In this document: in pieces, positions 1 to 64,000 of the stretch
Layout of the letters: each line of letters starts with the position of its first letter
Position numbering within the stretch: the stretch's first letter is position 1
Assembly: GCA_963789265.1 (NCBI GenBank)
Contig: CAWBKB010000003.1
Span: forward strand, 704,001-768,000
Direction: 5' to 3'
DNA from: an uncultured delta proteobacterium
GTDB taxonomy: Bacteria > Desulfobacterota > Desulfomonilia > Desulfomonilales > Desulfomonilaceae
DNA length: 64,000 nucleotides
Notes under the pieces: model-generated
Seen by the model: the letters and a program-made list of their open reading frames with translations, nothing else
The model's database searches: none
What the model was told of the DNA's origin: nothing
Position numbers and translations under genes: made by a program

Positions 1-441
1 GCGAGATTCCGTGCGCCTGTCTGTAGACTTTCGAGGTGTGTTTGTTTCAATCTCAATGTTTCACCCTATAACACTCCCATTCCGAAAAATAAATGCGGTC
101 AAGGTTCGAGCATTACCAGGCGCGGGCAAGAGCCTTTTCCCCAAACAAAATATCTCAGGATGCGCGCACCGGGCGGCTTACACGGTTCCATCCCACCCTT
201 GGTTTAAAGATGGGGCAGCCGCCTCCGAACAGTCAGCCTCATTCCAAAAATGTTTTCACAAGATTGTTGCGTTTTCAAAATGCTTCTAATAGGATTTTTG
301 CCGAGGCTTGGCAAGCGGGCTGTCATAGTCCGGCTGGAAGTTTGGAGTTCAGTTTGGCTCCGATCGCTCGTTGCAGCGTCATGCCGAATGAAAAACTGAA
401 GTCATGAACGCGGCCGGACCAAGGGGGCAAGGAGATCGAGA

Positions 442-618
442 ATGGAACTTACTGAAGCTCTGGTAAGTGGGACCCGTGACGAAATAATTGAGATCACCCT
501 CTCGGGAGATGAGGATGAATGGAGTGAAATCGCAGCAGTGCTCAAAGAGTCTGATTCAGACCTGGCGACGGAATTGGGTCTGAAAATCAGAGAAGCACTT
601 CGGAATGCCGGCCAGTAG
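442..618 (+). CDS. small acidic hypothetical protein (58 aa, below ORF-track cutoff)
   Basis: AAGGAG RBS at 429-434, ATG 442, open frame MELTEALVSGTRDEIIEITLSGDEDEWSEIAAVLKESDSDLATELGLKIREALRNAGQ, TAG 616-618. Confidence 0.6.
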   Translation: MELTEALVSGTRDEIIEITLSGDEDEWSEIAAVLKESDSDLATELGLKIREALRNAGQ

Positions 619-705
619 TAGGCCCTGCCGAAACGCTCATCGGCTCGAACCGCTACAGATGCAGAATCGGTCGCATCAGACGAATCGAGGAGCCAGAAAT
701 GCCGG

Positions 706-1681
706 CTAGCCCTGCGGGGTCCCAGTCGACCGACACTCGACAACATGCGCCTCGGACCCGGAACTCTGGGGCTTGCGCGCTTCTGAATCCTGATCTGAAT
801 GAAAGACCCCTGAAGACATGAGCTTCTCAACAACCTCGCCTGCCCTGTAAGAACTTCTTACTAAAGGCCCGGCAAAAACTTCCGTCATTCCAGCAGCTAC
901 TGCCAGCTCTTTTAGGTCTTCAAACTCTTCGGGCGGGACAAATCGGCGGACCGGATGATGGTAAACTGTGGGCTGAAGATATTGTCCGATCGTCAACACC
1001 ACGCATCGTACTTCGACCAAATCCCTCACAACGGCCATTATCTCTTCTCGGGTTTCACCTACACCAACCATTATGCCCGATTTGGTCACTGTGCTCTCTC
1101 CCCACTGACCAACGCGCCTGAGCAATTCCAAGGACCTCTCGTATGATGATCCTTGCCGCAATATGGGGTAGAGCCGCGGTACACGTCTCCAGGTTGTGCC
1201 CTATGACGTCCGGCCTGGAGTCGATAACAGTCCGCAGAGCCTCCTCCGAACCCATAAAGTCCGGGATCAGTACTTCAACCGTAGTGCGGTTTGAGAACTT
1301 CCGGATAGCGAGCACGGTTTCTGAGAATACTGAAGAGCCGCCGTCGGGTAGGTCATCCCTTGTCACTGAGGTTACCACCACGTGACGAAGAGCAAGGGAT
1401 GCGACTGAACCGGCCACAAGCTCCGGTTCACCTTCGCTCAGAGCGGCGGGTTTTCCGTGCGTTACCGCGCAAAAACCGCAATTTCGAGTGCATTTGTCAC
1501 CGAGTATAAGGAATGTCGCGGCCCCTCTAGCGGCGCATTCGCCCTCATTGGGACAGCGAGCTTCTCGACAAACGGTATGAAGCCCTTTGCCGTACGTTTT
1601 GCTGCGCATACCGGCCACCACGGCCGCGCTGGGCAACGAGCTTTTAATCCAAGGCGGAAATCGGCGCGTAGGCATTTTCAT
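706..1681 (-). CDS. lipA: lipoyl synthase (radical SAM), +1 frameshift near 1184
   Basis: CxxxxCxxxxxC (CREARCPNEGEC), CxxxCxxC (CTRNCGFC), HNLET, TIGQYLQP, GPLVRSSYRA across ORFs 1055..1693 and 706..1161; GAGGA RBS before ATG 1681. Confidence 0.93.
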
Positions 1682-1937
1682 AAGTATCCTCAAGCGCGCA
1701 ATAGCTCACCCCTGTACACCGGACTCAAAGGGTCGATGCTCTTGGACCGCAACCGGGCCATCCATCGCGCCGTTGCGTCACTTCGCACTGCTGCGCTCAA
1801 AAGGTCACGTTTCATTTCGGTGCACAAGTGCCGGATGAACCGGCGCGTATTTGCGAGAAAAGCAACGGATGGAGACCCGTGGGATATATCTGAGCAACAA
1901 TTAGCCGATTAGCGCCGATCCCCTCTATTTGAGCCTC

Positions 1938-2115
1938 AAAAAAATGAAGACCGTCTCCGGTAAGGTATCAAGGGGGGGGAGTCATGATACAAATGGAAGA
2001 CGGCCTTTCGTCCTTAAAAATATCTCTGGTCCGTACAAAAGTCAACCCCTACGAACCGAAAAAGACGTAGGGGTGTTGGATGACTCCCGGGGCCGCACGA
2101 TACCATAGCCGGTTG
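1938..2115 (-). ncRNA. candidate structured sRNA or leader (~180 nt)
   Basis: TTGACA-N16-TATCCT promoter (2148..2121), long bulged hairpin 2027-2105, second hairpin 1949-2005 with C-rich loop followed by U-tract. Confidence 0.5.
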
Positions 2116-2412
2116 GAGACAGGATAGATTATAATAAGGCGTTGTCAACTTATAAAGTTCGATATCTTTTGGGTAGTAAAAATACCTAATCGCGCGGAAC
2201 CGCAGACATGGCCGTGGAACACTACCTGCTTCGTAGCGCAAATCTAATGGTCATGGGAGTGAAAAATTGTCATTATGAGTCCCGCGTGCCGCCGGGAAGT
2301 AGGATGACCACCGAACCGGCCTCCTATCGGACATTACTTCCTTCCGCGAGACCCGGACTCTGCAATGACAATATTTTGCCGCCGGTAACCGAAGGACGGA
2401 CGGCGCACTAAC

Positions 2413-2735
2413 CATTCAGTTGCGTGGGGTAGGCCTTCCGAAACTGTCTCAAAACCGTTCGATGCACGAAATTCGTAGCACGATGCTCCCTTTTCCCGGC
2501 AATGAATTACCGGGCTACTATCTGCGGTCCCTCCGGGACGCTTGCATCTAAGCCCCATCGGGGCGATAGAAAGTAGACCGGCGCTTCAGCGCCGGGCTGA
2601 CATCGTGGCGCGATGCCGGGGATCAAAATAGTTTTGAGACACTTTCTTCCAGCCTGCCTGGGAAAGTCCTGTTCAATGGCGGGCTAGAAAGCTCACCCCA
2701 CGAAGTCACCGGCAAATTCCGGCTGTAACTGAATG
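2413..2735. mobile_element. family-A MITE/REP shell (CATTCAGTT...GTAACTGAATG) interrupted by a family-B MITE
   Basis: Terminal inverted repeats; body matches copies at 50160 and 58530. Confidence 0.75.
2440..2646. mobile_element. family-B MITE (GAAACTGTCTCAAAA...TTTTGAGACACTTTC)
   Basis: 15-bp TIR, flanking TTCC direct repeat (2436-2439 / 2647-2650); internal sequence shared with 40713-40931. Confidence 0.8.
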
Positions 2736-2932
2736 CGTGCCGGCAACTTCAAATGTTCGTTGTGATCCGCCATTCATTAAGGTATCATAATTGGTCCTCC
2801 ATTTTGGGAGGTTGAACGGGGAGCGTCCGGCGTTAGTAACAGACTCTCACCGCGGCCTCCAGTACGACAAGAATGTTTTTTCCGGTTTTCGGCTCTGACA
2901 AGTGCACCGGCTGACCAGAAAGGGGTTTGGTA

Positions 2933-4007
2933 ATGGCGGATTCGTTTTCAATAGGGGTCATTCCTGGAGACGGCACCGGTCCTGAAGTAGTGCGGGAAGG
3001 GAAGAAGGTTCTCTCGACAGCTTCATCTCTTTACGGGTTCAAGCTGAACTTCGTCGAATTCGATCTCGGCGGGCGGCGCTACCTGGAGACTGGCGAGACT
3101 CTTCCAGCTTCGGTCCTCGAGGAACTGAAGAAAGTGGATGCCATTTATCTAGGAGCAATAGGACACCCCGACGTGCCACCGGGCATTCTGGAAAAGGGCA
3201 TTTTGCTCAGGCTTCGATTTGAGTTGGACCAGTACGTGAATCTCAGGCCCGTGAAACTGTATCCATACGTGGACTCCCCTCTCAAGGACAAGGGGCCGAA
3301 CCAGATCGACTTCGTTGTGGTCCGAGAAAATACCGAAGGCTTTTACGTGGGCTCCGGCGGATTCTTCAAGAAGGGGACCCCAGACGAACTGGCGATACAA
3401 GAGTCCATAAACACTCGAAAAGGGATTGAGCGCTTGGTCCGTTATTCGTTCGAGGCAACGCGTGCGAGGGGAAAACGGAAAAAGCTCACCCTTTGTGGCA
3501 AAACCAATGTGCTTACCTATGCCTGGGACCTGTGGCAAAGGATTTTTGAGGAAGTGGCCGGAGAATACCCCGACATCTCGACAGATTACGCCCACGTAGA
3601 CGCTATCTGCATGTGGATGGTCAAGAAACCCTGAATGGTTTGATGTGATCGCTACGGACAACATGTTTGGCGACATCATTAGCGATCTTGGTGCCATGAT
3701 ACAGGGTGGCATGGGCATATCCGCAGGGGGGAATATCAATCCTGAGGGTGTTTCCATGTTCGAGCCTATCGGAGGCTCAGCCCCGAAATATACCGGACAA
3801 AACGTTATAAATCCCCTGGCCGGCATATTGGCCGGGGCTCTGATGTTGCAGACTTTGGGTCGAGCCACCGCGGCCAAAGCCGTAGAAGACGCGGTCGTGA
3901 AGACCCTTCCGAATCTCAGGAGCTTGGCGGCAGGCGGCATGGGGTACTCGACTTCTGAGGTGGGAGACATGGTGGTCCGCCATCTGGGGGGGCCTATAAA
4001 CCGGTGA
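2933..4007 (+). CDS. leuB: 3-isopropylmalate dehydrogenase, +1 frameshift near 3627
   Basis: IGVIPGDGTGPEV, NLRP, VVRENTEG, KTNVL, DNMFGDIISD, FEPIGGSAP; removing one A gives K-N-P-E-W-F-D-V-I. Confidence 0.9.
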
Positions 4008-4191
4008 TGCATGTTGTATAGGCAACTTTCACTCCAAATGGTTATATTGTCTTCATGGGAGTGAAGCTTGGCCTTACAGGATTAGGACAGAGAACTTCTT
4101 CCGGGGTCCCTTGGCGTTTCTTTTCAAAGATTATTGATTCTCAAGTAACCTTGCTTAGTGCTGTCTTGCGACAGTGTCCGATAAGGTCCCG

Positions 4192-5862
4192 ATGTCTGAC
4201 GATCTGATTCCGAAATTGAGAGTGCTTCCTCTAGGGGGACTGGGAGAAATCGGCCTGAACATGATGGTCGTCGCTCTGGGCAAAGAGGCATTCATCATTG
4301 ATACGGGATTAATGTTCCCCGACGAATCCATGCCGGGCGTGGACATTGTCATCCCCGACCTGGAAGCCGTGATCAGGCGAGATTGGAACATCCGGGGGAT
4401 TGTTCTCACCCACGGTCATGAGGACCATATTGGCGCGCTCCCCTACGTTCTGAAAAAAATCCCTGCTCCTGTTTATGCCACAGGGCTAACAATGGGACTG
4501 ATTGAGAGCAAACTTGACGAATTCGGTCTCATGGGTAGCGGTCCTAGACACATAGTCTCAGCGGACAGCGTCATACATCTGGGGCCGTTTAAGATAGGTT
4601 TCTTCGCAATGTGCCACTCGGTGGCGGATGGCGTGGGCTTGGCCGTTACTACACCTGCGGGTGTGATCATTCACTCCGGCGACTTCAAACTGGATCCCAC
4701 CCCGATAGACGGACGACTGTGCGATCTGGAGAAGATCGCACAGTATGCGCGCGACGGCGTGCTGGCACTATTCTCGGACAGCACCAATGTGGAAAGGACG
4801 GGGAGCACTCTGTCGGAAAGCATGATCCGTCCGGCCTTCGAGACCATTTTCAGGGAGGCAGGGGGCCGGATACTCATCGCGACTTTCTCCTCAAACATCC
4901 ACCGTATTCAGCAGGTGCTGCAGCTTGCGCAAGAATTCGGTCGCAAGGTAGTTCTCGTCGGACGGTCAATGGAAGCCAACGCCAAGATTGCAGCGGACCG
5001 TGGGTATCTTGATATTCCCAACGGAATACTGGTGGACATGAAGGATGTGGAGAGCCTGCCGGACGAGAAAGTCACTGTTCTCTCCACCGGCTCTCAGGGG
5101 GAACCTATGTCCGCCCTCGCCCTGATGGCCTTTGACCGCCACAAGTACCTGAAGGTCAAACCGGGCGACGTGGTAGTGCTTTCATCTAGGTTCATTCCCG
5201 GGAATGAGAGAGCCATCACGCACATCATCAATGAATTTTCCAGGCGGGGCGCTCGTGTGATGTACGAGAAAGTATCCGACGTCCACGTATCCGGGCATGC
5301 TAGTGAAGAAGAATTACGTTATCTTATACGCCTGGTTCATCCAAAGTGTTTCATACCGATTCACGGCGAGTACAGGCACCTGTTGCGGCACGCACATATT
5401 GCAATTGAAGAAGGTATACCAGCCGAACGGGTCCTCGTAGCGCAGGACGGAGATCTCGTAGAGATTACACTCGAAGGTGCGCGGGTGATTGAACAGCTCG
5501 AAGTGGGCCGTGTCTTTGTGCATGGGAAAGGCGTGGGGGATATAGGGCACGATGTTCTACGGGATCGGCGTACTCTTTCCGAGGTGGGTCTCGTTACGGT
5601 CGTGTTAGCAGTCAACAAAGAGACTGGAGCGATGATTGCGGGCCCGGAGATTCATTCGCGCGGTGTTACTTTCGATGAAGTGGAACCGGAATTGCTTGAA
5701 GGAGTTCGTATTGAGATCGAAGTGAGGTTAGCCGAGTTGAATCCCAGCACTCCCGAAGACTGGAAAAATTCAAAAGAGCAGATCCGACTTGCTGCTCGGA
5801 GACACATAAATAGAATTCTGGGCCGCAAACCGCTTGTTCAGACCATCGTCCTCGAGGTCTAA
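4192..5862 (+). CDS. rnj: ribonuclease J (metallo-beta-lactamase/beta-CASP)
   Basis: LPLGGLGEIGLN, THGHEDHIG, SGDFK, DSTN, TGSQGEPM, VHVSGH. Confidence 0.95.
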   Translation: MSDDLIPKLRVLPLGGLGEIGLNMMVVALGKEAFIIDTGLMFPDESMPGVDIVIPDLEAVIRRDWNIRGIVLTHGHEDHIGALPYVLKKIPAPVYATGLTMGLIESKLDEFGLMGSGPRHIVSADSVIHLGPFKIGFFAMCHSVADGVGLAVTTPAGVIIHSGDFKLDPTPIDGRLCDLEKIAQYARDGVLALFSDSTNVERTGSTLSESMIRPAFETIFREAGGRILIATFSSNIHRIQQVLQLAQEFGRKVVLVGRSMEANAKIAADRGYLDIPNGILVDMKDVESLPDEKVTVLSTGSQGEPMSALALMAFDRHKYLKVKPGDVVVLSSRFIPGNERAITHIINEFSRRGARVMYEKVSDVHVSGHASEEELRYLIRLVHPKCFIPIHGEYRHLLRHAHIAIEEGIPAERVLVAQDGDLVEITLEGARVIEQLEVGRVFVHGKGVGDIGHDVLRDRRTLSEVGLVTVVLAVNKETGAMIAGPEIHSRGVTFDEVEPELLEGVRIEIEVRLAELNPSTPEDWKNSKEQIRLAARRHINRILGRKPLVQTIVLEV

Positions 5863-6053
5863 TTCCCAGTGCAATTTCTCAATTCTTGCAAGTGAAAACC
5901 GGCCCGCCGTCACGGAAAGATGGGGGCGGGTCTAAAATCCACTCATACCCTTTGGTTTAAAGTTTTGTAAAATTGGTGAGCCACGGGCTGCCAGTTGTCT
6001 TTCTCAGCGCAGAACCGCGATTTCGCCTCGGCATCGCGAGCCGAGGTGCAGAC

Positions 6054-6095
6054 GCAAAAAAAACCCCCACCTCTACGGCCGGGGGCCTTTTTTGC
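6054..6095. terminator. probable bidirectional intrinsic terminator
   Basis: A-run, CCCCC...GGGGG stem, T-run between convergent rnj and the 6200-6557 gene. Confidence 0.55.
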
Positions 6096-6199
6096 AGCTT
6101 GTCTCTCAACAGTCTTTCTCAAGCGAAGACTTTACCTTTATATTACCAGGTCAGCGCTCGACTCAAATAGAGCCCAAGTAGAGAACCCTAGCCGTCACC

Positions 6200-6557
6200 T
6201 CACCAGCAGAAATGTGGACAGGGTTTGGGCTTAGAAGGCACCGGTGTCCACGTCACTTTTTCGGTACGAACATACTTTTGCTTGGAAAGTACGCCGCAAG
6301 TCCATGAACCCTCCCAACTTACAAGGGGCGCGCACGGAGAGCAACTGACTGGGCATGCTCCTTTGGCTTTTCCAGTGCAAAAAGGTATCACCCTGGGTTT
6401 CTCCATTACTTTCGGTATGACTTCTGTGATGGGTGCCGGTGGCTTAGGCTTACATACGGGTGGCTTACACACGGGCTTGTAGCACCCCGCCATAGCAGTC
6501 CCCATGGCAGCCAGCGCAAATGCAAGAAACTAACAGCAAGATCAACCACTTCTTCAT
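6200..6557 (-). CDS. small secreted Cys/Pro-rich protein, +1 frameshift near 6528
   Basis: AGGAGG RBS, MKKWLILLLV then (one T removed) LAFALAAMGTAMA-GCYKPVCKPPVCKPKPP...CPHFCW. Confidence 0.75.
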
Positions 6558-6913
6558 CCTAAACCCTCCTAAAATCAAGCATTCTCTACTGCAAACCCTG
6601 CTATTCCAAGGTATTGCCTACCGTAGCACGCCTCTCTCGCGGTTGTCAAGCGAAATTGCGAGGAAGCGGATGGGCGGCGAAAAAACGCCGAGGTTCGCCG
6701 CGTTGGCGTAGGATTCACTAGCAGCCACTCCTCCTACACACGTGAGTAATGGGTAGACCAATTCTCTGTACAATGCAAGACAAATCGTGCCGGTGATTTA
6801 ATCTTTCCTTACGTTGGGGAATGTCGCCCTTGGAGGAGCTACTTCATTGGCCTCGGCCGGGCCTGTGTTCGCTTACGGCGATTGGGGCTACCCAAATTCT
6901 GCACCGAGCAATG

Positions 6914-7183
6914 TCAGTATTGGCGCCGCGTGTATACTATGGGTTGCCGCGCTCGACTCTTTATAGTTCGGTGTGTGAAGAAAACGGCCATCCCGGAGCA
7001 TATCAGTCCACAAGTTATCGCAATTGCCAGAAGATGGTTGCTTATGGCCGACTCTGCACCCATGCCGCGCAGGATTACATATAGGACTATGAGCCCGACC
7101 GCGACACAGACGATTGAAAAATAAAGATGGCCCAAAAAAATCTTCAGGAGCTCCATTATCTCCGCCCATTGACTGTTATCCAA
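6914..7183 (-). CDS. small membrane protein (two hydrophobic segments)
   Basis: 89 aa ORF with two TM-like stretches and a basic C-tail. Confidence 0.55.
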   Translation of the reverse strand: MDNSQWAEIMELLKIFLGHLYFSIVCVAVGLIVLYVILRGMGAESAISNHLLAIAITCGLICSGMAVFFTHRTIKSRARQPIVYTRRQY

Positions 7184-7361
7184 TGCTATTTTTGTTTACA
7201 CGGCCTTTTGTGTCAAGCCTGACTAACCGTTCAAGCCCATAGGCTGGTGCACGAATTTCCTTCTCGGATGGAAAGGGGCTTGAGAAGCACTGCCTTTTTG
7301 TAGTAGGAATTTTCAAGGTCCCGCGTCGCCAATCCTGACTGACAGGAGGCGAAAACTTTTG

Positions 7362-8549
7362 ATGGAGCAAATAGTGGAGCAAATGCCTTTTTATGATGAA
7401 AACGACGATGGGCTTCACGTCCCTTTGCTTGATCTCGATCCTATACACCGGCCTATCGAAACGCAGCTAAGAGAGGCTATCACCCGCGTTCTAAACAGCA
7501 ATCGCTTTGTAGGCGGTCCTGAGGTCGAAAATTTTGAGCATGAGATCGCAGCCTATTGCGGCGCAGATTATGCCGTAGGCGTCTCATCGGGAACCGACGC
7601 GCTCCTCGCGTCTCTCATGGCTTTTGACATCGGCTTCGGAGACGAGGTGATCGTACCGAGTTTCACCTTTTTCGCGACAGCCGGCTCTGTTCACAGACTG
7701 GGGGCGAGAATAGTCTTCTGCGACATTGAACCTGAAACGTTTAACCTCGACCCAAACAGACTTGATGAGCTGATCACACCCCGGACCAAGGCAGTAGTCC
7801 CTGTTCATCTCTTTGGTCTGTGTTCGAACATGGACGCAATTATGCAAATTTGTCGCGGCTGCGGCCTCAAGGTGATCGAGGACGCGGCCCAAGCCATAGG
7901 GGCTACATATCGTGGTAAGATGGCCGGCGTGATGGGGGATACCGGATGCTTCTCCTTCTTTCCCTCAAAGAACCTGGGCGGCATTGGCGATGGCGGCCTC
8001 ATCCTGACTCAGGATCGAGATCTTGCAGAAAAACTGCGCAGACTCCGCGACCATGGGGCAGAGCAGAGATACTACCACTCAATTGCAGGCGGTAACTTTC
8101 GGTTGGATGCAATTCAGGCCGCAGCCTTGAGAGTGAAACTCCCATGCCTTGAAGAATGGCATCAGCAGAGGAGGGACAATGCCAGGGCCTATTCCGAAGC
8201 CTTTTCCGACCTTGAAAAGAATGAATTGATCGGTCTTCCTCACGAAGTCCACGATCAAAGACATGTGTTCAACCAATTCGTGATAAGAGTTTCGCACCGC
8301 GATGAGCTCAAGGACTACTTGAAGTCGCACTTTATAGATATTGGCATCTACTACCCTGTCCCTCTGCATTTGCAGAATTGCTTCGCCGCGCTGGGGTATG
8401 GATTGGGCAGCATGCCTGAAAGTGAGAAAGCGTCCCGGGAAGTGTTGGCTCTCCCCGTCTTTCCCGGCCTGACGATTGCCCAGAGGAACAAGGTTATTCA
8501 TTATGTAAGAAAGTTTCTTTTGAGAAGACCGCGCGCGAAGACTGAGTAA
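7362..8549 (+). CDS. DegT/DnrJ/EryC1/StrS PLP-dependent aminotransferase
   Basis: SSGTDAL, EDAAQAIG, SFFPSKNLGGIGDGG, NFRLDAIQAA, YYPVPLHLQ; AGGAGG RBS. Confidence 0.93.
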   Translation: MEQIVEQMPFYDENDDGLHVPLLDLDPIHRPIETQLREAITRVLNSNRFVGGPEVENFEHEIAAYCGADYAVGVSSGTDALLASLMAFDIGFGDEVIVPSFTFFATAGSVHRLGARIVFCDIEPETFNLDPNRLDELITPRTKAVVPVHLFGLCSNMDAIMQICRGCGLKVIEDAAQAIGATYRGKMAGVMGDTGCFSFFPSKNLGGIGDGGLILTQDRDLAEKLRRLRDHGAEQRYYHSIAGGNFRLDAIQAAALRVKLPCLEEWHQQRRDNARAYSEAFSDLEKNELIGLPHEVHDQRHVFNQFVIRVSHRDELKDYLKSHFIDIGIYYPVPLHLQNCFAALGYGLGSMPESEKASREVLALPVFPGLTIAQRNKVIHYVRKFLLRRPRAKTE

Positions 8550-8687
8550 CCGGTCGATGCCCCACGGAGAGAAACGTCCTATGGAGACTGGGGCGGGAAG
8601 CCTGCTTTGACTCTCGCGCCAAAACCACCATCAACCTCGTCCGGCGACAATTAGGTTCACAGGGATGAACAGAGTAAGAAGGCGGCC

Positions 8688-9413
8688 GTGACAATCGAGA
8701 TACGGAATCGTTTTAGTCATGAGATAATTCTGAAAGGCGAAGCAAACTCTCTAAACGCGCTTCTCCGTGCCGTCCTCAAGCCGGGAACCAGCCTTTCCGG
8801 AGCCAACTTCGCCGGCGCGAACCTTGTCGGGGCCACATTTACAAAGATCGATCTTTCCGCTTCCAATCTCTCCGGCGCGAATTTAACCAAGGCCGATCTT
8901 TCTAAGGCTCGCCTGGCTTCCACTAATTTGACACGCGTTATCCTCACGGGTGCGATCTTGGCGGGGGCGGACCTGACCGAAGCCAATTTGACCGGTGCAG
9001 AACTGATTTTAGCGGACCTAGTAGAAGCCTCGCTGGTAAATGCGGATCTTTATTGGACGAACCTGACCGGCGCCAATCTGACCCGCGCGGACCTTTCTCA
9101 GACCAACCTGGCAAAAAGCAATCTTACAATGGCGAATCTCACGGGAGCAGACATGTTTTGGGCCGATCTCGCGGGCTCAAATCTTACTATGGCAAATCTC
9201 AACAGGGCCGTTTTGACCGTGGCAAATCTATCCAGGGCAAATCTGACAATGGCTGACCTGTCGGGTGCCACTCTTGCGGGGGCGGATCTTGGGGGCGCGG
9301 ACCTCACTGAAGCGATTTTGATCGGCACAGACCTCACCGAAGCAAACCTGCGCGGCGCCAATCTGAACGGGACTAATCTCACCGGAACCGATTTGGGTAA
9401 GGCCAAGCGATAA
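8688..9413 (+). CDS. pentapeptide repeat protein
   Basis: About 40 tandem A[ND]Lxx repeats after a short N-terminal domain. Confidence 0.92.
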   Translation: MTIEIRNRFSHEIILKGEANSLNALLRAVLKPGTSLSGANFAGANLVGATFTKIDLSASNLSGANLTKADLSKARLASTNLTRVILTGAILAGADLTEANLTGAELILADLVEASLVNADLYWTNLTGANLTRADLSQTNLAKSNLTMANLTGADMFWADLAGSNLTMANLNRAVLTVANLSRANLTMADLSGATLAGADLGGADLTEAILIGTDLTEANLRGANLNGTNLTGTDLGKAKR

Positions 9414-9586
9414 TCTAGATCTCACCTCGCTCAAAATACTCTGAATCAAAAGCGCCCCTTCCGCTAGGCAGAGTATGCTTGAGCGGTATTCATATAAGAA
9501 GCTAGAGCACTCATGGCATGTTCAGAGGTAAAACTTTTTCGCATCAATTGGTACGGGGGCATCAGCCTAATCGGTAAATTAGTTGA

Positions 9587-10519
9587 TCAGAAAAAACTGG
9601 AAAACTCGAGCAAAACGACTCCACCGACTGTCCAAGATCGGATATCAACGGCCCACGAGACGGACTCTGTTGTCGAACCCGAAAGATTTTGATCGTCGGT
9701 TCTCACTCTCAACCAATTCCATTTTGCAAATCCACCAATCTGGACGTCACCTCTGAGCTTAATCCGATAGTCTGCCAAGGTCTCCACAAAAGAACTATTA
9801 GAATTGACGCGGAAATCCCCGAACTCAGCATAACCGAGCCGATCCCAAAAATGATATCTTAGCTGGCCACGCACTAACGGCGAGTACAATAATCGAACGA
9901 GGAGCGAACCTACAAGGAAAGGCTGCTTAATCTGGGCTCCGACAAGTGCCATATATGAATTGAGGATGTAGTCGTCACTCGTGTGATCACTGTAGTCGAC
10001 CCTTGTACTTGTATGATCCCATCGCACGCCGGCCAGAAAGTCAATCGGACCCGAGACGCGGCCTTCTACCAAGCCGTCTACAAACCACCAGTCATAGGAC
10101 GGTATGTTAAAGTCGAACGAACGAGAGAGAGGAGTTGTATACCAGGTTCCAGAGGTCTGCCCAGGGAAGAAGACACCTCCCGAAACAAGGAGACCAAGAC
10201 CCTGATCGAGAGGGACTTCTTCCGTGGCCTCCAGCCAAAAGCCTTTGAGCGACCAGGGCGCTGTTCCTGTAGAGGTTCGACGCTGAAGTGCCCAGGTACT
10301 GTCTCGGGGGTGGTCTAGCCACCCAAAGTACATGGACGGCATACTCAGCAAACCCGGCCCAGTGCAGGCTCGGCAAGATGTCCCGGTGGGATAGAGCAAC
10401 GGAAAGTGGCCAAGTCCTAGGGCTGTGCCGTCGCCGACGAAACCTTGTGCCACCGGCCCCACACACAGGCCCCACCACACCACCAGAGATACGAAGACAA
10501 AACGGAACTTACTCACCAA
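9587..10519 (-). CDS. putative outer-membrane beta-barrel protein
   Basis: Signal-peptide-like N-terminus, aromatic-rich alternating strands, C-terminal Phe. Confidence 0.65.
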   Translation of the reverse strand: MVSKFRFVFVSLVVWWGLCVGPVAQGFVGDGTALGLGHFPLLYPTGTSCRACTGPGLLSMPSMYFGWLDHPRDSTWALQRRTSTGTAPWSLKGFWLEATEEVPLDQGLGLLVSGGVFFPGQTSGTWYTTPLSRSFDFNIPSYDWWFVDGLVEGRVSGPIDFLAGVRWDHTSTRVDYSDHTSDDYILNSYMALVGAQIKQPFLVGSLLVRLLYSPLVRGQLRYHFWDRLGYAEFGDFRVNSNSSFVETLADYRIKLRGDVQIGGFAKWNWLRVRTDDQNLSGSTTESVSWAVDIRSWTVGGVVLLEFSSFF

Positions 10520-10856
10520 GACCTCCCATTGATGCCCGCAACGGAGCCCACACCTTTCAATCCGGATGTCAGCGTTTCATCTCAATTTTTACTGTCTGGA
10601 ATTGTTATATGTTGTTTACTGGAGATTTGTCGTCGTGACAACATTTATTCTACCTGAGCTGGAAATCTACAGTAACCAGTTTAAATGGCTCCACAGTCTC
10701 CGATGCCGTTTATTCTTGATTCAGTAAAGTAGGTGGAATAATAATATCTGCCAGAATGGAGTTCAGTGCTCTAGCCGCAGATGATTCCGTTTGTCCTAAC
10801 CGAAGGGGTATCGAATTGTATTAAGACAACTCTACCAGGGCCAGGGAGGTGATTTC

Positions 10857-12555
10857 ATGGAAAAGATCTGGCAAAAACAGTACGTTAAGAGAGTGCCGAA
10901 GACGATCCAGTTCGACGAGACCACCTTACCGGAAGCACTCACCAGGACCGCTTCCAGATTCCCGGACAACCCCGCACTTATTTTCCGTGGAACGACAGTA
11001 ACCTATCGCGAACTGGAAGACATGGCCTCCCGATTCGCTGGGGCATTGTCAGCCATGGGTCTTAAGCGGGGCGGAAAAGTTTCTCTCATTATGCCTAACC
11101 TCATTCAGGCCGTTGTGGCCATTTACGGCACACTTCGAGCCGGCGGCATTGTGGTGACCCACAACCCTCGAAATGATGACATGCAGTTCGAATTCCAGAT
11201 GAACAACGCTGGTTCTGAGATGGTTGTATGCTTGGACGTTCTTGTACCTAGGATTATTAACATTAGAAAACGGACTGGTGTTAAGAAGATCATTTCCTGC
11301 CATATTCGCGACTATCTCCCATTTCTTGCAAAAAAGCTCTTTCCCTTGGTGAAGAAAGAGCTACATCTAAAGACTCCGACAGGGGGGGATGTCTTCGAGT
11401 TTACAGAAACTCATGGACAGTAATAAGCCTTCTTCCCAACCGGCTCACGCACGGATGGATGACACGGCCTTTATTCTTTACACCAGCGCCACCACCGGTA
11501 AGGCAAAGGGAGTGGAGCTGACCCATGGCAATGCTTCGATAAATGTGCAGCAACTCCGTTGCTGGTTTCCCGGCTTCGTAGACGGACATGAGACAGTGGT
11601 TGCGTGTCTGCCTTTCTTCCATGTCTTCGGGCTTACTTGTGCACTAAATACTGGCATTTTCTACGGTTATGCAGTGATTCTCGTTCCGCTTCCCGAACCG
11701 AAAAGCATTCTTGAAGCCATCCACACTTACAAGGCAACCTATGTTCCTGCTCTTCCCAGTTGGTACACGGGCATGATAAACGATCCCAGCTTAAAGAAAT
11801 ATGATCTCAGATCCCTTAAAGGGTGCTTTTCCGGCGCGTCTCCACTGCCGCGCGAGATCATACGCTCATTCGAGAAACTGACAGGAGCCCAGATTTGTGA
11901 GGGATACGGCCTCACCGAATGCTCGCCGGTCAGCCATATCAATCCATTTGGCGGAAAGACAAAGCCGGGGACAATAGGTCTTCCGCTCCCAAACACCGAT
12001 GCAAAAATCGTGGATGTGGACGACCACACTATAGAAATTGCCACTCCCGGCGAGCCGGGCGAGTTGTGTGTAAGAGGGCCGCAAGTCATGAAGGGGTACA
12101 TTAACCTCCCTGAAGCGACTCAAGCTACAATTAAAGATGGATGGCTTCTTACAGGTGACATTGTAACCGTTGACGAAGAGGGTTTCTTCACCGTGGTTAA
12201 CCGCAAAGTGGAGATGATTGTTTCCGGCGGACAGAAGATTTTTCCACGAGAACTGGATGAAGTGCTCTACTCGCACCCGAAGGTCCTCGACGCCTGTGCT
12301 ATCGGAGTCCCCGACGCGGACCGAGGCCAAGTCATAAAGGCCTTTGTGGTATTGAAGAAAGGCGAAAAAGCCACTCCTCAAGAAATCGTTGACTATTGCC
12401 GCAAAAAATTGCCCCCGCTCAAGACTCCTCGATTCGTGATATTCTTGAGCGAGCTTCCGCGGACCCCCGTAGGAAAAGTTTTGCGGAGAGAACTAAAGAG
12501 ACTGCATCTTGTGCAGTCTGCCGCGATCCAGCCGAAGCATACACATTTGGAGTAA
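10857..12555 (+). CDS. long-chain fatty acid-CoA ligase, +1 frameshift near 11407
   Basis: YTSATTGKAKG, EGYGLTECSP, GELCVRGPQVMKGY, TGD, LPRTPVGKVLRR in overlapping ORFs 10857..11423 and 11389..12555. Confidence 0.9.
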
Positions 12556-12557
12556 AA

Positions 12558-13382
12558 ATGAATCTGTTTGTTGTCGATGAGGAAAAATGCCAACGAGATG
12601 GCTTCTGCGTAGCAGAGTGCCCCGGCGGACTAATTGAAATCAAAGAAGAAGGGGCTTTCCCATCGCCCATCGCAGGAGCGCAGGAATTGTGCATAGACTG
12701 CGGCCATTGTGTGGCAGTTTGTCCCGCCGCCGCGTTATCTCACAGGAGCATGACGCCGAAAGATTGCCCGTCAGTCCAAAGACAACTTTTCCTGGGCCCG
12801 GAGCATGCCGAGCATTTTTTGCGGGCGAGACGGTCCATTCGGAACTATAAAAACAAACCCGTAGATCGAGCCATTCTGACTCGACTGATTGAAATTGCGC
12901 GATTTGCGCCATCAGCCCACAACTTGCAGCCCGTGAACTGGCTTGTGATCGAAGACGAGACAGAGGTCAGACGACTTGGTGGGCTTGTAATTGACTGGAT
13001 GAGGCTGATGATAGGAGAACACCCTGAAGTGGCGGAGCCCATGCACTTCAACAGAGTAGTTGAAGCATGGGAACGGGGACGAGACAGGATTCTTCGTGGT
13101 GCTCCGCACCTCATTGTGGCGCACGGTCCTCAGTCAATGCCGATAGTGCAGTCAGCCTGTATCATCGCCCTAACATATATGGATCTGGCGGCTCCCCCTT
13201 TCGGTCTTGGGACGTGCTGGGCAGGCTACTTCAATGCAGCCGCCACGTCTTACCCTCCTATGCAAGAGGCATTGGCTCTTCCGGAGAACCACCAATGCTA
13301 TGGCGCCTTGATGGTGGGATACCCAAAATATCAGTACCAAAGGCTTCCCTTGAGAAAAGAACCAAGCATCTCTTGGAGATGA
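12558..13382 (+). CDS. ferredoxin-nitroreductase fusion protein
   Basis: CQRDGFCVAECP and CIDCGHCVAVCP followed by RRSIRNY, APSAHNLQP, LGTCWAG. Confidence 0.92.
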   Translation: MNLFVVDEEKCQRDGFCVAECPGGLIEIKEEGAFPSPIAGAQELCIDCGHCVAVCPAAALSHRSMTPKDCPSVQRQLFLGPEHAEHFLRARRSIRNYKNKPVDRAILTRLIEIARFAPSAHNLQPVNWLVIEDETEVRRLGGLVIDWMRLMIGEHPEVAEPMHFNRVVEAWERGRDRILRGAPHLIVAHGPQSMPIVQSACIIALTYMDLAAPPFGLGTCWAGYFNAAATSYPPMQEALALPENHQCYGALMVGYPKYQYQRLPLRKEPSISWR

Positions 13383-13403
13383 TGTAATGGCTGGCCCTTG
13401 GTC

Positions 13404-13624
13404 AGCTCGCATGGGATGTGGTGAATCCCGCTTCCAGCGGAATGAACCGCATCGCTCGCGCTCCGAAACGGCCGAAACAAGTGAGTTGATTCATTGTGAA
13501 AACAAAAGGCTCAGAGCAGGCGAGCAGGACAGCATTCGACCACCCGCTCACCGGCCTTAAAGCCCTTTTCCGCGCAGGATGCGGTTCCCCCGCGTCTAGC
13601 GGGGTTCACCACATCCTGCGAGCT
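13404..13624. mobile_element. family-D MITE with ~27-bp TIR
   Basis: AGCTCGCATGGGATGTGGTGAATCCCGCT / AGCGGGGTTCACCACATCCTGCGAGCT. Confidence 0.65.
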
Positions 13625-13909
13625 AAGTACAGGTTTTCATAAATTCGGTCACGTATCTTCACGGTGGAGATTGCTTCGTCGTTTCATTCCTCGCAATGAC
13701 ATTTCTACTATCTGTCATTGCGAGCGCAGCGAAGCAATCTTCTTCCGTAACCGGTTCTTAACGAGACCGTATCCTGGTACCGTAGCCGCCATTCCCGAGT
13801 ACGCGGGAATCCAGTAGGACCGGCCTCCGTGCCGGTTTTTCGCGAAACGCCGGCAGGGACGCCAGCGCTACCGTGCAGTTGGCACCGTAATTATGAAATT
13901 CTGTACTAA
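13624..13909. mobile_element. family-C MITE (GTACAGGTTTTCATAA TIR) carrying REP hairpins
   Basis: TIR flanked by TAA on both sides; internal GTCATTGCGAG/GATTGCTTCG and GTAGGACCGGCCTCCGTGCCGG units; same end at 39110-39133. Confidence 0.7.
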
Positions 13910-13911
13910 GC

Positions 13912-14125
13912 TTAGAGAATCACCCCGACAAGACCGCAATGGGCCGTATCGAGAAGAGATTCGATTTCCTCGGGTATCACTTCAGTCCGCAAGTACTGTC
14001 CCTCGCGCAGAAGACCATCGACAATTTCGTCGAAAAAGCGCTCCGGCTTTATGAGCAAGAGTCGCCCCATCGAAGGATGAAGCGGCTTGGAGAGTACAGG
14101 CCATAGGTGGGCAGGGTGGGCTCTG
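13912..14125 (+). pseudogene. C-terminal fragment of a reverse transcriptase
   Basis: Manual translation LENHPDKTAMGRIEKRFDFLGYHFSPQVLSLAQKTIDNFVEKALRLYEQ...RLGEY, then RWAGW in the next frame; HPDKT...FDFLGY is the RT region-7 signature; no start codon. Confidence 0.75.
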
Positions 14126-14150
14126 AGCGTCAGAAGGACCCGTGGTCTCA

Positions 14151-15600
14151 TCACGGACTGACCACAAAAGACACTCCACCCCCCGGAGCGAAAGTAAGGT
14201 CCTCCGCACTGTCAACTCTAACGGTGTCCGCGGTGCCGGGTGAGCCTGAACCCGAACTGCCGAACAGGACGCTAGTGTGCCCCGATTGTCCGGAAATGGT
14301 CGGGGTAGGGGGAACGACGGGCCTAAACCGGAAAAAGATGGTCGCGTGCGTGGTCAAAAGGACAGCGGGGATGGCAACGGGGGGTCCGGTGTATCCACAC
14401 CAGTATATGGTTACGGACGATGCCGAGGTGATGACCACGGGGGGATTATCTACTGAGTTGAACGTGAAGGGAATGATGGTGGTCCGCTTCACAGTGTACC
14501 CGGGAAGGATGCAGCCCTGGCTACCGCGGGCCAACACCGCTGAGGAAGGCTGGTGCCAATCCCTCTTCACCGGCTGGACCAACATATAACGGAGACTACG
14601 GGGACTCTTGAAAATGGGCTCTGGTGTGGTAAAAGGGCTCTCACCCCTGAAGATATTCTCAAATTGGAATCCTATATTGACGAATCCTCCCACTTCCTGG
14701 TACGTGTCATTCACCTTGTCGTGCCCCACCTTATACCGGAGGACGAACATTGCGTCCCGTGACCAGAGTTCCGCACCCCCGTTCCAGCCGTACACGCTGT
14801 TCCCGATATCAAACTTGTACCCGGTGGCGCTCAGACGGAGATCAGGACCGCCATTCCAAAGCTCATGCGAATATCCTGCCTGAAAATCAAAGTTTGATGG
14901 ACCGTACCTGAATGCGTTGATAATCACATTGCTGTTGAAGAGCTGCCCGTACCAGTTGAAATTGAAATCGAGCGCGTCACTACCCATCAGCGCGGCCATT
15001 TCAAACCCGAGCCCCCCGGATGAATACCAGGTTCCACCCAAACGGGAGGTATCGTAAAAACCGTTTACGCCAAGGAGAGTGTCGCGTCTCAGGAACGTAC
15101 GGAACCCGCCGCCGAAAGACATATCGACCCGGTTATTGAAGCTGCTGTTCGTGGTTCCGCTTGTGAATCCGGATCTCAATGTATTCCAGAAATCCTGGAA
15201 TTCCGTGTGAGCCTCCCCGAATACCTCAGAATCCGCGCTTAAAGTGAACGGCAACAGGTAGTCCGCGGTGAAACGGCCCGAGTTGACCCTATTGTTGCCG
15301 AAATCGTACAGAGTCCCCGAACTGAAGATTGGGAATTAAAGGCAGGATACCTCTGAGCATGCCGTCGGAGATATACAGCGATTGGGGTCCACTGGGAGCC
15401 CCGAGGCTACCCGGTAATCCCAAGGGATTAGACGGTGCCACATCGAGTCCTCCACCAGGGGGGCCACCTCTCAGTGCATTGGGAGCGCTGTACGGCGATT
15501 GTTGCAGACCTTGTGCGTACACAACGGAGGAGAGAGCGCAAGATAAAAGAAGGGCCAAATGCAGGACGAGGATTAGCCGTCCGATTGAACGCGACCCCAT
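14151..15600 (-). CDS. inverse-autotransporter-like beta-domain outer-membrane protein, +1 frameshift near 15316
   Basis: Signal peptide (ORF 15289..15666 from M at 15600), then LLGVNGFYD, GLGFEMA, LVQPVKRDW (intimin/invasin barrel-like) and a Ser/Thr/Pro-rich passenger. Confidence 0.7.
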
Positions 15601-15659
15601 ACCATGCCTCCTCTGTGCTAAGGGCTCTTGAGACCTCTCAATGCAAACCGCAACGTACA

Positions 15660-15808
15660 CATTCACTTACGCGAGGCACCTTTTGTCCCTTGTCATTGCG
15701 AGGAGTGCAGCGACGAAGCAATCTAATTGGCGTTTAAAGGAAAAGGTTGCTTCGTCCCGCGAGACGCGGGACTCGCAATGACAATCTTTCGCCGCTCATA
15801 ACTGAATG
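15660..15808. repeat. family-A shell with GTCATTGCGAG...CTCGCAATGAC REP
   Basis: CATTCACTTAC...ATAACTGAATG ends; near-copy at 15941. Confidence 0.75.
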
Positions 15809-15940
15809 ATTACACCGCAAAGGCCTCCCCAACCGAGCATGATCTCAAGGCCCATCAAATAGAAATTACAGGAACTTTCCGGGCAAAGTTTAGATTACTG
15901 GGGCGAAAGAAGTCAAGAAAATTGAGAGGTTCGGAGCAGC

Positions 15941-16075
15941 CATTCAGTTACGCGGGGGAGTTGTCGGTTCCCTGTCATTGCGAGGAGTGAAACGACGAAG
16001 CAATCTAAGGTCTTAGCGGAAAGGATTGCTTCGCTTCGCTCGCAATGACAATCTTTTGCCGCTCGTAACTGAGAG
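15941..16075. repeat. family-A shell with GTCATTGCGAG...CTCGCAATGAC REP
   Basis: CATTCAGTTAC...GTAACTGAGAG ends and internal palindrome. Confidence 0.75.
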
Positions 16076-16226
16076 ATTGAGGTTAGGACTGAAGGCACCT
16101 CACAATTCGTGAGAAGGTATGTTTCACAGATAGTTCAGGATAGTTTGAAATGGTTATCGCCAATAGCCGGAACAATCCGAATCTTTTTTCCCGCTGAACC
16201 GTTACCGGATATGATTGCTTGGTGCA

Positions 16227-16430
16227 TCAGAGCCCCAATTTTTTCTTGACTTCATCCAGAGTGTAAGTCTTTTCCTTCCCGTCCTGACCCCTTTTCATAA
16301 CAACTAATGCGTCGATGAGGTCTTCCCTATCTTTCGGGTCGTCCAACTCGGCCAACGCTTTCCGGACCTCCGGGTCCTTCAATATTTCGCGCTCTTCCGT
16401 CCCTCTGGGATCCAATATAGGCACAGGCAT
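16227..16430 (-). CDS. small antitoxin-like protein
   Basis: 67 aa, acidic, ends EDLIDAL...KTYTLDEVKKKLGL, a pattern typical of RelB-like antitoxins; AGGAAG RBS. Confidence 0.55.
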   Translation of the reverse strand: MPVPILDPRGTEEREILKDPEVRKALAELDDPKDREDLIDALVVMKRGQDGKEKTYTLDEVKKKLGL

Positions 16431-16793
16431 GAGAACTTCCTGTGAAAGATATTATCATAAGACACCGCCACTCCACAGATGGTTCATTGGCCCATCGTCC
16501 TTCCACTTGGACCCAACATGAACGCAGGCTGGTCACACGGCCCACGAGATCGGCATATTCGCGCACTGACGGACATAGCGCTCCCTTCCCTCCGCTTTTC
16601 GCCGGCCCCCATCGCCGCGTGCTGGTCCTGCTCACGCTTGCCGAGTTTCATCACCATTATTAATCTATGAGCACGATTAGACGAATCGGCTGTCTAATTA
16701 TACAGGAAGGCGTATTAAAGCTCGCCGACCGAGAGGCAGGCAGCAGGCACGGCAGCGGAGTGGAAAAAGTATTTCAACAGAAAGGATCGGAAA

Positions 16794-16976
16794 ATGGTAC
16801 GAGTTGAATTCAGCGAGGAGGAAGCAGCGCTGGTAAGGGAGATCCTGGAAAGTTACGTTTCAGAGTTGGGTGCGGAGATCCACAAAACGGACACGTTTTC
16901 TTTCCGAAGCCATCTGAAACACGATAAGGCGGTCATTATGGACATCATTGGTCGCATGCACAAGTTGGCCGCGTGA
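16794..16976 (+). CDS. small hypothetical protein
   Basis: 60 aa with AAAGGA RBS and amphipathic helical pattern. Confidence 0.65.
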   Translation: MVRVEFSEEEAALVREILESYVSELGAEIHKTDTFSFRSHLKHDKAVIMDIIGRMHKLAA

Positions 16977-17082
16977 CAATTGACTTTTCGCTCTCTTCGA
17001 GCCGGACCTCTGTTTCGAGATGTGGAGGTCGTTCCGACGGATGCGGGCAGGTGGTTACCTGCCCTTGTTCTTTTAACGCTAC

Positions 17083-17622
17083 TTATTTGACAACCTTCAG
17101 CATCTGTTTGAATTTGTCGCCTTCCGCCACTTTCAACAATTCGAATAAGGCGGTTTCTGCGCTGGTCAGCGAAGCGCCAAGTTCTTTGCATCGCTCCAGG
17201 CCGATGTTCCTGTTGGCTAATGTTCGCGAAGAGACTGCATCCGTTACCACTTGCACCTCGCACTCCAGGTCGATCAGATCCGCGGCGGTCTGATAGACGC
17301 ATACGTGTGACTCAATGCCGCAGAGCAGGGCTTGTTTGCGATTTAGCTTCAGTAGTTGCTGCATGAAGCGCGGCTCGCCACAGCAACTGAAACTCGACTT
17401 ACTGATTGGCTTAGTATCGGAGAGCAGTTCAGCGACTTCCGGCACGGTAGGTCCGAGACCGCGGGGGTTTTGCTCTGTCCAAAGAATCGGCAAACCGAGA
17501 ATTTTGGCCCCCTGAACCATCTTAGCCGCGTTTTCGACTAGCACTTGCTGTTCGTGCATGGCTTGCACGAGTTTTTCCTGAAGATCGACCACCAGCAGAA
17601 CGGCCTGTTCCCGGATCAGCAT
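17083..17622 (-). CDS. isochorismatase-family cysteine hydrolase
   Basis: LLVVDLQEKL, TEQNPRGLGPT, KSSFSC, GIESHVCVYQT, DAVSSR. Confidence 0.92.
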   Translation of the reverse strand: MLIREQAVLLVVDLQEKLVQAMHEQQVLVENAAKMVQGAKILGLPILWTEQNPRGLGPTVPEVAELLSDTKPISKSSFSCCGEPRFMQQLLKLNRKQALLCGIESHVCVYQTAADLIDLECEVQVVTDAVSSRTLANRNIGLERCKELGASLTSAETALFELLKVAEGDKFKQMLKVVK

Positions 17623-17889
17623 CTACTCGCTTCCCTCCGTCTTTTCACCGGCTTGCCCGCCTTCTGAGATTTTGGACAAAACTGTTTGCTTACCCTTTGC
17701 GCTGAGTTTCAACGCGGCCACGTTGCCACATTTTGCGCAAACTTTTGCCCTGGGTATCGCTTCGTCATTAAGTAATTTCCGGATCTTCTCGTAGTTCGTC
17801 TTGATTAAAGTCATGCCGCAAAATGGGCATTCCATAACGATCCGGGTTTCATAAAATAGCATTTTTGCGCGTCTGATCTTCGGCGACAT
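17623..17889 (-). CDS. small zinc-ribbon-like protein (start may be 17862 or 17835)
   Basis: CPFC...CAKC pairs. Confidence 0.6.
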   Translation of the reverse strand: MSPKIRRAKMLFYETRIVMECPFCGMTLIKTNYEKIRKLLNDEAIPRAKVCAKCGNVAALKLSAKGKQTVLSKISEGGQAGEKTEGSE

Positions 17890-17942
17890 GTGCTCACACG
17901 ATTCTAAGCGGCACCGTCTACCGCCTTCTGAGTTAGATCAGG

Positions 17943-18767
17943 CTATTTGTTTGCAGAAGTATGGCCCGGCTCAGTTCCCAGGATATTCAGAGGCGACTTA
18001 CCCCCTTCCGCCTCTCCGGTCACATATCCGAACTCATCCTTCACGATTTCCGCAACTTTTTTGTAAAGTGTCCTTAAAGGAATGTCTGACGGGCATGTCT
18101 CCGTGCACAAATTACAATCTATGCACCTTCCGGCCATGTGAACAGCACGGATAATATGGAACATAGGGTTCTCGGGAGGTAAATCTCCGGTTCTGATCAG
18201 CTTGTCATCTTCAAGCGAACAAACGTTGCAAAAACACACCGGGCAAACGTTCCGGCAGCCATAACACTTGAGGCAGCGATCGAATTCCCCCATCCAGTAA
18301 GCCAATCGCTCGGAAAGATCTTTTGCCATGACCTGCTCCACACGGGCGCTGGGAACAGGTTCCGCCTTTTCTCCCGCGACAAACGTGTCAGGAAAAGGTT
18401 TGCGACATTCATGAGCGTTAGCCAAGTCCTGCGGGCAGGCTATACCAACCCTGATAATTTTCTCCGTAGAACTGATCTGATTCCATCGCAACAATTCATT
18501 CAAGGCCCTCTCGTCGCAGCCCCGCAACAACACGCCGAAAGCCTTTTCAGGCTCACGGCTCAGCACCGTCATAAAAATGCGCGCGATGGGATAACGGGCA
18601 TCCCCCGGTTCTTCCAAATCGCCCAGACTAAGCCCGTTTTCCAGGTCATCCGCTTTTTCGTAAAGGTACGGAAGGATGTTTCCGTCTTGGTTCTTCAGTC
18701 CCAAGAATCCTGCTATCTTCCCCTCGCTCAAGAGTGTCTTTACGTGGTCTCTTACTTGTTCGATCAT
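17943..18767 (-). CDS. FdhB/FrhB-C (FlxC-like) 4Fe-4S protein
   Basis: RGCDERA, CLKCYGCRNVCPVCFCNVC, HMAGRCIDCNLCTETCP. Confidence 0.85.
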   Translation of the reverse strand: MIEQVRDHVKTLLSEGKIAGFLGLKNQDGNILPYLYEKADDLENGLSLGDLEEPGDARYPIARIFMTVLSREPEKAFGVLLRGCDERALNELLRWNQISSTEKIIRVGIACPQDLANAHECRKPFPDTFVAGEKAEPVPSARVEQVMAKDLSERLAYWMGEFDRCLKCYGCRNVCPVCFCNVCSLEDDKLIRTGDLPPENPMFHIIRAVHMAGRCIDCNLCTETCPSDIPLRTLYKKVAEIVKDEFGYVTGEAEGGKSPLNILGTEPGHTSANK

Positions 18768-18822
18768 TTTATCTCGCAGTCGGCTGTTTGCCGCGATTTC
18801 TATTTCATAAACGCGATCAAGC

Positions 18823-19263
18823 TTATCCGGCCATCTTTATTTTGGAGGTTCCATTAAGGGGCGATGGTCCCAGGGCACGGATTTTCTCGACAAAATCGGT
18901 AACTACTTGAGCATAACGCGGGCCTTCAGCCGAAGAGACCCATTTGAGGACAAGTCTCTCCGGATCCACTCCCGAGAATTCGAGAAGCCTTTTCATGAAA
19001 GCCGTTCTTTTCACCGTCATATAATTACCATACAGGTAATGGCAGTCTCCGACGTGTCAGCCCCCCACAAAGACGCCATCCGCCCCCTTCTGAAAGGCCT
19101 TCAGTATCTGGTGAGGCCCGACGGTGGCGGAACATAGCGTCCTAATGGTCCGGATGTTGGGCGGATATTGCAAGCGACTCACTCCCGCCAAATCCGCACC
19201 TGCGTACGCGCACCAATTGCAAAGAAAGCCGATTATCGTCGGTTCAAATTGTTCGCTGGACAT
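18823..19263 (-). CDS. mvhD: MvhD/FlxD-like [2Fe-2S] subunit, selenoprotein (U69)
   Basis: [13 protein letters not shown]...GG-TGA(19059..19057)-HVGDCHY in frame with ORF 18823..19020; downstream hairpin ATTACC-TGTAT-GGTAAT. Confidence 0.92.
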
Positions 19264-19279
19264 TTCCTTCCTCTTCCGA

Positions 19280-20959
19280 TCATCCCGCAAGGGCCTGTTC
19301 AATCTGTGCATAAATCTGGTCGCTGGAAAAACCCTCGAGTCGAGCGCTCCCCGATGGGCAGGTAGAAGCGCAACCGCCGCATCCTTTGCAGAGCACCTTA
19401 TTTACCCGGCAAACGCCTTCTTCTTCCGAGTAACTGATTGCACCGTACGGGCAAACATCCACACAGCCCAGGCAACCGCAGCACGTATCAGCGTTGATAT
19501 CAGCAGCAACGCCGCTCGTATAAAGCGCTTCCTTGGAAAGCACTCCCGCGGCTCGGGAAGCCGCACCAAGGCCTTGGGAAACCGCCTCCCTTATTGTAGA
19601 CGGGAAACGAGCGTTCCCGCAGAGATACACTCCATCTGTGGCGAAATCCAGAGGCTTCAGCTTCACATGGCCTTCTAGGAAAAAGCCGTTCGCGTTCACA
19701 GGGACTTTTAGCATTGTCGATATGTTCCCAACGTCCTCCTGAGCGATCAACGGGGTAGATAGTACCACCAAGTCCGCAGGGATGGCCATTTCCTTCCCCA
19801 TACGCAGGTGATAGACCCTAACCTGGCCGGCCTCAACCACCGGCGGCCTGTCCGGATCGTAGGTAACGTAGCGGACGCCCATTTCCTTGGATTTCCGGAA
19901 CATGTCTTCGTTCTCGACGCCGTACATCTGCATATCGCGATAGAGGATCGTCAAGGTAGTAGTGGGATCGGCCTCTTTGAGCAGAATTGCATTCTTGACC
20001 GCTGTCATGCAGCAAATGCGGGAGCAATATGTACGCTCTTCACAGCGAGAGCCCACGCACTGGATCATAACCACGTTCTTACGTCCGGGCGCACCTTGTT
20101 TGAGCATGGCTTCCAATTCAAGGTGGGTGACGATCTTTTCGCCATCGTAGTTGAAGAGACCTTCAGGCTTAAGCACTCTCGCGCCCACGGCCACGACGAT
20201 GACCCCAGCGTTGATTTTGCTTTCAGCGCCGTTGTCCGACAGAGTCACGGTGTAATTTCCGACGAAACCCTCCACTTTTTTCACTTGGGCCAGGGTATGA
20301 ATCCTCACTTTGGGATTGGTTTCAAGTCTGGTCTTCAAGTCGTTCACGAGGTTGGCCGGCGGCTCATTAGCGGGCAGGATGAGGTTTAGATCGTTGAGCA
20401 GACCTCCAAGGCGGTCCCGCTTTTCCACAAGGTCAACCTCGTACCCCATGTTACCCAGGGCCAATGTGGCGGACATGCCCGAAACCCCGCCACCTATTAC
20501 GACGGCGCTGTGATACAGGTCAAGCTTGATCCGGCTCAATTCCCGGAGCCTAGCCGCTTTGGCCACGGCCATCCCGATCTGTGCTTTGGCCCTGGCTGTC
20601 GCTTTATCCCCTTCCTTCATGTGGACCCATGAACACTGATCGCGAATATTGGCCATCTCGAAAAGATACGGGTTGAGCCCTGCTTCCTCGCAGGCACTCA
20701 TGAAAAGGGGCTCGTGAGTCCGTGGTGTGCATGATGCAACCACAACTCGGTTAAGGTTTTCCCTCGGAATCGCCTCTTTTATCTCATTTATGCCACCCTC
20801 GGAACAGGTGTACAGATTTTCCTGAGCATAGACTACGTTGGGGAGGGTTTTGGCGTATTCGACCAGTTCCTTCATTTGCAGGTATCCCGCGATATTGGAA
20901 CCACAGTCGCAAATAAAAACACCCACTCGAACGCCGTCAGATTTGGTTTCTGCTTTCAA
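19280..20959 (-). CDS. hdrA: HdrA-like flavoprotein (C-terminal-type module)
   Basis: GVFICDCGSNI, VVASCTPRTHE, ANIRDQCSWVH, GGGVSG, QCVGSR...YCSRICC, two C-terminal ferredoxin motifs. Confidence 0.9.
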   Translation of the reverse strand: MKAETKSDGVRVGVFICDCGSNIAGYLQMKELVEYAKTLPNVVYAQENLYTCSEGGINEIKEAIPRENLNRVVVASCTPRTHEPLFMSACEEAGLNPYLFEMANIRDQCSWVHMKEGDKATARAKAQIGMAVAKAARLRELSRIKLDLYHSAVVIGGGVSGMSATLALGNMGYEVDLVEKRDRLGGLLNDLNLILPANEPPANLVNDLKTRLETNPKVRIHTLAQVKKVEGFVGNYTVTLSDNGAESKINAGVIVVAVGARVLKPEGLFNYDGEKIVTHLELEAMLKQGAPGRKNVVMIQCVGSRCEERTYCSRICCMTAVKNAILLKEADPTTTLTILYRDMQMYGVENEDMFRKSKEMGVRYVTYDPDRPPVVEAGQVRVYHLRMGKEMAIPADLVVLSTPLIAQEDVGNISTMLKVPVNANGFFLEGHVKLKPLDFATDGVYLCGNARFPSTIREAVSQGLGAASRAAGVLSKEALYTSGVAADINADTCCGCLGCVDVCPYGAISYSEEEGVCRVNKVLCKGCGGCASTCPSGSARLEGFSSDQIYAQIEQALAG

Positions 20960-20972
20960 TCTACTCTCTCCC

Positions 20973-22406
20973 TCATATCGCCAGCGCCCGGCCGCCTGTC
21001 ATCACGACTTCCGCTGCACGAGCCGCTGCACTGCTGGCTTGAGCTACGGACTCCGGAATGTCAAGAGGACCCTGAGCGCACCCGCAGGTGTAAATTCCAG
21101 GAACGTTCGTATCCAGCGGCCTGTGGGGATGAGTCTTGACAAAGTTGTTCTCATCCAACTCCAGCCCGAGAAGCTGCGCCAGTTTGACGGTCCCCTTGGG
21201 AGCGGAGCAGGCATTGGCCAAAATGACCATATCCAGAGTCATGCTCGTAACCTTACGCTGCTCTGTATCTTCGTAATAGACCACCGGATTGAGTTCCTCG
21301 TCCTGAAGAATTTCCGCAACTCGCCCCCGGACGTACTTGATCTCCGAGACTTTTGCTCCGCGGATTTTGTACTCTTCGAAGCCTTTTCCAACAGTTCGCA
21401 AATCCATGTAAAAGATGTACGACTGCACACCAGGCTCATGTTCTTTTGCTATTATCGCTTCTTTTATGGAGTGCATGCAGCAATAGCTTGAGCAATATTT
21501 GTGGAAGCGAAAATCCCGGGACCCGACGCATTGCACGAATCCGAGTCTCTTGGCTGTGTGATATTTTTGTACGTGATCTTCCAGCCATTTCTGCTCGTTC
21601 AACAGTTTTGCTGCTTCGGATGAGTCCTCGGATTTTTCCGCTTTCTTGATGAGCTTGGGAATCTCCTTGAGTCTGGCCTCGCCATGGACGGCTGACGGCC
21701 GTGTCAGATGGCCCCTGGTTGGGCCGCCCGCGCTGAGGAGACGCTCCATTTCGAGGGAAGAAATGACGTTAGGCCATTTCCCGTAGCCATATTCTGAAAT
21801 CTGCGTAGCGTCAAAAAGTTCGTAACCGGTCGAGACAATTACCGATGCTACATTCAGGTCTACGTAGGTATCTTTTTGCTCGTAATCGACGGCCTTGGCC
21901 TGGCAGACTTTTGCACACACGCCGCATTTCTGCCCTTGCAAGACCCTGCACGCATTAGGGTCGATGGTGAATACGGACGGTATCCCCTGGGCGTAATCCT
22001 TGTAAATTGCCTTGCGCTGGTCAAGACCGAAATTGAACTCGTTAGGTACCTTTGTGGGGCACTTTTCCGCACAAGCTCCACACGCTGTGCATTTCGTATT
22101 GTCAACGTATCGGGCCTTCCTGTGGACCTTGACTTTGAAGTCACCGACTCGGCCCGAGAATTCTGTTATCTCGCTGTAAGCCAACAGGTCAATGTTCGGA
22201 TGCCGACCGACATCCAGCAACTTAGGCGAGAGAATTCATATAGTGCAGTCATTGGTGGGGAACGTTTTATCCAGTTGGGCCATTTTGCCCCCAATGCTTG
22301 GATTCTTTTCCACCAGATGCACGCGGACGCCCATTTCGCCGAGATCCAGGGCGGCTTGCATGCCGGCAATTCCACCGCCAATGATAAGAACTTCCTGTGA
22401 AGCCAT
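20973..22406 (-). CDS. hdrA: HdrA-like flavoprotein (N-terminal-type module), selenoprotein (U57)
   Basis: [22 protein letters not shown]...[15 protein letters not shown](22238..22236)-ILSPK in frame with ORF 20973..22220; paralogues have NDCSAC/NDCSTC; hairpin GGATGTC-GGTC-GGCATCC downstream. Confidence 0.92.
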
Positions 22407-22466
22407 AATTCTTTACCGTCCTTCGGTTCAATAACCTTCAAATGTCGGCTTAACTGTTTGCCAATG

Positions 22467-23597
22467 TCAGGTTTTGAGTGTCTGAGCCATAAGGTCGTTG
22501 ATGTCACGGATCTTCAGGTCCAGTTCCGTGTCTCGCAGGGCACAGTTCAAATGCACACGGCACTTCGTGCAAGCTGTTACGATTGTTTCTGCTCCTGCCG
22601 CTATAGCCTCGCTCAGCCGATTTTTCTGTATTGCTTTGGAGCAGCTCGAACAACCCATCCAGCCACTAGTTCCGCAACAAAGGCTGTTTTCTCGATTGTG
22701 CTCCATCTCGTTAAAAGTGATGCCCGGGATGGCACGGATCAAGGTGCGAGGAGCATCCATGATGCCGGCCTGTCGACCGAGACGGCACGGATCGTGGTAA
22801 GTGACAACACCTTCAAGTGGAGTGAAGCTGCAAGCTCCGGAGGCCACTTTGTCAGCGAGAAGCTCGTAGAAGTGGACCAGTTCGAGGTCCATTTGCCCCA
22901 ATACTTCAGGATAGTATTTCTTAAAAGTTAGGTACCCTTCGGGGCACTGGAAGACTACGCGTTTACACCCCAGGCTCTTTATGAGGTCCACGTTGCGACG
23001 TGCCAGCTTCGCGAAATTTTCTTGGTCGCCGTTCCATAAGAGATCGTGACCGCAACAGCGTTCGTCATCGTGTACGACCGGCTCGATCCCGATGGAATTG
23101 AGAAGTTTCAACACCCCTTTTGGGCCGTCCATAACGTCCAAGTTCCAGTCGTCATGAAACTCCACATCGAAAAAGGGCGCGCATCCAACGAAGTAGTAGG
23201 TGTCACCGGTTTCGGATATCCGACCTGCCTCTTTCGCCCAGTCGGTTTTGCTTTGCTTAACGTCTAGTGTCTGTAACCGCATGATGGTCTGGAATAGACC
23301 CCTGTGAGCCGGAACGCCTCCCTTCCCTTGCCTGAAGGCCTCTCCGCGTACCATCCTCACGAACTCCGGGTAGTCGATCTTGGAGGGGCAGCGAGAGCTG
23401 CACTGGCCGCACGCGAGGCAGGACCAGATGTTCACATCTTCCAGAGGATTCTCTTCTTGGTCCATAAGGACCTTTTCGACCATCAGACGGGGCGAAAAAT
23501 CGGGAGTGACACGCGAGACAGGGCAGCTCCCCGTGCAGATCCCGCAGTCCAGGCAGTAGTAAGCGTGAGTCTGTTCAACAATTTCCGGTAGTTTCAT
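22467..23597 (-). CDS. HdrD-like Fe-S protein (two ferredoxin motifs plus CCG domains)
   Basis: CLDCGICTGSCP, CLACGQCSSRCP, ERCCGH, YHDPCRLGR, CCG, ACTKC; ATGA overlap with upstream mvhD. Confidence 0.9.
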   Translation of the reverse strand: MKLPEIVEQTHAYYCLDCGICTGSCPVSRVTPDFSPRLMVEKVLMDQEENPLEDVNIWSCLACGQCSSRCPSKIDYPEFVRMVRGEAFRQGKGGVPAHRGLFQTIMRLQTLDVKQSKTDWAKEAGRISETGDTYYFVGCAPFFDVEFHDDWNLDVMDGPKGVLKLLNSIGIEPVVHDDERCCGHDLLWNGDQENFAKLARRNVDLIKSLGCKRVVFQCPEGYLTFKKYYPEVLGQMDLELVHFYELLADKVASGACSFTPLEGVVTYHDPCRLGRQAGIMDAPRTLIRAIPGITFNEMEHNRENSLCCGTSGWMGCSSCSKAIQKNRLSEAIAAGAETIVTACTKCRVHLNCALRDTELDLKIRDINDLMAQTLKT

Positions 23598-24022
23598 GCT
23601 GCGGTCTCCGTCTTGGCAAGGGGATTCTTTCCCAGCTTCCGGACGTCCTCGGTAAAACTCCGGACCACTTCTGCAAACCGGGTCCCTTCCGACGCGGATA
23701 TCCATTCCCGCCGAAGGCGGCCGTCTTCGATACCGAGCAGTTTCATGAGTTTGCGGGTTTTTTCCAGGACCTTTTGTGCTTTCTCATTACCTTCCAGGTA
23801 ATGGCATTCACCGAGGTGTCAACCGGTGACAAGGACGCCGTCCGCGCCTTTTTCAAATGCTTTGAGTACGTAAGACGGAACGAGCATTCCCGAGCACATG
23901 AGCTTGATCAGCCGAATGCTTGGCGGATACTGCATTCTCCCAACGCCTGCGAGATCTGCACCGGCGTAGGAACACCAGTTGCATGCGAAGGCGATGATTT
24001 TAGGATTATACTCTGCGGTCAT
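23594..24022 (-). CDS. mvhD: MvhD/FlxD-like [2Fe-2S] subunit, selenoprotein (U68)
   Basis: [13 protein letters not shown]...VTG-TGA(23821..23819)[11 protein letters not shown]...EWISASEG...; perfect hairpin CATTACCT-GGA-AGGTAATG. Confidence 0.93.
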
Positions 24023-24105
24023 GTTGTCTCCACGAGAAGGAGTTTTAGGTTTCGATTTGCACATCGATAAGAGGCAATTTAGCGCCGCAACTGGTCATCG
24101 AAGCA

Positions 24106-24177
24106 TGGCCGGCAGAGACGCCGGTCCTACCATGAACCCGGTAGGACCGGTCCCGCGAGACGCGGGATGCCGGTTAT
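24106..24177. repeat. REP hairpin pair (CCGGTCCTAC/GTAGGACCGG) with CCCGCGAGACGCGGG insert
   Basis: Same unit at 13814, 39005-39062, 45505. Confidence 0.7.
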
Positions 24178-24199
24178 CAAATGCTGGTTGCCTCCGAAT

Positions 24200-27100
24200 T
24201 CAGCTCAAGGCGGCTTCTATCATGTCGCCGACCTGCTCGTCTTTGAAATGACGAACCGCAGCCGCTCCCGTTGGGCAAGCGACGCCGCACGCTCCGCATC
24301 CCTTGCACAACGCAGGGTTAACTTCGGACTTCATCACGCCGGGGGCCACTTCTTTAAGCTCCGGCGCGTGGAATGGGCACACATCAACACAGCGCCCGCA
24401 ACCTCGACAAAGGAACTCGTCAACAAAGGACACCATGCCGGGGGCATCCACATACCCGCGGGCCAGAACCTGTGCGGCATGAGAAGCTGCTGCCTCTGCC
24501 TGAGCTATGGTTTCGTCCAACGGCTTCGGATAATGAGCCAAGCCCGCAAGAAAAACACCATCCGTCGCGAAATCAACCGGTCGCAACTTCATGTGGGCTT
24601 CCAGGAAGTAACCGTCTTCGTTCGTAGAGATCTTGAACATTCGGGCCAATTCTTTGTTGACCGGATTCGGGATTACCGCGGCGGCCAACACAAGACTGTC
24701 AGCTTCCAGAGTCATCGTGCCGCCCAAGACCAGATCCTCTACCCGAACCACCATCTTTTGGCCGAGTTCGACAACAGGAGGCGCCTCGGGCTCGTATCGA
24801 ACGAAGACCACTCCCATCCTCCGGGCTTGCTCATAATACGGCTCGTTCAGACCATAAGTGCGGATATCACGATAGAGCACATATATGTTGGCGTTGGGAT
24901 TGGCTTCCTTCAGGGCAATAGCATCCTTGACGGTGTGATTGCAGCACACCTTGCTGCACCACGGCCTTTCCTGGCAGCGGGAGCCCACACACTGTATGAA
25001 GACCGTGGTTCCGGCCTTCATCACGGCAGGGTCTTGGGCCTTCATCGCTTCGCTCATCTCAAGATGAGTCCTGATGCGCGGATCGGAGCCGTACCCATAA
25101 ATATCGGGCTTCCATTCACTTGCGCCGGTGGCCACCACTGCAACGCCATGCTCGACCTCGACAGGCTGGCTTCCTCCAGACGCTATCTTTGTCTTGAAAC
25201 TCCCGATGAAGCCCTGAACATCCCCGATGGCTGCATTAAAATACGTGCTGATCTTATCGCTTGAAGTAACCTTGTGCACCAACTCATCCAGATAAGGCCG
25301 TACCTCTTCCCCTTTGGTTGTATGATGCAATCTCAGAGCATTGCCGCCAAGCTTGTCCGAGGCTTCTACGAGATGCACGGGGAATCCCTGGTCCGCCAGG
25401 TTCAAAGCAGCGGTCATTCCCGCGACCCCACCGCCGATCACAAGAGCTGATTCAATCATCCCCAACTGTTGATCTTGGACCTGTTCCAGTAGTCGTGACC
25501 TGGCCACGGCCATTCGAATGAGATCTACGGCCTTCTCGGTGGCCATTTCCTTTTCTTGCATGTGAACCCAGGAACAATGCTCGCGAATATTCGCCATCTC
25601 CACGAGGTATTTGTTCAAGCCTGCTTCACGAGCGGTTTCCTGGAAAAGCGGCAGATGCGTGCGTGGGGTGCAAGAGGCCACTATGACGCGGTTAAGATTG
25701 TTCTCCTCAATGAGTTTCTTGATGTTGTTTTGAGTGTCCAGGGAGCAGGTGAACATGTTTTCTTCTGCATACGCCACTCCCGGCAGAGTCCGGACCCGCT
25801 CCACCACTTCGGATACGCTCACGGTGGATGCTATGTTGATGCCGCATCTGCAAACGAACACTCCAATCCGCGGTTCCTGGCCCGCAAAATTCTTTTCCGG
25901 AGGAAGCTGCTTCTTGGTTGTTAGCGTATTGCGTTGGTCCGCGAGCTGACGAACGGCTACTCCAGCCGCGGCCGAGGCTTCCATCACGGTCTGAGGAATG
26001 TCCTTAGGGGCCTGAAACGCGCCGGCAACAAAGATTCCCGGTCTGGTAGTCCCTACCGGATCGAACGTGCTAGTAGCGCAAAAATGGTTTTCATCCAGAC
26101 TAACGTTGAGAATTCGTGCTGTTTCCAGCGTGGATTCAGAAGGCTTGATGCCGACGGCAAGCACTACCATGTCGAAAGTTTCAGTGATCAACTGGCTGTT
26201 TTCCGACACGTAGGTTAGCTGAAGATCCTTTGTGACAGGATCTTCAACGACTCGGCTTACCATAGATCTGATAAAACGAACTCCGCCATTGTTCTTGGCA
26301 CGTTCGTAATACTTATCAAAGTCTTTACCGTAGGCACGGATGTCCATGAAAAAGATCGTAGGCTCGATAGAAGAGTCGTGCTCTTTAGCAATAACGGCCT
26401 CTTTGATCGAAGCCATGCAGCAGACAGAGCTACAATGAGGCATGCCTTTGCTGCGATCCCTCGATGCAACACACTGTATCCAAGCAACCTTTCGCGGGTG
26501 TTTGTTGTCGGAAGGACGCCTCACCTCGCCTGCAAACGGGCCGGATGCGCTCAAAATACGTTCGAATTGAACGTTTGTTACGACGTTGGCTGCTCTACCA
26601 TACGAAAATTCGCCTCGCAGTTTCTCAGGATTGACGACCTCGAAGCCTGGAGTGAGGATCACCGCCCCCACTCTTACCTCCAGCACCTCATCCTTGATCG
26701 AGTGGTCCACCGCCTGAGCCGGGCAAGCTCTCACGCATTCCATACATTCAGAGCACAAGCCGCAGTTCAGACAGCGTTCAGCCTCTTTCGCGGCGGCCTC
26801 AGCGCTTAAAACTCTTTCCACTTCGTTGAAATTCGCCACTCTGTCTTTGACCTGCATGTAAGCGGGCTCTAGCCGCGCTCGTTCGGGCATTTTGGGGATG
26901 GGCGGATAGACAAAATCCCTGGCCTGTTGCTTCTTTTCCCTGTGAGTTGTTCGTCCTGCTCGCACATCCCGGCCCTCTAAAAAGCGAGAAATCGATATGG
27001 CGGCCTCTTGCCCGGCTCCGACTGCCTCGACCACAGTTGCAGGCCCGGATGCAGCGTCACCTCCCGCGAACACTCCTTCGATATTGGTCTGGAAAGTAAG

Positions 27101-28639
27101 ATGATCGGTATGGATGGTATTCCTGGCGGAGCTGTTCAAACCTGTCACCCGATCCCAGAACTCGGGATCGATCTGTTGCCCGATGGCCGAAATTACCATG
27201 TCGGTCTGAAACACGAACTCCGAACCTTGAATGGGCACAGGTCTCCTGCGGCCGGAACGGTCGGGCTCACCGAGATCCATCTTGATGCACTTCAGCCCTT
27301 TAATACTCCCGTTTTCGTGGAGGACCTCTACAGGAGCAACCAAGTAGTTAATCTTGATATTCTCTTCCAAGGCAGCTTCGATTTCTTCTTCCCAGGCCGG
27401 CATCTCGGCACGGGTGCGGCGGTAGAGAATCGAAACTTCTTCAGCCCCTAAACGTAAGCTGGTACGGGCAGCGTCCAGCGCGGCGTTGCCACCACCGATT
27501 ACCGCCACTGACCGGCCCACCTTCACTTCTTGATTCAATTCAGCGTCACGGAGAAAAGAGACCGCTTGTACGACGCCTGCGGAGTCCTCTCCGGCAATGT
27601 CCATGCGAGAGCCCTTATGGCATCCGATCGCGAGGTAAACGGCGTTGAACTGGGCCCGAAGCTCGTCGAGGGAAATGTCTTTCCCCAGGCTGGTATTAGT
27701 GCGGACCTCTATACCATAACTAAGAATGTGCTGTATTTCAGCATCCAAGACTTCTCTGGGCAACCGATACTTGGGAATTCCCAATCTCAGCATACCGCCC
27801 AAGACGGAAGCCGATTCAAAAATGGTGCACGCGTAGCCCTCAAGCGCCAGGTAATAGGCTGCGCTCAGGCCGGCAGGTCCCAACCCGACTATGGCGACCT
27901 TCCCTTCTTTCGGGCTGATCTCGGGTCTAGGAAGGTCTTTATAATCTACGTTATCCGCGGCCACTCGTTTCAAATTTCGAATTGATACCGGAGAATCTTT
28001 CAAACCTCGGCGGCAGACCCCCTCACAAGGATGGGGACATACTCGCCCAAGCACGCCGGGCAACGGGAGATTCTCCATGATCAGCTCAATGGCTTGCTGG
28101 TATTTGCCCTGCTTCACAAGCTGCACATAGCCTTGGACATTGATCCCGGCCGGGCATTCGGCTACACACGGAGCGCGGTCCCCCTTATCAATTACAAACG
28201 CCTGCGGAATGGTTTGAGGGAACAGACGATACGCGGCTTTTCTCTCGCTCAGCTTCTCGTTGTATTCATCCGGAAGGGTGACCGGACAGGCGACGGCGCA
28301 ATCACCGCAGTTCTTGCATTTATCGATATCGATGTACCGGGTTTTTTTTCGGACCTTCACCCGGAAATCGCCGGGCTCGCCTTCTATGCCTTCGATCTGG
28401 CTATAGGCCAGAATTTCAACATTAGGATTTTGCCCAACGGTCACGAGTTTAGGGGAAAAAATGCAGGCGGAGCAGTCGTTTGTGGGAAAGGTCTTGTCCA
28501 GTTGGGCCATGACCCCTCCGATGCCGGCTTTCTCTTCAACGAGGTATACCTTGAAGCCTGACTCCGCCAGGTCCAGTGAGGCCTGAACACCACCTATTCC
28601 CCCACCGACCGTCATTATCGCGCCTATTTTTTCAGTCAC
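24200..28639 (-). CDS. hdrL: HdrL-type multidomain flavoprotein (HdrA with inserted GltD/NfnB-like NAD(P)H domain), 1479 aa
   Basis: [60 protein letters not shown]; second HdrA module GVFVCRCG...CSKVCC; C-terminal ferredoxins. Confidence 0.92.
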   Translation of the reverse strand: MTEKIGAIMTVGGGIGGVQASLDLAESGFKVYLVEEKAGIGGVMAQLDKTFPTNDCSACIFSPKLVTVGQNPNVEILAYSQIEGIEGEPGDFRVKVRKKTRYIDIDKCKNCGDCAVACPVTLPDEYNEKLSERKAAYRLFPQTIPQAFVIDKGDRAPCVAECPAGINVQGYVQLVKQGKYQQAIELIMENLPLPGVLGRVCPHPCEGVCRRGLKDSPVSIRNLKRVAADNVDYKDLPRPEISPKEGKVAIVGLGPAGLSAAYYLALEGYACTIFESASVLGGMLRLGIPKYRLPREVLDAEIQHILSYGIEVRTNTSLGKDISLDELRAQFNAVYLAIGCHKGSRMDIAGEDSAGVVQAVSFLRDAELNQEVKVGRSVAVIGGGNAALDAARTSLRLGAEEVSILYRRTRAEMPAWEEEIEAALEENIKINYLVAPVEVLHENGSIKGLKCIKMDLGEPDRSGRRRPVPIQGSEFVFQTDMVISAIGQQIDPEFWDRVTGLNSSARNTIHTDHLTFQTNIEGVFAGGDAASGPATVVEAVGAGQEAAISISRFLEGRDVRAGRTTHREKKQQARDFVYPPIPKMPERARLEPAYMQVKDRVANFNEVERVLSAEAAAKEAERCLNCGLCSECMECVRACPAQAVDHSIKDEVLEVRVGAVILTPGFEVVNPEKLRGEFSYGRAANVVTNVQFERILSASGPFAGEVRRPSDNKHPRKVAWIQCVASRDRSKGMPHCSSVCCMASIKEAVIAKEHDSSIEPTIFFMDIRAYGKDFDKYYERAKNNGGVRFIRSMVSRVVEDPVTKDLQLTYVSENSQLITETFDMVVLAVGIKPSESTLETARILNVSLDENHFCATSTFDPVGTTRPGIFVAGAFQAPKDIPQTVMEASAAAGVAVRQLADQRNTLTTKKQLPPEKNFAGQEPRIGVFVCRCGINIASTVSVSEVVERVRTLPGVAYAEENMFTCSLDTQNNIKKLIEENNLNRVIVASCTPRTHLPLFQETAREAGLNKYLVEMANIREHCSWVHMQEKEMATEKAVDLIRMAVARSRLLEQVQDQQLGMIESALVIGGGVAGMTAALNLADQGFPVHLVEASDKLGGNALRLHHTTKGEEVRPYLDELVHKVTSSDKISTYFNAAIGDVQGFIGSFKTKIASGGSQPVEVEHGVAVVATGASEWKPDIYGYGSDPRIRTHLEMSEAMKAQDPAVMKAGTTVFIQCVGSRCQERPWCSKVCCNHTVKDAIALKEANPNANIYVLYRDIRTYGLNEPYYEQARRMGVVFVRYEPEAPPVVELGQKMVVRVEDLVLGGTMTLEADSLVLAAAVIPNPVNKELARMFKISTNEDGYFLEAHMKLRPVDFATDGVFLAGLAHYPKPLDETIAQAEAAASHAAQVLARGYVDAPGMVSFVDEFLCRGCGRCVDVCPFHAPELKEVAPGVMKSEVNPALCKGCGACGVACPTGAAAVRHFKDEQVGDMIEAALS

Positions 28640-28699
28640 GATGTCGCTCCAACATGATTCTAGGAAATCTAAATGTCTCTCAATTCCTGCCCAATACGC

Positions 28700-29552
28700 T
28701 TAAAGCAGCCCTTTTGCCGCGAGCAAATTCTTAGGTGAGACTATATGTTTCTCAAACCATGCGCCTGAGTTCGGGCTGGCAAAGGCCACACCGATCAGCT
28801 CGGTCAGATAGAGTATGGGAAGCTCATAGAGCTTTCCCGTCTCTTTCGAGATGTCTGCCTGGCGAGTATCCAGGTTTGCCTGGCACATGGGGCATAGGGT
28901 TACCATTGCGTCCGCTTCCACGAGAATCGCCATGTCCAGAAGCTTGCGCGAAAGTTTAAGCACCAGGTCGGTACGGGTCAGGGCAAGCGAGCCACCGCAG
29001 CAGTCGGTTTTGTAGGGCCAGCTCAATACCTCGGCACCGAGGGCCTCGAGTACATGGTCCAACTGCATGGGATTCTCAGGATCGGCTGGCTCCACAACCT
29101 CTATCGGGCGTACGGCAAGGCAGCCATAGTACGGGTACTACCTTCAACCCGGAAAGCGGTTTTGCTATGCGCTCCTTGAGCCGGACAAGCAACTCGGGGG
29201 AATGGAACATGTCCATGCCCGAGATCACCTTGATCCCGCCCTTGAACGGGAACCTCTTATGAAGCTCTTCTTCCTCCATGATACGCTTCGATGCGGCCTT
29301 CATCCTCACATGGCAACCCGCACAGGGGGCAACCACATCCATGCCGAGCTTCTCCGCTGTCATCAGGTCGCGTGCCGGAAGGGCTGCCTCCAGATAGGCA
29401 TCCACGACATGCGCTGATGAAGCGCCGCAGCATGTCCAGTCAGGGATCTCGCGTAGCGTCACATCAAGCTTCTCTGCAGAGAACCTGAACGATTCATCCA
29501 GTTCGCGAGCGCTGCCTGTCAGAGTGCATCCGGGGTAGTAACTGTATTCCAT
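28700..29552 (-). CDS. hdrB: heterodisulfide reductase subunit B, +1 frameshift near 29134
   Basis: YSYYPGC, WTCCGAS, PCAGC; removing one C gives VVPYYGC; TDCCGG, LCPMCQANLD. Confidence 0.9.
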
Positions 29553-29588
29553 GATCTATCCTTGCATTTAGAGTGTTCGGGAGAATTC

Positions 29589-30140
29589 TTATTTCATTTG
29601 GGACTGCTCGAATACTTCTTTCACCTTACCGATATTCCGAGACCGGTGGGGGAGGAGATGCATTCTTCCTTTACGGAACATCTTCCAACCCAGCTCCATG
29701 TCCGAAAAGTAACTCTTGGTCTTCATCTTGTACATACCGACGAGAAACAACTCGTGCACGCGGCCGAAGGTACGGACGTTCTTGAGAAAAGTGGTATGAA
29801 ACGTCGGAACCTCCTGATCACCACCGGTAGGTATGTTCTGTTTGAGCGCCTGGTGACGGATCGGGTCCAAGAGAGCGGGTACGTCAATGCCGTTGGGGCA
29901 TCTCGCGCCGCAGGTATGGCAGGTCAAACAGAGCCAGATGCTCCTGGAACTCACGATCCGATCCACGTCACCCAGAACCGCAAGGCGTACCATCTGATGC
30001 GGAAGAAGATCCATCTCAGGGGCCACTGGGCAACCCGCCGAACACTTGCCGCACTGATAACACTGGTGAATCACCGAAGACAACTCTCCCACAGGTGGGG
30101 ATACCTTGCCGGGAGGCACATTCAAACCGGATTGCTGCAT
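29589..30140 (-). CDS. hdrC: heterodisulfide reductase subunit C
   Basis: CYQCGKCSAGCP, IWLCLTCHTCGARCP. Confidence 0.92.
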   Translation of the reverse strand: MQQSGLNVPPGKVSPPVGELSSVIHQCYQCGKCSAGCPVAPEMDLLPHQMVRLAVLGDVDRIVSSRSIWLCLTCHTCGARCPNGIDVPALLDPIRHQALKQNIPTGGDQEVPTFHTTFLKNVRTFGRVHELFLVGMYKMKTKSYFSDMELGWKMFRKGRMHLLPHRSRNIGKVKEVFEQSQMK

Positions 30141-30216
30141 CGTTTTCTCCTGTTGTGAGGATCGCTTATCGCGACAATAATTTTCGCGGCCGAGCTTGCG
30201 GCGTTTTATCCTCAGT

Positions 30217-33200
30217 TTATGAAGCCGCTTCCAGGAGTGAATCGATCTCCTGGAACACTTGATCGTCTCTGAAATGTTGTAGCTCTATTGCCTTGCCGGG
30301 ACACACAGAAGAGCAGATCCCACAACCCTGGCACAGAGCCGCTAAGATTTCCGCCTTATGTTCCTCAGTTATGCGGGGCGCGCCGTAAGGGCACAGCCTG
30401 ACGCAGGTCAGACATGCCGCGCATTTTGAGGGATCGACCTTGGAAATAACTCCCGGGAATGTCAACTGCTCCTGACTGAGCAGGATCGACGCTCTTTGGG
30501 CAGCCGCGGTAGCCTGAGCTATAGACTCATCAATCGGCTTGGGATAGTGAGCCAGCCCCGCGAGGAATACTCCTTCAGTGGTGAAGTCCACAGGACGCAG
30601 CTTCATGTGGGCTTCCATGAAATATCCCTGTGAATTCACCGTCACCTTGAATAGCTGCCCCATTTCCTTATTGGATTCCGCAGGATCGATGGCTGCAGCC
30701 AATACAAGTAGATCGGCGGGGATCTTGATGTCCTCGTCCAACACCGGATCATGGACCACAACGCTGACCTTATCCCCTTGAGCTTCCACTTGAGGCTTTG
30801 CCTCGGGGTCATATCGCACGAAGATTGTCCCCGCGCGCCGCGAATCTGTATAGAACTTTTCGAGAAGTCCGTAAGTTCGCAAGTCTCTATAGAGAATGTA
30901 CGTCTTTACACCAGGGCTGATCTCTCTGAGGCGCTCGGATAGACGTACCGACCCCTGGCAGCATATCTTGGAACAGTAAGGACGTTCCTCGCAACGTGAC
31001 CCCACGCATTGGATGAACACCGCGGTCTTGACATCTTTGAGCTTGGGATCGCCGGCCATAATTCGCTCTTCAAGTGAATGGTGAGTCTCAACGGCTGGAT
31101 GCTCTCCGTACAGATACTCTTTGGGCTTGGATTCAACTGCGCCCGTGGCAATGATAGCCGCTCCGAACTCAATGTCGCGAGGAGACTCGCTGTCACCGCT
31201 AATTTTCCCTTTGAAATGGCCTACATGCCCTGACAAATCAGAAAATGTCGACTTCTTGAATACCTCGATTTTCGGATGTGACTCCACCTTCGTAAGAAGA
31301 TCGGCCAGAAACGGCTTGACTTCTTCTCCGTGGATGGTCTTTTCAATAGAAAGGGCGTTCCCGCCAAGCCGGTCGCTCTTTTCGGCCAGATAAACCTGGA
31401 ACCCCTGATCTCCCAAGTTCAGAGCAGCACTCAGGCCCGAAATGCCGCCGCCCAGGACGAGAGCGTTGGGGACGACATCCATCTTGGATTTTTGCAACGG
31501 CGCCAAAAGCCGGGCTCTCGATACAGCCATTCTGGCCAGGTCCATAGCTTTATGAGTGGCTTCCTGTTTGTGCGTTGCGTGGACCCATGAGCACTGATCA
31601 CGGATATTGGTCATCGTGAAGAGGTACGGGTTCAGGCCGGCCTTCTCCATGGTAAGCTGAAACATCGGCTCGTGCGTTCTCGGACTGCACGCAGAGACCA
31701 CAACCCGATTCAGATTGTGTTCTTTTATAATTTCAAGGAATTGTTCCTGGGTATCCTGAGAGCATGTGAAGAGCCGTTCCTCGGCGAATACCACGTTCGG
31801 AAGGGTCTTCACGTGTTCGACCACCCTTGGAACGTCTACCACGTTGGCAATGTTAATTCCGCACCGGCAAACGAAAACGCCTATGCGCGGCTCTTCTCCC
31901 GAAACATCGCGCTGCGGAGGAAATACCTGCTTGGTGGTCAGTGAGTTGCGTGCAGAGGCCAGCAGTCTCGAAGAAGCACCTGCGGCTGCCGAGGCTTCCA
32001 TAACCGTCTGTGGGATATCCTTGGGACCTTGGAACATGCCGGCCGCAAAGATGCCGGGTCTGCTTGTTTGAATCGGCTCGAAAGTGGTGGTGGAACAGAA
32101 CTCCGACTCATTCAGATCAACGCCTATCTTCCGGGCAAGCTCTCTGGACTCTTCCGATGTTTTGAGCCCCACGGCCAGGACCACCATGTCGAATGTCTCT
32201 GTTGTAAGCTTCTGGTTTTCGTCCAAGTAAGTGATGTTGAGATTATGGGTTAGCGGATCTTCCACCACTCGGCTAATCATGGAACGGATGAAGCGAACCG
32301 CGCCCCCATTCTTTGCGCGTTCGTAATAAGCGTCGAAATCCTTTCCATAAGCCCGGATATCCATATAGAAAATCGTCGGCTCTATATTTGAATCATGTTC
32401 CTTGGCTATCACGGCCTCTTTGATGGAAGCCATGCAGCAAATGGAGCTGCAGTGGGGCATTCCTCTCTGGGGGTCTCGTGAGCCAACGCACTGGATCCAT
32501 GCGATCTTCCTGGGGTGGCTACCATCGGATGGACGTTTGACTTCACCCGCGTTCGGGCCCGAAGCGCTCAGCATGCGCTCGAATTCCATGTTGGTAAGGA
32601 CATTGAGGGCAGTGCCGTACGAAAACTCTCCACGGATCTTGTCAGGTTCGATCATCTCGTACCCCGGTGAGAGGATGATCGTCCCAACTTCCACATCGAG
32701 GAATTCGTCCTGCATTGTATGGTCTATCGCCTGAGCGGGACAGGCTTTGACGCATTCCATACATTCGGAACAAACCCCGCAGTTTAGACATCTATTGGCT
32801 TCCCGCAGAGCTTCGTTTTCAGAGAACGCAAGCTCCACCTCTCGAAAGCTCTTGCGTTCGGACATATCAAGTTCGGGGTTTTTGGCTCGTGCTTCACCCC
32901 GCATTTCCGGGATCGGAGGATATTGTCGATGCTCGGGCATCTTAACGGGTCTGCCCACGGCCATATCAGCCCCTTTTAGATACCGCGAGATAGATTCGGC
33001 CGCTTCTCTGCCTGCGGCAACCGCTTCAACTACCGTGGCCGGACCTGTTCCTGCGTCACCGCCCGAGAATACGCCGGCGATGGAGGTGGCGTACGTGACC
33101 GGATCCACTTGTATTGTGTTCCAGCGACTTCTCTCCAGACCTGAGATGCCGTCCCAGATCTGGGGGTCTATGATCTGGCCTATCGCGGGAACTATCGTAT

Positions 33201-34644
33201 CAGCCTCCACGACAAATTCTGAGCCGGCAATGGGAATCGGTCTCCTTCGGCCTGACTGGTCGGCAGGGCCGAGTTCCATTTTGATGCACTTAAGTGCGGC
33301 AGCCTTGCCGTTGCCCATAACTTCTACCGGCGCGGCCAGGAATTGGATTTTGGCACCTTCGTCAACAGCCGCGGTCACTTCGTCTTCAAACGCGGGCATC
33401 TCATCTCTTGACCGCCGGTAAAGAATTGTGACATCGGCACCCAACCGGATCAGCGTGCGCGTGGCGTCAATGGCAACGTTACCGCCGCCTATCACAACGG
33501 CTTTCTTGATGCCGTTCACCGGTTTGCCCAGGGCCGCCTGCCGCAGCAAATCGACTCCCTGAATTACTCCGTCCGTATCTTCGCCCGGGATTGCCAATTT
33601 GGCGCCGTTCTGGCAACCCACCGCCAGATACGTTGCTTTGTAGCCTTCGCGCTCGATATCCTGCAAAGTGACATCCATGCCGACTACCGTGTTAGTCCTG
33701 GCTTCCACCCCAAGGTTAAGTATGTGCTGTATCTCTTGCTCGAGCACGTTTCTGGGCAGCCTGTATTCCGGAATTCCGACGCGAAGCCAGCCGCCCAGCA
33801 CGGGGCCTGCTTCGAAGATAGTGACCCTGTATCCTTCCAAGGCCAGATAATAGGCCGCGGACAGACCTGCGGGTCCGGAACCTATGACTGCTACCTTTTC
33901 TTCCCGGGGTGTTATTTCAGGGACGCTCAGAGTCGAATAGTCCACTTGATCTGCTGCGAAGCGTTTTAATTTGCAGATGGAAACCGGTTGGTCTTTTTCT
34001 CCTCTGCGACATGCTTTTTCACAAGGATGGGGGCAGACGCGACCCAATACGCCTGGGAGGGGCAGACTTCTATATATTAGCTCGACAGCTTCTTTGTATT
34101 TGCCCTGGCTAATGAGCGCGACGTAACCTTGGACGTTGATATGGGCCGGACATGCTACTACACAGGGAGCGCGGTCATATTTTTCAATTACGAAGGTCTG
34201 GGGAATCGTCTGAGGGAAGAGCCTATACGTTGCGGCTCGGTTGCTCAATTTTTGATCGAATTCGTTCGGTACATGAACCGGGCAGGCCGTGGCGCAATCT
34301 CCGCAAGCCTTACACCTGTCCTTTATGATATGGCGGGACTTTTGTCGGATTTTGACTTGAAAACGCCCCTCTTCACCTTGGATGTCGTCCACTTCACTAT
34401 AGGATAGAAGCTCAATGTTCGGATTCTGTCCGACCGTGACCAATTTGGGGGAAAATATACAAGTGGAGCAGTCGTTGGTGGGGAAGGTCTTGTCCAACTG
34501 TGCCATTCGCCCCCCGATGCCGGTCTGCTTTTCAACGAGGTAAACCTTGTAACCTGATTCCGCCAAATCCAACGAAGCCTGGACTCCGGCTATTCCGCCT
34601 CCTACGACAAGAGCCGCGCCCACTACGTCCTTTGGTTGGGCCAT
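30217..34644 (-). CDS. hdrL: HdrL-type multidomain flavoprotein, 1475 aa (paralogue of 24200..28639)
   Basis: Same domain order and motifs as 24200..28639 (NDCSTC, CPHPCEKACRR, GSGPAG, CSSICCM, CSKICC). Confidence 0.92.
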   Translation of the reverse strand: MAQPKDVVGAALVVGGGIAGVQASLDLAESGYKVYLVEKQTGIGGRMAQLDKTFPTNDCSTCIFSPKLVTVGQNPNIELLSYSEVDDIQGEEGRFQVKIRQKSRHIIKDRCKACGDCATACPVHVPNEFDQKLSNRAATYRLFPQTIPQTFVIEKYDRAPCVVACPAHINVQGYVALISQGKYKEAVELIYRSLPLPGVLGRVCPHPCEKACRRGEKDQPVSICKLKRFAADQVDYSTLSVPEITPREEKVAVIGSGPAGLSAAYYLALEGYRVTIFEAGPVLGGWLRVGIPEYRLPRNVLEQEIQHILNLGVEARTNTVVGMDVTLQDIEREGYKATYLAVGCQNGAKLAIPGEDTDGVIQGVDLLRQAALGKPVNGIKKAVVIGGGNVAIDATRTLIRLGADVTILYRRSRDEMPAFEDEVTAAVDEGAKIQFLAAPVEVMGNGKAAALKCIKMELGPADQSGRRRPIPIAGSEFVVEADTIVPAIGQIIDPQIWDGISGLERSRWNTIQVDPVTYATSIAGVFSGGDAGTGPATVVEAVAAGREAAESISRYLKGADMAVGRPVKMPEHRQYPPIPEMRGEARAKNPELDMSERKSFREVELAFSENEALREANRCLNCGVCSECMECVKACPAQAIDHTMQDEFLDVEVGTIILSPGYEMIEPDKIRGEFSYGTALNVLTNMEFERMLSASGPNAGEVKRPSDGSHPRKIAWIQCVGSRDPQRGMPHCSSICCMASIKEAVIAKEHDSNIEPTIFYMDIRAYGKDFDAYYERAKNGGAVRFIRSMISRVVEDPLTHNLNITYLDENQKLTTETFDMVVLAVGLKTSEESRELARKIGVDLNESEFCSTTTFEPIQTSRPGIFAAGMFQGPKDIPQTVMEASAAAGASSRLLASARNSLTTKQVFPPQRDVSGEEPRIGVFVCRCGINIANVVDVPRVVEHVKTLPNVVFAEERLFTCSQDTQEQFLEIIKEHNLNRVVVSACSPRTHEPMFQLTMEKAGLNPYLFTMTNIRDQCSWVHATHKQEATHKAMDLARMAVSRARLLAPLQKSKMDVVPNALVLGGGISGLSAALNLGDQGFQVYLAEKSDRLGGNALSIEKTIHGEEVKPFLADLLTKVESHPKIEVFKKSTFSDLSGHVGHFKGKISGDSESPRDIEFGAAIIATGAVESKPKEYLYGEHPAVETHHSLEERIMAGDPKLKDVKTAVFIQCVGSRCEERPYCSKICCQGSVRLSERLREISPGVKTYILYRDLRTYGLLEKFYTDSRRAGTIFVRYDPEAKPQVEAQGDKVSVVVHDPVLDEDIKIPADLLVLAAAIDPAESNKEMGQLFKVTVNSQGYFMEAHMKLRPVDFTTEGVFLAGLAHYPKPIDESIAQATAAAQRASILLSQEQLTFPGVISKVDPSKCAACLTCVRLCPYGAPRITEEHKAEILAALCQGCGICSSVCPGKAIELQHFRDDQVFQEIDSLLEAAS

Positions 34645-34702
34645 AGTATCTACACCTTCCGCCAGTTTTCTGGTGATTTTATGATTGCGATGGAGTTACT
34701 TC

Positions 34703-34731
34703 AATTTACCAGTGCAGACAGTGACTGTCAA
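34703..34731 (-). promoter_or_regulatory. sigma70-like promoter of the hdr cluster
   Basis: TTGACA-N17-TAAATT ~60 nt upstream of the hdrL ATG; palindrome GACAGT-G-ACTGTC overlaps the -35. Confidence 0.6.
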
Positions 34732-35015
34732 CCTATTCACGTTGCCGGGAGAATTGTGTCGGCCATCGAAATCATGATTATAGGACGAGCATCGAGTTGC
34801 GCGCCGGTCGTTTGAAAACTCCGGACGATTTGAAACAATTTTCTGTACAAATATTCCTGTGGATCCGGGTATGTTTATTCATTTTATAGTCCAACCGATC
34901 AAGGGAAGCGGGGCCACGTGTTTATGGAGAAAAGTTGTCCGAAACGGGACGCGGGGGACAATTTTTGATATTATCATCCAGCGGATTTCGATAAGCGCGA
35001 CCGACCCATGGAATT

Positions 35016-35305
35016 GCAAGCATTCACTTACGCGGGGGATCTTTCCTCCTTATCATTGCAAGGAGTAATACCGATGCGCCATCAAGCAAGTGACAATCCT
35101 AAAACAGGATGTGGTGGGGCAGGCATAGTGCCTGCCATTCGTCACCCCGGACTCCGATCCGGGGTCCAGTCTGGATGCCCGCGTACGCGAGCATGACGAC
35201 AGGCAATCCTGCCACAGGCAGGACCGTCCCACCAAAACCACGGTGTCACTTGCTTGAAAGTGAATTCCCATAAAAGTCTTTTCCCGTTCGTAAGTGAATG
35301 CTTGC
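35016..35305. repeat. family-A shell with composite REP cargo
   Basis: GCAAGCATTCACTTACG...CGTAAGTGAATGCTTGC perfect TIR; internal TCATTGC...GTGAC and CCCCGGACTCCGATCCGGGG units. Confidence 0.75.
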
Positions 35306-35395
35306 GTGGATTTACCCACAAAACTCTGCCGCCGGCCAGGTGGAATTGAGAACAAATTTTTGGCAAACAGAGGGTCAGGAGGAAAGGATAAAGAC

Positions 35396-36469
35396 ATGCT
35401 CTATGCGGTAATTATGGCAGGTGGGAGTGGTACCCGCTTCTGGCCGCAGAGCCGGAAAAGTAGACCGAAGCAATTGTTAAAAATCAGCGGCGACAAAAGC
35501 ATGATAAGGGCAACTGTCGAAAGGGTTCTACCGGATATCTCATTTGAGCACATTATGGTGGTTACCGGTGAGGCCCACGTGGAGGAAATCAAATCGGAAA
35601 TTCCGGAATTGGACGAGAAGATGATTGTGGCTGAGCCACAGGGGCGCAATACTGCTCCCTGCATTGCGCTGGCCGCGTATAAAATTGCCGGAGAAGACCC
35701 GGATGCTGTGATGGTCGTCCTCCCGGCCGACCATCTGATAGGCAAAGAAGATGAATTTAGGAAAGCCATACGCGCCGGCGCGGAAGCTGCCTCTACCGGA
35801 GACTTCCTGATTACCTTCGGAGTCGTCCCCGATCGTCCGGAGACCGGGTACGGGTATATAGAACTCGGACCCGAGGCTCAGAAGGTGGCGCACACGAGCG
35901 TATTTCAGGTGCAGGCCTTTGTGGAGAAACCCGACAGGGCCACAGCAGAAAAGTATTTGACTACGGGTAAGTACTTGTGGAACAGCGGCATGTTCGTCTG
36001 GAAGATTTCTGCAATTATGGAAGCCTTCGAAAAGTACGCTCCGTCCGTCAACCATAGCATTAAAGCCATTGCATCGCATTTGAACACCCCCCGTGAACCG
36101 GAGGCCATTAGAGAAGCCTACGCGTCCGTGAAAAGCATTTCCATTGATCACGCAATAATGGAGAAGGCCGCAAATGTATTGGTCCTTCCCATTGATGTTG
36201 AATGGAACGATGTGGGCAGTTGGGCATCCCTACATGATGTCTGGGTGAAGGACGGCAATAAGAATGCTGTCAGCGGGGCCTTCTTAGGACTTGACGCGAC
36301 AGGCTGCGTAGTGTGCTCGCCCCACAAGCTCACCACTCTTATAGGCGTTGATGACCTCATTGTTGTGGACACCCCTGACGCTATCCTGGTGTGCCGAAAA
36401 GACAGGGCGCAGGATGTCAGAGAACTGCAGGAAACGTTGAAAAGGCTAGGTTACGAGAAGCTTCTCTGA
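35396..36469 (+). CDS. manC: mannose-1-phosphate guanylyltransferase
   Basis: IMAGGSGTRFWP, PKQLL, EPQGRNTAP, PADH, ETGYGYI, FVEKPD, WNSGMF, WNDVGSW. Confidence 0.93.
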   Translation: MLYAVIMAGGSGTRFWPQSRKSRPKQLLKISGDKSMIRATVERVLPDISFEHIMVVTGEAHVEEIKSEIPELDEKMIVAEPQGRNTAPCIALAAYKIAGEDPDAVMVVLPADHLIGKEDEFRKAIRAGAEAASTGDFLITFGVVPDRPETGYGYIELGPEAQKVAHTSVFQVQAFVEKPDRATAEKYLTTGKYLWNSGMFVWKISAIMEAFEKYAPSVNHSIKAIASHLNTPREPEAIREAYASVKSISIDHAIMEKAANVLVLPIDVEWNDVGSWASLHDVWVKDGNKNAVSGAFLGLDATGCVVCSPHKLTTLIGVDDLIVVDTPDAILVCRKDRAQDVRELQETLKRLGYEKLL

Positions 36470-36479
36470 TGGGATCATT

Positions 36480-36950
36480 GTGAGAAAACCGGTCGGGCTG
36501 GTCCTAGCATTTTTTCTGCTCGTCCCCGTCCCCTGCTTTCCCTGGTTGGGGAAAGTGGTCGGAGTCTCCGATGGTGATACCATCAGGGTCATGCACCGGG
36601 GCAGAGCGAACAAGATTCGGCTATTCGGCATTGACTGTCCCGAGCTCGGTCAAGCTTTCGGCCGCAAGGCACGCCGCTTCACTGCTAGGATGGTCTTCGG
36701 AAAGATCGTTGAAGTCAGGAAAGTCGATGAAGACAGCTACGGCCGAACAGTGGCTTGGGTCTCGGTAGATGGAAAATCGCTCAACAAGGAGCTTCTGCGA
36801 GCGGGATTGGCCTGGTGGTACAAGTATTACGCGCAAGACGAGCGCGAATTGCAGAGGTTGGAGGCTGAAGCCAGAAGGAGCAAAATCGACCTATGGTCTG
36901 TGCCAAATCCGGTCCCGCCCTGGGAATTTCGAAGATTGGAGCGGCCCTGA
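36480..36950 (+). CDS. secreted thermonuclease (SNase-like)
   Basis: Signal peptide, VSDGDTI, IRLFGIDCPE, DSYGRTVA, GLAW, PPWEFR. Confidence 0.92.
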   Translation: MRKPVGLVLAFFLLVPVPCFPWLGKVVGVSDGDTIRVMHRGRANKIRLFGIDCPELGQAFGRKARRFTARMVFGKIVEVRKVDEDSYGRTVAWVSVDGKSLNKELLRAGLAWWYKYYAQDERELQRLEAEARRSKIDLWSVPNPVPPWEFRRLERP

Positions 36951-37049
36951 TTCGATTCGCGCACGAAAATCCTTTACAGTGGCGTAAAAGATTTCGTATT
37001 TCATTTCCTCCACCCTTTCGCATTTAAGTTTTTTCTACGATCATCACGA

Positions 37050-38678
37050 ATGAAAGAACAGGACCAGACTTACAAATGGATCGGCCTGGGTGACATCAAC
37101 GGTTTTTTCGGCCTGATGTTCGACAACATGGCTGTTCTTTCGTTTCTCGCCGGCACCCTCATTATAGGCTTCAATTTCCCGCCGGAGATTGTCTACACGC
37201 GTATGTTTCCCGGAACCGCCTTGGGAGTCTTCTTTGGCGATCTGGTTTACACATGGATGGCAGTGAGGCTGGCCAAGAAGACCGGAAGCCGCGAAGTCAC
37301 CGCCATGCCGCTGGGTCTTGATACACCGTCAACCATCGGGCTTGCCGTGGCCGTCCTGGGACCTGCCTTCGTTGCTCTCAAGCAGGGAGGTCAGACCGTG
37401 GAAAACGCGGCACTTATGACGTGGTGCATCGGCATGGCCACGATGGTGATGATAGGGATTCTCAAGGTCGCCATGTCCTTCTGCGGCCCCTGGTGCCAGA
37501 AGGTAGTCCCCAGGGCCGGATTGCTGGGGTCCCTGGCCGGTGTGGGACTCATGCTCATCGGCTTTATTCCGCTAGTGGACATCTTCAGTTTGCCCATAGT
37601 AGGGATGCTCTCGCTCGGCCTTATCCTTTACACATTGGTAGCAAGGCTCCAACTGCCCAAAAACATTCCCGGCATCTTGGCAGCGGTAATCCTGGGAACG
37701 GTCCTTTACCATCTGTTCCACGGCTTGGGATTAGGCGGTCTCTCCACCGAAACATACACCGCTCCTGTTTGGCGGCTTCATTACGGCCTGCCCGTACCAA
37801 CCCTGGATTTTGTAAAAGGGATAGTCCCTGCGCTCAAGTACCTGCCAATTGCAATTCCGTTTGCCATCTTGACCGTGGTAGGCGGGATCAACGTGACCGA
37901 GAGCGCTCGCGTGGCTGGTGACGACTACAATGCTCGCGAGATTCTGCTGACCGAGGCGTGGGCTACACTTTTGGCCGGTGTCTGCGGGGGTGTTGCCCAG
38001 TCGTGCCCGTATATCGGCCACCCCGCGTACAAGCGTATGGGCTCTCGTGCCGGGTACACTCTGCTCACAGGCGTTTTTATCGGCCTGGGAGGAATATTGG
38101 GTTACGTTTCATTCATCGTGGAGTTGATACCAAGGGCCGTATTGGCACCCATCCTGGTCTTTGTTGGCCTGGAAATCGTCACCCAGGCGTTTGTTCATTC
38201 CCCTGCCCGCCACGTTCCCGCAGTGGTTCTAGCCATGTTTCCGACCGTGGCTCGCCTCGTAGCCATCCAGCTTGAAAGACCCGAAATCGTACCGGCTGCT
38301 AATCTGCAGCATCTCATAGCCCAAGCAGGCAGTACTCTCCCGGAAGCCCTGGTGACAATAGCTATCGGCAATGGCTTCATTCTCACCGGGATGCTCTGGG
38401 GAGCCCTTCTTGCAGAAATGATCAATCGACGACTAAGGATCTGTTCGGTCTATCTGGCGATTCTCGCGGTCTTAACCTTTTTTGGTCTTGTACACTCCGC
38501 ATTGCCCGACGCGGGCGTGTACCTCCCCTGGTTATTAGCGGGCCCGACGAAGCAGATCCCCTACCAGTTCGGACTATCGTATCTTGTGCTGGCTGCCCTG
38601 ACATTTATTCTATCCTATACGAGAGGAAGTAAAGAGCAGCCCCTTTCCGACCCGGTGTCAGTAATCGAGGATGCATGA
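37050..38678 (+). CDS. polytopic permease, xanthine/uracil/AzgA-like (NCS2-related)
   Basis: Many TM helices; GDINGFFGLMFDN, TAMPLGLDTPS, PYIGHPAYKRMG. Confidence 0.75.
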   Translation: MKEQDQTYKWIGLGDINGFFGLMFDNMAVLSFLAGTLIIGFNFPPEIVYTRMFPGTALGVFFGDLVYTWMAVRLAKKTGSREVTAMPLGLDTPSTIGLAVAVLGPAFVALKQGGQTVENAALMTWCIGMATMVMIGILKVAMSFCGPWCQKVVPRAGLLGSLAGVGLMLIGFIPLVDIFSLPIVGMLSLGLILYTLVARLQLPKNIPGILAAVILGTVLYHLFHGLGLGGLSTETYTAPVWRLHYGLPVPTLDFVKGIVPALKYLPIAIPFAILTVVGGINVTESARVAGDDYNAREILLTEAWATLLAGVCGGVAQSCPYIGHPAYKRMGSRAGYTLLTGVFIGLGGILGYVSFIVELIPRAVLAPILVFVGLEIVTQAFVHSPARHVPAVVLAMFPTVARLVAIQLERPEIVPAANLQHLIAQAGSTLPEALVTIAIGNGFILTGMLWGALLAEMINRRLRICSVYLAILAVLTFFGLVHSALPDAGVYLPWLLAGPTKQIPYQFGLSYLVLAALTFILSYTRGSKEQPLSDPVSVIEDA

Positions 38679-38760
38679 AGCATTTAGAGCGGTTACCTCA
38701 ATTAATGTCCATTTGGTTATCCGATGCACAGAATTTTGAGGGGACAGCAGGATATTTTTT

Positions 38761-38847
38761 GCCATCATTCCCGAGTACGCGAATTGGCGGAGGCCTGAAT
38801 CCAGTCTTTTCAATATGTTCTGGACCCCGGCCTTCGCCGGGGTGACG
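38761..38847. repeat. REP palindrome (CTGGACCCCGGCCTTCGCCGGGGTGAC type)
   Basis: Hairpin CCCCGGC-CTTC-GCCGGGG; related unit at 35140. Confidence 0.65.
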
Positions 38848-38876
38848 GGTGGTGAACAGGTCATTACTTTTGGCAA

Positions 38877-39133
38877 TGAGTATAAGTTCCTGAAATAAGA
38901 GCAGCAAAAACTCTCGTGGTCACTTGCACATAAAAGGCATTTGTCGGATATGAATACCGCTCTAACTTCGTGCAGCGATTCTTAAATACGGTGCCACTTG
39001 CAAAGGACCGGCCTCCGTGCCGGTCTTTGCTGTGAGTGACCGGCACGGAGGCCGGTCCTACCGAGTGCGCGTCAGACCTCGGGCACAGTTCACAGCAAGA
39101 TACGTGACCGTATTTATGAAAACCTGTACTTAG
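38877..39133. mobile_element. family-C MITE with GGACCGGCCTCCGTGCCGGTC inverted pair
   Basis: Right end ATTTATGAAAACCTGTACTTAG is the reverse complement of the 13623 left end; left end degenerate. Confidence 0.65.
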
Positions 39134-39144
39134 GAAACACATCA

Positions 39145-40596
39145 CTAGGAGTGACGCGCCCTCCGCTCGCCACCCTCGTTTTCCTCGTTTCGGACCAGGC
39201 TGAACACTTGGACCGGCTCGCTCACGTTCTTAAAATGCATCGATCCCCTGGGGAACAGACTAGCATCTCCACTCACTCGGGAAGCTGTCTCCGGGCCAAC
39301 AAGAATATCCCCATGTTTAGCGGCAGAAGCTATCCGTGCCGCAAGATTGGTCACGGGTCCGGTGGCCGTAAAGGTCATTCTGGTGCCTGAAGTGCCCTTG
39401 AAACGACTCATTCCGACGGCACACAAACCGGAGTTGATGCCCATGTTTACTTCCACCGGCTGGAATCGATTCTTCAATTCTTCGTTGATCTCCAGCGTCT
39501 TGCCTCTAATCTCCAGAGCGGCCTTAACAGCGCTGGACGCAGTTTTCAAGGGCTCGCCCTGAAATATGACCATCAGCCCGTCACCGGCCGTCTCGTTTAT
39601 ATCTCCCCCGTGATGGTAGATGACATCCAGGAAACTAGAGAAATACTTCTCAATGATGAAAGTCACTTTATCTCTGCCCTGCGTCTCGCTTATGCTGGTG
39701 TACCCCGCAACGTCGAGAAACAGGACTGTGACATCTACATCCTTCTTTTCCAGGTCAGGGGCTTCCGGGTTTTTTTCGACAATCTTTTGTACGGTGGAAG
39801 GAACAAACGGCCGCAAATGGTCGAGAATCCTGTCCACGGTCAACTTTTCCTGGGACATCTTCCAGTGGCTGCGGGCGTTCTTGATTACGTTGTTAGCTAG
39901 TTGAACCAGGTCCTGCAACAGCGTGAAATCCATCTCGCCTAAGCCGGCACCCGGCCTTGCGATTGCATCCAGCACGGCCAGTAGTTGATCCCCTTCATAA
40001 ATCGGAAACACGATTTCTGAGCATCCCTCCGTAGGAAAGCCATCCCCCGGTAAACGGCTCCTCCGGTTGCCGGGGAAAAAACACATGGCCGAAGAAGTCT
40101 GACCAAGCGCACTATTTACCGTTCCTCTGCCTCTTTTGCAGAGCTGGCAATTGATCCTCTCTCTCTCCACGGCACAATGAAGAGGGCGTGTGTAATACTG
40201 GGCTTCCGTGTCCACTACCAAAAGGCAAACTTCCTGCAATTGGGATAAGGTTGCTCTCGCCTCGTCTCGAATCATTTCCAGGACTTCACCAATGTCCAAT
40301 GACGATGTAAGTTTCTGGGCCACGCGAAAAACATTTTCAAAGCGCTCTTTGTAAATATTCCTTCCCCGGCCAAGTCGCCGTAGCACGTGCGCACCCATTC
40401 TGAATCTTTCCTGGTCATAGGTCGATTTAGGTGCTGAGTCTTGCGGTTCAAAGGCTTCCTTGCGACACCCACAAACGGGGCAGCCCCAGGAATCCGGCAG
40501 CTCCTCGAAGACCAATCCTCGACTGATTTTGTTTTCAGGGTTGTTCCGGGCAGGATCATAAATCCAGCCGCAGGTGCAACATTTCCACTTCGTCAT
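39145..40596 (-). CDS. rubredoxin-GAF-class III nucleotide cyclase fusion
   Basis: WKCCTCGWIYDP...FEELPDSWGCPVCG; central GAF-like region; VLFLDVAGYT, NETAGDGLM, GINSG, TGPVTNLAARI. Confidence 0.9.
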   Translation of the reverse strand: MTKWKCCTCGWIYDPARNNPENKISRGLVFEELPDSWGCPVCGCRKEAFEPQDSAPKSTYDQERFRMGAHVLRRLGRGRNIYKERFENVFRVAQKLTSSLDIGEVLEMIRDEARATLSQLQEVCLLVVDTEAQYYTRPLHCAVERERINCQLCKRGRGTVNSALGQTSSAMCFFPGNRRSRLPGDGFPTEGCSEIVFPIYEGDQLLAVLDAIARPGAGLGEMDFTLLQDLVQLANNVIKNARSHWKMSQEKLTVDRILDHLRPFVPSTVQKIVEKNPEAPDLEKKDVDVTVLFLDVAGYTSISETQGRDKVTFIIEKYFSSFLDVIYHHGGDINETAGDGLMVIFQGEPLKTASSAVKAALEIRGKTLEINEELKNRFQPVEVNMGINSGLCAVGMSRFKGTSGTRMTFTATGPVTNLAARIASAAKHGDILVGPETASRVSGDASLFPRGSMHFKNVSEPVQVFSLVRNEENEGGERRARHS

Positions 40597-40712
40597 ATCC
40601 GTTCTCCCAAGAATCTATGCCAAGCCGAGTGAGACAAGGATCAGTATATAGGTTCAGCCCTGAGACTGAAAGGACCAGCTTGCTCGAAGCAGATACCGAA
40701 GGCGTGGACGGA

Positions 40713-40931
40713 GATACTGTCTCAAAATCAAGGCATGAGCGAAATTCGTGGCACGATAGACTGTTGCTCCGGCAAACCCGCTTTCCGCGCGGGACCGGGC
40801 TACTATCCCTCGTCCCTCAGGGACCCTTGCCTTTGAGCCCCATTGGGGCGATAGAAAGTGGCCCGGTGCTTCAGCATCGGGCTGCCACCGCGGCGCGATT
40901 CCGGGCATCAAAGTAGTTTTGACACAGTTTC
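40713..40931. mobile_element. family-B MITE
   Basis: GATACTGTCTCAAAA...TTTTGACACAGTTTC; internal GCCCCATTGGGGCGATAGAAAGT shared with the 2440 copy. Confidence 0.75.
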
Positions 40932-41425
40932 TATAATCTTGTCACCACATTAGAACCGGATAAAAGGCCCGATGATTTGCACCGCACTCCAAGTTAAATG
41001 CCCCCCGGCAAAACCGGGGGTTTACCATCGTTTTGGTTAGTTTTGACAATATTTGACCACACTTCGCTCCCGGCCGCGAGGTCAACGTAAATCCAGGCAG
41101 ATCTTCCACTTATAAGTTGTCTTATGAGCCAATGATGTGCTCGGCACGTCCGGAGCAGGTTTGAGGCTTCGAGCAAGGGCCGTTTGATGAAGGCATGAAA
41201 CAAATGACACGCCAAACTTGACCCAAAGCTGCAAGGCGGGCATTTCTTTGACAGAGAAATTTCGTTGCAATAGAATGGGGTTCGAAGGGGTTGGGAAATC
41301 CCGAAATGAAGCAGCTTGCAGCCCATACGGAACTGTTTTCGATCCCCGACATCGCCATGATGGTCTTCAATAAGATTAGGATATCCGAGCTCAATTAGGA
41401 ATTCGAGAGGAAAGTAAAGCCTGTA

Positions 41426-42052
41426 ATGGAAATCGTTCTGCATTGGATAGTAACCTATGGATACCTGGCGCTTTTCTGCCTGTTAATGCTAGGCATAGTC
41501 GGAGCCCCATTTCCCGAAGATTTGATACTCGCATTTGCAGGTTATCTTGTATCCGCAGGCTATCTAGAGCCGGGTCGCACTGTGGCATCGGCTTTTCTGG
41601 GGAGTCTTTGCGGCATCAGTGTGAGTTATGGGCTGGGCCGCACAGTCGGTTTTCCACTTATCGAAAAATACGGCCATTTCGTTTGTATCACCGCCAAAAG
41701 ATTGAGCCTCGTTAAGAACTGGTACGAACGCTTCGGCAAGTGGGGGCTACTTTTCGGGTACTTCATCGGCGGTGTGCGACATTTGACCGCGTTTTTTGCC
41801 GGTATGACGAAGCTTCGACTGCGGGTATTTGCAGTGTTCGCTTACACCGGGGCATTCCTTTGGTCTATCACTCTTATTTCGATAGGGTACATCCTCGGCG
41901 ACCGTTGGGCTGCCGTGTCACATCATCACGGTTTGCAAACGTGCATTGTGGCAGCCGTCTGCATCGTGCTGGCCACAAGCGGGTGGTTGGCACACAGACG
42001 ATTCAGGTTGCTATCACCTGTGTCTGCAAAGCTTTCAGCAAAGCGCGAGTAA
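41426..42052 (+). CDS. DedA family membrane protein
   Basis: GAPFPEDLIL, SYGLGR, FIGGVRH, AGM. Confidence 0.9.
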   Translation: MEIVLHWIVTYGYLALFCLLMLGIVGAPFPEDLILAFAGYLVSAGYLEPGRTVASAFLGSLCGISVSYGLGRTVGFPLIEKYGHFVCITAKRLSLVKNWYERFGKWGLLFGYFIGGVRHLTAFFAGMTKLRLRVFAVFAYTGAFLWSITLISIGYILGDRWAAVSHHHGLQTCIVAAVCIVLATSGWLAHRRFRLLSPVSAKLSAKRE

Positions 42053-42057
42053 GTAAC

Positions 42058-42207
42058 CATCCAGTTTCGCGGGGAATTGTCGGTTCCCGGTTATAGCGAG
42101 GAGAGGAATCCCGCGTCCTGCGGAAAAGCTATCTTTTCTTCCTGGTTGGAAGATTGCCGCGGGCTTACACCCTGGCAGTGACAGCAGTATTATTGGCCAA
42201 GTGAATG
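42058..42207. repeat. degenerate family-A shell
   Basis: CATCCAGTTTCGCGGGG...AAGTGAATG; decayed GATTGCCGCG...GCAGTGAC core. Confidence 0.55.
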
Positions 42208-42221
42208 GTTCCCATGGATCT

Positions 42222-43094
42222 TTATTTCAATTTCCTTTTGTGGAGGGGTGCGGCGGTCACACGGCGAATCTTGTTGTTGTCGTCAAAGCCTAAAGCCAGC
42301 ACTAAATCCGGGCGGTCCGACACTTTGTAGAGGACCACCGTTAGATCCTTTCCTGCGCCCGGAAATTCCTTCCAATATTCTATTCCGTGGGATGAAAGGA
42401 ATTCCATCACTTTGTCCGCACCGATATTACGCTTTGAGCAGTACCCGAAGAATCCGCTGAGGCCGGCGAAATCGTTTTTTATCGTGAGCGGAAAACCCAC
42501 GCTCTGATAATATATCAGCGTGTCTTGCGCCGCCTGTCTGGTTTGGCGAATGCCTTTGCCTGCTTCACCATTGTTCGGATTTAATTTATGCGCTCGTTCA
42601 TAAAACGTCCCGGCGGTATCCCAATCCTTCAATTTGGCTGCGGCCCGGGCAATGCACAGACTGTATTCAACATTTTTAGTTTGCAGCTCATAAGCTTTCT
42701 TGAAGGCATCTATGGTTTCCCTGAGATTCACCCTCGCTTCCTTGTGTTTCCCTTTGGCCTCGTTGAGTTCCCATTCTCCCAAGTGGATCAGTCCAATGTG
42801 GTGCCATGCGTGATGGTCGATGCCCTTTACAGCGGTCAACTTTTCAAAATCCGTAAGGGCCTTGTCCCACTCACCGAGGTTGTAGTAATTCACCCCTCTA
42901 CAGTAAATCGTTTCATGGCGTTCAGGTTCGATTTTCAGGGCTTCAGTGTAGTATTCCACTGCTTGTTTATATTTTTGGGCCTTATATGCCTCTTCCCCTT
43001 TTGCATGCAATTCCTTGGCCGTCTCAGCCCATGACGAGCAACAGCATGCAAAGAAGGTGCAAATCAGAATTGCGACAAAATACACCCTTTTCAT
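42222..43094 (-). CDS. secreted TPR-repeat protein
   Basis: Signal peptide, TPR patterns (AVEYYTEALKIEP, ALTDFEK, YERAHKLNP). Confidence 0.85.
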   Translation of the reverse strand: MKRVYFVAILICTFFACCCSSWAETAKELHAKGEEAYKAQKYKQAVEYYTEALKIEPERHETIYCRGVNYYNLGEWDKALTDFEKLTAVKGIDHHAWHHIGLIHLGEWELNEAKGKHKEARVNLRETIDAFKKAYELQTKNVEYSLCIARAAAKLKDWDTAGTFYERAHKLNPNNGEAGKGIRQTRQAAQDTLIYYQSVGFPLTIKNDFAGLSGFFGYCSKRNIGADKVMEFLSSHGIEYWKEFPGAGKDLTVVLYKVSDRPDLVLALGFDDNNKIRRVTAAPLHKRKLK

Positions 43095-43435
43095 TGGCCC
43101 GCCTCTTTCTCATAATGCTTGTGCTTGTCGGTCAAGATTGTATGATACCATAATAGATTGTCGGATCAGGAGAAATTTCCACTCCTTGGCCGCCTCACAA
43201 GGCAGACAGGCGAAAGTTTCCTATTTACCCTGTGCTCCGGCTCGGGACTTTTCTTAGAACTGATTACAGGGGTTGGATAGACGGTCGGTTGTGTCCTAGA
43301 AGTCAAAGAGCCGGTGCAGTCCCGCCAGGCATTCACGGCAACATAGATTCGCTCGGTCTTTCGTCCAACAATTGATTTGTGTTATCTTGTTATGAGATAT
43401 TTAACCGAGACAATTGCTGAGGAGAGCGCGTCCGG

Positions 43436-43948
43436 ATGGTCGTAAAGATTAAGAACCTGTTTGGAATCGTTATTTTTTCCTTAGCTGTGTTCCTCTTGTG
43501 CCAGCCTGCTTCCCCGTTCGAAAAGAAGCCAAGCAAGAGTTCGGTCTTCGAAGTCCCCACTTCCGGCACCATCATGGATGTTCAATACCATCCCGAATTT
43601 GACGAGTGGTGGGTCAAATGTCGCGAGGGATCTAACATCGTCATTTATTCCTACGAGAAGCTGACCCGCAAATGGGGCAGAGTTGTCTTCACACCCAAGA
43701 AGCCGGACGAGAAAGAGAAAAAGGCGGAGAGGAGCAGACAATCCGAGACCGGCACTACTTCAGGCCTGACGGCAGCCGGTATAACACATGCTGAGAACAA
43801 ACAAGATAGTGGGCAACACACGGGCCCAAAGAAGGGGTCCGGGCCGGAACATAAACAGGATGACAAAAAAAAGTGGTGGGATCCACTGAACCTTATTAAA
43901 GGGGGCGAGGGTCTCATTTACCCGCCCGGTGCGTCCAAACACAAATGA
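43436..43948 (+). CDS. hypothetical exported protein
   Basis: GAGGAG RBS, signal peptide, charged low-complexity tail. Confidence 0.7.
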   Translation: MVVKIKNLFGIVIFSLAVFLLCQPASPFEKKPSKSSVFEVPTSGTIMDVQYHPEFDEWWVKCREGSNIVIYSYEKLTRKWGRVVFTPKKPDEKEKKAERSRQSETGTTSGLTAAGITHAENKQDSGQHTGPKKGSGPEHKQDDKKKWWDPLNLIKGGEGLIYPPGASKHK

Positions 43949-44036
43949 ATGGAATGGGAGGGAGCAACCTTTAGAGCAGGCGCCCAAAATTTTGAAATAT
44001 AGAATTCTAAAGAGTTGGCGTAGGGGCAAGTTTCAA

Positions 44037-44229
44037 GAGACTGTCTCAAAAATCTCTCCACGATGGGGTCTGATTCGTATAGTTGTTGCCCTCACCCCAA
44101 CCCTCTCCCAGAGGGAGAGGGAGCTGTACCAAAGCGACTCTCAGAGTCCCCTCACCCAACATACAAGTGACAGGGTGAGGGGATTTCGTGGCACGATCTC
44201 GACCCGGTCCGCACTAATGAGACACTTTC
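44037..44229. mobile_element. family-B MITE carrying a CCCTCACCCC...GGGAGAGGG REP
   Basis: GAGACTGTCTCA...TGAGACACTTTC, TCAA direct repeat at 44033-36 and 44230-33. Confidence 0.75.
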
Positions 44230-44289
44230 TCAAACCCGCCCCTGCATGCGGTCATTCACTGATCTGAGTTCGGCGTCCTGCGTTTGAGA

Positions 44290-45337
44290 TTAAATGGAAC
44301 TCTCTATCAGCCTCTTCAGAAGCCGCGTAAGGATTCTGGCGGTGGTATCCACCAGCGGAACGACTTTTTGATAGTTCATACGTTTTGGCCCGATCACGCC
44401 AATGCTGCCCAGGTCCTGCCTCTTCCGTTCGTATCGGATAGGTTACAATCGAGCAGGTCTCAATCTCGTCCAGCCCGTGTTCCGATCCAATAAATATCTG
44501 AATGCCCCGGGCTTCGAGCGTCTTATCCAGAATCTTAAGTAGATTGCTTTTCTCCTCGAAAGTGATGAGGATGGCCCTGAGTGTTTCGACCTGCGCGAAT
44601 TCAGGCTCGTCGAGAATGTTCGTTTGTCCCTCAATAAAAATTTCGCTCGTTGCCTGCTGAGACAGAATTATGTGGCTCAAGCGGAGCACTTTGGCCAGGA
44701 TAGCGTCAACCTTGGTCTTTTCCGCGGCCAATTCCCGATCTATCCTTTCACGAGCCTGTCTCAGGTCAAGATCCTTGAGCATGTCGTTCAGCATACGGCT
44801 GTACTTCTCAAGGGTCTCTTGCGAAATGCCGTCTTCATCGTAGATAATCTTATTCTGGACCAAACCGCTCGCGGACACCAAGACCACGAGAATTCTGTCA
44901 TCCGCGATCTTTATGAATTCGATCGTCTTGAATGTCTGTTCCACTCGCGGTGTGGAGGTCACCACCCCGGCCTGCTTGGACAACTCTGCCAGCACTGACG
45001 AGGATTGCCGAAGCACGTCCCTTATATCAAGACCCGCTGCCCTAATTAGAGACTCGATCACTGCTTGCTCGTCCCCGCCGAGTTCCGGCGGCGGAGGGAT
45101 GGTATCCACATAGAAGCGGTATCCCCGATCCGTGGGCACACGACCCGCGCTCACATGGGGCTGCACGATGTAGCCGGATTCAGTGAGGTCACTCATAATA
45201 TTTCGAATGGACGCGGCCGAAAGGCCTATGTAGCTCTTTTTGGAGAGCGTGCGTGATCCCACCGGCTCGCCGGTAAGTATATACTCCCAGATTATAGCCT
45301 TGAGAATTTGTTCCGAACGTTTTTCCAGAACTTGCAT
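44290..45337 (-). CDS. hrcA: heat-inducible transcription repressor, +1 frameshift near 44415
   Basis: [40 protein letters not shown]; next frame gives [14 protein letters not shown]...stop at 44290. Confidence 0.92.
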
Positions 45338-45419
45338 GTATGTTCCTTTGCCGGAATTATGGGCCTGCTGGTACATTAAACACATTATTCTCCAAAGCAG
45401 AACACGTCAAGAAGAACGG

Positions 45420-45580
45420 TAGTGTCCTAATTTGGGACACCATCGCGGTTTTCACAAATCGTCACCCAAGACCCCGATCCGGGGGTAGCCGGCGGCTCAT
45501 AAACCACCGGCACGGAGGCCGGTCCTACTGGATCCCGGCGTACGGCGGCATGACGATCAACACACTAAATTAGGACACCA
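45420..45580. mobile_element. family-E MITE (GTGTCCTAATTT TIR)
   Basis: TAGTGTCCTAATTT...AAATTAGGACACCA enclosing ACCGGCACGGAGGCCGGTCCTAC. Confidence 0.65.
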
Positions 45581-45603
45581 GACCGAAAGTGGAGATTGAA
45601 GGC

Positions 45604-46416
45604 CTACAATCTCTCAAGGTAGTTTACAAAGAATTTAAAGGATTCTTTCGGCGCGGCGATCAGGGGACTCTCGACTCTTTTTCCATCGAGAAGTTCACCC
45701 ACGTGAAAAAGACGACCGTCGAGGTACCTTATCTCTCCGCCTGCTGCTTCGAGGATGATACTGCCTGCTGCGAGATCCCTAACATCAACGTTCTTCATGA
45801 AACAGGCGTCCGCGGCCCCTCTAGCCACGTAAGCCAAATGACCGGCAGAAGATCCGAAATTGCGAATCTTTCCCGGAAATGTGCTCGTAAAATCCTGATG
45901 AAAACGGGAATAAACCAGCGCCAGGCTCTCATTGTCAATAGTGGGATCTTCCCTAACTTGTATTGGCTTATCGTTTAACAGTGCTTCTCGACCCGCATAA
46001 GCAAAATAAAGCTCTCCGGTGACGGGAAGGTAAAGAAACGCAAGGACCGGCCAAAATTTCTCAAACAGCGCCGCGCTGATTCCCCAAACAGGCATACCGG
46101 CCTGAAATGACGCAGCGCCATCCAATGGGTCCACGATCCAGAGAAAACGAGGACAATCGCTTCTGCGGATCTCTTCTCCGGACAATTCGCGTAGGAACCC
46201 ATGCCCCTCGAAGCTGCCTTTGATCTTCGTGGAAATCAGCTCCCATGCCGCATTGTCCGCCTTAGTCACCAGTTCTTCATCAAATTTCAGATGTGGATTC
46301 CCGGTGCCAAACATCTCGAGGAGCAGATTGCCTCCCTTGCGAAGAGTATTTTCCACGAATTCTTTCAAGGTCCGCAGTTCACGTTCACTGAGAGATCTTT
46401 CCTCTGCCTTTTTCAT
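45604..46416 (-). CDS. inositol monophosphatase family protein
   Basis: VTKAD, WIVDPLDGA, RNFGSSA, YVARG, DLAAG. Confidence 0.9.
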   Translation of the reverse strand: MKKAEERSLSERELRTLKEFVENTLRKGGNLLLEMFGTGNPHLKFDEELVTKADNAAWELISTKIKGSFEGHGFLRELSGEEIRRSDCPRFLWIVDPLDGAASFQAGMPVWGISAALFEKFWPVLAFLYLPVTGELYFAYAGREALLNDKPIQVREDPTIDNESLALVYSRFHQDFTSTFPGKIRNFGSSAGHLAYVARGAADACFMKNVDVRDLAAGSIILEAAGGEIRYLDGRLFHVGELLDGKRVESPLIAAPKESFKFFVNYLERL

Positions 46417-46731
46417 CTGTTACTCCCTTAAAGGTCCTCGATGATCGAGCGCGATCTGTGGCCGCGACAGCAATCAGATTGCGCGTGAGACTCAGGGAAT
46501 CTTGCTCAAGATTCGGAAAACATGGAACTTAATGTAAAGGCATCATTAGTTGCCTGTCAAGAAAACAGGGCGGGACGGAATCCACGGCCTTGACCGAAGG
46601 GAACCCGGCAGATAAGGTACAGGGACGAATCTGGAAGGCTCAGTTTTCTTAAATTGTTCGGAGTCTTTTGGATGTTTCACGAAGAAAACTTACGGTCGGC
46701 ACGTCAGGGGTAGTGGTCCGACGGAGGCCCT

Positions 46732-48096
46732 ATGAGTCAAGGATTGACAAGCCTGCGCTTCCGCCGGAACGCGGCAAAAGCGGTGCTAAATCGCCCTCTC
46801 AGGGACGCACTGCGCAATGCTACGGATATATTTGCTGCCCTGAGAGAGCGAGGTTTCGCTTCTGAACCTATTGAGACCCTTCGTGATCGCGGCTCAAAGA
46901 TCCGAACGCAGGTTTTGGATAATTTGCCGGAATATCTTGACCGTTTTTCTGCCGCCGCGACCCGCGCAGGGGCTATGGTGCATCAGGCGCAAGATAGCAA
47001 GATCGCGAGAGAAATTGTCTTCAATATTCTCAGGGATCGCGGTGCAAGGAAGATCGTCAAATCCAAATCCATGGTAACCGAGGAAATCCACCTGAACCAG
47101 TATTTGGAAGCTCACGGCATAGAAGTCGTCGAGACGGATCTGGGAGAATACATTGTACAAATTGCAGGGGAGACACCTTCTCACATTTTAGCGCCGGCCA
47201 TTCACAAGTCTCGGCAGCAGGTCGGACAATTATTTGTACAAAAGCTCGGTGTCGATTACTCCGATGACCCAACGGTTTTGGTAAGAATAGCCCGAAGCGT
47301 CTTGAGAAAAGAATTTCTCTCCGCCGACGCGGGAATCACTGGGGCAAACTTTGCCATTGCCCAATCAGGTAGCATCGCCATATTCACGAATGAAGGCAAC
47401 GGACGGATGGTAACCACCGTGCCTCCGCTCCATATAGCAGTCCTGACTATCGAAAAGATTTTACCTTCGCTTGAGGATCTGCCGCTGTTCGTCCGCCTGC
47501 TCTCCAGGGCCGCCACAGGGCAACCTCTCTCCAGTTATCTCTCAGTCATCACAGGAACCAGAAAATCGGGAGAAGCGACAGGGGCCAAAGAACTCCATAT
47601 CGTGCTCCTGGACAACGGCCGGTCCAACATTCTTCGCGGGGATTTCCGCGAGATACTCAAATGTATACGGTGTAGCGCTTGTTTGAACGTTTGCCCAGTG
47701 TACCGTGTGATTGGCGGCCATGCGTACGGCTCAACATACGCCGGCCCGATGGGCATTGTCCTGACTGCCCTGCTTGAAGGAATCGAAAAAGCTCACCCGC
47801 TGATGGACGCCTCAACTCTTTGCGGCGCATGCGCGGAAGCGTGCCCTGTGCGGACACCGCTGGTTGATTTGTTAAGAATGCTGCGCGAGCACAGAGTGAA
47901 TGAGGGATTGACTCCGCCAATTGAACGGGCGGCCATGGGCGCTTACGCACGAGCCACAAAAACTCCTGCCCTCTTTGCTTTCGGGCAAAGAACGTCTCGG
48001 ATCTTATGGCCTATCTTACGCAGGATCTTCGGCGAGGGAACATTCGATCGACTTCCGCGGCCTGTCAGACGCACGTTTAAAGAAAGAATGTCCTAA
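46732..48096 (+). CDS. lutB: lactate utilization protein B (Fe-S)
   Basis: KSKSMVTEE, ETDLGEYIVQ, PSHILAPAIH, TNEGNGR, CIRCSACLNVCPVY, STLCGACAEACP. Confidence 0.9.
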   Translation: MSQGLTSLRFRRNAAKAVLNRPLRDALRNATDIFAALRERGFASEPIETLRDRGSKIRTQVLDNLPEYLDRFSAAATRAGAMVHQAQDSKIAREIVFNILRDRGARKIVKSKSMVTEEIHLNQYLEAHGIEVVETDLGEYIVQIAGETPSHILAPAIHKSRQQVGQLFVQKLGVDYSDDPTVLVRIARSVLRKEFLSADAGITGANFAIAQSGSIAIFTNEGNGRMVTTVPPLHIAVLTIEKILPSLEDLPLFVRLLSRAATGQPLSSYLSVITGTRKSGEATGAKELHIVLLDNGRSNILRGDFREILKCIRCSACLNVCPVYRVIGGHAYGSTYAGPMGIVLTALLEGIEKAHPLMDASTLCGACAEACPVRTPLVDLLRMLREHRVNEGLTPPIERAAMGAYARATKTPALFAFGQRTSRILWPILRRIFGEGTFDRLPRPVRRTFKERMS

Positions 48097-48128
48097 AGTA
48101 GCCTGGGACAGCTTCCGGGGAGGCAAGA

Positions 48129-48806
48129 ATGAAAAGGCTGTTAGTAATGGCACTCATTATCACTGGCTCCTGTGTTGTGAACCTGCCTCAAGTTGCGGCG
48201 GAGGCCCAATCTACGGCTATAGCGAAGGATGCAGAATGGCACCCCACGACGGAAACCATGCAGAAGATCCGGCAATCTTGCGCATCGCTACACGCCCCCG
48301 ATTTTGGACAATGCTTCGTGGCACTAATGCCGAAACTGGGTGCAACCGCTCAGGCCGTGGCTTTTGCGAAATCTACGGGGAATACCGGTTACCTGGCCCA
48401 CTTTTCGAAGGTCGGTCCGGTGGATCTTGCGTACGTGGTTTATCCATTCAGGGCGAACGAAAATGATGGATGGCTCCTGGTGAACGGTGATCCGCCACTT
48501 ATAGACGTGGATACCTTGACCAATTTACGGAAAGGGCAACTGGAACGCGACCCCTCCTACCTTCTGTTAAAGAAGAAGTTTCCTAAAGTCATGCTCTTTC
48601 CGGGTGACAGAAGTCGGACACTTCCACCCAAGGTAATTCGGTTGCCGACTGAGGGACAACGATTCATTGTAAAGTACAAGCTCCTCAATGGCTGTCACGC
48701 CTGTGAACCGGTTGGGCAGGCAGAATTTTCTTTTGATTTTGACCCAACCGGCAAGTTTTTGGGCACGCAACTCCAGCATGTGGAGTTACTGACGAGTCTG
48801 AAATAG
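48129..48806 (+). CDS. hypothetical exported protein
   Basis: GGGAGG RBS, signal peptide, YPFRANEN and GCHAC motifs. Confidence 0.75.
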   Translation: MKRLLVMALIITGSCVVNLPQVAAEAQSTAIAKDAEWHPTTETMQKIRQSCASLHAPDFGQCFVALMPKLGATAQAVAFAKSTGNTGYLAHFSKVGPVDLAYVVYPFRANENDGWLLVNGDPPLIDVDTLTNLRKGQLERDPSYLLLKKKFPKVMLFPGDRSRTLPPKVIRLPTEGQRFIVKYKLLNGCHACEPVGQAEFSFDFDPTGKFLGTQLQHVELLTSLK

Positions 48807-48892
48807 AAAAGAAGAGGGGGGCGATTATGCCGAAGTGAGCGGATTGTCCCGAGTAACGAGTCCAGGATTCTCAAAAATTCGAAAATCTTCTT

Positions 48893-50051
48893 CTAGCTCA
48901 TCAATTCCAGTGCCTTTTTCAGGGCTTCCAGCAAAAGTATCACGTTTTCAGCCCGACTATTGAAGCCCATGAGCCCTATACGCCAAACCTTTCCCGCCAG
49001 TTGGCCCAGAACCTCCTGCGATCTCGATGTTGTAATTCTGGAGGAGATAGTCGCTCACGGCCTTGGCGTCGATGCCGGGGGGAACCAGTGCGGTGGTCAG
49101 GCTCGGCAGACGAAAATCCTTGTCCACGTGGCAGTCGATGTCGAGCTCTTTAAGCCCTTCCCAGAGCATTTCTGCATTAGACCGGTGACGTTCCCATCGG
49201 TCTTCGAGACCCTCCTCCGCGATCAGGCGAAGTGCCTCTCTTAAAGCGTAATTCATGTTAATAGGCGCGGTGTGATGGTAAGTACGTTCGCTCCCCCAGT
49301 ATTTGCCCACAAGCTTCATGTCCAGGTACCAGTTGGCCACCTTTGTTTTTCGGCTGTTGAGCTTCTCCATTGCCCGTTCACCAAGAGTAAGCGGAGAGAT
49401 GCCGGGCGGACAGCCCAAGCATTTCTGGGAACCGCTGTAAGCGATGTCCACATGCCATCGGTCGAGGAAGACGGGCGCACCGCCGAGACTTGTGACCGTA
49501 TCCAGCAGGAACAGGCAATCGAATTCACGGCATAGCTTCCCGATCCCTTGCATGGGGTGAAGCGCGCCGGTAGAGGTTTCCCCATGAACCAGGCCCAAGA
49601 GTACCGGTCTGTGGGTCTCCAGGGCCGAGCCGATCTCGTCGAGGGTAAAGACTTCACCCCACGGTTTTTCTATTCGGCGTACATCGGCACCGTAACGGGA
49701 GGCCATGTCGCAAAGCCTCTCGCCAAAGTAGCCGTTAACTCCGATCAGAACCACATCCTCCGGTTCGATGCAGTTGGCGAGAGAGGCTTCCATGGCAGCA
49801 CTCCCGGTACCGCTGACCGGAATTGTGAAGGGGTTGTCTGTTTGCCAGACGTATCGCAGGAGTTCTTGAGACTCATTCATCAGTTCAATGAATTTCGGAT
49901 CCAGGTGTCCCACTTCATTCATGCTCAGAGCTTGCCGTACTCTAGGATGAATATTTGCGGGGCCCGGGCCCAGCAGCAGTCGCGGGGGCATGTCGAGTTG
50001 TTGGACCACGATTCGATGAGAATCGTCGATTCCACGTGTCTTATTTTGCAT
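48893..50051 (-). CDS. alanine-glyoxylate / serine-pyruvate aminotransferase (class V), +1 frameshift near 49010
   Basis: LLLGPGP, SGTGSAAME, VHGETSTG, DTVTSLGG, YSGSQKCL, YHHT; next frame LGQLAGKVWRIGLMG to stop at 48893. Confidence 0.92.
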
Positions 50052-50159
50052 TTGGAGTCTCTTTTATGGGAATATCATTTGGCTTGCCCTATGACGGTCA
50101 ATTTCGCAGAATATATATTCGGGGATGAGATTTCAACTTCAAGTACAGCACCGGGCAAC

Positions 50160-50282
50160 CATTCAGTCTTGTGGGGCACTCCCGCGACGCGCGGGACAGC
50201 CTGCCGGGGAAACCCCTGTTCAGTGGCGGGCTAGAAAGCCCACCCCACGAAACCATCCGCAAATTCCGGCTGTTACTGAATG
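50160..50282. repeat. family-A shell with GTGGGG...CCCCAC core
   Basis: Near-identical to 58530-58653 and to the outer element at 2413. Confidence 0.8.
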
Positions 50283-50350
50283 TATACGCACCCGGATTGT
50301 TCAGCGCAGTCAAAAATACACAGCCCGTTTGATGCCCCCACATTGAAGCT

Positions 50351-50959
50351 ATGACAAAAAAAGATCTTTTGAAAACGTACCGTGACAAGAGGGATTTCGG
50401 GCACACCTCGGAACCGAAAGGTGATGCGCCGCGCGCCGAGAGCGAGCAACCTATATTCGTGATTCACAAACACAGGGCCAGAAATCTACATTACGATTTT
50501 CGTCTTGAGGACCAAGGTGTTCTCAAATCTTGGGCAATTCCTAAAGGTCCTTCTACAGACCCGAAGATTAAGCGGCTTGCAGTGGCCACTGAAGACCATC
50601 CATTGGAATACGCCGAATTCGAAGGCGTTATCCGGAAAGGAGAGTACGGGGCCGGCGCAGTGCTCGTCTGGGATTGTGGAACTTATCGGAACGTCACCGA
50701 GGAAAAGGGGCAAACAGTTCCTGTTGAGAAAGCCATCGAGCGCGGTGGTCTCAGCGTATGGCTTGAAGGCAATAAGCTCAAAGGCGGCTACTCGCTTATC
50801 CGATTCAGGGGGGAATCACCGAACCAGTGGCTGCTCGTCAAAATGAACGACGACCAGGCTGATTCAAGAAACGCCCTGCTGACGGCCGAGCCCGACTCGG
50901 TCTTGAGTGGCCGCAGCCTGGAAGAAATAGAAGCGGATGAATCGCCGACCGATTCGTAA
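50351..50959 (+). CDS. stand-alone LigD 3'-phosphoesterase domain protein
   Basis: YRDKRDF..TSEP, FVIHKHRARNLHYDFRLE, LKSWAIPKGPS, KRLAVATEDHP, YGAG. Confidence 0.92.
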   Translation: MTKKDLLKTYRDKRDFGHTSEPKGDAPRAESEQPIFVIHKHRARNLHYDFRLEDQGVLKSWAIPKGPSTDPKIKRLAVATEDHPLEYAEFEGVIRKGEYGAGAVLVWDCGTYRNVTEEKGQTVPVEKAIERGGLSVWLEGNKLKGGYSLIRFRGESPNQWLLVKMNDDQADSRNALLTAEPDSVLSGRSLEEIEADESPTDS

Positions 50960-51070
50960 CTATTTGGCAACTGGGATAGCTTCGGCTGCAAGGTCTGTCA
51001 CCGGCCGCTGTATCGACGCTTCCTAAACCTTTTCGCGAACACTTTGTCATCCCGCCGTTGAAACGGGCTA

Positions 51071-52660
51071 TTAACCCTCCTTAAGTTCCTCCAGAACCTG
51101 CCTGAGTATGTCCGGCTTTACCTCCATGCCTGGTTCCACTGCACCAATTTTTCTTATCAAGACAAAGCGTACGCGGCCGCCGATGTTCTTTTTGTCAGCG
51201 GCCATTGCCTTGACAAGCCCGGTCGGATCCTCACTGTGACAAATCGGCAGGCCGGTTCGGCTCAGCAGAGACTCCAGCCTGTCCGGTTCATCCGAGGAGC
51301 ACAGCCCCATTTTCTCGGAAATTCTTGCCGCGGCAACAAGACCGATGGCAACGGCTTCTCCGTGGCCCAAGGCGTATCCACTGCACTTTTCCAGCGCGTG
51401 GCCCACCGTGTGCCCGAGATTCAAGACTTCACGCAGGCCGGATTCAAAAGGATCGGCTTCCACAACCCGAACCTTGACGTTGGCTGAACGAGCCACCAGG
51501 GCGGGACTCAAGTTGGATGGTCGATCGGCGCTCTCTAGAGCCTCAAAGAGTTCGGGGTCACCGATCACGGCATGTTTGATAAGCTCTGCCATGCCCATCC
51601 GAATTTCTCTTTCCGGAAGTGTGGCGAGCGTTTGCGTGTCCGCAGCAACCAGCACCGGCTGTTTGAAGGCCCCCACGAGATTTTTCCCCTGAGGCAGGTC
51701 AACCCCCGTCTTACCGCCCACACTGGAATCGACCATGGCCAGCAGCGTAGTCGGGCATTGAACCAGAGTTATCCCTCGCATGTAAGTTGCCGCTGCGAAT
51801 CCTGCCAAGTCTCCGATCACGCCGCCACCCAGTGCGATCACAGCGCCGCGACGATCCAGTCCTCCTTCCAAAAAGGAGTTATAGAGGAAGCTGAGTTGCT
51901 CGAGGTTTTTGCTCTCCTCTCCCGGTGGAACTTTGAATACAAAGGGCTTGAAACCTGCACTCTCGAGTGCTGTGACCACCTGATGCGCGTACAATTTGGC
52001 GACGTTCAGGTCTGTGACCACGGCAATCCTGGAAGTAAGGCCCCTTTCTCTGAGTTGCTCCCCGAGCAGATCAAGGACTCCAGGCCCTATGCCAATTGTG
52101 TAACCACCACCGGGAAGATTCACTGCAATAAACATGGATGGGTCTTTTCCGTTGCTAACGATTTGATGCAAGCGATTGACCGCCCTTTCCACAAGTGAAT
52201 CCGTGGTGTCCACGTGGTATGCAAATGACACGTACGCAGCTTCACGTTCACGAAGAAGCGCTTTCACACGCTGGATGCGGTCTTCACCCTCTATCATGGG
52301 GCGTTTTTCGTTCCTGCAGACCCGGGTCAGAATCTCATCTGCCGAGCACCGCAGGCAGACTACAATACCCGCGGAATTCAGGAGCTTGCGATTTTCCGGA
52401 TCCAATGGCATCCCCCCGCCGGTGGCTACCACCGCGCCCCGCTGAGTCACGAGTTCCCGGCACAATTGTCTTTCCAGATCACGGAAGTGCCCCTCACCAT
52501 GCCTGGTGAAGATTTCAGAGACGGACGCTCCTGCACGACGCTCTATTTCCGCGTCCGTGTCGAGAAATCTCAATCCAAGCCGCGAAGCGAGCGCGCGACC
52601 TATAGTAGTCTTTCCTGTGCCCATGAAACCAGTAAGGATTATATTTGCGTATGCTGTCAT
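51071..52660 (-). CDS. aroKB: shikimate kinase / 3-dehydroquinate synthase fusion
   Basis: GFMGTGKTT, ATGGG, RP; then GEESK, GGGVIGDLAGF, PTTLLAMVDSSVGGKTG, LNLGHTVGHALE, HGEAVA. Confidence 0.95.
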   Translation of the reverse strand: MTAYANIILTGFMGTGKTTIGRALASRLGLRFLDTDAEIERRAGASVSEIFTRHGEGHFRDLERQLCRELVTQRGAVVATGGGMPLDPENRKLLNSAGIVVCLRCSADEILTRVCRNEKRPMIEGEDRIQRVKALLREREAAYVSFAYHVDTTDSLVERAVNRLHQIVSNGKDPSMFIAVNLPGGGYTIGIGPGVLDLLGEQLRERGLTSRIAVVTDLNVAKLYAHQVVTALESAGFKPFVFKVPPGEESKNLEQLSFLYNSFLEGGLDRRGAVIALGGGVIGDLAGFAAATYMRGITLVQCPTTLLAMVDSSVGGKTGVDLPQGKNLVGAFKQPVLVAADTQTLATLPEREIRMGMAELIKHAVIGDPELFEALESADRPSNLSPALVARSANVKVRVVEADPFESGLREVLNLGHTVGHALEKCSGYALGHGEAVAIGLVAAARISEKMGLCSSDEPDRLESLLSRTGLPICHSEDPTGLVKAMAADKKNIGGRVRFVLIRKIGAVEPGMEVKPDILRQVLEELKEG

Positions 52661-52736
52661 AGTTGTTCAAAAACCTGTCTGAGTATTCATAATCACTAAC
52701 TCATTGTCATGCTGTCTCGCAATTTCAACAGCTTAT

Positions 52737-52817
52737 CACCCTCCCCCTTCCCCCTCCCTTCGAGGGAGGGGATCAAGAAAACCCTCGCCCCTGGCGGGAG
52801 AGGGCAGGGTGAGGGGG
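52737..52817. repeat. REP pair (CCCTCCC...GGGAGAGGGCAGGGTGAGGGG)
   Basis: Related to the 44088-44181 unit. Confidence 0.7.
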
Positions 52818-52896
52818 ATTTGCGGAATCAAAACGCCGCATTAAGTCAGCGCCTATGGTATGAGTGCACGGGATAGACACTGTTCCGTTGGTATTT

Positions 52897-54081
52897 TCAC
52901 TCGTACCCGAATCTCCAGGGAATATTGTCCATGGGAAGATCCGCGATTCTAGAACTTCTCAGGCTCCGGAATCTTGACGTCATCTCATCCAGGCCGTCTC
53001 CGCCGAGCTTTTCTATCAAGGCATCGGCAAGGACAAACGCAACCATTGCTTCAGCCACAACAGACGCCCGGGGGACAGCGCATATATCGCTACGTTCGTA
53101 CGTCGTCTTCACGCGTTCGCCTGTGGCCAGATCAACGGAGTGAATGCCCTTGAGAGTCGTGCTGATAGGCTTCATGGCCGCTCGGATCAGTAGTGGGGCG
53201 CCTGTAGTTATGCCCCCTTCCAGGCCGGCAGCCCGGTTCGATCCCCGTTTCAAAGCAGTTTCTATCTCATCTTGATCACGAACGATTTCGTCGTGAACGT
53301 TAGAGCCTCGCTCACAGGCGTCCACAAACGCGTTGCCGAACTGAACACCCTTGATGGCAGGAATAGACCCCACCGCGGCCATGAGCCTGCCGGTGAGCCT
53401 TCGATCCCACTCCACGTGGCTTCCAAGTCCGGGCGGGACATTAAGCGCAACGCACTGGAAAATCCCTCCCAGAGTATCACCTTCCTCTCTGGCTTTTCCG
53501 ATCTCCGCGACCATTGCGGTACTGGCCTCGTTGTCAGGACATCGGACAGGCGATGTCTCCGCTTGGCGGAACAATAGGCCATAATCGGGCCTTTCAGGGA
53601 CTTCAGCTTCAACAGGGCCTATGGAAAGCACATAAGAGCCTATTCTGATGTCAAAGCATCCGAGAAATTTCCGACAGATGGCCCCCATGGCGACACGCGC
53701 CGCAGTCTCTCTTGCCGAAGCCCGTTCCAATCCCAGTCTAAGTTCCCTGTAACCGTATTTAACTGCTGAAGTCAGGTCAGCGTGGCCGGGTCTGGGAATT
53801 GTCATGGGAGGAATATCCCGGTCGCGCCAGGAATTGAAGTCTTTGTTGGCAATTATGAGCGAGACTGGGGCGCCGGTGGTCTGCCCGGCCATGATGCCTC
53901 CCGTAATTCTCGCGCGGTCATCTTCTATTGACATTCGGCCGCCTGACCCTTCGCTCCGCTGGCGTCGGGCCAGTTCGAAATCTATGTCCGTTCGAGAAAT
54001 AGGGATCGCGGCAGGGAGGCCTTCGAGAATAACTGTGAGTTCAGGTCCGTGGGATTCGCCCGCGGTCAGAAATCTCAGCAT
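52897..54081 (-). CDS. aroC: chorismate synthase
   Basis: LRFLTAGESHG, PRPGHAD, ERASARETA, GGLEGG-like AGLEGGIT, MKPIST, ERSDIC. Confidence 0.96.
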   Translation of the reverse strand: MLRFLTAGESHGPELTVILEGLPAAIPISRTDIDFELARRQRSEGSGGRMSIEDDRARITGGIMAGQTTGAPVSLIIANKDFNSWRDRDIPPMTIPRPGHADLTSAVKYGYRELRLGLERASARETAARVAMGAICRKFLGCFDIRIGSYVLSIGPVEAEVPERPDYGLLFRQAETSPVRCPDNEASTAMVAEIGKAREEGDTLGGIFQCVALNVPPGLGSHVEWDRRLTGRLMAAVGSIPAIKGVQFGNAFVDACERGSNVHDEIVRDQDEIETALKRGSNRAAGLEGGITTGAPLLIRAAMKPISTTLKGIHSVDLATGERVKTTYERSDICAVPRASVVAEAMVAFVLADALIEKLGGDGLDEMTSRFRSLRSSRIADLPMDNIPWRFGYE

Positions 54082-54920
54082 AGTGCTACCGCCTGCTTCA
54101 TTACGGCTAATGGCGCCGCTTTGCCTGTCCAGAGTGAAAATGCAATCGCAGCCTGATGGACCAACATTCCAAGTCCGTTTGTCGCCTTAACCCCCGCATC
54201 TTGCGCCTGTTCCATAAGACGCGTGCGAGGCGGATTGTACACCAGGTCATAGACCATTCGGCACTTGCGAAAACTTGTCCCCTCCGGCCACGGAGAATAA
54301 TCTGTCTTGGGAGCCATGCCCAGTGGAGTGGTATTTACGATCAGATCTACGTCCCGGTCCGGTTCCTGAAGCCTTTGAAGCGTCCAAGTTTCGACAAAGC
54401 CCTTCAAATCGGATTTTGTCAAACGCGCAACAATGGCTCCGGCTGTTTCGTCATTCCGACTGCACACAGCCACCCTTGCCCCATTCGAAACCAGAGCATA
54501 AGCTACCGCCCGAGCCGAGCCGCCTGATCCTAGTATTACGGCAGTACATCCATCGGGGTCAAAGCCCATTTCCTTAAGATGGCAGAGGAAACCGGTCCAA
54601 TCCGTGTTTTCTCCTATCAGGCTTCCGTCGGGCCCGACCGTAATTGTGTTGACTGCTCCGATCTCTGAGGCATCCGCGGAAACACTATCGAGAAATGGGA
54701 TGACCCTCTCTTTGTACGGCAGCGTCACATTGACCGCTCGGAATCCCAGCGCAGGCAACCCTTTTATGGCCCCTGCCAAGTAGTGCGGCTCCACAGGCAG
54801 CGGCACGTAAAGCCAATCCATGCCCAGTAACTGAAATGCCGCGTTGTGCATTGCAGGGCTCAGACTATGCGCGACAGGATTCCCTATGATGCCGACCAGC
54901 TGTGTAGCGCCCGTCACCAT
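54075..54920 (-). CDS. aroE: shikimate dehydrogenase
   Basis: GNPVAHSLSPAMHN, NVTLPYK, GAVNT, NTD, GSGGSARA, NTTPLGM, DLVYNP, GLGMLVHQA. Confidence 0.95.
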   Translation of the reverse strand: MVTGATQLVGIIGNPVAHSLSPAMHNAAFQLLGMDWLYVPLPVEPHYLAGAIKGLPALGFRAVNVTLPYKERVIPFLDSVSADASEIGAVNTITVGPDGSLIGENTDWTGFLCHLKEMGFDPDGCTAVILGSGGSARAVAYALVSNGARVAVCSRNDETAGAIVARLTKSDLKGFVETWTLQRLQEPDRDVDLIVNTTPLGMAPKTDYSPWPEGTSFRKCRMVYDLVYNPPRTRLMEQAQDAGVKATNGLGMLVHQAAIAFSLWTGKAAPLAVMKQAVALC

Positions 54921-56257
54921 TGAACGTCTGCCCCTAGCCCTTTTAGAATGCGGGGGAATTCCGGGAATGAATCGTTGATGATTTCCCATCCTTGAATCAA
55001 CGTTTCCCCCTCGGCCACAAGACCTGCAATTGCCAGACTCATGCCCAATCTGTGATCTCCGCGAGCGTTCACAACAGCGCCGGTAAGTTTGCGCGGACCG
55101 TTGATAGTAAAACCGTCGGCCGCGGTTTGGATGTCGGCCCCCATTTTATTCAATTCCTCAGCCAGCGTGTCGATCCTATCGCTTTCTTTGACCCGAAGTT
55201 CCTCTGCGTCCCGCACGACGGTTGTGCCGCTTGCTTGAGTGGCAGCGACTGCAAGTATTGGAAACTCATCAATCATCCTGACAACGATTGCTCCTTGTAC
55301 GGTAGTCCCCCGGAGCGCTCCCGACTCCACTGTAATGGTCCCCGTCGGTTCGCCATTGGATTCCGTCGCTCCATTCACACGCAGGTTTCCTCCCATCGAG
55401 TGCAGCACGTCGAATAATCCTGTCCGTCCTGGATTAAGGCAGAGATTCGTGACCTGAAGGCTCGAATCGGGAACCAGTAAGCCCGCTGTTACAAGGAACG
55501 CGGCAGAGGACGGGTCGGAAGGAAGGTGTACGTCCAGCGGTGGAAGAGAGGTGATGGGTCCCGAAACGGTCACGTGGTGTCGGCCCTCTTGGTCTTCATA
55601 TTCTGTAACGGGCACACCCAGGCTCTTAAGCATACGTTCTGTGTGATCTCTACTTGTGAAGGGCTCGATCACTGTCGTGGGACCGTCAGTGAAAAGACCT
55701 GCCAACAGGAGCGCGGATTTTACTTGCGCGCTGGCTACTGGAAGGAGATGCTGCGACGGCTGCAATCGAGACGGGAAAAATGTCAGAGGTGCGTTTCCGT
55801 TGTCTGTCTCGATTTTAGCCCCTTTTGTGCGAAGTGGTTCCACGACCCGACCCATAGGCCGTGCACGTAGGCGGTCATTGCCGTCAAGGGTGGACTGAAA
55901 TGCCTGGCCCGCCAGGATTCCGGCCATTAATCGCATAGTCGTGGCCGAACCTCGACAGTGGAGAGGCGCGGAAGGCACCGCAAAACCTACCAGATCCTTA
56001 CCTGTTACCAGGAGATCGGCAGCCCCGGGCTGGATAGTCGGCCTGAGTTCTTCAACCACCTGTACTCCAAGCGTCTGAAGGCATTCGATCATTGCAAGAC
56101 TGACCCCAGCCTTCGCGCAATTCCGGATCCGTGAGACTCCGCTCCCGAGAGAAGCGAACAACAGGGCTCGGTGCGATAAAGATTTGTCCCCCGGCAATGA
56201 CACGACCCCGCGCAAACGGCGGGTGGGCCGAATTCGAAGGGTCTTGGGATCAGCCAT
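54914..56257 (-). CDS. aroA: EPSP synthase
   Basis: PGDKSLSHR, RPMGR, ASAQVKSA, SRDHTERM, IDEFP, ELRVKESDR, DHRLGM. Confidence 0.96.
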   Translation of the reverse strand: MADPKTLRIRPTRRLRGVVSLPGDKSLSHRALLFASLGSGVSRIRNCAKAGVSLAMIECLQTLGVQVVEELRPTIQPGAADLLVTGKDLVGFAVPSAPLHCRGSATTMRLMAGILAGQAFQSTLDGNDRLRARPMGRVVEPLRTKGAKIETDNGNAPLTFFPSRLQPSQHLLPVASAQVKSALLLAGLFTDGPTTVIEPFTSRDHTERMLKSLGVPVTEYEDQEGRHHVTVSGPITSLPPLDVHLPSDPSSAAFLVTAGLLVPDSSLQVTNLCLNPGRTGLFDVLHSMGGNLRVNGATESNGEPTGTITVESGALRGTTVQGAIVVRMIDEFPILAVAATQASGTTVVRDAEELRVKESDRIDTLAEELNKMGADIQTAADGFTINGPRKLTGAVVNARGDHRLGMSLAIAGLVAEGETLIQGWEIINDSFPEFPRILKGLGADVQW

Positions 56258-57152
56258 TCGTACGGGTTCCTTCCTCAGAGGATATATGTGGGTGAAACAT
56301 TGCTGTTCTGCGTTCTCGTATTTGGCTCAGGATTTTTCGCAAGGCTCCGTTATCCTCATCCTTGATGGCACTTGCAAATCTTTTCATCATTCGTTGGGCC
56401 AACTCAAGCATTTGAAGCACGTTGTCCCGGTTGACTGCAAGAATGTCCGTCATCATGGTCAAATCAGCGCCTGCAACTCTTGAGGTGTCCCTGAACCCGC
56501 TTGAGGCCAAGTTCCACACATCGGGTTCTTCCGACGCGGTTACTTCGGCAACCGCGACTAGGGTCGAGGCGAGAAGATAAGGGAGATGGCTGACGCATGC
56601 TGCGACCAGGTCATGGTCGTCCGCGTTCATCGGCATAGGCCGTGCACCCACAAGCTTAACCATCTGTTCGATGAGACTAAACGCTTCAGGGTCGGTCCGC
56701 TCCGTACGAATGAGCACCCATGTCTTGCCCAGGAACAAGTCCGCGTCTGATGTATAAAGGCCGGGTGTCTCTTTTCCGCACATCGGATGCCCGGCCACCG
56801 CCCTGATGTGCGGCGGCAATTGGTCCATAACCTTCAATATGTTCCGTTTGACGCTGCCCATATCCGTTACGATGGCGCCGGCCTTCATGAAAGAGTGTAG
56901 CGGCAGGATTTGCTGTTCAATGGTGCAGACCGGGGTTGCAAAGACCACCACTTCGGCACCATCGAGAAGCTGTTGCGGATCTACACCGGCGATGTGAGCT
57001 GCTCCAAGGGCTACAGCCTCCTCTGCGATAGCCTGACGCCTTACCAGTCCCCTGACTTCCCGGCAAACTTCGCCTCGTACCAGCGCTTTGCCGAGGCTCC
57101 CCCCCATGAGCCCCAGGCCCACAATCGTAATCGTCAAATCTGAAAGCGTCAC
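56250..57152 (-). CDS. tyrA: prephenate/arogenate dehydrogenase
   Basis: IVGLGLMGGS, TDMGSVK, GHPMCGKE, HD, SHLP, SGFRDTSRVA. Confidence 0.93.
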   Translation of the reverse strand: MTLSDLTITIVGLGLMGGSLGKALVRGEVCREVRGLVRRQAIAEEAVALGAAHIAGVDPQQLLDGAEVVVFATPVCTIEQQILPLHSFMKAGAIVTDMGSVKRNILKVMDQLPPHIRAVAGHPMCGKETPGLYTSDADLFLGKTWVLIRTERTDPEAFSLIEQMVKLVGARPMPMNADDHDLVAACVSHLPYLLASTLVAVAEVTASEEPDVWNLASSGFRDTSRVAGADLTMMTDILAVNRDNVLQMLELAQRMMKRFASAIKDEDNGALRKILSQIRERRTAMFHPHISSEEGTRTNG

Positions 57153-57283
57153 CGATTATCCTCTGACAAAGGAGATGCAGACAAGCATTGCCGCACGAAA
57201 TGTTACGACATTTTGGTTCTTGTCAATAGAAATCCTACACGTCCATTTGAGTGTTGGATGCAGCTCGCCGAGCAGTCTCGATC

Positions 57284-58297
57284 TCAAATGGTTCTCCCCA
57301 CCGCCTCGGCAACCGGACGCAGCTCGTCCATAAGCGCTTGAAACTCATGGGGGCGGAGGCTTTGCGCGCCGTCAGACAGCGCATTCTCAGGGTCCGGATG
57401 GACTTCAATAATGAGTCCGTCGGCCCCCGCGGCGATGGCCGCGCGACTCACCGCGGGTACGTATTCGCGCTTTCCGGTGCCGTGGCTCGGATCCAGTATA
57501 ACCGGAAGGTGGCTCAGGGATTTAAGCACGGGTACAGCATTGATGTCCACGGTGTTCCGGGTGGAAGTCTCGAAAGTGCGTATTCCACGTTCACAAAGAA
57601 TTACGCGCGGGTTGTTGTGGCTCAGTATGTATTCCGCGGCGTTGAGAAACTCTTCTATTGTGCTCATGAGTCCGCGCTTAAGGAGCACCGGTTTATGGGA
57701 TGCGCCCACCGCGTTGAGCAGAGCAAAATTCTGCATGTTGCGCGCGCCCACCTGCAGCACATCCGCGTACTGAGCTACCAGCGGCACTTGTTCCGGCGTT
57801 GTGACCTCGGTTACGACCGCGAGGCCCGCCACGTCCCTAGCTTGCGCCAGGAGCTTGAGACCTTCCTCTCCGAGGCCTTGAAAGCTGTATGGCGAGGTCC
57901 GAGGTTTGAACGCGCCGCCTCTTAGGGCTGTTGCTCCTGCCTTTTTCACCGCGAGCGCCGTCTGAATGAGTTGATCTTTGTTTTCGACCGCGCAGGGGCC
58001 GGCCATGATAATGATTTTCTTGCTCCCAATATGGGACCCGTCGATGGAGAAGACCGTGTCTTCTTTCTTGAAGTCCCGACTGGCAAGCTTAAACGGCCCC
58101 AAAAGCGGAACCACACGCTCGACGCCCTCCAAGCACTCGAAAGCGTCCGCTTCCACTCCACTATTGTCGCCGACAACCCCAACGATGGTGCGAATCTTCC
58201 CTCTGGAAACATGGGCCTTCATTCCCACGGCTTCCACCTTGGTCAAAACCCGCGCCACCTGGCCCTCAGTTGCTTCCTTTTTCATGACTACCACCAT
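57284..58297 (-). CDS. aroF: DAHP synthase type I-beta with N-terminal regulatory domain
   Basis: [48 protein letters not shown]. Confidence 0.95.
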
Positions 58298-58309
58298 CTT
58301 TTTTCCTCC

Positions 58310-58346
58310 AAAAAAAAGATGCGGAGCGCTTGCTCCGCATCTTTTT
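58310..58346 (-). terminator. attenuator terminator upstream of aroF
   Basis: AAAAAGATGCGGAGC-AAGC-GCTCCGCATCTTTTTTTT directly before the GGAGG RBS of aroF. Confidence 0.85.
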
Positions 58347-58384
58347 GTTCCGTTGTATGGATTATCTAACAGCAGAAGCGCGCG

Positions 58385-58459
58385 TCAACCTCCGGGGGGC
58401 CCAAAATAGTACCACCAAAAATACCGAGAAGACGCGCTCATGTGCTGCAACTGACTCAT
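58385..58459 (-). CDS. aro operon leader peptide MSQLQHMSASSRYFWWYYFGPPGG
   Basis: GAGG RBS, 24 codons with 7 consecutive aromatic codons, followed by terminator; TTGACA-N17-TATTTC promoter at 58514..58486. Confidence 0.85.
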   Translation of the reverse strand: MSQLQHMSASSRYFWWYYFGPPGG

Positions 58460-58529
58460 AGTTTCAAAATGCCTCTTATCTTACAGAAATACGATCCCAT
58501 GAAAATTATGTCAAGACTTTTTTTGTGAG

Positions 58530-58653
58530 CATTCAGTTTTGTGGGGCAGTCCCGCGAGGCGCGGGACTGCCTGCCGGAGGAAACCCCGGTTCGATGGCGG
58601 GCTGGAAAGCCCACCCCACGAAGCCACTGGCAAATTCAGGCTGTAACTGAATG
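58530..58653. repeat. family-A shell with GTGGGG...CCCCAC core
   Basis: CATTCAGTT...GTAACTGAATG, copy of the 50160 element. Confidence 0.8.
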
Positions 58654-58768
58654 CATACCTTTCTTGGAAAGATGGTCTGTTAGTTTACTCCAGACCTTGA
58701 ATTCATCGGTCGTTCTGTGAATAATCCAGACACCTACATCAATACCACTTGATTCAGCAAGGCGGACC

Positions 58769-59860
58769 ATGACTAAACAGAACCTCGAAGAGTTGCGTGC
58801 CCGGATAGACGAACTTGACAATGATATAGTCAAACTCCTGAACCACAGAATGGCCTTATGTCAGAAGATAGGACAGTTAAAATCCGCGGCTGCTCGAAAC
58901 GTTGTCGACCGGGAGCGAGAAGCGGAAATCCTTCAGCGACTTGCCTCCGAGAACTCCGGCCCTCTTTCCGAGCAGGCGCTGTCCGCTGTATTTCGCGAAA
59001 TTTTCTCGGGCTCCAGGGCCTTGCAAGCCCCCGTGACCATAGCCTTCCTGGGGCCCGCCGGCACGTACACCCATGAGGCTGCTATAGAGATGTTCGGGCA
59101 TTCAGCTACGTTCATTCCCTGCCTGACCGTGCGGGATGTCTTTGAAGAGGTGGTTCATGGAGGCGTTACCTATGCCGTAGCCCCCATAGAGAATAGTATT
59201 GAGGGGTCTGTCCGAGAGACCTTGGACCTGTTGATGACTTCCTCGATCGGCGTTTGCAAAGAAGTCTCTCTGAGGGTGAGCCACGCGCTCATGAACCTCA
59301 CGGGAAAAATCGAAGATATCCGGCAAGTAATCTCCCACCCCCAGGCACTAGCTCAGTGCCGTCGGTGGTTGGCCGACAAACTTCCGGACGTTCCGCTGCG
59401 AGATACGTCCAGCACCGCCAGAGCGGCCGAACTGGCAATAGAGGATGTGGGAACAGCGGCAATCGCGAGTGAAAGAATTGGCGTAAGATTGGGCTTGCAA
59501 ATAATACGACGCGGCATTCAAGACAGCCCCGAGAATATTACACGATTCTTCGCCCTGGGGCGCATCAAACCGACACCGACCGGAGATGACAAGACATCAA
59601 TAGTGTTTTGGACTGAAGACAAGCCTGGGGCATTGCACAAGATACTCAAGAAATTCGCTCAGCATGGAATAAACCTGTCAAGGATAGAATCTCGCCCGGA
59701 CCGTGGAGCGGTTGCTTGGAAATATGCATTCTTCGTGGACCTGGAAGGTCATAGAGACGATCCGGAAGTGGCAACTTGTTTGAAGGAAATCACCGGCAAG
59801 AGAACTATGGTTAAAGTGCTGGGATCGTTTCCCAGCCGCTCTCTGCCCCCCGGTGAGTAA
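58769..59860 (+). CDS. pheA: chorismate mutase / prephenate dehydratase (P-protein)
   Basis: LRARIDELD, RE, FLGPAGTYT, PIENSIEG, SHPQALAQC, NITRF, INLSRIESRP. Confidence 0.96.
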   Translation: MTKQNLEELRARIDELDNDIVKLLNHRMALCQKIGQLKSAAARNVVDREREAEILQRLASENSGPLSEQALSAVFREIFSGSRALQAPVTIAFLGPAGTYTHEAAIEMFGHSATFIPCLTVRDVFEEVVHGGVTYAVAPIENSIEGSVRETLDLLMTSSIGVCKEVSLRVSHALMNLTGKIEDIRQVISHPQALAQCRRWLADKLPDVPLRDTSSTARAAELAIEDVGTAAIASERIGVRLGLQIIRRGIQDSPENITRFFALGRIKPTPTGDDKTSIVFWTEDKPGALHKILKKFAQHGINLSRIESRPDRGAVAWKYAFFVDLEGHRDDPEVATCLKEITGKRTMVKVLGSFPSRSLPPGE

Positions 59861-60027
59861 AAAGGAGTCGTCTTCAAAGAACCACGGGAATTTTGTATTA
59901 TGAGAATATTATGTAACAATAACACCTAAATATATCTTATATATAATCCTAAGTAGCAAATATCTTGACAATACATTATTTTTATGAGATAAACATCTCC
60001 AGTAAATAAAACACCATACCCTATGTT

Positions 60028-60053
60028 GCCCGGCTTTGCCGGGCTTTTTTTTT
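60028..60053 (+). terminator. intrinsic terminator
   Basis: GCCCGGC-TTT-GCCGGGC followed by T9. Confidence 0.85.
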
Positions 60054-60187
60054 GCCGCGATTCATGTTGACTTGCCCGGACCGGCCTGGCTAGACTCGCC
60101 TTGGTGCTTCTTATATTAACAGCCTTCAGACAACCGGCTGCAAGGCGAATCGTATCAACCGGCTTCCAACCACTAGAGGGTTCGACA

Positions 60188-60616
60188 ATGAAAATTCTCG
60201 TATTGCATGGTCCCAACCTCAACCTTCTCGGCGTTAGAGAGCCCGATGTCTACGGGCATCTCAGTCTGAGCGAGATAGATAAAGAACTGGCCACCCGTGC
60301 GAAACGCCTTGGGGCGGAACTTCGCACCTTGCAATCCAATCATGAGGGAGTGTTGATTGACGCCATTCACGAGGCCCTTGGGTGGGCAGACGGAATCCTG
60401 ATCAATCCCGGTGCCTTTACCCATACAAGTCTGGCCCTGCGCGACGCTGTTGCGGCAACCGCCATACCAGCCGTGGAGGTTCACTTATCCAACATTTACG
60501 CTCGGGAGGAGTTTCGTCACAAGTCGGTGATCGCGGGGGCCTGCTTGGGTCAGATTTCGGGGTTTGGAGCCAATTCTTACTATCTGGGGCTCGAAGCGTT
60601 AGTAGGACCCACGTAA
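60188..60616 (+). CDS. aroQ: type II 3-dehydroquinate dehydratase
   Basis: [45 protein letters not shown]. Confidence 0.96.
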
Positions 60617-60718
60617 ACGATCTAAGGCCTGACACCATTCGCTTTCAATAGGTAAGAATCGGTGACTAGCAAACAGCACTGACCTGGCACTATGACGGCG
60701 CTTCCCGCGAGACACGGG

Positions 60719-60798
60719 ATGGCACCCAATTTCCATTCGTGAGATCTTGGGTGCCACGGATCTGGGTTTCGTCAGATCCGTGAAGTTTTGGGTGCCAT
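60719..60798. repeat. REP-like palindromic unit (TGGCACCC/GGGTGCCA)
   Basis: Nested inverted repeats, preceded by CCCGCGAGACACGGG mini-palindrome. Confidence 0.55.
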
Positions 60799-60919
60799 CT
60801 CGCCTTACAGGCCTGAGAGACGCAAAACGAAACCGGGAAAAGGCTTGATCCCACGATCGTCAAGAACTCAATGCAAATCCCCTCCTGGTGCTGCGGTCAC
60901 GCACGTGGGGAAAAAAAAG

Positions 60920-60948
60920 TTGACAACAGCCGAGTAGTCTTTTATTCT
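60920..60948 (+). promoter_or_regulatory. sigma70-like trp promoter
   Basis: TTGACA-N17-TATTCT. Confidence 0.7.
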
Positions 60949-60971
60949 GGCTGACGGCAGGTAACAACTCC

Positions 60972-61037
60972 ATGATATCCATAAGCAACCGAAACTGGTG
61001 GTGGTGCTGGAAAATCAAACACGGGAGGTCTGCCTGA
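60972..61037 (+). CDS. trpL: trp operon leader peptide MISISNRNWWWCWKIKHGRSA
   Basis: Four TGG codons; GTCTGCC (61028-34) complementary to GGCAGAC (61097-103) in the terminator. Confidence 0.88.
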   Translation: MISISNRNWWWCWKIKHGRSA

Positions 61038-61087
61038 GCCGCGATACAAAGTCATAAAGTGTAAAATAGGCATCTAAAACGGAAATA

Positions 61088-61118
61088 AAGGCCATGGGCA
61101 GACACCCCATGGCCTTTT
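61088..61118 (+). terminator. trp attenuator terminator
   Basis: AAGGCCATGGG-CAGACAC-CCCATGGCCTTTT. Confidence 0.8.
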
Positions 61119-61203
61119 CGCGTTCTGGACTTAGGAGCTTGACGATGGGCAGCGACGACATGTCCTGCCACACCCTCATATTTGACCTGAAAGGCTGTGC
61201 ATC

Positions 61204-62691
61204 ATGATCAAACCTAACTATGAAGACTTTAAAGGCCTTTGTCGACAAGGGAACCTTATCCCCATAGCCACCGAGATTCCGGGAGATCTCGACACTCCGC
61301 TTTCAGCCTTGCTGAAAATTGATGATGTGCAAAGCTCCTTTCTCCTGGAGAGCGTTGAAGGGGGCGAGCGATGGGCCAGGTATTCCTTTCTAGGATCAAA
61401 TCCCAGAGCGATCATTCGAGCGAGAGGGGGATCGGGGGAGATCCTATACGGCGACAGCGTTCAATCCGTCAGCCAGGTGTCGGACCCTACCTGTCTGGTG
61501 AAACAAGTCATGGAAAAGTTCCATACAGTGCGTCTCCCCGGACTTCCGGAATTTTTTGGGGGAGCGGTAGGCTTCCTATCTTATGATGTCGTGCGGGGAT
61601 TTGAGCGGCTCCCCGATCTGGGTAAGCCCGGCCCGGGATTCCACGACGCATGGTTTATGGTGACCCGCGATCTCGTCGTCTTCGACAACCTTTTGCACAA
61701 GATCCTTTTGATAACCACTGTGTCGCTCGACGAGGCCCGGTCTGTGAAAAGCGCTTATAGCCAAGGCTGCGCCCGACTGGAAAACCTCCAGGAGTTGCTT
61801 CGTACTCCCTGCACCTACGCCACAGCCGCTAAGACACAGCCGGATTGTCCTGCCTTCTCATCGAACATGTCTCGGAATGACTTTGAACAAATGGTCCGAC
61901 AGGCTAAGAAACACATCAAGGCCGGCGATATCATACAGGTAGTGCTTTCTCAGAGATTCCAGGGAGAAGGCCTGGCTGACCCCCTGAGCGTCTACCGCGG
62001 GCTCAGGATGATCAACCCGTCTCCATACATGTTTTTCCTGCGCATGGGGGACGAAGTGCTCGCGGGAGCATCCCCGGAGGTGATGGTACGGCTCAGAAAC
62101 GGTGAGGCCGTTCTGAGACCCATCGCGGGAACTCGTCCCCGCGGGACCACATCCTCTCAGGACGCGGACCTGGAGCGCGAACTCCTCGCAGACCCCAAAG
62201 AATCAGCAGAGCATGTGATGCTGGTGGACCTGGCTCGTAACGACCTCGGTCGTATCGCTGAGCCCGGAAGCGTGAATGTGGACGCGTTCAAGACTGTGGA
62301 GCGCTATTCTCACGTCATGCACCTGGTGAGCAACGTTCGAGCTAAACCCGCAAACGGTCGCGATTCCTTCGAAGTGCTCAGAGCCACTTTCCCTGCCGGG
62401 ACACTCTCGGGCGCCCCAAAAATTCGAGCGATGGAGATCATCGAAGACCTGGAACCCCAACGGCGCGGGCCGTATGGAGGCTGCGTCGGGTATTTCTCTT
62501 ACACGGGAGCAATGGACATGGCGATCACTATACGTACGGTCATGATGAAAGGATCTCAAACATTCTTTCAGGCAGGGGCGGGCATCGTCGCAGATTCCGT
62601 CCCGGAGCTGGAATACGAAGAAACCATGAACAAAGCCCAGGCCATGAGAACTGCTCTGGGTATGGCTCATAACTTGGAAAGGGGGTTCTAA
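61204..62691 (+). CDS. trpE: anthranilate synthase component I
   Basis: [60 protein letters not shown]. Confidence 0.96.
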
Positions 62692-63353
62692 TGCTACTTG
62701 TCATCGACAATTATGATTCGTTCACCTACAACCTGGTCCAGTATTTTCAAGAGCTTGGCCAAAGAGTGCTCGTTCGGCGGAACGATCAAATCACGCTCGA
62801 TGAGGTTGTGGACCTCAAGCCGCAAGCTGTGGTCATTTCTCCCGGTCCCGGAGGCCCACAGGACGCGGGCATATCAATGCGACTGATCACCGATCTGGGC
62901 AGCACGGTGCCCATCCTCGGCGTTTGCTTGGGGCATCAGGCCATTGGAGCGGCTTTTGGAGCGCAGGTTGTTTCGGCCGATCGACTGATGCATGGCAAAA
63001 CTTCCCCGATATTTTCTAATGACAGCCAGCTTTTTTCGGGGATGAGCAACCCCTTTGAGGCCTGCCGTTACCACAGTTTGATTGTGGACAGAGAAACCTT
63101 GCCCGACTGTTTACAAATTACCGCCTGGACCGACCGGCACGAGATTATGGGAATTCGCCACAAACATCATCCAATTGAGGGCGTTCAATTCCATCCCGAA
63201 TCGATTCTCACGCTGGAAGGAAAACGTATACTCCAGAATTTTATCAATATGACGGACAAATTCTACATGGGCGAGGGAGCCGGGTTAGAACCTGCCTGTC
63301 AAAACTCGGCGAAAAGGATTTTCTCTTCCGGTCGCACAGTCATAAACGGTTGA
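62691..63353 (+). CDS. trpG: anthranilate synthase component II (glutamine amidotransferase)
   Basis: [35 protein letters not shown]. Confidence 0.95.
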
Positions 63354-63392
63354 AATGACCGCGGTTAAGCGGTCCCCAACAGGAGGCGCAAA

Positions 63393-64000
63393 ATGCTCAA
63401 ACAAGCCATCAAGAAGACAACGGACGGGAAGGATTTGAGCCAACTAGAAATGGAAGCGGCAATGGATGAGATCATGACCGGAAATGCCACTCCAGCTCAG
63501 ATAGGCTCTTTACTCACTGCTCTGAAAATGAAAGGGGAAACCGTCGCGGAAATCACCGGGGCGGCAACCGTAATGAGACGAAAGGCGGTCCCGCTGCCGG
63601 TCCAGAATGACGGCACTCCGCTGATCGACACTTGTGGAACCGGTGGAGATGGAGCCGGGACCTTCAATATATCCACCACCGTGGCATTTATCCTTGCGGG
63701 CGCAGGGTTGAGAGTGGCCAAACATGGCAATCGTTCCGTTTCCAGTTCGTGCGGAAGCGCGGATGTTCTGCGGGAACTCGGCGCAGACTTGGATCAGGCA
63801 CCGGAAAGCGTGGGGAAATGCATTAACAGCACCGGTTTTGGATTCCTTTTCGCGCCCATGTTTCACCGCGCTATGAAACATGCCGCTGGCCCTCGCCAGG
63901 AACTGGGGATTCGGACTTTGTTCAACATCCTCGGGCCTCTCACAAATCCCGCGGGTGCTGCCTATCAACTCCTGGGCGTATATCATCCTGACCTCACCGA
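63393..64000 (+). CDS. trpD: anthranilate phosphoribosyltransferase (partial, runs off the window)
   Basis: AGGAGG RBS, ATG 63393; [50 protein letters not shown]. Confidence 0.95.

Follow-up and report, generated by a model that had tools for sequence, protein, structure and literature searches.

A predicted leader-peptide attenuator with mixed aromatic codons upstream of the aroF operon in Desulfomonilaceae

In Escherichia coli the genes of the common shikimate pathway, together with tyrA, are controlled mainly by TyrR and TrpR repression. Attenuators that respond to several amino acids are known from the enterobacterial thrL (Thr/Ile) and ilvL (Leu/Val/Ile) leaders. In trpL-trpEDCBA and pheL-pheA, as described in PMC11802643, a short leader carries tandem codons for the end product. 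Leader peptides have also been reported upstream of aroF. According to Mentz et al. 2013 (PMC4046766), Corynebacterium glutamicum aroR is a leader peptide upstream of aroF with the residues Phe-Tyr-Phe, and only Phe limitation is effective (Neshat et al. 2014, as summarised in PMC11802643). The Acholeplasma element uORFC-13-1, with 24 representatives in the Mollicutes, is presented by Brewer et al. 2021 (PMC8632094) as a predicted upstream ORF with Phe codons and an intrinsic terminator; it occurs before aroF and nowhere else, and attenuation is the mechanism suggested for it. For E. coli, Camakaris et al. 1980 proposed that aroF-tyrA is attenuated through sensing of Tyr-tRNA, as cited in PMC8632094 and PMC2659441.

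The locus described here lies in a window of 64,000 nucleotides (the whole stretch of DNA analysed, to which all positions refer) from a genome of the Desulfomonilaceae, a family whose members considered here are known mostly as metagenome bins only. Its features are listed in Table 1. On sequence evidence, aroF is the first gene of the controlled operon, and the element upstream of it is very probably a ribosome-mediated leader-peptide transcription attenuator of the aroF-tyrA-aroA-aroE-aroC(-aroKB) operon. Like trpL and pheL, it is predicted to form alternative 1:2, 2:3 and 3:4 hairpins, with the terminator just before the first structural gene and the stop codon beside segment 2. It differs from them in that its regulatory codons mix three amino acids instead of repeating one, in that the aromatic run lies in the apical loop between segments 1 and 2 and not inside segment 1, and in that no sequence or covariance-model similarity was found with Rfam. 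Unlike the E. coli arrangement, the attenuator here would control the common shikimate pathway and tyrA. As in thrL and ilvL, one leader would integrate the charging levels of several tRNAs for amino acids that depend on the pathway, although the amino acids and pathways differ and there is no sequence relationship.

The resemblance to aroR (more than one kind of aromatic residue, a DAHP synthase gene downstream, attenuation) is one of functional analogy only; by its published description, aroR has neither Trp nor a long run and belongs to another phylum. By its description, uORFC-13-1 has Phe codons only and comes from a Mollicutes lineage. The proposal of Camakaris and colleagues, as cited, names the same targets and the same idea, but as a physiological hypothesis with no defined leader peptide, whereas a defined, conserved leader and a predicted switch are present here.

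Table 1. Positions of the predicted attenuator and of the genes downstream of it
Feature	Position	Strand	Description	Basis
Leader promoter	58486..58514	-	-35 TTGACA (58514..58509), 17-nt spacer, -10 TATTTC (58491..58486)	sigma-70-type
Leader Shine-Dalgarno	58475..58472	-	GAGG, 12 nt upstream of ATG
Leader ORF	58459..58385	-	24 codons + TGA, MSQLQHMSASSRYFWWYYFGPPGG	read from sequence; equivalents in relatives
Regulatory run	58423..58403	-	codons 13-19, TAT TTT TGG TGG TAC TAT TTT (Y F W W Y Y F)
Segment 1	58424..58448	-	5′ strand of 1:2 anti-antiterminator hairpin, GCAGCA...AGCGCGUC.UCUCGG, codons 5-12	minimum-free-energy folds
Segment 2	58369..58395	-	CCGGAGG.UGACGCGCGCUUCUGCUG, overlaps stop codon	folds and alignment
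Internal promoter-like site	58388..58361		TTGACG-16-GATAAT, within leader	consensus scan
Intrinsic terminator	58310..58346	-	15-bp stem AAAAAGAUGCGGAGC / GCUCCGCAUCUUUUU, loop AAGC, U8 tract; stem-loop 58346..58313, U8 58317..58310	folds
Segment 3	58326..58338	-	GCGGAGCAAGCGC, part of terminator 5′ arm, loop and first 3′-arm bases	nascent-transcript folds
aroF	57284..58309	-	DAHP synthase with N-terminal ferredoxin-like (FXD) domain, Shine-Dalgarno included	Pfam PF00793, PF18152
Downstream gene block	51071..57152	-	tyrA to aroKB
tyrA	57152..56250	-		ORF list and Pfam
aroA	56257..54914	-		ORF list and Pfam
aroE	54989..54075	-	start uncertain	ORF list and Pfam
aroC	54081..52897	-		ORF list and Pfam
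aroK-aroB	52660..51071	-	shikimate kinase-DHQ synthase fusion	ORF list and Pfam

A first-pass annotation of this DNA, made from the sequence by a model, had described a promoter, a Shine-Dalgarno sequence and a leader ORF with seven consecutive aromatic codons; reading the sequence located every one of them. An A-tract precedes the predicted promoter, whose -10 hexamer is weak and which was not detected by a consensus promoter scan. The distance of 11-12 nt between the Shine-Dalgarno sequence and the ATG of the leader ORF is rather long. The aroR transcript is reportedly leaderless, whereas the element here has a conserved Shine-Dalgarno sequence and a predicted 5′ UTR of about 20 nt. A strong terminator abutting the aroF ribosome-binding site had also been claimed, and was borne out: the stem-loop has a calculated energy of about -24 kcal/mol (ViennaRNA), and its U8 tract adjoins the aroF Shine-Dalgarno sequence GGAGG (58309..58305), which is followed by the aroF ATG (58297). 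As the neighbouring gene on the other side of the leader, pheA (ORFs and Pfam), is divergently oriented, the terminator cannot serve an upstream gene. No Phe leader was apparent in front of pheA, whose 5′ region is short and has just a promoter-like site.

The annotation had placed all of aroF-tyrA-aroA-aroE-aroC-aroKB under the control of the attenuator. The gene identities were confirmed with Pfam, but aroKB is only a putative member of the transcript because it follows aroC after a gap of 236 nt. A consensus terminator scan revealed no convincing internal terminator among the downstream operon genes. As the same scan did not flag the attenuator terminator, despite the energy calculated for it, it was used only as a rough check.

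The aromatic leader is not a product of chance. Over the six reading frames of the 6.06-Mb genome, three runs of at least seven aromatic codons were observed against about 0.2 expected from triplet frequency. At least six aromatic residues in eight were found in 22 of 73,826 short ATG ORFs, a background rate of about 0.0008 per 450 nt. Other long runs in the genome, FFFWYFF (C6:369303), WWWWWW (C1:1568635) and YWWWW (C3:780088), were rejected as leaders because they either have no start codon close by in their frame or form part of long open frames.

Matches to the leader DNA were present in 21 of 61 related genomes, each time beside an aroF orthologue. By tblastn, 22 of the 23 matched loci had the orthologue; the remaining one (L023, G015:C40) is an unrelated short match covering only the U-tract and Shine-Dalgarno part, where a regular expression for the terminator 3′ arm and T-run found nothing, and it was dropped. 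In all 22 loci a short ORF lies at -158 to -182 nt from aroF and encodes 6-8 aromatic residues within a stretch of eight. Three further family orthologues missed by the DNA search also have the leader, so that an equivalent leader precedes all 25 assessable aroF orthologues of the family and, in addition, 10 of 10 sampled aroF genes of the sister family. The conservation of the aromatic run upstream of aroF that the first-pass annotation proposed to look for is therefore observed in both families. No leader was found upstream of seven paralogous or distant DAHP synthase genes (0/7). Outside the class it was present at 14 of 40 sampled aroF genes of the phylum, and 25 of 28 public loci with the conserved hairpin have the leader, a T-tail and aroF.

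All three aromatic residues occur in 31 of the 35 leaders (10/10 in the sister family); the run lacks Trp in two and Phe in three. Tyr is present in every run (35/35) and is the commonest residue, with a mean of 3.4 per run in the family, and some leaders are nearly pure Tyr (YRGYYYYY, YFGYYYYY, WQYYYYYW). Among relatives TAT interchanges with TAC and TTT with TTC, while the aromatic residues are preserved. The start codon is conserved, AGG or GAGG lies 11-12 nt from the leader ATG in most of the 22 aligned relatives, and the hexamer CTTGAC lies 50-57 nt upstream of the ATG in all 22 (19 by the regular expression TTGAC[AGT]; the other three read TTGACC in the sequences). The leaders also share a C-terminal Pro-Pro-x-Gly-stop (GPPGG, PPVG, DPPG). 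Within the family the box GCGCGCTCC in segment 2 is nearly invariant. Across genera the hairpin ATGCGGAGCAAGCGCTCCGCAT, which as DNA is a perfect palindrome, is almost invariant, including bases outside the antiterminator pairing. Leaders of the sister family keep the ORF, the aromatic run and the PPVG end, and have a completely different terminator sequence.

In silico, segments 1:2, 2:3 and the terminator are all predicted to pair, and the antiterminator and terminator are mutually exclusive. Two pairings proposed at the outset were recovered. That of GCGCGTC in the ORF with GACGCGC is present in the minimum-free-energy fold, GACGCGC overlapping the stop codon. That of GCTTCTGC with GCGGAGC in the terminator 5′ arm contains one G-U pair and a 1-nt bulge, and is extended by GCGC:GCGC. 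The core box of segment 2, GCGCGCUUC.GC, has segment 1 and segment 3 as alternative partners. In the 22-sequence alignment 97.9% of cells are paired in the terminator, which RNAalifold also predicts, and 92.7% of 233 cells in the antiterminator, against 22-53% when its partner is slid by 1-3 columns. Covariation in the antiterminator is sparse because the region is highly conserved: only two pairs have changed on both sides, and its covariation score was attained in 21 of 500 shuffles. One locus (L013) shows triple covariation, GCUUCGC / GCGAAGC / GCUUCGC. RNAalifold predicts a 1:2 core AGCGC:GCGCU with compensatory changes, and for this core and the terminator together such changes occur in 7 of 18 pairs. 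On a structure-blind MAFFT alignment the 1:2 helices are only 56-66% paired. A helix enclosing the aromatic run is present in 35 of 35 leaders, and with a ribosome placed mid-run, 34 of 35 have 5 nt or more of the terminator 5′ arm paired to upstream sequence.

Folding with and without the ribosome-covered segment was a comparison suggested by the first-pass annotation. In equilibrium folds the terminator was present under every ribosome mask tried (Pterm 0.99-1.00). As these folds could not separate the states, nascent-transcript folds were used instead, and in these, with segment 1 masked, segments 2 and 3 formed the antiterminator. Since the terminator always forms at equilibrium, the switch would have to be kinetic, and kinetic switching is normal for attenuators. 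A 28-nt ribosome mask abolished the 1:2 helix solely when the stall was set at the opening codons of the run; with the footprint on the middle or last aromatic codons the helix can re-form in silico. Late stalls may thus be ineffective unless steric hindrance blocks closure of 1:2, and on geometric grounds stalling would work best at codons 13-16 (Y, F, W, W), the only positions at which the ribosome footprint covers the core of segment 1. These four codons include each of the three aromatic amino acids.

The attenuator would operate as follows. Transcription would begin at the conserved promoter, and a ribosome would start on the 24-codon leader. With ample charged tRNA-Tyr, tRNA-Phe and tRNA-Trp, the ribosome would reach the UGA and cover segment 2 at the GCGCGCUUC box, which overlaps the stop codon and extends past it; the terminator hairpin would then form, and RNA polymerase would stop at U8, just upstream of the aroF Shine-Dalgarno sequence. 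If the leader were not translated, segments 1 and 2 would pair and the terminator would likewise form. Scarcity of any one of the three charged tRNAs would stall the ribosome in the Y-F-W-W-Y-Y-F run, masking segment 1 and freeing segment 2, which would pair with the 5′ arm and loop of the terminator, so that no terminator would form and the operon would be transcribed. We infer translation of the ORF, the kinetics and the response to each amino acid. Of the earlier reading of a trivalent Phe/Tyr/Trp attenuator, the mixed attenuator is upheld by conservation and folds, and the response to each of the three amino acids is predicted from codon content alone.

Two other aromatic leaders are present in the same genome: WWWCW, with a terminator, upstream of trpE, and FFSFFSFF, with terminators, upstream of a DAHP synthase-prephenate dehydratase (DAHPS-PDT-ACT) fusion. 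The latter leader is Phe-dominated in 5 of 5 family relatives sampled, with six Phe each and a single Trp in one. That trpE has a leader with Trp alone and the DAHPS-PDT fusion one with Phe alone indicates that leader composition tracks the branch controlled.

It is possible, if somewhat unlikely, that the attenuator is real but senses only one or two amino acids, chiefly Tyr, with the Phe and Trp codons playing a minor part. Consistent with this, tyrA is in the operon, Tyr is the only residue found in every leader, the nearly pure Tyr runs occur in some relatives, and the Trp and Phe branches already have single-residue leaders of their own in this genome. Of the two residues encoded in aroR (F-Y-F) of C. 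glutamicum, only one is effective according to PMC11802643. Against a response dominated by Tyr, 31 of 35 leaders retain all three residues despite extensive nucleotide divergence. Moreover, W or WW comes early in the run in this genome, where by geometry a stall would be most effective, and two Trp codons are enough in E. coli trpL.

The RNA might instead be a switch controlled by a protein or ligand (of the riboswitch, T-box or RNA-binding-protein type), with the ORF incidental or untranslated, which we consider very improbable. The near-invariance of ATGCGGAGCAAGCGCTCCGCAT exceeds the need of a plain terminator and could reflect a bound factor, and its perfect palindrome as DNA could be an operator; invariance of segment 3 is, however, expected when two partners must be paired. 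The constant part of the element consists of its peptide-coding features, since the sister family keeps the ORF, run and PPVG with a different terminator. The aromatic residues survive synonymous codon changes, the start codon and Shine-Dalgarno sequence are conserved, and ORFs of this kind are rare at the background rate given above. No Rfam family reached threshold, the best match being terminator-like with an E value of 0.61. Least probable of all is that the ORF arose by chance next to an ordinary terminator or small-RNA gene and is unconnected with aroF regulation, or that the internal site TTGACG-16-GATAAT is the true aroF promoter. This site scores 10 of 12 in the consensus scan, and the upstream -10 TATTTC is weak. 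Against these readings, the internal -10, GATAAT in the window, becomes GGTAAT in G001 and AACTAG elsewhere in the genus, so that its conservation does not extend past the closest relative; a transcript from the site would still meet the terminator; and ORF and terminator occur together beside aroF in 35 of 35 class loci and at none of the 7 paralogue or distant loci.

A cmscan search of positions 57500..59500 at E values up to 10 gave only sub-threshold chance matches (best ylbH, 18.1 bits against a gathering score of 50) and no Rfam leader family for the attenuator. Across the whole window at Rfam gathering thresholds, only Acido-Lenti-1 was found, at 2551..2596. The openly readable literature on delta-proteobacterial or Desulfomonile leader-peptide attenuation contained no description of the element. 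Rodionov et al. 2004 (PMC545781), considered as a source on delta-proteobacterial aromatic attenuators, was set aside, as its text does not contain attenuator, leader peptide, aromatic, aroF or DAHP. The novelty implied by the first-pass annotation is nevertheless overstated, as aroF leader peptides are already in print and the design is widespread among aroF genes of the phylum. The ribosome-mediated attenuator is a textbook mechanism in a version that is uncatalogued in Rfam but widespread.

The element leaves the understanding of attenuation itself unchanged. As a leader family outside Rfam that recurs widely, it would merit a curated model, which would improve the annotation of many genomes. 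More speculatively, Desulfomonilia, and perhaps much of Desulfobacterota, could divide aromatic flux by means of three tiers of ribosome-sensed attenuators. In such a scheme a truly trivalent Tyr/Phe/Trp leader may gate the common pathway, and the Trp-only and Phe-only leaders the branches; no attenuator before it would have been shown to combine signals from three aromatic tRNA pools. The Pro-Pro-x-Gly-stop of these leaders might also be more than a constraint of RNA pairing, namely a slow-termination or EF-P-dependent pause, which would park the ribosome on segment 2 and enforce termination. The occurrence of mixed, Trp-only and Phe-only leaders in one genome provides a natural experiment in which codon content is matched to branch points. 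For the Desulfomonilaceae, which are poorly studied anaerobes, the attenuator would be a concrete and conserved regulatory mechanism for the common aromatic pathway, and repression of the enterobacterial TyrR/TrpR type should not be assumed in this family.

The element ahead of aroF spans 58514..58297 of the window and reads on the minus strand, where its promoter, ribosome-binding site, 24-codon ORF, aromatic run, hairpin and aroF start are all present as the first-pass annotation had described them. The aroF product is a DAHP synthase that carries a ferredoxin-like domain at its N terminus. Genes for prephenate dehydrogenase, EPSP synthase, shikimate dehydrogenase and chorismate synthase lie 3′ of it, and the last downstream gene, after a 236-nt gap, encodes a shikimate kinase-dehydroquinate synthase fusion (all by Pfam). 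As the upstream neighbour, a chorismate mutase-prephenate dehydratase gene (Pfam), is transcribed divergently, the hairpin cannot terminate a preceding co-directional gene.

Features of the aroF leader and of two further leaders in the same genome (C1, a contig of this genome)
Feature	Position	Strand	Remark
-35 TTGACA	58514..58509	minus	read in sequence
-10 TATTTC	58491..58486	minus	17-nt spacer from TTGACA
GAGG	58475..58472	minus	12 nt 5′ of leader ATG
Leader ORF MSQLQHMSASSRYFWWYYFGPPGG	ATG at 58459, TGA 58387..58385	minus	24 codons
Codons 13-19, TAT TTT TGG TGG TAC TAT TTT	58423..58403	minus	
15-bp hairpin, loop AAGC	58346..58313	minus	
U8 tract	58317..58310	minus	
GGAGG	58309..58305	minus	
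aroF ATG	58297	minus	
Putative trpL-type attenuator before trpE	60920..61122	plus	same window
TTGACA	~60920	plus	
ORF MISISNRNWWWCWKIKHGRSA	60972..61037	plus	21 codons
Hairpin GGCCATGGG-CAGACAC-CCCATGGCC with TTTT	61090..61118	plus	
trpE ATG	61204		
Phe leader ORF, end SFFSFFSFFSPDPPG / FFSFFSFFSPDPPG	C1 953810..953703	minus	35 codons
Fusion gene, 641 aa	ORF 148..2073 of segment C1:951500-954000 (L119)	minus	Pfam

Several other elements were seen in the window. A strong 12-bp hairpin without a T-tract (GGCAGTCCCGCG-AGG-CGCGGGACTGCC, 58545..58572) stands in the divergent pheA/aroF intergenic region, directly upstream of the -35 of the aroF leader. A promoter-like TTGACG-16-GATAAT site (10/12; 58361..58388, minus strand) lies past the leader stop, ahead of the terminator; it is probably due to chance, its -10 being conserved no further than the nearest relative. 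An AT-rich stretch on the plus strand (59960..60054) holds a TTGACA-like promoter and, 3′ of it, the hairpin GCCCGGC-TTT-GCCGGGC followed by T9. It lies between pheA, whose stop is about 170 nt away, and aroQ (about 60189..60616; type II dehydroquinase), and may serve as the terminator of pheA or belong to a small transcript. The only Rfam match at the gathering threshold within the 64 kb is an Acido-Lenti-1 RNA (RF01687; 2551..2596, minus strand; 39.3 bits, gathering score 37).

Runs of at least seven aromatic codons occur three times in the six frames of the 6.06-Mb genome, where triplet frequencies predict about 0.2; one is the aroF leader, another falls within a long open frame, and the third is a (TTC)10 repeat. 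Genome-wide, 22 of 73,826 ATG ORFs of 8-60 codons contain at least six aromatic residues in eight, a rate of about 0.0008 per 450 nt on one strand.

The first-pass annotation had proposed looking for the aromatic run upstream of aroF in relatives. The 223-nt leader DNA matched 21 of 61 related genomes, including 20 of 36 other genomes of its own family, Desulfomonilaceae, and none of 24 from a sister family of the same class. By tblastn an aroF orthologue adjoined 22 of the 23 matching loci; the remaining locus was a short unrelated match with no adjoining orthologue. All 22 have a short ORF that starts 158-182 nt 5′ of aroF and includes a stretch of eight residues of which 6-8 are aromatic, and a CTTGAC hexamer lies 50-57 nt 5′ of the leader ATG in all 22 aligned family leaders. 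To complement the DNA search, aroF was located by protein in all 61 genomes, revealing three extra family orthologues, all with the leader; one more, at a contig edge, was left out of the leader count. In the sister family, all 10 aroF genes sampled follow a leader roughly 23-27 codons long, such as MNRSANRFYGYYFWFNRVRPPVG, with a terminator sequence very unlike that of Desulfomonilaceae. The aromatic ORF was thus found in 25 family and 10 sister-family leaders. Seven paralogous or distant DAHP synthase genes sampled from the family lacked such a leader. When one genome per species was scanned for the conserved hairpin, 28 loci were returned, mostly labelled Desulfomonilaceae, Desulfomonile or 'delta proteobacterium' MAGs. 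At 25 of these, aroF, an aromatic leader and a T-tail accompanied the hairpin; the remaining three were bare palindromes elsewhere. Outside the class, the best aroF match was examined in 40 of the 72 phylum genomes having one, scoring an ORF with at least five aromatic residues in eight followed within 120 nt by a hairpin and T-run. Such a leader was found in 14 of the 40, spread over about 12 families, and judged from these sequences the design is common in the phylum.

Among the 35 leaders (25 family, 10 sister family), the run contained Tyr in 35, Trp in 33 and Phe in 32, with all three in 31. Tyr was the commonest residue, with a few leaders close to pure Tyr. TAT/TAC and TTT/TTC exchanges among relatives leave the aromatic residues intact, which points to selection on codon meaning and not only on RNA. 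Aromatic leaders of both families frequently have Pro-Pro-x-Gly or Gly-Gly before the stop (GPPGG, PPVG, DPPG, KPPG), and Phe leaders of a DAHP synthase-prephenate dehydratase fusion gene tend toward the same ending. The sister-family Pro codons (CCACCU) complement GGGUGG in the 5′ arm of the terminator. A constraint on the RNA is therefore enough to account for the Pro-Pro ending, which could conceivably also act at the level of the peptide, as a pause at termination.

Folding of the leader RNA is better than that of shuffled controls (z = -3.1). In the unconstrained fold, codons 5-12 (GCAGCA..AGCGCGUC.UCUCGG; segment 1) pair with CCGGAGG.UGACGCGCGCUUCUGCUG around and after the stop codon (segment 2, which contains the box described below), forming a 1:2 hairpin that encloses the aromatic run, with the terminator 3′ of it. 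The leader was also folded with and without the ribosome-covered segment, as the first-pass annotation had suggested. At equilibrium the terminator formed whichever part was masked, as expected for a kinetic switch, and nascent RNA was therefore folded instead, beginning at the 3′ edge of a mid-run ribosome and ending four bases inside the terminator 3′ arm. The predicted antiterminator was then recovered in almost every genome: box GCGCGCUCC.GC after the stop pairs with GC.GGAGC..GCGC, which comprises the terminator 5′ arm, the loop and the first 3′-arm bases.

On a structure-blind MAFFT alignment of 22 leaders, 92.7% of 233 antiterminator cells were paired, compared with 22-53% when the partner was slid by 1-3 columns. 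As this region is highly conserved, double-sided changes were seen at only two pairs, and the covariation score was reached by 21 of 500 shuffles. Terminator cells were 97.9% paired and the 1:2 helices of the window's fold only 56-66%; the score of the whole termination conformer was reached by none of 500 shuffles. Independently, RNAalifold returned the terminator and a 5-bp 1:2 core (AGCGC with GCGCU inside the box), with compensatory changes at 7 of 18 pairs. In one genome three segments have changed in concert: segment 2 reads GCUUCGC, the 5′ arm GCGAAGC and the 3′ arm GCUUCGC. In per-sequence folds a helix encloses the run in all 35 leaders, and in 34 of them upstream sequence captures 5 nt or more of the 5′ arm of the terminator. 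The box is thus modelled in two pairings that exclude each other, and two more involve the 5′ arm; this would explain the near-invariant hairpin sequence. In many leaders of the sister family a GCCGUGGG- or GCCCUGGGG-like box recurs about 10-50 nt past the terminator; it resembles the terminator 5′ arm and hints at a further pairing, possibly with an effect on the aroF 5′ UTR.

Conservation and pairings together support, in silico, an attenuator with a Phe/Tyr/Trp leader before the common pathway, and the layout reads as that of a classical trp-type attenuator. A ribosome arriving at the UGA would cover the box, which begins at the stop codon, and the terminator would form; in an untranslated leader, 1:2 would form and the terminator likewise. 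A ribosome stalled in the run would mask segment 1, freeing the box to sequester the terminator 5′ arm, so that transcription would continue into aroF. If the ribosome covers about 15 nt upstream of the A site, the segment 1 core is buried in the folds by stalls at codons 13-16 only. These codons are Y, F, W and W in this genome, so each of the three amino acids would have an effectively placed codon; the effect of later stalls would depend on sterics. Translation of the ORF, kinetic competition and a response to each amino acid are what we infer from this arrangement.

Two further leaders were found. The ORF before trpE reads as a Trp-only leader, with its hairpin (GGCCATGGG/CCCATGGCC) about 85 nt 5′ of the gene; Rfam Trp_leader gave no match there at the gathering threshold in the 64-kb search. 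The SFFSFFSFFSPDPPG leader is followed by two hairpin-plus-U-tract elements and then by an FXD-DAHP synthase-prephenate dehydratase-ACT gene, whose DAHP synthase is an aroF paralogue (54% identical). The fusion had a Phe-dominated leader in all five family relatives sampled (six Phe each, one with a single Trp). Overall, an aromatic-rich ORF (at least four aromatic residues in nine, the ORF alone being scored, irrespective of a terminator) preceded 12 of 15 sampled orthologous fusions. Relatives and other families of the phylum also have fusions of this kind, in open frames of about 630-700 aa, and Phe-rich leaders.

Leader peptides ahead of aroF are already in print. C. glutamicum has one, aroR, with the motif Phe-Tyr-Phe (PMC4046766), which according to a review is induced by Phe limitation and unaffected by Tyr (PMC11802643); the Acholeplasma uORFC-13-1 motif before aroF has Phe codons (PMC8632094); and attenuation of E. 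coli aroF-tyrA through sensing of Tyr-tRNA was proposed in 1980, as cited in PMC8632094 and PMC2659441. No Rfam family matched the aroF leader, and a literature search, with subscription journals outside its scope, found no account of one in Desulfomonile or delta-proteobacteria. The element is an uncatalogued example of a well-known kind of regulator; what is special is how long the run is, that all three aromatic residues are consistently present in it, and that the element belongs to a set of three leaders. With a Trp-only leader, a Phe-only leader and a mixed-codon leader preceding the common pathway and tyrA unit, the organism appears to match the codon content of each leader to the product of its unit.
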